From contig NC_068996.1 of assembly GCF_001194135.2 (NCBI RefSeq), positions 53,251,297 to 53,315,296 of the forward strand: a stretch of DNA of 64,000 bases. The letters run 5' to 3'. Positions 1 to 64,000 of this stretch are shown piece after piece. A program made the translations under genes and the position numbers. This DNA comes from Octopus bimaculoides. Taxonomy: Eukaryota. Under the pieces are notes generated by a model, which was not told the origin of the DNA, searched no databases, and saw nothing but the letters and a program-made list of their open reading frames with translations. Positions within the stretch are counted from its first letter, which is position 1. The number at the start of each line of letters is the position of its first letter.

Positions 1-27788: not shown

Positions 27789-29059
27789 CAGACTTATGCA
27801 CCGGTCTTATCTGTTCATCTGTTTTCCGTTTCTTTTTTGGTGGTGGTGGGTCAGGGATGTCTGTGTGTGTGTGATCCACCCAAAATATATCATTCAACCA
27901 ATCATACATCGGATCTTCCGACTGCAATAAAGTATCGTATGTTCGCTGGAGAAAGATTATGTCTTCTAAGTCAATTCCTTTATTATATATGTCAAAGAAG
28001 ATTTGTTTTTCTTCCTGATAGGTCCGAGGCTGGAATTGAACTTTTGGTTTAATTACTGTGTCCATAATATCACCTTCTCTTTCGTTTACCGATTTATTTG
28101 TGATATCACTCAACATTGAATCCTTGGTGCGTTTCTTTTTCTTTTTGGGTTTTAATCTATCATCATCTATTGCCATCTGACTTTTTGGCATGGTGACGCC
28201 AACTGCTGATGCAGCAGCAAAATGGTCACCAACTGCCCATGATGGTCGCATCTGTACTTCTGATGCAGACTCATCCGTTAATTTATAGTCTTTAAAAGCT
28301 GTCTCAGATAAAGCTGAGTTGCCCGTTTCCAATGATTTACTTTCATCGTGAATACTTCCAATTGCATGAGGTAAGCAGTAATTGTGATCAATAAATATCT
28401 CCACAGGTGGATTATCCTCGTCACATGATTCAGTACGGTCTGAATCATCTGAGTCATCAACACTATGACTGGTATCTTCATCTAATTTTAAGTTCAATGA
28501 TGGTGAAACTCCTTGTGGCCCAGCAGCAACATAATCGTGTTCAGCAATTGCAGGAACAACATATGCTTTTGACCGATCTGCTTTACACACATCTTCATCG
28601 ACCGCAGTAGTCATTTCTGATGAGATATCAGCAACTGGTACATCCTGTTCATTTGTCATAGTGGAATTTCTATCTTCGTCTGTTTCATCCCAAACTTTAC
28701 ACGGTTTCTTTGCAAAAGTATTTAAATTCACACCATCTATTTTGTCTGACGTAACATCAGCTAATTCTGCACCACTAGCCAACACTTTTGGTGTTATCAC
28801 ACAATGCTCTGAATCTACTAATGAAATCTGTTCATCCACTTTGTTTTCATTATCAACACAAATTTCAGATTTTTCAATATTTTTTGTTTCTATCTGGTCC
28901 TTTACCAAGTCATTTGTAATAACGTTTTGACATTCATTCATTTCTAATTCATTAACAAGTAAATTTTGTTTTGTTTCTTCTTTGACTGGAGATGATGGAA
29001 GTTTAAGACACACAGATAATTCTGGTTTTGAATTATTTGACACTTTGGGTTCAGTTTCC
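27789..29059 (-). CDS. SETD1: SETD1 exon: disordered region with EHDY/DHNY motifs and start of the N-SET domain
   Basis: 1271 nt, phase 2/1, ttgcag|G and G|gtaagc. FQPRT..EE..I..DIY..GID.EDI..L...Y..LL...WLND..WVDH is the N-SET pattern. Confidence 0.95.
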
Positions 29060-29069
29060 CTGCAATAAC

Positions 29070-29117
29070 ATCAAAAACAACGTATGAATTTCTATCAAAA
29101 ACAACGTATGAATTTCT
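29070..29117 (+). repeat. Perfect 24-bp tandem duplication in a 3' splice-site region
   Basis: ATCAAAAACAACGTATGAATTTCT twice. Confidence 0.92.
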
Positions 29118-29556
29118 AAACATAAAAGCAAAGTAAGGAAATACAAATAACGGGTGACACAAAAGTGGTGTCAGTTGCACAATCAAGAGTATAAATGCAC
29201 ATGTACACAAATATAAAGATAATAGAAATATCTGTCCAGACAAATCACAAGTATATCTGTAACCAAACCATCACAGAAGCAGTTAAATGTCTTGACAGTA
29301 CAATCGAGGTTATTAGACGAACTGGATGATAAATTCGAGAAAAACAAAAGTGCAACAATTTGAACACTTCACCAAATAGCAGTCGTGTTCTTCAATGTCA
29401 AATATAAAATTTATACGTTTCAACTTTGCTCTATAGTTATCTCAGCTTTGCTTTCTAGACTAGATACATCACCTTAAATCAAAGATATTCAGCTGAAATA
29501 AGGTAAAAATTAAAAAAAAAGGTCAATACTTCAGAGAAAATCAAGATCCCTAGTAC

Positions 29557-29847
29557 ATTATTTACATTTTGACAGATATTTGTCCTCATCTTGTTTGTTG
29601 TTAACACAACGTTTCGGCTCATATACCCTCCAGCCTTCATCAGGTGTCTTGGGGAAATTTCCAACCTGGGTTCTCATTCCTAAGGTATCTTTCGATGATA
29701 TCATTATTATTCAGGTCACTGCCTGGAATTAAACTCGGAATCTTGGGGTTAGTAACCAGCGATCTTAACCACTATGCCATATGCCTGCTGAAAATACCTT
29801 AGGAACGAGACCCCAAGTTTGAAATTTCCTCAAGACACTTGATGAAG
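29557..29847 (-). mobile_element. Complete pLTR copy C (tRNA-like head + AAT tract + hammerhead) with an adjoining inverted partial pLTR at 29791-29847
   Basis: Direct comparison with the other pLTR copies in the window. Confidence 0.8.
29603..29648 (-). ncRNA. Minimal type I hammerhead ribozyme, intact core (copy C)
   Basis: Minus strand reads GACAC-CUGAUGA-A-GGCU(G)-gagggtatat-(G)AGCC-GAAA-CG-UU/GUGUU. Stem I is GACAC:GUGUU, stem II is GGCU:AGCC, stem III is the palindrome AACGUU, and the predicted cleavage triplet is GUU. Confidence 0.75.
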
Positions 29848-30610
29848 TTTTGCTTTTTCTAGTACCTGTCTCACCTTCCACCTTAGTTCATTTCCTTGAG
29901 CTTTTGGTATCTTTACGGCTATCTCCTCAATAGGGGCTATTATGTCCAAATATGGAATGCGCTTGGTGGTTGTCGCAAAGTTGAGACCTTTGTTTAGTAC
30001 TGCTTCTTCAAAGCTTTCCAGGTGTCAGCTACTTACATTAATTACTTCTTTCACAGGTGGGTGACGGATTTCAGTCTCTCACCTTTGAATTTCATAAACT
30101 TCTTAATCTAGCATGTATTCACCATTTCAAATTCTTTCATGTATGACTTTTCCAGATCTTGTTCATCTCTGGTTATTTTCCTTTGATTTTGTTATTTAGC
30201 TGATGTTTTTCTCCAATGGTTGTAATGGATCCTCTCACGGATGAGGGCATGTCCTGCCCTTTCCTAGCTATATATGAATCCACTGGTGTCATTATATACA
30301 AGCGAGGTGGTTTTAGCTTTGAGTCTTTACATCTACACAGGATGGTTAGATGGTTTGAAAGACGAGCTAGTTTTTGATGGAATTTCTCTATAAGTCTCCA
30401 TTGAAGTCTAATGTCAGCTCCGTACCAATTAGATAATACAGTTCTATATTTAAGAGATGAGGAATTATTTACATTATTTACAATTGACAGATATTTGTCT
30501 TCATCTTGTTTGTTGTTAACACAATGTTTTGGCTGATATACCCTCCAGCCTTCATCAGGTGTCTTGGGGAAATTTTGAACCTGGGTTCTCATTCCTAAGG
30601 TATTTTTCGA

Positions 30611-30641
<31 letters not shown>
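29845..30641 (-). mobile_element. Penelope-like element terminal repeat (pLTR, copy D) plus N-terminal part of the PLE ORF
   Basis: The repeat is shared with 29557-29785 and 17208-17555. Translations KLARLSNHLTILCRC and LNKGLNFATTTKRIPYLDIIAPIEE resemble the PLE N-terminus. Confidence 0.8.
30518..30563 (-). ncRNA. Hammerhead ribozyme copy D, core mutated
   Basis: Same 46-nt motif, but GAAA reads AAAA and the stem III CG reads CA. Confidence 0.65.
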
Positions 30642-31619
30642 GTCTTTCAAGTGGATGGACGTGTCTCCTGAAGCTCTGTAAGTTGTTGCTGAATTTTGTA
30701 TGAATATTTGTTGAAATTTGTAATATTTGTGTATATTTGTGTAGCCAAACCAACTAGGTTCTTGCGGAGATGGTCAGTTAGGCGAAGTTTTCCCCGTTTT
30801 AGGGGCAAAATTTTCATTTAAATTCTTGAAATTTCTCATTTCATACTTATTAATTTTTGAAAAATGTCTTTGAAGAGAGCAGCGAGCTGTTCCCTTCTTT
30901 GTGTACCACACCCTCTGGAGACAAATGACAAAACAAGTCGCACGTCAACATGCCCATCTCACGTCTTAAAAGGCAAAGAAATAAATTTCGAAGAGCATTC
31001 CACCACGTGCAGCGCTACTGAATCAAATGTATTGAACCGCCTTTCCGATATACATTTCTCTGCTCTTACCACCACTATTGCTCCTACACTGGAGAAGGAG
31101 GAAGAGAAAAAGAAAAACATACTAAAGAAGACATCAGCAACACCACCAAAAGCCATTGTAACGGTTTCACTTCTGCAGAGCTCGGAAGAAATCAAAGTTA
31201 CAATGGAGGAAATAAAGGATGCAAAAGAGTTGTTAAGGAAAGACGGAAACAATGTCTTCCTTAACACTCCACAAGCCCTAATAAAAGAAACAAACAGACG
31301 AACAATTACATACAAAATTTTCAATAGAAATTACAAGAAAATAGAAATTTCTATAAATTTGCCGGACAGCACAAGAATACACATTGCTGTAGAGAGACGA
31401 AGGCCAAAGTGTTACCTCTGCAGCAGTGACCAACATTTGAAGGTAGACTGTCCTATCTACAAGCATAGAATGGAGGCAGAGAAAAAGAAAAAATTGCAGC
31501 AGCAACGACGACAACAACAGGAGGTGCAGCAGAAAGAAAAACCTAAAGCCTCCACACCACCACCACCACGAAAAGCGACACCACCTCCAACCATCACCAT
31601 ACCAACACCAAAGAAAAGG

Positions 31620-31651
<32 letters not shown>

Positions 31652-34444
31652 TTCAACAGAAATTTCATCACCAACTGAAACAGACCCCAAAGACATCCCC
31701 TTTCCTGACCAAATCAGCTCGGATAGTGTGAGTACTGAGTGAGAAAGGGGAGTGGCACACTGTGCCACCAAAAAAAGAGAGAAGGAACAAAACCAAAGGA
31801 ACAAGTGACAAACAGGGGAGGTGCGAGAAAGGAGAGCTTCCCAACATCATCAACAACAACAACATCCCCTCACAACAATTAGCAACACCTTCTCCACCCC
31901 TAACACCACAAACACCAACACTTACAAACACCACCAACGTTACAGCAANNNNNNNNNNNNNNNNNNNNNNNNNNNNNNNNNNNNNNNNNNNNNNNNNNNN
32001 NNNNNNNNNNNNNNNNNNNNNNNNNNNNNNNNNNNNNNNNNNNNNNNNNNNNNNNNNNNNNNNNNNNNNNNNNNNNNNNNNNNNNNNNNNNNNNNNNNNN
32101 NNNNNNNNNNNNNNNNNNNNNNNNNNNNNNNNNNNNNNNNNNNNNNNNNNNNNNNNNNNNNNNNNNNNNNNNNNNNNNNNNNNNNNNNNNNNNNNNNNNN
32201 NNNNNNNNNNNNNNTAAATACCATTTTTTGAAACATGGTCGTACTAAGAATCAGCAATATAAATGTGAGAGGCCTCGGGTCGCCTTGGAAACAAAGTCAC
32301 CTGCTGAACGACTTGAGGCCTTACAGTGTAGATGTAGCAGCCATTAGCGAAACCGGGCTCTCCAACCCACAGGAACTCACAGCCCTTTTCGGCGGATACG
32401 AGATTTTTCTATCTCCGTGTCAGCCGGGAGCAGACAGTGGTGGTACTGCGGTGCTATTTCGGAAAGGCCTGGATTTGAAAATAAAGGCAGTCTTCCTGGA
32501 TCCAGACAGTAAGTTGGTGGTCCTGGACGTGGACGATAGTAACGGTCGTGCCTTCAGACAGCTGGCTGCCTACGCTCCAACAGGAGTGGGGCAGTCGGAT
32601 TATTTCAAACGTCTGGAGGTTTTCCTGGGTACGTCTCGCATTTAGTGCTAGTTGGGGATTGGAACACTGTCTTAGACGAACGTATCGATAGGGTGGGTGC
32701 GGGAGCATGATAGGAGAGTGGGGTGCAAGAGCCTCGCCAACCTACTCAAACGCTTTCAGCTGTCCAACAGGTATTGACTAGACAACCCGAATGTGCCGCG
32801 ACTCTCGGCCAGTGAGGCGGAGTGCTGCGAAGGACCAATATCTACCTGGGAAGTACAAGAAGCAATGAAAAGCTGCACAAGAGGAAGATCGCCAGGTTTA
32901 GATGGTCTGCCCTACGAGCTTTATACTTCAATGCCAGACTTGTTTGCGGACCTCTTGGCAAATGTCTACTGCAACTGGCAACAAAACGGGAGAATTCCTG
33001 CTTTTGTTTGTCGAGGAGTGGTAGCTTTGCTAAGAAAAGACCCAAACAAGGGGGACGTGATAGGAAGCTTTAGACCCATCACTCTGTTCAATGCAGAGTT
33101 GAAGATTTTGGCCAAGGTGCTAGCCAAGAGGTTGGCGCTTGTCGTGGGCAAGCTGATCGGCAAGGTGCAGACATGCGCTGTACTGAACAGGTCTATCCAC
33201 GACAACCTCCATCTCATGCGCTACATCATTGAGAGGGTGGGTAACGAAGCTGGCGCGGGTGGGGCTCTGATCAATTTAGATCAGTCTAAAGCAGTCGATA
33301 GGGTCAACCATCGATACCTGGCAGCTGTTCTCAAGGCAGCAGGTTTCAGTCTGGTCTTCTGTGGGTGGATAGCTGCTTTATACAGCGGCATCTGCTCGGT
33401 CATACGGGTGAACGGTCACCTTTCCGAGCCGTTTAACATCTTGCGTTTGGTTCGCCAAGGATGCCCTCTCTCCTCCTTCCTCTACGTTATGACTCTTGAG
33501 CCATTACTGCAGAAGTTGGAGGCTTTGAGGGGTGTCCCGCATAATCTGGGATGTGGAAAGAGCATGTCTGCCTATGCCGACGACGTCACTGTGATGGTGT
33601 TGAGCCACATCGACCTGATTGGCGAGACGCTAAACAAGTATGAAGCAGTGACAGGTGCGAAAATTAACGCGGAAAAGTCAGTGGGCTTGCACTGGGCACC
33701 TGGAGGGGCAAGTCCATGCCGTCCAACAACGTCATAGGCTGTTGGATAGACGGTCTCATTAAACTACTTGGGGTCTGGTTCGGTCCAGACCTCCAGGAGG
33801 AGAAAAACTGGGAAGAAGTGACGAGCAGGGTGGCCAATCGCACCCAGAAATGGGCTGAGAGGAAGCTGTCCCTGAAAGGTTGAGCGGAAGTGGCAAATGC
33901 GTACATCGCATCCGTCATCTATTACTGCTTGACCTTCATTTCTTGTCCCGACCACTGGTTGGCCAAGCGCTTGCTCTTCGATTTTCTGTGGAAGGGTCAG
34001 GTACCACTGGTCAGGCTCTCCATCTGCTGTCAACAGCCGCTGAACGGAGGCCTTGGCATGACGTGATTGCTGATGCACAAACATGCGCTCAGGCTATGAC
34101 ATCTCAAGTATTTCCTGGACGGTGAACAGGTGTGGTCGCCGTTCATCAGACGCGATTTTCCGCAGCTCGTTTCTTTAACAGAGCTGCAATCCTGGATCAA
34201 ACGTAGACCGAGAAAGGGTGCTTGGCACCTCGAATGCTGCCAAACTCTCACCACCCTCAGTCAGGCAGGCAATGCGATCGGTAGTAGTTCCACTTTAGCG
34301 TTCTATTGAGGGTTAGCGGCAGAAAAGTGCGACGACGTTCTCAGGGAAACTCTAGGCAATGACGATAATCAACTAAAAAGTCTGTTCGGAAGAACTTTCG
34401 GGCCAGGGCCCATGGATAACTTCCAATGGTCCCTTGCCTGGCAA
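30642..34444 (+). mobile_element. L1-clade (Tx1-like) non-LTR retrotransposon: 5' UTR, ORF1 with CCHC knuckle, degenerate ORF2 (APE + RT), 3'-truncated
   Basis: ORF1 30864-31742 has CYLCSSDQHLKVDC. APE motifs NINVRGL and DVAAISET from 32235. RT motifs SPGLDGLPYE, FRPITL, LDQSKAVDRVNH, QGCPLS and YADD in 32793-33737. Confidence 0.9.
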
Positions 34445-35860
34445 TTATTATTATTCAGGTCACTGCCTGGAACTGAACACGGAATCGTGGGATTGGTAGC
34501 CCATGCTCTTAACTACTACGGCACATGCCCATGGGCAATTATGGAGTCAATTTTTAGGGCTTATAAATCTAATATTTTCCTATTCTTCCTTAACATTGGT
34601 TCCCATATGCTGTTCACATCTACACTCAGTCTGCTTAGGAGGTTGTTGTGTCCTAGCATATGTGCTGCTTCTTTTAGTTTTCGTATTTTCCAGTGGTGTT
34701 CTCTGTCTATTATTTTAACTTCATCCCACAGGGGAAGGTGGTCTCCATTTTTCCATACATGATCAGCTATACCCGATTTATCAATATCTCCTTGTGTCAC
34801 AGCTTTGCAATGTTCCTCTACCCTTATTTTGAGGGGGCGACATGTTTCACCTTTGTATAACCTACCACAGCTGCATGGGGTGGAGTACACGCAGTCTTTG
34901 GTCATATTCTCTTCTATTGGTGGTTTTTACCTGAAGGAGATATTTGCAAAGTGTTGTATTACTCTTGAACACTGTCCTGATGTCAAATGGGCCACATATC
35001 TTTTGTATCTTTCCAGAGAGGCCTTTCACATAGGGTAGACAGACTGTGGTCAGTTTATGGGTTTCATCTTCTCTCTTCTTCATAATTGGAGTGGATACTA
35101 TACTTTTGGGGTAGTTGTTGCTTAACAGATCGTTATTGAGCTTGATCATTTCTTCATGGTGGGTATCACAATCGCTACTTATATTCTTTGTACGATGTTT
35201 TAGGCACTGAGCAATCCCTTTCTTTACACTGTATGGATGGTGGGAATTGAAGTTAAGGTATCGTCCAGTGAAGGTTGGCTTGCGGTATACGGATGTCCTG
35301 AATCCATACTTGGCGCATGTTATTAAAACATCCGAGAATGCTAGCTGATTGTCTTTTTCCTTTTCCATTGTGAACTGTATGGATGGCTTTATTGAGTTCA
35401 CATAATCTAACAGCACTTGGACATCTTCCTGGTGCGGCCAGAGTATAAAGGTGTCATCAACATATCGCAGTCATAGGGTTGGTTTTAGTGGTGTTGATCC
35501 TAAAGCCAAATTCTCAAAGTATTCCATGTATATATTGGCTATTATTGGAGATAAGGGCAAACCCATAAGTAAACCCTCCTCTTGTCGATATATATCAGAA
35601 TCCATACTGAAATAGGTAGTTTCTACACAGAAGGTCAACATTTCCATCAAGTTCCTTATTGCTATACTAGTGCGGTCTTTTAGATGGGTGTCTGTCACTA
35701 CTTTGCTTTTGAATCACCGATAGTGCTTCACCAGTTGGGACTTTGGTGAACAGACTTATCACATCTACATTCACCATCACGCTGGATTCAATGGGGGTAT
35801 CTTTGATCAATTCTGTGAAGTGGGTGGAATATCTGTTGAATACAGTTTCTTAAAACTGTA
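34445..35860 (-). mobile_element. Penelope-like element, degenerate RT + GIY-YIG endonuclease, 5'-truncated
   Basis: Motifs VDVISLFTKVP, EGLLMGLPLSPIIANIYME, YVDD, YRKPTFTGRYLNFNSHHP and VYSTPCSCGRLYKGET..R..EH across frameshifted ORFs. Followed by the tRNA-like head of the terminal repeat at about 34447-34530. Confidence 0.9.
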
Positions 35861-36401
35861 TTCCATTGAAACAGTCTTTTTGCTCATGTTTTGCCTCCAA
35901 CTCAGCAACACTTCAAATTCCACATCATGTGCTAATCATCAGAGAAAATGGTTTAAAAAAACAAACTAAAAAGCATAATTATGTAATTCATATTAAAAAA
36001 AGTCCTACAAGCAAGTTTATTTTTAATCAATTGGATAATTTGAAGAGCTTTTATTTTATATTATAACATGATTTAACCTCTTAGCGTTTAAGCTAGTCAT
36101 ATCCAGCCAAAATATTCTGTTTTAATGTTCAAACTGGCCAGATTTGGCTTCTCGTTATCTCTGCTACAATGCCTTTTTAAAAATAAGTATCATTGAAACC
36201 TGAAAGCTATAAGATAAAGGAACATTATTTCAAAACAAAGTGAATAAATAAGCATTACATTTGACAGAATAATCTAAAATCTAAAGGATTAAACATCAAT
36301 TTAATTCCTATGGATAATAAGTAGGATCACTAATTTGGATTGCTAAAATACTCGTTTCATATTTCTAGTTAATCAAACAATGTGGGTGAATATCAACTTA
36401 C

Positions 36402-36539
36402 CAGAATCCTTCTTTTAAAGATTCCTTCAAGACGTTTCCATCTGAATATTGTTCCACAACAGCTGTATTTCTCAGCATGTCATCTTGGTCATTAGAAGGT
36501 AATGGTGGGAAATCCGGTGCTGCTCCACATAAAACTTGA
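36402..36539 (-). CDS. SETD1: Probable SETD1 exon (QVLCGAAPDFPPLPSNDQDDML...KESLKEGF)
   Basis: 138 nt, phase 2/2, ttttag|T and TG|gtaagt. Only the phase-compatible frame is open. No motif I recognise. Confidence 0.7.
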
Positions 36540-37829
36540 CTAAAATGGACAAATAATTAGGTTTTGTTGAAATTTGATAAACATGTGGGGATCACCTTAC
36601 TCCTCTCCATACTGGTATTTCCATTCAACTGCCCTTCCATCCATGTTCATCACTCACTATATTCACCTCTGCCTCTGATCTTTAATCTTCTTATGAAAAT
36701 ATCTACATCCCATGACCCACTGTTGCTATCCTCTCTTATACTCATCCTCTTGTACCTTGACAGTTTTCTCCAGCATCCCATTACTACCTTCCTTTTATAT
36801 CCTTCAGCCACATATCTCCTCTATAGCAAGACATCTGTGCTTGTACCTCTATCTTATGATCACCTTTTTGTACCTTGAAAGTTTACTCCAGCACTCCATA
36901 CCTTTTACCTCCTTCAGCCATGTATCTCCTCTATCTTGCTTTAACCTTTCAACACTTGGTATAAAATTACCTTTTCTCCTCTCGAATATTTCCCACTAAG
37001 TAATGAAAGCTTTTGCCTTTTCCTTTTTCCTGTTCTTTTTCTGTCTAGCGAGTTATGTGGCGACCTCACTAGATCCAGTTTTCATTATCAATTAAGGCAC
37101 CCAGTACACACTGTAAAGTATGGGCATCCAGCCATACAAACCACTGGAGCCTGACATGGACTTGTGACTCGCTAGATCCTGTCAAATCATCCAACCCATG
37201 CCAGCATGGAAAGCTGACATATGACGATGAATACTTGAGCATGAAAAATGTACCTATAGAGATCTTTTATTGCTATAGTCTTCCCTCAAATTCTTTAAAG
37301 AACTGAAACTCTATTAATGACATTTTACTTTGACTTTGAATGTACTTCTACTTGGCAAATGGTTTCTCTAAGAATTGTTTAAAGTTTATTATGATCACAT
37401 TTCATGGAGGTTCACCAATATTTCTTGTGGTGGCATCATGAACAGATTCTATATTACTGATAGTTTAGAGATTAATTCCAAGAATATTTTCCTACAGATG
37501 GTCACCGTGCTTCTTCCACTCCTTCCAAACTATGTTTCTGCTATATTACTAATAGGGTTCCTTAAGAAGCAAACAACACAGTGCTCCCAATTGCTGATTG
37601 GTTATCTCCTTGCACTGCACAGTTCCCTACGCAAAGAAAGGTGAGCAATACAGATACTATGCACCATGCATTAATTCTTTTAATGTATTAATTGGTCCAC
37701 CTCAATGTGCTGCACAGGCTGGTATTTTATGGTTGGATACTATGCTACACTGTAACCTTTTCAATAAACCATTACATATATGAGTGCACAGTATGATCTT
37801 GAGCTTGAAAGTGACAGTATAATCCAGAC

Positions 37830-39341
37830 CAGTGGTTCTCAACCAGGGCAATTTTTGTTATAAACTAGTTATACTGGATCTGTTCAGTTTTGCTCACAGA
37901 TTTTTTAATTATTTATTTTTAACTAAACAGTTTGAAACTTTGTATACTGGTATAATTTCCCCTGCTGAACATAGTTTACTTTGAACATTTTTGACAAAAT
38001 TTCATATTTTAGAAGTTATTTCATGTTGAAGACGATGTATTGGGGGTAATTTTAACCAATCAATGACATGTATTCCGTTAAAGAAAGCTACTGCTGTTTG
38101 CAATAGTAATCGAAGAGGAACAATTTCCAGGTTATCTCTACTAAATGTCACCACTCTGTTCTATTCGTATGTCAGACAAAGGGCGAAGGGAAAGTGTTGC
38201 TCCTTGGTCATAGCTGACACAAAAGAGAAGTTTTCCACTGCAAGAAAGACGATGCCACCTTTATCCTTTCTAGTCAGCATTGTGCATTCCTTACTCTTTC
38301 CNNNNNNNNNNNNNNNNNNNNNNNNNNNNNNNNNNNNNNNNNNNNNNNNNNNNNNNNNNNNNNNNNNNNNNNNNNNNNNNNNNNNNNNNNNNNNNNNNNN
38401 NNNNNNNNNNNNNNNNNNNNNNNNNNNNNCCTGGAAGAAAAATCATATTTGTTTTATCTTCATGCTTTGATAATGTTATTTTTAATCTAATAAAAACTTT
38501 TATAGTGAAGAAATGTTTTTGTTGCTGATAAAAATCATAACAACAACCATACATCTCGTATTTGTAAAATAAGGCATTTTGAAACTACAAACACGTCAAC
38601 AACAAAAAAGCTAGGTGCAGACTTGTAGATCTCTTGGTCTTTTGAACATCGGTGTGCTTTATGTGTGGATAAAAACCAAATTTTTCCCCAAATTCAGCCC
38701 TGCGGCTTAAATACCAATGCGTTTTATAGACTGGAAAATAGGGTACTGCTGTATCGCTAACTACATGTCGGGCAAACAAATAAATATATGTAAATAATAT
38801 TTCTTCCTTCTTGGTATTGATTCTTTGAGGTTTACTGATTACTCCAACACGAGAACCCCCCACAAAAACATGTAATATGCAACACAGGCAGTAAACAAAA
38901 AATAAAATAGAACAGAGTGGTGACATTTTAGTAGAGATGACCTGGAAGTTGTTCCTCTTTGATTACTATTGCAAACAGCAGTAGCTTCCTTCAACTGAAT
39001 GCACTTTAACACAAAATAACTTCTAAAATACTAAATTTTGTCAAAAATGTTGAAAGTAAACCATGTTGAGAGTGAGAAATTACACCAGTATATGAAGTTT
39101 CAAACTGTTTAGTTAAAAAAAAAAATAATTGAAAAATCTGTGAGTGAAACTGAACAGATCTGTTATACTTCTAAAATACACAAAACATTAAAATTTTCTT
39201 TTAATAAAATTCCTAACAATATTTAATTATAAAGGTATAATACGATTTTTCAAACACTGAATGGCTATGGGGTAGGTGGACCCGTCTACGTAAACTAGGA
39301 ACCAATGGGGTCTATAAGTCAAAAGTGGTTGAGAAGCACTG
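37830..39341. mobile_element. hAT (Charlie-like) non-autonomous element hosting the MULE-like insertion
   Basis: 15-bp TIRs CAGTGGTTCTCAACC and CAGTGCTTCTCAACC (1 mismatch). The target duplication is not clearly preserved. Confidence 0.55.
37876..39161. mobile_element. Non-autonomous long-TIR DNA transposon (MULE-like)
   Basis: Inverted arms 37876-38165 and 38906-39161, flanked by the 8-bp direct repeat GTTATACT (37868-37875 and 39162-39169). Confidence 0.75.
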
Positions 39342-39804
39342 ATTAAATGGATTTGCAGATGACACATACCAGAGTTCAATTCACTCAGGAATTAAACAAA
39401 AACAGTTACTTCGATGAAAATAGATCTTTAAAATCTCTTCTATCAGGGATGCAAAAAAAAAAAAATCTTGCTCAAGAGCACTAAAATGAAAAGATATCTC
39501 AAAGAAACAAATCCACAAAAGTTTATTCCTTATTCTTTTACTTCTTTTATTGGCTTCAGTGACTAGACTGGGCCATGCTGGGGCACTACTGTCAAGAGCA
39601 TTTTTAAAAGTCCTCCACTCAGCTCATTTGTGTTGTGTTGTAATTGACAAAAGTGAGATATGATAATTTAGTTAGGTGCAAAATATTTTGTTTTTCTCAG
39701 GACAGCTACATCCACATCAACGTAAGAAATATAAAGTCTAGTGAAGATTGTATTATATTCTAGCTTAATTTTAAACCTTAAAAACAAAATGTTTAGAACA
39801 ATAC

Positions 39805-40012
39805 CTTTCTGCTTTTCTGATCTTTTCCTCCTCCTCATCCTCCTCCTCCTCCTCTTCATCCTCTTCTTCACTTCCTTCTTCAGATGATTCAGAAGACTCT
39901 TCTGATACATCATCAGTGTCTTCTTCAGTGCTCTCTTCACTACCATCATCATCATCATCGTCGTCATCATCTTCATCATCGTCATCATCATCGTCATCAT
40001 CATCATCTGAAG
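39805..40012 (-). CDS. SETD1: SETD1 exon, Asp/Glu/Ser-rich acidic tract
   Basis: 208 nt, phase 1/2, ttgtag|CT and AG|gtattg. The poly-D/E frame fits the SETD1 acidic region; the ORF-track frame here is a different, spurious one. Confidence 0.87.
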
Positions 40013-41811
40013 CTACAAATGTTCATAGAATATAGCAGCATACTACCAACAACTGTACTGTAAGCCATAACAAAAATATAACTGCCATATTCAATTGAGA
40101 TTAATACACACTATTTTACCAAAATTTCAAACCTGAAAATTAAGCACCACATCATACTCAGAAACAATATGTTATTTTCCTCATTTCCTAGTGCATGGTC
40201 ATCCATGTAAAGTGAAAGGAAGTTATAAATTTTGTCCAAGCTGATAAATTACAAAGAGTTTAAAATCACTATAATAATGTTACCTTTTCTTAAGATTGTG
40301 ATAATACAACATAAGAAATCATATTGGTCATTTAGTACTATAGGTCTATACAAGATACTTTCTTGAGACGAATACCACAGTTGTGTGGCTTTCTACAGTA
40401 TATCCATGTTAAGTATGATGTACAGAATGCTATTCTGAACCAATACCGCTTTCGTCATTAATGACAAATTTTTGCCCAGCCCACCAGCTATTTGCAGTAC
40501 CAGTGATTTGTTAATCATTGTTTTTCTATATCAATAGAAACTAAATTTGTCTAAATGTGGTTGCTCATGGATGCTTGCTACTGATGATATGCAAACACAC
40601 AGAAATCCAGATTTAACAATCCCACTGCATAATTTCCATCTGCTACTGATACATTATTTTGCTGTGTAGCACTTTACATCTATATGAGGTGTTTTCTCAA
40701 GAGGAATACTGCAGCTGTGTGGTTTTCTACCAGTTACCCATCTTAAGATAGATAGAATGCTATTTTGAAATTACATTTCTTTTTCCATCGCTAATAACAA
40801 AACATCAAAAAGATACAGAAGCAAAATGTAAAACTGATATGAAAACAACGAAAGGCTGACATGTATGGACAAAGTTATGGAAGTAACAGAAAAAGTTTTC
40901 AGCAGACTTGATTAAGAAGAGAATTCACTTTGATGATGATCTTATGGCAGGGTTTGTAGAAGATTTAAAAAATTCCATATGTAGAAACAAAACTTAGAAT
41001 CAAAATATCTCAGGGTAAACTTATCATAAGGTTTAGTAAGAAGATAGTCAGGGAAATTGTTGTGCTCAATCTGTAGAAAAAATTCCACAGTGTGCCCTAC
41101 ATGATCTATGGATGCACAGAGCTATAGGGAAATCAAAGGCAGGGTGACAGTGAATAAAGACTTTACCTGTGGTAGATATACAGGAGTGAGGCCTCAGAGA
41201 AGTAGTAAAGTGAATTCTTTGCAAGGCTTAGAGAGCTTCTATAGTGGGGAGAAGGTGTACGGAAAGCAGAGTTATTAGAATAAGCATAGGAGGGAAAGTT
41301 CAAAAAGTTAATAAGGAGAGGTAATACAATCCTTGAGATAATACCTTTGAACAAAAGATAGACTGTAAGATGAAGTGTTATGTTGCATAGTAGTGAGATA
41401 TGGGAGTGGCTGCTGATGCCAGGAACTTAATGAGGCAGACATCATTCACTAAACATGTAATGTTGCTGTGCATCAACACCAAGGAATAAATGAACTGAAG
41501 TGGTATGGACATGTAATGTGTATGGGGATGGTGAGAGGTGGGTGTAAAAGTGCAAGAAGATCCATGTGGAAGGATCCCATGGAAAGAGGAAACCAATGAA
41601 GACATAAACAGAAGTGGTGAGTGCAGATCTCAGAAAGCTGAACCTCACAAAAGGATGTGCTGGGATACAGTGGTGGAGAGGACTAGCCCAACCAATAAAA
41701 ACATTGAAAAAAAGGAAAATTATAATCTTCCTCTTTATCCTCAAGGAGGAGGAGGAGCTGACATTGATGATCCTTTCAAACAAATTATGGTATATTTAAC
41801 AATATCCTTAC

Positions 41812-41904
41812 CATCAGATTTCTCATCTTCACTCGCAGATTCTTCACCACTGCCAAAATGCTTCTTTTTCAATAGAGATTGACAAACAATATTATTATCG
41901 TCAT
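41812..41904 (-). CDS. SETD1: SETD1 exon (DDDNNIVCQSLLKKKHFGSGEESASEDEKSD)
   Basis: 93 nt, phase 1/1, ctttcag|AT and G|gtaagg. Confidence 0.82.
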
Positions 41905-42399
41905 CTGAAAGAAAAGATGCAAACATTTTTTTGCAATTGTAGATTTACAATTAAATATCTTTTATGCTAAAAATTGGGAAAAAAATACAGCAATTGTATC
42001 TTTCAGCTTACAAAAGAACAATATTAAATCTTAAATGTCCTACATAGTTTCCTTATTCGATTTACTATTAATGCTTGTACCACTTTTTGTATTTGCCTCT
42101 TTGTTGATTTTACTAAATGCAGGCTCACACTATCTATTATATTTGGGTTTCAAAAACTCCTCTCAGTTATGCTACACCTCTTTCATTTTGTTGTTAGTCA
42201 GAACAAGTGCATGATGTCTTTTGACAAAATAAAGTCCTGAATCATCATGGTTTCTATTCTGAATTATTTCATGGGTCTTATTCTTACAGCGTAGATATTC
42301 AAAAATAAATCCTCTATGCTCTGTGTATTTTCAAGCTAAATAAACCATAACATTTACTTTTATCTTGGTACAACTCTTCTCCATATTTTTTTCCTCTTC

Positions 42400-42800
42400 T
42401 TCCATGGACAGTCAGATATTCCCTATAATTTGAACTGCTTCTCTAATCCATGTGTGGCTTTGTTCATAGAATTTCTAAGTAGTTTCCGGACACTTGCAGT
42501 TTAAGGAGAAAACCTCTATGGCTATTTTGAAATTGACTTTTACAAAATCATTTTCCATATTTTCCTTTTGCCAGTTCTTGAAACCTGGGTTCTAACTTCA
42601 ATACATTAGTAAACGAGCTAAGCTAGAATCCAGGTAAGATTTTACTTCAATGTTTATCTTATAACAAAGGACGAACACTACAAATAATAATTTGAATTCT
42701 TTAGATTCTTTGGTAGTAGTTGTGACTTCAAAGTGTTGGCAGTTTTCCTTTTGTATCTTCTTGAACTTGTAGCAATATGTAATCAATAGCAACCTCGTCA
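42400..42800 (-). mobile_element. Possible decayed hAT transposase N-terminus (TTF-type zinc finger region)
   Basis: The PGFKNWQK fragment resembles the GF.NWK motif; otherwise heavily degraded. Confidence 0.25.
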
Positions 42801-43490
42801 ATGATGTTTCAAAATGGTGAGGTCAATGGCACATCATTCTCTATTCAAAATGACTAAAAAATACCATTTTTGTGAAATTAAAAGAATTTACTAAACCAAA
42901 GGATGTTCCTAACGTCATTCAACACATTTGTTCACATTCAAGAATTACTCCTTTGACAGGAGTACCAAACAGCTGAAATTCATAGATTATATGCACAGGT
43001 ATAGCTGTGAGGTAATAGGTTTGCTTCCCAACTACATGGTTCCAGGTTCAGTCTCACTGCATGGCAACTTGGTCACGTGTCTTCTACAATAGCACCAGGT
43101 CAACCAAAGCCTTGTGAGTAGATTTGGTTTACAGAAACTGAAAGAAGCTTGTCATGTGTCTGTCTGCCTGTCTCCCACCATTACTTTTTTTCCCCCTAAA
43201 GGAAGGGGAACTTTTTGTTGCAAATAGACTCATGTAGAAAAGTAATTAATACCAACCAGTGTGAAACTCTACTAGTAATTAAGTACAAACTTCCTATTTT
43301 AAAGTAATCTAATTTAAAAAAAAAAAAAACATCCACTAAAATTTAATATTAGTTTATATTTCAAACACCAGCTTAATTATTTTTACAAAACTGATTATTT
43401 TCAAAATTAATTGAAATCTCAGGGCAGTGTTAGTTTATCTGAAATATGGTAAGAAAATGGGCTAAATATTTAAAGATTAAATGGTTTTAC

Positions 43491-43584
43491 CAGAATCATC
43501 TTCAGCATTTGATGCAAATGATTCAGCTGCTTTACTGTCTTCATCATCAGGAGGTGGTGGAGATGGTGGGCGGAACACTTTTTT
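43491..43584 (-). CDS. SETD1: SETD1 exon (KKVFRPPSPPPPDDEDSKAAESFASNAEDDS)
   Basis: 94 nt, phase 0/1, caacag|AAA and G|gtaaaa; frame-compatible with both neighbours. Confidence 0.85.
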
Positions 43585-45072
43585 CTGTTGGAAGTAGAAA
43601 CAGGACATCAAATTGCATCATTAATAAAAACAACAAAGAAAGAATCTGACAAGACATGCAAGGTTTTATCAGAGGAGAGCAGGAAGAATGCCAGGACACA
43701 CAAGAATTCCAGTGCATCCTACAAAAATTGCAGTGTTTTACAATTTTTCCATGAAAGAAAATACTTCATAATTTTTTCTTAAAGAAACCTAGGCCTCCTA
43801 GAGGGAATGACAAAGGACTAGGATCATTGGAAGTTAGATATCTTTGAATACTGTTCTCCTTTTGTTACCACTTTTAATGTTTTTCTTGCTTATCCATTCA
43901 TATTGTTCCCTCTGCCCACATGTTACACTGATCATGACTCCTCTTTATGAACAAATCATCTCCCCTCATGCACAATGTCTGCCTCTCCTCCCACCACTCA
44001 TCTCTCTCCTCTCTCTTGTATTCTCCCTGTCAACTGTATCGTCTTAACTATCCTGATAATCTCTCCCCCACTCTCTTCTGCATCCCTCTACCTCCTCCAA
44101 CTCATCATCCATCAACTTTTGTCTACCCACCTTACATCCACACATCAACAACCTATCCTATACCCCCCCCTTCTCTCATTTCCCCTTTCTCTTACACCTC
44201 CCAGACCCACACACCTAGTTCCACTGTTCCCGCTCACTTCTACTCATCTCATACCTCCAAGGGACACCTCACCACCACTATTTATTTCCTTGCAGCCCTC
44301 TCTCTCTCTTCCGAGTGTGAGTAGCTAAGTACCTCGTCTACAACAAGAACCTGGTCTGCTCCTACTTGATACTTTTCTAACTCTTCATCTAGCATAAAGC
44401 TGATACCCACCTTCTCAGAATTTCAAGTTTTGCATGTTATTTGGCAACCTCACTAGTGTTGATGGCATGACAAAAAAGCACCCAGTACATGCTGTAAAGT
44501 GAATAACAGTAGAAAGATCATCCAACTACAGAAACAATGCCAAAGCAGATTCTGGAGCATGATGCATTCCTTGGGGGCCACCCTATGCTGTGAAACCATC
44601 CAAACCATGCCAACACGAAACATGGATGTTAAATGATATCGATAATATAATGATGATCTGATAATTTAGATTTCTCAAAAAATGCTCTATTTTCAAATTT
44701 ACCTCAATTTTGATTATTTTGGAAAAAAAAAAAAAAAAACTTGTAATTTTAATTTACCTGTAAGGTGACAAATTCTGCTAATGTATAGTGGTTCCTTTCA
44801 TCTCTATGGCACGTATTCTTAATTTAGTAGTTTTCTTCAAACATTTTAACAAATTCCAGTATTTTATACTATTTTACTATTATGTGTACTTGTCTATATG
44901 TATTCCAAATCAGTTAGAAATTCATTGATGTTCTATACTACAATTATGTTTCTTTTTTTTAATTGTTTTGAATATTGGGCTAGTAGCTCATTTTACATAT
45001 TGATACCTAATCCAAAAGTTTAACTATTTGCAATAATATCGAGAACAAATTAAGAAAAGAGAACCAATTTAC

Positions 45073-45330
45073 CTTAAAAGAGGGCATTCTAGGCATCACA
45101 CCTCGGATTCCAAGAAATCCACCACCGTGCGTACCATTATAATGTCCTTCAAATCCTCCATCTTGTCGCCAGGGATGTTGTGTTTCAAATAAAGATGCTA
45201 ATGCTGAATTAACTTCATTCTTTGATGAAATTTGATTAGCCGTCTGTGGTAAATTATTTGGTTTTGTGTTTTTAACAGGAGAATCTTTAATTAAAGGTAC
45301 CTTCTCATTTTGGTTATTTTCTTTCTGAAA
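45073..45330 (-). CDS. SETD1: SETD1 exon ending GFLGIRGVMPRMPSFK
   Basis: 258 nt open frame, phase 0/0, donor AAG|gtaaat. P.MPSFK is conserved in SETD1. An alternative in-frame acceptor would start the exon at 45324. Confidence 0.88.
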
Positions 45331-46163
45331 CTAAAATATACCAGAAAAATAAGTGGAGATCTTATTCTAACGAAATACTCTGAATAAAATTACAAAATCC
45401 TTTCGTGAAACCAGAACAAATCCTGGTCAAATCTGGGAGAGAATATTTTTAAAATAAGGCAAAAGACATTACTTAAGGTAAGGAATGTGTTGTAATTGCA
45501 GCCATTTAACATTTAAACTGACCATATCTGGCCAAAATTTTCTTTATGTTCAAATTGACCAGATCTATCCCCTCACGCCTACCCTACAATGTCATTCTAA
45601 AAATAAACAACCACAGCATGAAAATCTCAAAGTTATGGTATACTCTTTTACTCGTTTCAGTCATTTGACTGTGGCCATGCTGGAGCACTGCCTTTAGCCG
45701 AACAAACCGACCCCAGGACTTATTCTATCGGTCTCTTTTGCCGAACCGCTAAGTTACGGGGACGTAAACACACCAGCATCGGTTGTCAAGCGATGTCNNN
45801 NNNNNNNACACACACACACACATACATACGACAGGCTTCTTTCATTCTTTCAGTTTCCATCTACCAAATCCACTCACAAGGTTTTGGTTGGCCCGAGGCT
45901 ATAGTAGAAGACACTTGCCTAAGGTGCCACGCAGTGGGACTGAACCCGGAACCATGTGGTTGGTTAGCAAGCTACAAGCATTTCATTTGACCAAGTAATC
46001 TGAATGTTGAAGGGTTACGTTTAACTGAACACAAAACATTACCCACCAATTAGCAATTTTATACACGTTTTCACAGAGGATTCGAAACAAATGATGCCAC
46101 TTGTATCACAGTAACATTCGTTTCCAACGATCACATGATGTCAAGATAAGGAGACACCAACTG

Positions 46164-46217
<54 letters not shown>

Positions 46218-46686
46218 TGGGATCTTATTCTAAGCATAAAATACTAAGTTGTCATCTAATCTGGAACAGAAAATTTTAAAGAATGCCAATCAAAGAGAAA
46301 TAAGATTTTGCTAGATTTATTTAATGTTAGTATTAAGCTTCATTTAAGATTGCTTTAAAGTAATCTTAAAACTAATATTCTTCCACATTTGCTGACCAAA
46401 GCCTTGTGGGTAGAATTGGTAAATAGAAACTGAAAGAAGACTGTCATATACATGTATGTATGTGTGGGTGTGTGTGTGTGTTGATATCTCATCATCCTGA
46501 TATCATGATTGTTGTAAACAAGGGCCACTTTCTTCCATGAAAAACATGTCTGGCCATAAGAAAATATTGCCCTGCTTGCAAGTAGGTAAAGGTTGGCAGC
46601 AGGAAGGGCATCCAGTTGAAGAAAATTTGCCTCTACAAATTCCAACAAACACATGTAAGCATGAATAAGTGTACATTAAGATGACA

Positions 46687-46717
<31 letters not shown>

Positions 46718-47170
46718 ATTTCATGTTTTACATTGTTTTTACACTTTTCCCTTGTCATTTCTAAATCCTGATTTTGTGCTCTTGAATTGCCTAAAACAGT
46801 TTTCAAGTATTCATATATTTTTTCCTTTCAAAATCAAATCGCATTAGTTTCACTCAGTAAAGACCTGCTTCCTCTAAACTCTTTTGCACCCTGTTTTTTT
46901 TTTCTTGTGACGAAGATCACCATCATCATCATCATTTGTCTCCCACTTTTCCATGCTTGCATTGATCAATCAGAATTTGCTGAGGTAGGTTTCCTGCAAC
47001 TGAATGCTCTTTCTGTCACCAACCCTCACCTGTTACAAAGCAAGCTAACATTTCTCCATCACCCGACATACTTTTCACAAAAGACCAGAAATTAACAGCA
47101 CTTCAATGTTTACAACCACAACATGATGTCAACACAAGAGTGTACATGCACACACACATGTATGTATCCT

Positions 47171-47225
<55 letters not shown>

Positions 47226-47819
47226 NNNNNNNNNNNNNNNNNNNNNNNNNNNNNNNNNNNNNNNNNNNNNNNNNNNNNNNNNNNNNNNNNNNNNNNNNNN
47301 NNNNNNNNNNNNNNNNNNNNNNNNNNNNNNNNNNNNNNNNNNNNNNNNNNNNNNNNNNNNNNNNNNNNNNNNNNNNNNNNNNNNNNNNNNNNNNNNNNNN
47401 NNNNNNNNNNNNNNNNNNNNNNNNNNNNNNNNNNNNNNNNNNNNNNNNNNNNNNNNNNNNNNNNNNNNNNNNNNNNNNNNNNNNNNNNNNNNNNNNNNNN
47501 NNNNNNNNNNNNNNNNNNNNNNNNNNNNNNNNNNNGAGCCCAGACCAGTGCCATAGAAGACACTCGCCCAAAGTGCTGTGCATTGGGACTGAACCTGAGT
47601 CCACATGGTTAGGAAGCAAGCTTTTTAGCCATAAAGCTACACATGCATCTTTAAATATCAATAAGAAAAATTAAATTAAAAAAAAAAAACTAAAGCTCTT
47701 TCTGTTTCCCAATTCCTGCCAGCAATTTACGCAATTTATAAATTTAGTGATTAAACCATTTTGTATAACAGTATGTTTAATGATCTGTTATAGTTTATTA
47801 CAACTTTGTGTGAACACAC

Positions 47820-47856
<37 letters not shown>

Positions 47857-48010
47857 GACAATATTACTTGCATTAGAAGAAGTACTTCAATAAGTGAAAA
47901 TACAGCTGTCATCTTCCTCCTCGCATCCAACAGTTCATATTGAACCAATCAATTCATTTCCATCCAACAGAAACACTGTTCTTGTATTTAACATATAAAG
48001 CGTGACGGAC

Positions 48011-48126
48011 CATGATTGTGGCCATCAGGCATAGGTCAACAGGTCATGATTGTGGCCATCAGGTATAGGTCAACAGGTCATGATTGTAGCTGTCAGGCAT
48101 AGGTCGACAGGCGATGATCGTGGCCC
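48011..48126 (+). repeat. 34-bp tandem repeat, about 3.4 copies
   Basis: Unit CATGATTGTGGCCATCAGGCATAGGTCAACAGGT. Confidence 0.9.
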
Positions 48127-48427
48127 AGATAGATGCATTTAATTTACGGACACTTGTTGGGGTCTAATGTCAATCAAATGCTCCGATATCCCCCAGAATG
48201 CAAGAGGACCAATAGTTCAACTAATGACTTTTCGGATGATGTAAAACTTGTCACCATTATATACTAAGAAGATATTTAAACTATTTTTTTGCTTTTTATG
48301 TGTGCACGGTAGTTCTCATTTTCATAAAATGTGCTCAGCAGTCCATGCTACGTAAGAGCAAATCCCAGCGCTTTATAAGTTAATGCCAAAATCTCACTAC
48401 CATGCAGCAGCAGCATCTTTATACATA

Positions 48428-48886
48428 CCGTAAATCCTCGAATATAATCCGCATTTCCCCCCCAAAATTTAAAGGTCAAAATCCCTAGTGCGTACTATAT
48501 ACGAGGTTAAAAATGAGAAATATTTTCTAAGCAATGTCCGAGTCTCTATTTGCTGTCCGGCAATGTTTATTCAGACGCATTTTGTGATGTCAGGCTTGTA
48601 ACTGATAGTGATAAATATGTAAAGGCAATTTACTTAATATTTATTTTTCACTGTTATTTCTTTATTTTCTGCAAACAAAGTGCACAAAAAGCTACACGTT
48701 TGCATTATGTTATATATACAATAATAATAAAGGACGTTACCGTATATACGTTAACAAACTAAGGACGTTATATATACCTCCTTCACTCAAGTTAGAGAAG
48801 GGGTGTGTAGGTTTTTCAGAGGTACAGCCCCCTAAAAATCCCCTGTGTATTATACTCAAGGGTGGACTATACTCGAGGATTTACGG
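48428..48886. mobile_element. Tc1/mariner (pogo/Tigger-like) MITE
   Basis: TA on both sides; 23-bp TIRs CCGTAAATCCTCGA(A/G)TATA(A/G)TCC. A related partial copy lies at about 14985-15100. Confidence 0.8.
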
Positions 48887-49780
48887 TACCACATATACAA
48901 ATTATTTTTTTCCCTTTATTTTTGATACTCTTCAGAAAAAGAATGGAAAAGAGTATAGATCTTAAAAGAAGTTCTAAGTCTTAAAGAGAAAAAAATTGAC
49001 CCTTTTGTAGCAAACCCTGGCAATTCCTTGAACTTTCTTATTCTACATACAGAATCTACATTACAACCACAAACTGAGTGAACTTCTTTGGTTTTGCCTT
49101 GTTAGAAATAACAGCCACATTCCTTCACATTACACACAACTGTCTTTAAAAAAAAAGTATAGACACATTAGACAATAGGTCGTAGGCAAACAAAGGATAG
49201 GATGCCATGTATCGAATGCCTTTGCTTACAGGTCTACTCACACAGGGTTAACCCTGGGCTAAACAACAAAAACAATGTTGCAACCATGAATTAATTATAT
49301 AACTAATTATACTGTTTTGAGATTTGGGATAAGCTGTCCTGGGTAAATGTTTGGGAGGAATTTAGGAAGGTCAGAGCTGAAATGCTTTTCATCCTCGGTT
49401 TGCTCAAAAATGGCACTACAAGAATTCTCAACTTAAAATATGAGACATGAGATAGAAACTTTAGTGAATGATGAATAACTTCATCAGGATAAAAAGGCAC
49501 ATGCCTTTTCAATGTAACAGTTTAAATAATAACTAGACCGGTCAAACTGTAAGGATTTTGATAAAAATTGACAGTTAAGACTTTTAAGATGAAACCAAAG
49601 AAGCTGTTCATATGATGCATCCAAATGGAAATTAAAAAGAAAATAGTTATCAAATTACTCCCCTTGAAAAACTTAGATACCAAGTTACCGTTTCCTATTA
49701 TTTGTGAAAAATTTCTTTGAAATGTTAAAATGTGAATATTACAAACAATGATCGATATTTAGTTTCTTTTATTTATTTTT

Positions 49781-50150
49781 TTACTTGTTTCAGTCATTTG
49801 ACCGTGGCCATGCTGGAGCACTGCCTTTAGTCGAACAAATCAACCCCAGGACTTATTCTTTGTAAGCCTAGTAGTTATTCTATCAGTCCCTTTTGCTGAA
49901 CCGCTAAGTTAAGGGGACGTAAACACACAAGCATCGGTTGTTAAGCAATGTTGGGGGGACAAACACAGACACACACACACATATATATATACAACAGGCT
50001 TTTTTCAGTTTCCGTCTACCAAATCCACTCACAAGGCTTTGGTTGGCCTGAGGCTATAGTAGAAGACACTTGCCCATGGTGCCATGCACTAGGACTGAAC
50101 CCGGAACCTTGTGGTTGGTATGCAAGCTACTTACCACACAGCCACTCCTG
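49781..50150 (-). mobile_element. tRNA-derived SINE, family with internal TG/TA microsatellite (other copies at about 951-1118 +, 1133-1360 -, 11375-11535 -, 42993-43170 +, 45640-45975 -, 61950-62300 -, 62662-63075 -)
   Basis: Head GGAGTGGCTGTGTGGTAAG...GGTTCAGTCC has A/B-box-like motifs. Near-identical copies recur through the window. Confidence 0.85.
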
Positions 50151-50257
50151 ATATTCAAAATAAGAATAATTATTTAATAAGGAGCTAAAAAAGGAAGAAA
50201 TATTACCACCATTAATGCAAAATAAATAAAAGGAAAAGTTGTAACGCTAGAACATAC

Positions 50258-52449
50258 CTTGCTCTTTTGTTCTTCTGCATCCCACCATTTTTCAAAGGAT
50301 TTGAAAGCAGAATTTTCAACCATTTTTTTGCAAAGATCTTTCTGCATAACTTCTTTTAGCTGTCGTACGAAACTGTCCAAGACAAAAAGGAAAGTTTTAT
50401 CATTAGGATCTTTTTCTTCGTCTGATTGTGTTTCTTCATTGGTAGTTCCATTTCCTTTGTTGCTTGTACCATTCTGTAATGTTGTAGAATCACAAAGACT
50501 CTGGTTTAGGAAGTTTACAGGCACAACACTATTTTGGATGTGGGCAGTATAGCTTTGATTGTAATTACTGCCAGTGGATTCAGAGCGGCTTGGAGTATTT
50601 AGGTAATTACCAAATGAATAAGAATTAGCAAAACTCCATGGTGCTATACTTGGAGGTGGACGTGAAAAATCAGTTATGAGTGGAACAGGTGGAGCGGCAC
50701 CTGATGTCTGTGTGCTTGGTATTGATTGAAAGTTGTTGGCAGTAAATTTACCATCGTTATTTGGTATTTGAACATTTACTTCTAATTTTTCATCTCCACT
50801 ACTAATTGATGATAAACTCATGCGATCATCATCATCATCATTCTCATCCCCTTCGTCATCCTCTTCTTCCACCTCTTCTTTTTCTTCTTTTGCATTATTA
50901 TTTTCAATGTCCATATGTGTGTCTTCAATATTACTTTTAACATTTGGAACACAGCTGTCTTCAACCAAAACTTTCGTATGAAAGGGTGATTCAGCACTAG
51001 AAAATGTTTTTGATTGGTTAATATTACTAAAATCAGTTGACACAGCAATTTCAGGTTCAAATAACTTATCCCCAACTTCGGATTTATATCGCGCTGTGAC
51101 GTTATTTGAAGGAATATTACAAGAACTAGTACTGTCTGCAGGGGCCACTTTATCAATTTTTTGTTGTTCATAATTAGTCAAAGACAAAGAGGTAAAGCAA
51201 TTATTTTTAGTTTCAAATCGTTTGTTCTTGTTAGACATCTCTTTAGAGAATTCAGTCCATTCAGATGTATCAGTTTTGGAAGTTACAGAATGCTTGCTCT
51301 CCTCTTCAGATGGTAATTTAGGAACTTGTTTTGTATGGCTGTTGTTATTTACAGTATTATTACGTGAGGGGACAGAATGTTGCGGATTAGAAGAGTATCG
51401 TGAATCAATACTTGGGGGTGTACTTGCTTCATCTCTTGATAGTGGTGTAGATGGAGGACTGGAATGGTCTTTAGATCGACTTGAATCTGTTGGGCTGCCT
51501 AAACCCCCAAGTCCGAAGATACTTAGTAAACGTGAATCTAAACTTTGATTACGTGGTTCCTCAGCTTCTGGTGTTTTTGGACGATTCCGATGGTCTTTCT
51601 CTCGTTGCTTTTCTCGAACGTCTCTGTTTGAATCTGTCCAATCTTTAACACTTTCGCGCTCAGACTCCCAGCGTTGTTGCGAGAAAGATGATGTTAACTT
51701 GTCTTTATACTCGTCTTTTCTCTCTGTATATGAATGAGATCGTGAGGAACTTTCTGTTTGTGATTGTGTTACTTCGGTTGACAAACAAGGATGCCCACTT
51801 TCATAATGTGTCTGTTGTGGCTGTGGTGGTTGTGGTGGTTGTGGTGGCTGTGGTGGCTGCGGTGGCTGCGGTGGCTGTGGTGGTTGCTGTTGCTGCTGCT
51901 GCTGCTGCTGCTGCTGACAATAGGGTGAAATTACTTGTCGATTTGAATTGGGTTGTGTAAATTGTGTTGCACTGTATTGATATGGTTGTGCATGCTGCGA
52001 TACATTGTAATGAATGTCCAGTCCACGGTTAGATTGGACATGTGACGTTGAATACTGGCTGTAATTTGAATAGCTGCTGGATGTAAAGCTAACCTCAGAA
52101 TGATCTGAGAAGCTGAGTTCAGATTGTGGAACAGACCGCTGAAGACTGCTATAATCACTGTCTGTGAAAGAGCCAGTTTCAATAGATTTAGAGGACACAT
52201 GATGACTAGAAGTGCTACCAAAATCAAACTCCAAATCACCTGGGTCATATGCTTCCATCCCATAGTCACTATATTTGGATTTGCTCAGTGTGAAGTTGCG
52301 ACAAGTGCTAGATCGATTACTTGAAGTTGTAGCAGCTGCATATAAACGGCTGTGTGATCGTGGATCTACTCTTTCTGAAGGTTGTGGACGTCTTGTACTT
52401 TTGGGTTTGTCAGCAAGTATTTCCTCAATAATGCGATTTCTTTCTTTGC
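50258..52449 (-). CDS. SETD1: SETD1 large exon: Ser-rich and Q/P-rich disordered region, SLDSR motif, acidic tract, KDLCKKMVENSAFKSFEKWW helix
   Basis: 2192 nt within ORF 50174-52465, phase 1/0, acceptor ttttag|GC, donor AAG|gtatgt. SLDSR and KKMVE..AF..F..WW are conserved SETD1 motifs. Confidence 0.95.
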
Positions 52450-52887
52450 CTAAAAAATCAAACAAATTAAATTGATAGCTTTATCATATTAAAATTATAA
52501 GATATTCAAGAGAAACATTCAACAAAATTTTCACTTCCATTAAAAAAAAATGTAAAAATAGTTCTGAATTTTACATTTTTTGCAAATTCCTATAATATTT
52601 ATTAAACCATTGTAGTCATTATCTAGTCATTACATGAAAATTAAAATCTGTAATAATTCTGTAAAAAACCATGACATCATAATTTCGTAATCTACAGGAA
52701 GTAACAAATGAAGAAATTAACGTACAGAAGCAGTGTTTTGTTTTAAATAAAAACAAAATTACAAATATAGGGGAATTTTTCATTTTTTTTTTTTCATTTT
52801 ATCTAGTTTCAGCTCATGAGCTGTGGCCATGCTGGGGCACCGCCATTTAGTTACAAATTTGAAAAGTATTCTCTGCTTTCTTCTTAA

Positions 52888-53096
52888 CCCTTTAACATTT
52901 AAACTGGTGAAAATATTCTCCCTTCTTTATGTCTCAACTGCCAGATCTGGCCTTTCACACCTACCCTACAATGTCATTCTAAAAATAAACAGTCACATCA
53001 TTGAAACCTTAATGCTACAAGATAGTACACGGTTAATTCAAAACAATTTGAATAAGCAAGCATTACATTTGACAGCGTAGTCTGAATATTAAAGGG
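52888..53096. mobile_element. piggyBac-type MITE, second family (related fragments near 4230-4530, 36075-36290, 45505-45640, 58555-58670)
   Basis: TTAA|CCCTTTAACATT ... AATATTAAAGGG|TAAA. Confidence 0.65.
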
Positions 53097-53685
53097 TAAA
53101 ATTTGGTATAAGCTAAGAACTTTATGAACTGATCTACAAACAAACCAATGACATCCAACCACCACTGGATATATCACAACCAATATCCTGCATCACACAA
53201 GTCCATGAAACTTTAGATTTTCTCTCTCTCCTATTATCAGTTGATAGATTTGCAATACAGCAGTAAATGTTGCAACCTCTAAAGGTCACAGCATCAGCAA
53301 ATCATATTCTGAATGTGAACATAGTTGACAGAAAAATTCTTATTTCAGGTTTGGGCTGGAATTTTACGATTGGACAGCATTCTTGTTGGCAGCTCCCATG
53401 TAATACAGCTTGGTTGTGTATTATATGACAATTGTATAAGTGCTCTTTTGTACATTTATCAATTTGGCATTAGGAAGGGCAACCAGCCATAGAACCCATG
53501 CCAAAACAAATAGAAAAAGGACAGCTCTCCAGCTCAAATTGTCCAACCTACAACAGCATGAGAATATGTATAGATCTGCGCAAACTTGTGAACTGAACCT
53601 CTTTTTATTCTTATAGGCACATACAAAACAGAAGCTATGTAAACTAATAAATCATTGGTTTGGAGATTACAAATTTTTGTCTTAC

Positions 53686-53785
53686 CCATTATATCTATAA
53701 TCACAGTTATTATGTTGCCCATCTTCGATGTTTGATTTAGTTTATCAACACAGGCTTTAGCACACTTGGAAGATGAAAAAAGTAC
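53686..53785 (-). CDS. SETD1: SETD1 exon, RRM second half (VLFSSSKCAKACVDKLNQTSKMGNIITVIIDIM)
   Basis: 100 nt, phase 0/1, ttttag|GTA and G|gtaag. Matches the VLF...MGNII pattern of SETD1. Confidence 0.93.
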
Positions 53786-54109
53786 CTAAAATACAAAATA
53801 ACAATCACATCAATATTTTAAAATAAAATATGTCAAAATTTATATCATTCTTAAACGTATACACTGTTAGAAAATTTTGTGTGAAGGAATATTTGTGTAT
53901 TTATAGAAAACATTCAAAAACAACATGAATATTTTAAGACTGTATGCAGATAATGATACCCACCAGACTTGCTGTTTATACATTTTTATATGTTCACTAT
54001 AAAAAATTTTTTTAAATATGGAGAGAGAGAGAGGGGGGGGTGTTTTCCTAAAATGTTCTAAGTAAATAAAATCATTTGGGCACTACTGTCAATGTCAAAT
54101 AATAGAAAA

Positions 54110-54720
54110 ATGCTATGAGAAATGACAGTGAATACAAGACTTAAGAATCAGCATAAGAAGATGGCAAAACATGGATTTTACCACTTGTGACAGTCATTTG
54201 TTATCTCTCTTGTGAGGCCCAACCTCACCACACTCCATGACTTCTTTTGGTTCCTCACTCCACAGATACCATTTATCCAAAATACCTTGTACATCTTCAG
54301 AAAGCTGACATCTTCCATATGCATTACCTGTAATACTAATGCAGCCTTCTCTCTCATAAATTTCCAAAGTCTTCTTATAGCCCGTTTCACTCTCATCTCA
54401 TTTGTGCCCCGCCATTCACGCACACATTACAATTCCACCGTAGCAAGCTTGATCCATTGTTCTTTCCTGACCTCTCAATTCTTCTGTATGCAAAGCTCCA
54501 CAACTAACAGTCAAGCAGCATTGCACTTCATAAACAATTATCATAAAATCTTCCCTTCATTTTTAGAGAGAAACACTTTGTTGTTAACAGAGGTAAAAGC
54601 TATCTGAACTTTTCCAACAGTATTTTTAGTTTGGCAACTGTGCCTCTGGAGCACCCACTTCCAATGTTAATTAGGTTACCTAGGTAACAAAAGTCACCAA
54701 CTCCATCATCAAGGAAGTTT
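54110..54720 (-). mobile_element. Degenerate RTE-clade LINE 3' fragment
   Basis: LLPLLTTKCFSLKMKG-like motif on the minus strand. Confidence 0.55.
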
Positions 54721-56060
54721 TCTGTCTATTTTCTGAGTACTCTATCTACTCCTGTATGCTAGCCACACACAAAGTCTGCCAGTGATCTCATTACATCTTT
54801 TGTACAACCATAATTTACATTGGATACACCATATGGAATTCTTACCTACACATTTGCAACTTATTCGGAATGGCTATTTCACTATTGGTAGTCTTCTTCC
54901 CTGTTAATTGAAATTTTAGATTTCGTAAGATTACCTTTGAGGTGTCTTGATTCCAGGTTTTACTTCTGATGTATACTGGCACTCCATCAGTTACAATGAT
55001 GAGTGTTTCAGTTGATCCAATCAATGGAACAGCTTGCTTGTGAAATTAATGTGCAAGTGACTGAGCACTCCACAGACACATATATCCTGTGATTATACAA
55101 TGTTTATGCACAAAGTGCAATGTTGCATGACTTTAAAGTAGATTTGTGAAGATAAGACAGAAATGAAGCGAATATACATCACTAGATTAACAAAAATAGT
55201 ATGTATAAACATATTGAGCTGAGAGAAAAATTTGGAGATAAGATGACTCAGATGTAACATGCAACAAAAGAAATTAAGCTTGTATGGGTATGAGATGCCA
55301 TGTATAAAGCACCTGCACTGGTGCCACATAGAAAGTATGTGCTGGTACCATAAAAAAGCATCTGTGTTGGTGGCACATAAAAAGCACCCAGTTACACTCT
55401 GTAAAGTGGTTGATATTGGGAAGGGCATCTAGCCATAGAAATCATGCCAAAACAGATAAATGGAGCAACCCTTCAGCTTGCCAACTCCTTGTCAAACCAT
55501 CCAACCCATGCCAGTATGGAAAACAGATATCTGATGATGATGATGATACACACAATTTAAAACAAGATACTGACTTCTCTGAGACATGAGGCATGCCTCT
55601 TATTTCTTTATTGCCCACAAGGGGCTAAACATAGAGGGGACAAACAAGGACAGACAAGGGGATTAAGTCAATTACATCAACCTCACTATGCAACTGGTAC
55701 TTAATTTATTGAACCCAAAAGGATGAAAGGCAAAGTCAACCTCGGCGAAATTTGAACTCAGAATGTAGCGGCAGACGAAATACTGCTAAGCATTTTGCCC
55801 GGCCCCCTAACGATTCGGCCAGCTGGCCGCCTTTTTTGAGGCATGCCTCTGGAAACCACCCAACTTCACACAGCATTAACTGGAACTTGTCAGTTGCCAC
55901 AAACAATAGGACTGACCCTACCCCACCCAATGTACACACACACACACACACACACACACAAAGAGAACTTTTAGAAAACCAAACAAGCAGGTGTGAAGCA
56001 ACAACCAATTTTTAAATCAACATCATCATCATCATCATTATTATTATCTAAAATTCATAC

Positions 56061-56231
56061 TTTTCCAATTCCCATGTGTTTTTTGGTCTTTGGATGGTGA
56101 TATATCTTAATTTCTTCTATACTTCCAAAATGCTGACACATGTTTTCTAGAAATTTAAAATCGATGTTGTCATTCAGATTTGTAAATGTCACTTCATTAG
56201 GAGGTGGTATTCCAATATAGTGCTGATCATA
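56061..56231 (-). CDS. SETD1: SETD1 exon, RRM first half (YDQHYIGIPPPNEVTFTNLNDN...KHMGIGK)
   Basis: 171 nt, phase 0/0, AG/GT boundaries. EVTF..LNDN...HP.T.KH.G is the SETD1 RRM signature. Confidence 0.95.
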
Positions 56232-56529
56232 CTGCAAATAAAAAATATTAAACAAATACAGTTACTATATTGTGAATCACAGACAGCTGTTTCATAAAAT
56301 TGTTTCCGCAAAGTTACTTCTATATTGTATTATTAACAACAAAGTAAATTAATCCAAAGAGTAATCATACATAGAGAAGGACATGAGGATTAGATTGGTC
56401 TATCAAAGAAATGAAAATGACGTTGGAGACATACAAAAGCATCTCAGGTATAAAAAAAAAGAAAAAGTGTTCCAGCATCCGCAGAATGTGACAAGTATCA
56501 AATGTGAAGCTTGCAGTTCAAGAATGGTT

Positions 56530-57000
56530 TTTGACATAAGAAAAGGATGCATCAGTGATAGGCCAGTTCCAGCTTATATCTCCATTTAATGTAGACAAAT
56601 ATAAGATTTTTAGCTCAGAAAAGACTGATTGCTACAGAAATCCATACAGAAAGCAAGTGTCTAAGGTTTTTGAAGCTGCTTTCAGAAGACAATTGGTTTT
56701 GGAAATTTGTTGATCATATCAAAACCAAGGAAAAGGACTTCCATTTTGTATGAATTGACTTGGAATAAAATGCATGGATCCATTTTGCTCGTACTTTTAC
56801 CATCAGGAAATGGGTTTCATCCTATCACAAACTATGTGCAAAGACTTCTAATGAAATTACTCAATTTTGTATTTGTTTCATCAGTAGAAAGTTCATATTG
56901 ACAGCTGTTAACTCTGGTATCAACATTTATTTTGAATACTTAACACATTCATCTCAATCTAGATCGTCTCTGTTGTCCATTATCAGTAGCCCTATAAAAC
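56530..57000 (+). mobile_element. Very old CR1/L2-like RT remnant
   Basis: KG...SDRPV..ISI, VSKVFE and LLMKL fragments in shifting frames resemble the NYRPISL..VSKVFE..LL.KL RT motifs. Confidence 0.3.
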
Positions 57001-58087
57001 CCAATTTGAGGGCCATCCACATTCCATCTCTCAGGAGACAACATATATCCCAGTCAGAGATTCGTGTAAGGTCTGTCGCAATGAGTTGCAACCATATCTT
57101 CAGTTGCCCACCAAAGTAAGTCAAGTATGAAATCAGTTGTCACTGTGAATAATATGAAAGGCCAAATGAAATAAACCAGTTCCTATAAGCATTTGTCCAA
57201 AATGGATTTTCAACCTGGCAGTAGATGAGAAAACCATTAAACGTAAAAGACAGCAGCGGTTGGGCAGGATTGATAGAACTATATGCATGTAAACATTTTG
57301 TGTTGGCCCTTTGACAGGTAACCTTTCACAGACAATGGAACTAGCTTTTGAAAGTGTAATGACTACAGAATATGCAAATGGGATCCCACTGGAGCCTTGG
57401 CCACATGGAATACCCTGCAGCTTTTAAGCATTACATTTTACTACCTGATGGACAATTTTATTTTTCTGACACCACAAGCTATATTTCCTGACCATCAATG
57501 ACATATATTCAGTACATGTACCCAATTTACATTGCTAAATCAAGAAGTTAATGTACATTGTAGGGGTACCATAAAATCTCTTTTTTTGTTTTGTGCTGAC
57601 GATGCTCACCAAGAACTAAATCATAAAATAATTCCTTGAGATCATCAAGATGGATGATACATCACTTACGATGGTGATACCTCAAAAGTGAGCTTCCATA
57701 CTGAGACAGCCAACCCTTTCCAGCCGTACTGTATCACACATAAAAGATGTCCAACTGATGTTTAGTGTATTGCTTAGACATTTCCATTGAAATTTTGTAA
57801 GAATTTTGACACTTCATTGATTGCTGATAAAACATACATTCTCAGACAAATATTGCGATGTAAGCCTTAGAATTGCAAAGCTTGACAGAAAATTGAAGTC
57901 CCTGTCTGCCTAAATTATTACTCATGATTCCCAATACAAGTGACACCTTATCAATACTCAAAATGATCTCAGAATTCAAGGAACCATGCATTGCTTTTGG
58001 TTATGATCAACAAAACATGAACAAAATAAGAAACTCAAACTTATGCAATGTGTGCAAACTGAGATGAAAGAATATAAATCTAAAAAC

Positions 58088-58201
58088 CTTAAATTTTGGA
58101 ACTTCCAAATCCATAGTTTGGCGACTGGTCCATAGCATGTAGCGAGGATTTGACCTTGAATTTGAACGCCGTCGAGGATCTTTCACATCAATTGTCTGTT
58201 C
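58088..58201 (-). CDS. SETD1: SETD1 coding exon, first in window (EQTIDVKDPRRR...LEVPKFK)
   Basis: 114 nt open frame between an AG acceptor (58202-58203) and a GT donor (58086-58087). DPR...VPKFK matches the Set1-family N-terminus before the RRM. Not in the ORF track; translated by hand. Confidence 0.9.
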
Positions 58202-60604
58202 CTATGTAAAATAATGTGGATATTAATTAAAACATGAAATGTTAGAATTTAAAAAAAGAAAGAAAAAACCTTACACATATTCTCTGTGAAATAAAACAAG
58301 AAAAAAATAAAATAAAATGAAAATTTACATTATTCTTTTAATAACATGGTTGAAATATTTCTTGCAAGTTAACAAGTTTTGCAATAATACAATCTAGCAA
58401 ATATTCAATTGAAAGAGGATGCAACAGACATTTGTTGCAGAACACATCTTGAAGAATTCCCCCCCACCACCTCCAGATATTAAGGAAATGAGGGAATTTT
58501 GGTTACTTAATTTGCTTAAATTGCTACCAAATCTCTTCATATCATATTCTACTGTCTTAACTCTATAGCATTAAAATGGCCACATCCAGCTCAAGCATTC
58601 TACCTGCTTTTATGTTCGAATTGGCCAGATCTGACCTATTACACCTACCCTGTATTGTCATTCTAAAGCTAAAAAAAAAAAAAAAAAANNNNNNNNNNTT
58701 CATAGTCACTGGTGCAAATTTTGCAGAAATTCTGATCGAAATTGAAGTTTCCAGAAGCTTAATTTAAGGTTTTTGAAAGCTGTTTATTTGCAAATGTTTT
58801 GAAAAACCCATTTCACTCAAAATAGTTACGTACACAATTTCTGCTATTTGAACTGTGGAGTTTCAAGGGGAAATAAATCACAAGGCTTAAAGTGTTAGCT
58901 GTTTAAAGTCCATAGATTCAAGTTGCATGCTGGTTGTTCAATATATTTCAGATTTAGTTCTACAGGTATCTACTATGATGTCTATAGTTGTAAGCCTCAT
59001 TTCCCAGAAATCTTTTCCTTCTAATCCAATTATAATAAAATAATAATGAAATTATTATTATTATTATGCGTCTTTGTTCATGTCACACAAGCCCTGGAGA
59101 GGATATCTCTGTAGCTGGATAAAAGAGACTCCACTGTTCTGTATCAGTTCCTATTTGGAATTAGTGGCCTCCCATCGAACAGCTTGTGTGCAGCAGCACA
59201 TCTCTACTCACCCTGTTTTTGGCATGCTTACTACACATGGGTGTACTTCATATCAACAATTTCTCCAAGACATGGACAGGGTGCGTTTCATCAGACCATT
59301 AGCACTAAAAACATTAAAGATACTGTCTACAAAAATAAAATGTCCATTCTATGCAGAATCTGAGTTTTATCAGAAGGCACCATTGTTAGGGAGTAAGTGG
59401 CAAAATGGACATAAAATTGTCAGTGATAAACTAAATGCAATTTTCCATGGCATTAGGGAGACATAAGGATCATGTTGATGTCTGAAGCAATAGACTACTG
59501 CTGGTTAGGTGCATATTGTCAGATTAGAAGTAAAGGGTGGGATGGGAATGACATTATGAGAGAGAGAGAGAGAGACAGTGAAAGAGGGAGACAGACAGGC
59601 AGAGATAGAGTAAAAAATTGAAAAATAGATACAAACAAAAGTAAATTAAATAGAAATATTAATTAGATCTTGGGTACATCCATCAATGGCATATTTAACT
59701 TAGAATATGATTTCAAGTATAGTCACTAACAATTTATATCATAAAAACTATTCCATAAAATTTACAGACAACATGATGATGAGGATGAGTGAACTGCATC
59801 AACTGGGCCACCATAGTTAAGTTACTTTGTAGATATATAAACACATATTCGCTTACTTGCCAAGTGGTAGAGAGAAGAAATTATAGCATCAGCTTATAAA
59901 AAAGCATGAGACAAATGTAAGTGACAGAGGTTGCCATCAGTAGAACGAGAATGTGTACAGGGGGAAAGTGGAAGTGAAAGGGGTGTTTGGTGGATGATAC
60001 TGAGAATTAGAGCAGCTAAGTGATTAGTACCATAGTAAGAAGAGTGATAGAGGGGTGGCTGTCAGGAAGATGATTTGTGAGAAAGACACGCATTAGGAAT
60101 AGATTGGGTGCAGGAGTATAGACATAATTATATGATTTTAAGGCTTCGTTTGTGCCAAGATGGATGGGTCCCAGAGTACAACAAATTGCCAGTCATCCTG
60201 GTCCTTCGTTAACTCTTCCTTGAGACTCAACATCTCAAGGTCACCCCACATTTTACTGGCTCCACCTCTTATACATATTTCATCCACATTTAGCTATCGG
60301 CACTTCTTTATGCAGCTGCCTCCATCCATAATACATTACACGACCATACTAGTGCAGTCTTCCCTCTTGCACACTAAATCCAATGCCTCTTACGCCTAAC
60401 CTTTTCTTTCAACACATTTGCACTCTGTTGCACATGCACACTGATGTTGCACATTCAACAGAGTATGTTAGCTTAATTTCTTTCCAGCTTTTGCATGTCC
60501 ACTGCATTCACAGCCCAATTTCATTACTATGTAGCACTGCTGTTCATGCACAAACATCATACAGTCTGTTTTTCACTCAAGAGAGAGGCCTTTTGTGGTC
60601 ATGA

Positions 60605-61480
60605 TAACGCACCCTTTGCACAATGACACTTTGCAAAAGGCACACATAAAAGAGGTTTCAACTTGATGCTCTTCTGCAGTTTTTCTTTTTTTACAATGAA
60701 TACAATCTATACACTCATCCCCTATCAATTCTTTAAAAGTAACAGCTTGTTGGGTGTACTGATCTATTATTTCTGCAACAGTTTCAAAAAGAGTATGTGG
60801 TAAAAGCCAAAACAGATAATCTAAAGATAGAATTTTATAGAGGCAGACTGTGTTGTGGATCAATATTTTCAATGAAATCAGGAATATTAACTGGTGGTGT
60901 ATTGTTTAGCCATGTCATCATAATGTTTTAAATGGCCGATCTCTCAAAGTGGGTAGAACACATGGAAGAAGAAGACCCAGGAAGATGTGAGGCAAAGTAC
61001 AGAAGGATGATCTCTGGATGCTGAACATTTGAAGGGGACTGGCCTGCAAGAGTTATGTGCCAGTGCCACGTAAAAAGCACTCACACAGTGCCACATTAAA
61101 AGCAGCCAATATCTACATGCTGTAAAGTGGTTGGCATTAAGAAGGGCATCCAGTCATAGAAACCAAGCCACATCAGACTGGGACTTGGTGGGGCTCTCCA
61201 GCTGGCCAGCCCTACTCAAACTGTCCAACCCATGCCAGCATGGAAAACGGACGTTAAAAGATAATTATGATGATGGCACCTTCAGCATCTTCATCACTAT
61301 CAAAATATTCTTCCTTGTTGGACAAAAAATAGAGAAATATCTATATCAGATTCATCCAAAGACAAATCACTTGTTTTCTTTTTCTTCTACATTTGTAAGT
61401 CTTCAAGTGAATGCTTTGAAATCAGATTCACTGTTTGTTGACGCCTACTGGTAAATACTTAGAAGCAATCGTTTGGCACA
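60605..61480 (-). mobile_element. Internally deleted piggyBac transposase relic, interrupted by an RTE 3' fragment
   Basis: Acidic N-terminus (about 61275-61480). PPVNIPDFIE..P, then LDYLF....LFE......Y.QQ.VT..EL.G, joined in frame to the C-terminal C..C...T...C..C.V.LC..C domain. Confidence 0.6.
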
Positions 61481-61579
61481 TTTTCATTCAATTACCATTC
61501 TTCACATCATAATAATCTGCACTTCAAATGTTAAAATTTAAAAAATACATGTACAAAACTTTGTGGTAATTATATTTCA

Positions 61580-61885
61580 AGCACCAACCGACTGTGACCA
61601 ATGCCAGTACCCCATGACTGGCTCCTGTGCCAGTGACATGTAAAAAGCACGAACCAAATGTGATTGTTGCCAGGCCTGCCTTACTGGCTCCTGAGCCGGT
61701 GGTACGTAAAAAGCACCCACTACACTCTCAGAGTGGTTGGCGTTAGGAAGGGCATCCAGCTGTAGAAACACTGCCAAACCAGATTGGAGCCTGGTGTAGC
61801 CGCTGGCTCTCCACACCTCAGTCAAACTGTCCAACCCATGCCAGCATGGAAAATGGACGTTAATCGATGATGAAGATGATGATTT
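61580..61885 (+). mobile_element. Recurrent RTE-associated 3'-end repeat with (GAT)n tail, about 15 copies in both orientations (e.g. 300-540, 6470-6910, 23700-23845, 25165-25560, 55300-55545)
   Basis: Shared core GTGGTTGGCGTTAGGAAGGGCATCCAGCTGTAGAAAC...CCAACCCATGCCAGCATGGAAA. It follows RTE coding remnants directly at 3240-3425. Confidence 0.75.
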
Positions 61886-63583
61886 AGGTGGAAACAGTTT
61901 TATCCTGCATTATCTTTGAGCAACATTTTGATGATGTTCTTTTATTCTTCTACTTGTTTCAGTCATTTGACTGCGGCCATGCTGGAGCACTGCCTTTAGT
62001 CGAACAAATCAACCGCAGGACTTATTCTTTGTAAGCCTAGTACTTATCCTATCAGTCTGTTTTGCTGAACCGCTAAGTTACAGGGATGTAAACACACCAA
62101 CATCGATTGTCAAGCGATGGTGGGAACAAACACAGACACACAAACATATACATATATACATGACAGGCCTCTTTCAGTTTCCGTCTACCAAATCCACTCA
62201 CAAGCTTTGGTTGGTCCAAAGCTATAAGAGAAGACACTTGCCCAAGGTGCCATGCAGTGGGACTGAACTCGGAACCATGTGGTAAGAAGCAAGTTTTTTT
62301 ACCATATAGAGACATCATAGGCTTCAGACCAGATACAGCCAATTTCTCATATTATTCCTGAGTTTGAGAAATTTGAAATTTTGAGCTGCAGAGAAGGCTT
62401 CTACATGGTTACTTGACTGGCTAGAAATAGAGGCCAAATAATCCTTAAAGCAAACGCTACTGTTTCAAAAAAGTATATATATTAGATAATGCAAAATGGG
62501 GTACACTATGTTTTAATATAAGACCAAGTTAGTCATGGTCGGTATATCTTTGATCAAGAACTGACTTGAAGGTAAATGTCTGACTTTAAACTTTGAAATC
62601 CAGGTAAAAAAGGATGTGATCCATTTATATATATATATATCTGTTTTTGGATCACAGTACCCTTTACTCTTTTACTTATTTCAGTCATTTGACTGTGGCC
62701 ATGCTGGAGCACCACCTTTAGTCAAGTAAATCGACCCCAGGACTTATTCTTTGTAAGCCTGGTACTTATTCTATTATCGGTCTCTTTTGCCGAACCACTA
62801 AGTTACAGGGACGTAAACACACCACCATCGGTTGTCAAGCGATGTTGGGGTGACAAACACAGACACACAAACATATACACACACACACACATATATCATA
62901 TATATATATATATATACACGACAGGCTTCTTTCAGTTTCCGTCTACCAAATCCACTCACACGGCTTTGGTCAGCCCGAGGCTATAGTAGAAGACACTTGC
63001 CCAAGGTGCTACACAGTGGGACTGAACCTGGAACCATGTGGTTCGTAAGCAAGCTACTTACCACACAGCCACTCCAACGAGAGAGATAAAAAATTAAAAA
63101 GATATCAGATGCAGTAAACTGCCAAAAACCACCTTATATGAGACAAAACTGTGTTCTGAAAACCTGATTAATTTTATATTTTTAGAACTTCTGATATTTT
63201 TCAATGCTGGCATGGGTTGGATGGATTAGTCTTAATACAGTATCTTAATACAGATTATTCTTAATACAGTGTGTTGTATTTGTATCTGTGTGGGTCAGCA
63301 TCCTGCAATCATCCTTCATCACATCTACCATCGTCTTTGGTTTTCCTTTCTGCAGTTTCTTACTTATATCATTTAGTAGTACGACTCTCTCCAGGCACAA
63401 CATCATTTAGCACAGTTTCATTCAATTATTATTCTTCATACATATTTCATCTCCATGACATAACAATCTAACTCTTGCAGGCTATAGTAAATATCTCAAT
63501 ATCTCATAGACATAAAAGGAATGCAGAGACAGATTATTTAATATATAAGCTACAGAGTTGTGATACAGCTGCTCACAACAGGT

Positions 63584-63787
63584 GGTTATTTGAAGAAAGG
63601 TTTCTATTGATAAATTTTCACAAGTATGCACTTAACAGAAATGAGATGATTAATTTTTAACAAAAAAAAACAGAAGAGGCAGTGAAGAAATACCACTGCC
63701 ACTAAATGGTAGAGTGATGCACCTCAGACTAGTGTCAAAACCACAACTGTTTTGAACTACAAGAAGCATATAGGCATGGTAGACTAA
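63584..63787 (+). mobile_element. piggyBac transposase catalytic-core remnant
   Basis: GYLKKG..IDKF/FTSM resembles the DNFFTS motif; VKTTTVLNYKKHIGMVD resembles KP..V.DYN..MGGVD. Confidence 0.45.
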
Positions 63788-64000
63788 AGCAGTACCATAC
63801 TGTTATTAAGTACCATATGTTATTAAGTAAAATACCGGGGGAAAATAACATTGAATGTAATTGAATTCAGGAATTCTACATATGAAGAAGAAAGAAATGC
63901 TATGTTTTCACTTCAATACAAAAGTTGTATTAATCCTAACAGAATACTGCAGAAATAGAAAAATAGTTTGTGAAATTAATGGAAAGTGCTGACAAAAGAA

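Follow-up and report, generated by a model that had tools for sequence, protein, structure and literature searches.

A minimal hammerhead motif in a SETD1 intron of Octopus bimaculoides is part of a decayed Penelope-like element

A 64-kb stretch of Octopus bimaculoides DNA, referred to here as the window, raises the question of whether an intron of a SETD1 gene carries a ribozyme that acts on its host transcript or the remains of a transposon. An earlier note on this DNA described an intact minimal hammerhead ribozyme (HHR) at the site and suggested the first possibility. Our analysis suggests that the motif and the repeat unit around it, here called copy C, very probably represent a standard minimal (helix-III-less) type-I hammerhead in a decayed fragment of a Penelope-like element (PLE), derived from the pLTR/ORF-start junction, lodged in the SETD1 intron, and most likely inert. 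PLE minimal hammerheads (min-HHRs) occur by the thousands in metazoan genomes.

RESULTS AND DISCUSSION

The motif and its intron

The host of copy C is a SET1-family gene, in one of whose introns the motif occupies the sense strand. A Pfam SET match placed the SET exon at 11434-11850, and N-SET plus SET were found in homologues of the exon at 27766-29043; the protein search with this N-SET exon returned nothing closer than unnamed proteins of ~38% identity. These domain matches bear out the earlier placement of the motif on the sense strand of a SETD1 intron. The nearest plausible acceptor of the N-SET exon (...TTATTGCAG/G at 29060/29059) is putative, having been called from the sequence, and would lie 548 nt downstream of the scissile bond at 29608/29607, close to the ~550 nt estimated before.

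The hammerhead motif (29603..29648, minus strand) was identified by direct reading and by a descriptor match. From 29648 to 29603, the minus strand reads GACAC-CUGAUGA-A-GGCU(12 nt)AGCC-GAAA-CGUU-GUGUU, exactly as first described: stem I (GACAC/GUGUU) has 5 bp, one G.U among them, the CUGAUGA core is followed by one extra A and by stem II (GGCU/AGCC) with its 12-nt loop, and GAAA, CGUU, and then GUGUU come 3' of stem II. The generic hammerhead core is present (the C3-U4-G5-A6-N7-G8-A9 box, helix II, and G12-A13-A14), as are A15.1, U16.1, and H17 (U at 29608) 5' of the scissile bond. Counting from 29648 places U17 at 29608 and N1.1 at 29607, in agreement with the cleavage position predicted in the earlier note. 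In the 64-kb window, the min-HHR descriptor matched at the copy C site alone, and none of 300 simulated windows (second-order Markov) contained a match; the motif is far beyond chance expectation.

Two details of the motif depart from its first description or from its family. The palindrome of helix III that is usable in a dimer is ACGU (15.1-15.2/16.2-16.1, 4 bp) and not the AACGUU proposed earlier, since A14 belongs to the core and U17 to the cleavage site; the 15.1-16.1 pair is possible only between two molecules. Judged against the family consensus, copy C is also not pristine: consensus stem II has 5 bp (GGCUG/CAGCC), and copy C has 4, with the closing pair lost through a C-to-G change.

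The hallmarks of min-HHRs are a nucleotide between 9 and 10.1, a G10.1-C11.1 pair, a 15.2-16.2 palindrome lacking loop 3, and a helix I that is short (PMC4209133). Copy C shows every one of them, which upholds the earlier assignment to the minimal type-I hammerheads of the PLE kind. The extra A had been likened to that of the CChMVd viroid; the nucleotide is indeed there, but the viroid precedent is unnecessary, since the PLE consensus itself has it. An Infernal search against the Rfam hammerhead models had also been suggested. We ran Rfam cmscan at three scopes (whole window, 5 kb, and 81 nt), with negative results at each: there was no match in the window at gathering score, nor at E <= 10 on 5 kb or on 81 nt. 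The miss probably reflects the absent helix III and the extra nucleotide. It is therefore the descriptor match and published work, and no curated covariance model, that place the motif in the hammerhead class.

Five copies of the repeat in the window

Self-BLAST and alignment showed that the copy C hammerhead belongs to a repeat with five copies (A to E) in the 64-kb window; as one of five PLE repeat copies, it is not special to the host gene. Divergence from the family consensus is 3 to 7% per copy, so an intact core is expected by chance in about a quarter of copies. Copy C is 4.1% diverged, and its core may simply have survived ~4% neutral divergence by chance.

The copy C unit (29553..29700, minus strand; self-BLAST, alignment, and consensus) is a PLE pLTR/ORF-start repeat that runs from ATCGAAAGATACC through an ATG, the HHR, and an AC-rich stretch to AAATAATGTA. 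Directly upstream, sequence identity revealed a tRNA-like (A/B-box-like) pLTR module followed by (AAT)3 (29703..29784, minus strand). Fragment E (29791..29847, plus strand; self-BLAST and alignment) is an inverted partial copy that extends over the repeat's 5' portion as far as the CUGAUGA box. In the SETD1 pre-mRNA it comes ahead of copy C, to whose 5' half it is complementary. Copy D (30439..30641, minus strand; alignment and consensus) has (AAT)11 before it and a PLE ORF after it. Its hammerhead (30518-30563, minus strand) lies 915 nt upstream of copy C and differs by 3 mismatches, and so corresponds to the mutated partner that had been noted ~900 nt upstream; it is dead, with G12->A and G16.2->A, both at CpG sites.

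Copies A and B (17209..17556; self-BLAST and alignment) form a single head-to-head inverted PLE insertion around an AT-rich microsatellite, with copy A on the minus strand (17209-~17352) and copy B on the plus strand (~17383-17556). The hammerheads of both are mutated, that of copy A by G12A and A13U, and a 35-nt 3' tail is present on copy B and absent from copy A. An 11-bp target-site duplication (TSD) bounds the whole unit, microsatellite in the middle; by direct reading, its left copy (ACATACATTTT) lies at 17198..17208 and its right copy at 17557-17567. PLE insertions have previously been described as having an inverted copy adjoining the 5' end, in some cases a tail of 30-40 bp on one side, and a TSD (PMC8557442, PMC11167929); the counterparts of these signatures here are the inverted copies A+B and E+C, the 35-nt tail at one end, and the 11-bp TSD. 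Copy C itself would be a short 5'-truncated PLE fragment, head-to-head with the inverted fragment E. We also considered the repeat as the antisense 3' end of a LINE or SINE with an (ATT)n tail. This reading was rejected on the grounds that A+B is bounded as a whole by the TSD, and it is also contradicted by copy D and an O. sinensis copy (L003), both of which continue in hammerhead orientation into a PLE ORF.

Linkage to a tandem PLE remnant

Copy D runs in frame into the decayed N-terminal ORF of a PLE (29851..30592, minus strand, from translation), which begins inside copy D (MRTQVQNFPKTPDEGW...; later ...VLNKGLNFATT...VRQVLEKAKL) and is truncated at the start of fragment E. The VLNKGLNFA region is 84 to 88% identical to Octopus sinensis proteins; with the 139-aa ORF of copy D as the query, a protein search gave no match, whereas the downstream VLNKGLNFA segment did match. 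At other loci, the N-terminal ORF is followed by reverse transcriptase (RT). In the window, a PLE RT-endonuclease (RT-EN) remnant lies at 34564..35701 (minus strand) and carries one stop and one frameshift; it was recognized from its translation, a weak Pfam RVT_1 match, and a PDB match, the best of which was telomerase RT. An ORF matching this remnant is contiguous with an HHR-bearing N terminus at two other loci (L003 and L010). These observations link the motif to PLEs, the ORFs of which are broken in the window.

Next to the RT-EN remnant is the PLE 3' UTR and pLTR start (34444..34563, minus strand), consisting of a stop codon, GCCCTAAAAATTGACTCCATAATTGCC, a tRNA-like module, and (AAT)3, with 88% identity to positions 11515-11625 of O. 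sinensis locus L002. The tRNA-like module upstream of copy C (29703..29784) is 81% identical to 34444-34529, which comes after the PLE ORF stop, and the same module/ORF-stop junction recurs in L002. We regard the module as part of the PLE pLTR, since in two independent copies it comes after the stop of the PLE ORF. ARAGORN called no tRNA in the 64-kb window, and "tRNA-like" therefore denotes resemblance only. The alternative of a separate mini-SINE having AATTGCC as its TSD was discarded for this segment, as L002 shows the same junction after the ORF stop.

The space between copy D and the RT-EN remnant is occupied by a LINE (30646..34443, plus strand) that codes for an EEP endonuclease, an RT, and a protein resembling ORF1 in which a CCHC knuckle is present (ORFs; Pfam Exo_endo_phos and RVT_1), with (ATT)n at both ends. 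The pLTR's (AAT)n was probably the insertion site of the LINE, which thereby parted the RT-EN remnant from copy D. We infer its boundaries, and therefore the tandem-PLE reconstruction too; BLAST of the presumed LINE ends against the other loci examined found no further copies. On this reconstruction, copy C would adjoin a decayed tandem PLE made up of the RT-EN remnant, the LINE-split pLTR, copy D, and the N-terminal ORF remnant, the whole assembly lying within the SET1-family intron on the sense strand of the gene. In the endonuclease region of the PLE, a GIY-YIG-like motif (CVYS-x10-YKG...R...E...N) was read by eye; searches for GIY-YIG in this region gave no Pfam match and none by PDB phmmer or a five-copy PDB profile, and a single-sequence AlphaFold model of the region (pLDDT, 36) was unusable.

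Copies at other loci

In Octopus vulgaris, PLEs have been annotated as one of the transposon orders (PMC13282606). Related copies of the repeat also occur in O. sinensis (L001 to L003) and in a second assembly, and a second, more divergent family was found at loci L004 to L010; neighboring genes at such loci match Pfam RVT_1. A near-complete PLE unit in O. sinensis (L003) contains the HHR, N terminus, RT, endonuclease region, 3' UTR, and tail. It runs from 9503 to 11993 (HHR/N terminus, mid motif, RT-EN, and 3' UTR) and terminates in ...ATAGAACTG, a long end that it has in common with copy D. At four loci of the second family (L004, L007, L009, and L010), the RT-EN ORF ends ~300 nt upstream of a hammerhead copy, and at L010 two hammerhead copies, 2.6 kb apart, flank the ORF.

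An intact core is found again in the second family, in copies 75 to 78% identical (L005 7573-7699 and L010 2187-2313), and the core is conserved between both PLE families. In the alignment of both families, all 15 copies have the extra A, and G10.1-C11.1 is G-C in 12 of them, copy C included; the 15.2-16.2 palindrome is ACGU in copy C and appears in CpG-decayed versions (UG, CA) in other copies. Among these 15 decayed copies, 81% of cells in helices I and II are paired, compared to 12 to 51% in slid controls. Covariation in the same copies amounts to one compensatory pair, in stem II (U-A, C-G, U.G), with no measure above shuffled controls. Because conserved coding sequence runs through the motif, part of the conservation seen between families could be driven by the protein. 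An exact-pattern scan for the motif in IMG/VR viral contigs and JGI metagenome contigs, in both of which little cephalopod DNA is expected, found none.

Taken together, these copies define a unit in which an ORF stop is followed by a short 3' UTR, the tRNA-like module, (AAT)n, ATCGAAAAATACC..., the ATG, the hammerhead, the AC-rich stretch, and the 3' ends. The hammerhead doubles as the codons TPDEGWRVYQPKRC. Octopus PLE 3' ends lie at ~+62 and ~+97 nt from the cut site, and these two alternative ends ~35 nt apart correspond to the PLE "tail." The native role of the motif, by analogy with the literature, may be a protein-assisted, dimer-dependent processing of PLE transcripts, and this role has been found dispensable for PLE insertion in vitro.

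It is possible, though we consider it unlikely, that the ~190-nt copies (A, B, C, and the one at L001) are not simple 5'-truncated PLEs and instead represent a nonautonomous SINE- or retrozyme-like family that arose from the PLE pLTR, is transcribed from the tRNA-like module (by Pol III) or a pLTR promoter, and is mobilized in trans by PLE protein. All short copies have the 5' boundary (AAT)n-ATCGAAAAATACC in common, a tRNA-like module with A/B-box-like sequence precedes copy C, a Pol III promoter and a hammerhead are combined in schistosome Sm-alpha SINEs (PMC6765202), and animal retrozymes have been argued to derive from PLE pLTRs (2026 preprint). However, the position of the module after the ORF stop in two independent copies assigns it to the PLE itself, it is missing from A, B, D, and the L001 copy, and ARAGORN did not recognize it as a tRNA. 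The copies are also inverted pairs or solo units, not retrozyme-type tandem direct repeats, and are too few to resolve a distinct nonautonomous lineage.

Could copy C cut the SETD1 pre-mRNA?

For a decayed PLE fragment, the remaining question is one of activity. With C15.2 right next to G16.2 (loop of 0 nt), helix III is out of reach for the copy C monomer, whose HHR-like fold was calculated at -8.9 kcal/mol versus -9.7 kcal/mol for an alternative MFE in which core residues are paired otherwise. A hairpin of ~65 bp is predicted between fragment E and copy C (MFE, -111.6 kcal/mol; z = -6.3), and in this model it would bury stem I and the CUGAUGA of copy C; the prediction is thermodynamic, and co-transcriptional folding, helicases, or ADAR editing might open the hairpin.

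The earlier note had offered copy D as the cleavage partner of copy C. This does not hold: the catalytic core of a double hammerhead comes from the partner, and copy D, with G12->A, cannot cut 29608/29607. Judging by their letters, the D and A cores are dead, and the window appears to contain no catalytically intact sense-strand partner for copy C. In previous work, single PLE min-HHRs did not cleave and dimers had low activity (PMC4209133), and the Poseidon hammerhead cleaved only with PLE protein and had no RNA-seq ends at its site (PMC11167929). We infer that copy C does not cleave in vivo, and cleavage of host RNA at the SETD1 locus is unlikely. Some cleavage could still occur if copy C dimerized between molecules (C:C) or if PLE protein were provided in trans.

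These results weigh against the proposal that copy C is a domesticated or otherwise consequential intronic ribozyme. Under that proposal, to which we attach very little probability, copy C would cut the SETD1 pre-mRNA by itself, as a homodimer, or together with copy D, and would thereby modulate the kinetics of splicing or the level of the transcript. Its appeal lies in the intact core, on the sense strand of an intron and 548 nt from a putative acceptor, and in the facts that hammerhead-assisting PLE proteins exist in principle (PMC11167929) and that octopus genomes have PLEs (PMC13282606). However, the monomer lacks helix III, with no loop between C15.2 and G16.2; copy D (G12A) cannot cut copy C, and at best the copy C core would attack the D site across a C.A mismatch; and fragment E is the predicted pairing partner of copy C's 5' half. 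The 3 to 7% divergence with CpG decay is what a neutral relic would show, published min-HHRs are nearly inactive (PMC4209133), Rfam gave no match, and the PLE ORFs of the window are broken. Given the dead partner, the predicted E:C hairpin, the multicopy nature of the relic, and the negative Rfam result, the effect on SETD1 splicing kinetics or transcript level put forward in the earlier note is speculative and unlikely.

More broadly, we think it highly improbable that copy C or nearby inverted PLE pairs affect the SETD1 pre-mRNA, whether by assisted cleavage or by dsRNA hairpins. A cleavage route would involve low-level activity assisted by PLE protein or a chaperone, through C:C dimers or through the copy C core acting on substrate halves of A or D. 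In a dsRNA route, the long hairpins of the E:C (~65 bp) and A:B (~150 bp) pairs in intronic RNA would be substrates of ADAR or dsRNA pathways; editing in octopus is extensive.

That ordinary repeat or coding DNA matches the hammerhead consensus through chance resemblance is the least credible reading of all: the lack of an Rfam match, the overlap with a conserved coding segment, and the nonsignificant covariation speak for it, but none of the 300 simulated windows match, the PLE-specific hallmarks beyond a generic hammerhead (extra nucleotide, G10.1-C11.1, and ACGU palindrome) are all present, the motif occupies the pLTR/ORF start, a known PLE hammerhead site exemplified by Poseidon PAc (PMC11167929), and the intact core recurs in the second family (L005 and L010).

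Copy C is of little importance for ribozyme biology, as a single intact intronic PLE hammerhead is what chance would produce. Repeat membership, dimer logic, and local competing structure need to be checked before an "intact hammerhead in an essential gene" is called regulatory. The anatomy of the octopus PLE family (a hammerhead within conserved N-terminal codons, a tRNA-like pLTR module, 3' ends 35 nt apart, and inverted insertions with a TSD) agrees with a PLE mechanism, proposed recently, in which RT initiation is internal and priming uses both strands, and could aid cephalopod repeat annotation.

Comparison with known hammerheads

Conserved intronic hammerheads of amniotes (Rfam HH9/HH10) were reportedly described by de la Pena, together with Garcia-Robles, in 2010. 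HH9 and HH10 are single copy, are conserved at orthologous positions, are stable as monomers, and match Rfam. Copy C resembles them in being a hammerhead on the intron sense strand of a protein-coding gene; unlike them, it is a multicopy transposon relic without monomeric helix III and has no Rfam HH9/HH10 match. Like the CChMVd (+) hammerhead with its extra A10 (De la Pena & Flores 2001, cited in PMC4209133), copy C has a nucleotide between A9 and G10.1, but the viroid ribozyme is of type III in an unrelated context, and the PLE consensus is the relevant precedent.

With the schistosome Sm-alpha/Sj-alpha elements (Ferbeyre et al. 1998, as reported in PMC6765202), the octopus repeat shares the combination of a short dispersed retroposon, a tRNA-like or Pol III-promoter-like segment, and a type-I hammerhead. 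According to that account, Sm-alpha hammerheads are canonical and active, with a helix III hairpin and loop-loop contacts, whereas the octopus motif lacks helix III; unlike in Sm-alpha, the octopus tRNA-like segment is part of the PLE pLTR and is absent from most short copies. Metazoan non-LTR retrozymes are defined by tandem direct units of ~170 to 400 nt with a type-I hammerhead, from which circular RNAs arise, and the octopus copies are instead solo or inverted, with copy D placed on a PLE ORF.

Close parallels are metazoan PLE min-HHRs (Cervera & de la Pena 2014, PMC4209133), which are also treated by Lunse, Weinberg & Breaker 2017, as cited in PMC6765202. Shared features are the type-I topology with a CUGANGA...GAAA core, the unpaired nucleotide between A9 and G10.1, the G10.1-C11.1 pair, the palindromic 15.2-16.2 without loop 3, a short helix I (3 to 5 bp), the pLTR location, and dispersal as single motifs with frequent opposite-strand pairs 100 to 700 bp apart. 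The octopus family is not individually described in the min-HHR literature cited here, and unlike the schistosome families of PMC4209133, in which helix II has 7 to 8 bp, its helix II has 5 bp (4 in copy C) with a loop of 10 to 12 nt.

Poseidon PAc of Anolis carolinensis (Frangieh et al. 2024, PMC11167929) offers a similar element architecture, in which the hammerhead overlaps the start of the PLE ORF. The PAc ORF starts at stem II, whereas the putative octopus ATG is 34 nt upstream of C3, which would make the whole ribozyme coding. As in the octopus family, PAc has two genomic 3' ends, 30 to 40 nt apart and tens of nucleotides past the cut, an AC-rich stretch downstream of the ribozyme, and AT-rich or ATT-containing target sites. 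Both target strands can prime in PAc, which accounts for inverted insertions (PMC11167929).

The motif and its host intron

The hammerhead of copy C, at 29603-29648 on the minus strand, reads GACAC CUGAUGA A GGCU GGAGGGUAUAUG AGCC GAAA CGUU GUGUU, and both its sequence and its cleavage position are as the earlier note had given them. Helix I (GACAC/GUGUU) has 5 bp including one G.U, box C3-A9 (CUGAUGA) is followed by one extra A, and helix II has 4 bp with G10.1-C11.1 as its first pair. Next come G12-A13-A14, A15.1-C15.2-G16.2-U16.1, and U17 at 29608, and in standard hammerhead numbering the scissile bond is 29608/29607. A putative polypyrimidine-AG acceptor of the N-SET exon, TTATTGCAG/G at 29060/29059, lies 548 nt downstream, close to the ~550 nt proposed before. 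The host gene is on the minus strand, with a SET exon (11434-11850; Pfam SET), an exon whose homologues bear N-SET and SET (27766-29043), and a large upstream exon (50174-52465), all on that strand; this puts the motif in an intron, on its sense strand, as the earlier note had it. A minimal hammerhead (min-HHR) descriptor, custom-written for this analysis, matched the window at this site only and matched 0 of 300 second-order-Markov simulated windows. The motif in copy C is a real, intact minimal hammerhead. The assembly is scaffolded and repeat rich: the window holds 1253 N in several gaps (e.g., 2060-2250, 18650-18930, 31950-32230, and 47200-47540) and many microsatellites [e.g., (ATT)n at ~12.3 to 12.7 kb].

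A decayed repeat family

Self-BLAST and alignment delimited a repeat unit of ~150 to 190 nt with five copies in the window: A (17209-~17352, minus, sense relative to the gene), B (~17383-17556, plus, with a long 3' end), C (29553-29700, minus, with the intact motif), D (30439-30641, minus, running on into an open reading frame [ORF] of a Penelope-like element [PLE]), and E (29791-29847, plus, partial and inverted). The 46-mer of copy C recurs with 3 mismatches at 17434-17479 (plus) and at 30518-30563 (minus), the latter being the mutated copy D already noted upstream. In the family consensus, helix II has 5 bp (GGCUG/CAGCC); a C->G substitution cost copy C the closing pair. The two CpGs of CCGAAACGUU account for most mutations in the other copies, with G12A and G16.2A in copy D, G12A, A13U, and C15.2U in copy A, and C15.2G and G16.2A in copy B. 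Copies diverge from the consensus by 2.8 to 6.7% (copy C, 4.1%), and by our own rough estimate, which ignores CpG hypermutability, about a quarter of copies would retain ~30 constrained positions by chance at that divergence. The intactness of copy C is best explained by chance survival.

Linkage to a Penelope-like element

Copy D leads into a decayed in-frame ORF, MRTQVQNFPKTPDEGWRVYQPK..., that reaches ...EEAVLNKGLNFATTTKRIPYLDIIAPIEE...VRQVLEKAKL. The latter segment has 84 to 88% identity to "uncharacterized" Octopus sinensis proteins; against proteins of another ENA assembly, most matches are at 56 to 63%, with 73 to 78% over shorter spans. These matches mark the host as an octopus, although transposon copies, being paralogous, do not single out the species. 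Ten loci (L001 to L010) were fetched around proteins matching this ORF, and a profile of the repeat found 17 further matches in them, with neighboring genes matching RVT_1. Locus L003 (O. sinensis CM016860.1) has the hammerhead and N terminus at 9503-9925, a mid motif at 10091-10303, the reverse transcriptase-endonuclease (RT-EN) region at 10814-11901, and then a 3'UTR, with the terminus ...ATAGAACTG adjoining a microsatellite. Its span 9503-11993 is a near-complete unit of the same family as the window repeat (hammerhead/N terminus, RT, endonuclease region, 3'UTR, and tail), and an internal deletion removed the hammerhead from its 3' pseudo-LTR (pLTR). In L010, the ORF is flanked by two hammerhead copies 2.6 kb apart, and L004, L007, and L009 carry a copy ~300 nt past the ORF end.

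The window itself retains a 5'-truncated RT-EN ORF remnant (34564-35701, minus; one stop, one frameshift), whose top PDB match, telomerase RT (E = 0.0018), fits the telomerase-like RTs of PLEs (PMC8557442). To judge by sequence, the CVYSTPCSCGRLYKGETCRPLKIRVEEH motif at its C terminus resembles the GIY-YIG signature of PLEs, which no profile or structure tool confirmed. PLEs are annotated as a transposable element order in Octopus vulgaris (PMC13282606), and copy C is an ordinary relic of this known transposon class.

Element anatomy and local insertions

The unit runs from the ORF stop through ~27 nt of 3'UTR, a ~73-nt tRNA-like module, (AAT)n, ATCGAAAAATACCTTAGGA, ATG, the hammerhead, and an AC-rich stretch to the 3' end. 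The window (34563-34444) and L002 share the junction of stop and module. The module, with A/B-box-like elements, belongs to the pLTR of this family and occurs between ORF stop and (AAT)n at 34455-34535 (minus) and in L002 (~11570-11628), and also 5' of copy C (29712-29784, minus). ARAGORN made no tRNA call for it. The module may derive from a captured SINE head, or it may serve as a Pol III promoter or as a processing signal.

The repeat has two 3' ends, 35 nt apart: a shorter one (...AAATAATGT) in copy A and L001 and a longer one (...ATAGAACTG(A)) in copy B and at the 3' end of L003, while copy D and the 5' end of L003 run on into the ORF. Copies A and B form a single insertion (inverted copy, microsatellite, sense copy) bounded by the 11-bp target duplication ACATACATTTT (17198-17208 and 17557-17567), and only one side carries the 35-nt tail. 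The inverted copy and one-sided tail match described PLE hallmarks, in which the 5' end adjoins a copy in inverse orientation and one end bears a tail of 30 to 40 bp (PMC8557442); such features have been attributed to both strands being cut and used for priming, to targets that contain ATT, and to RT starting at two internal sites (PMC11167929). The arms of this insertion are ~90% identical and would form a ~150-bp hairpin in SETD1 pre-mRNA; in a cephalopod, such a hairpin is plausible as a dsRNA/ADAR substrate.

The region of copies C to E is a complex tandem/inverted PLE cluster. The ORF of copy D breaks off after ...LEKAKL, where O. sinensis homologues go on PKPNITKEE, and fragment E starts at that break. 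The RT-EN remnant and copy D are kept apart by a LINE (~30646-34443, plus) with an ORF1-like protein carrying a CCHC knuckle (30864-31742), an EEP endonuclease (32235-32645), an RT (32793-33737), and an internal assembly gap. It has (ATT)n on both sides and appears to have landed in the pLTR of a tandem PLE, within the (AAT)n microsatellite. A second CUGAUGA-A-CGG...CCG...GGAAAUAC stretch (34096-34157, minus), downstream of the PLE 3'UTR, fails the descriptor, since its GAAA is not immediately 3' of helix II, and is probably chance or a piece of the LINE 3' region.

Prospects of cleavage

Regulatory cleavage of SETD1 pre-mRNA by copy C is, in our judgment, very improbable. As a monomer, copy C cannot form the C15.2-G16.2 pairing, and in ViennaRNA helices I and II (-8.9 kcal/mol) are less favorable than an alternative fold (-9.7 kcal/mol). 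In the established double-hammerhead model of Forster et al. 1988, which PMC4209133 applies, helices I and III form between two molecules, so that the CUGANGA/GAA core of the partner would cut a given copy's bond. The sense-strand partners in the window are D and A, and both cores are dead; on this model, neither could cut at 29608/29607, and copy D, which the earlier note had cast as the partner, drops out through G12A. At best, the core of copy C could act on D or A. Fragment E, transcribed before copy C, is complementary to its 5' half, so that helix I and CUGAUGA fall in the complementary part, and a ~65-bp hairpin is predicted in the 341-nt context of both (minimum free energy, -111.6 kcal/mol; z = -6.3). 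Among published PLE min-HHRs, single motifs were inactive and dimers weak (PMC4209133), and the Poseidon hammerhead cleaved only with its protein, no ends from it being detected by RNA-seq (PMC11167929). A preprint from 2026, which bears only indirectly on copy C, reports retrozymes to be depleted from introns and argues that they derive from PLE pLTRs.

Comparison with published PLE hammerheads

The search against Rfam hammerhead models suggested earlier returned no match. All 15 aligned copies, drawn from two PLE families, carry the extra A. The second and more divergent family (L004 to L010) has the core CUGAAGA-A-GGCUG...CGGCC-GAAA-CGUU, intact in L005 (7573-7699) and L010 (2187-2313). One helix II pair varies as U-A, U.G, and C-G across copies; overall covariation of the 15 copies was not above that of shuffled controls. 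The stretch of the PLE ORF that encodes the N terminus (TPDEGWRVYQPKRC; 30592-30440, minus, and also in L005, L010, and other loci) contains the hammerhead, which doubles as the conserved codons TP[D/E]EGWR.Y[Q/R]PKRC, so RNA and protein constraints overlap. This peptide is kept between the two families, with N7 U->A giving D->E and stem II A->G giving Q->R, and protein constraint may contribute to conservation of the motif. According to Cervera & de la Pena (PMC4209133), metazoan PLE min-HHRs lack helix III and are defined by their catalytic boxes, an additional nucleotide separating positions 9 and 10.1, a G10.1-C11.1 pair, and a 15.2-16.2 palindrome; helix I is short, and opposite-strand pairs 100 to 700 bp apart are frequent. 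Every one of these traits is found in the window repeat.
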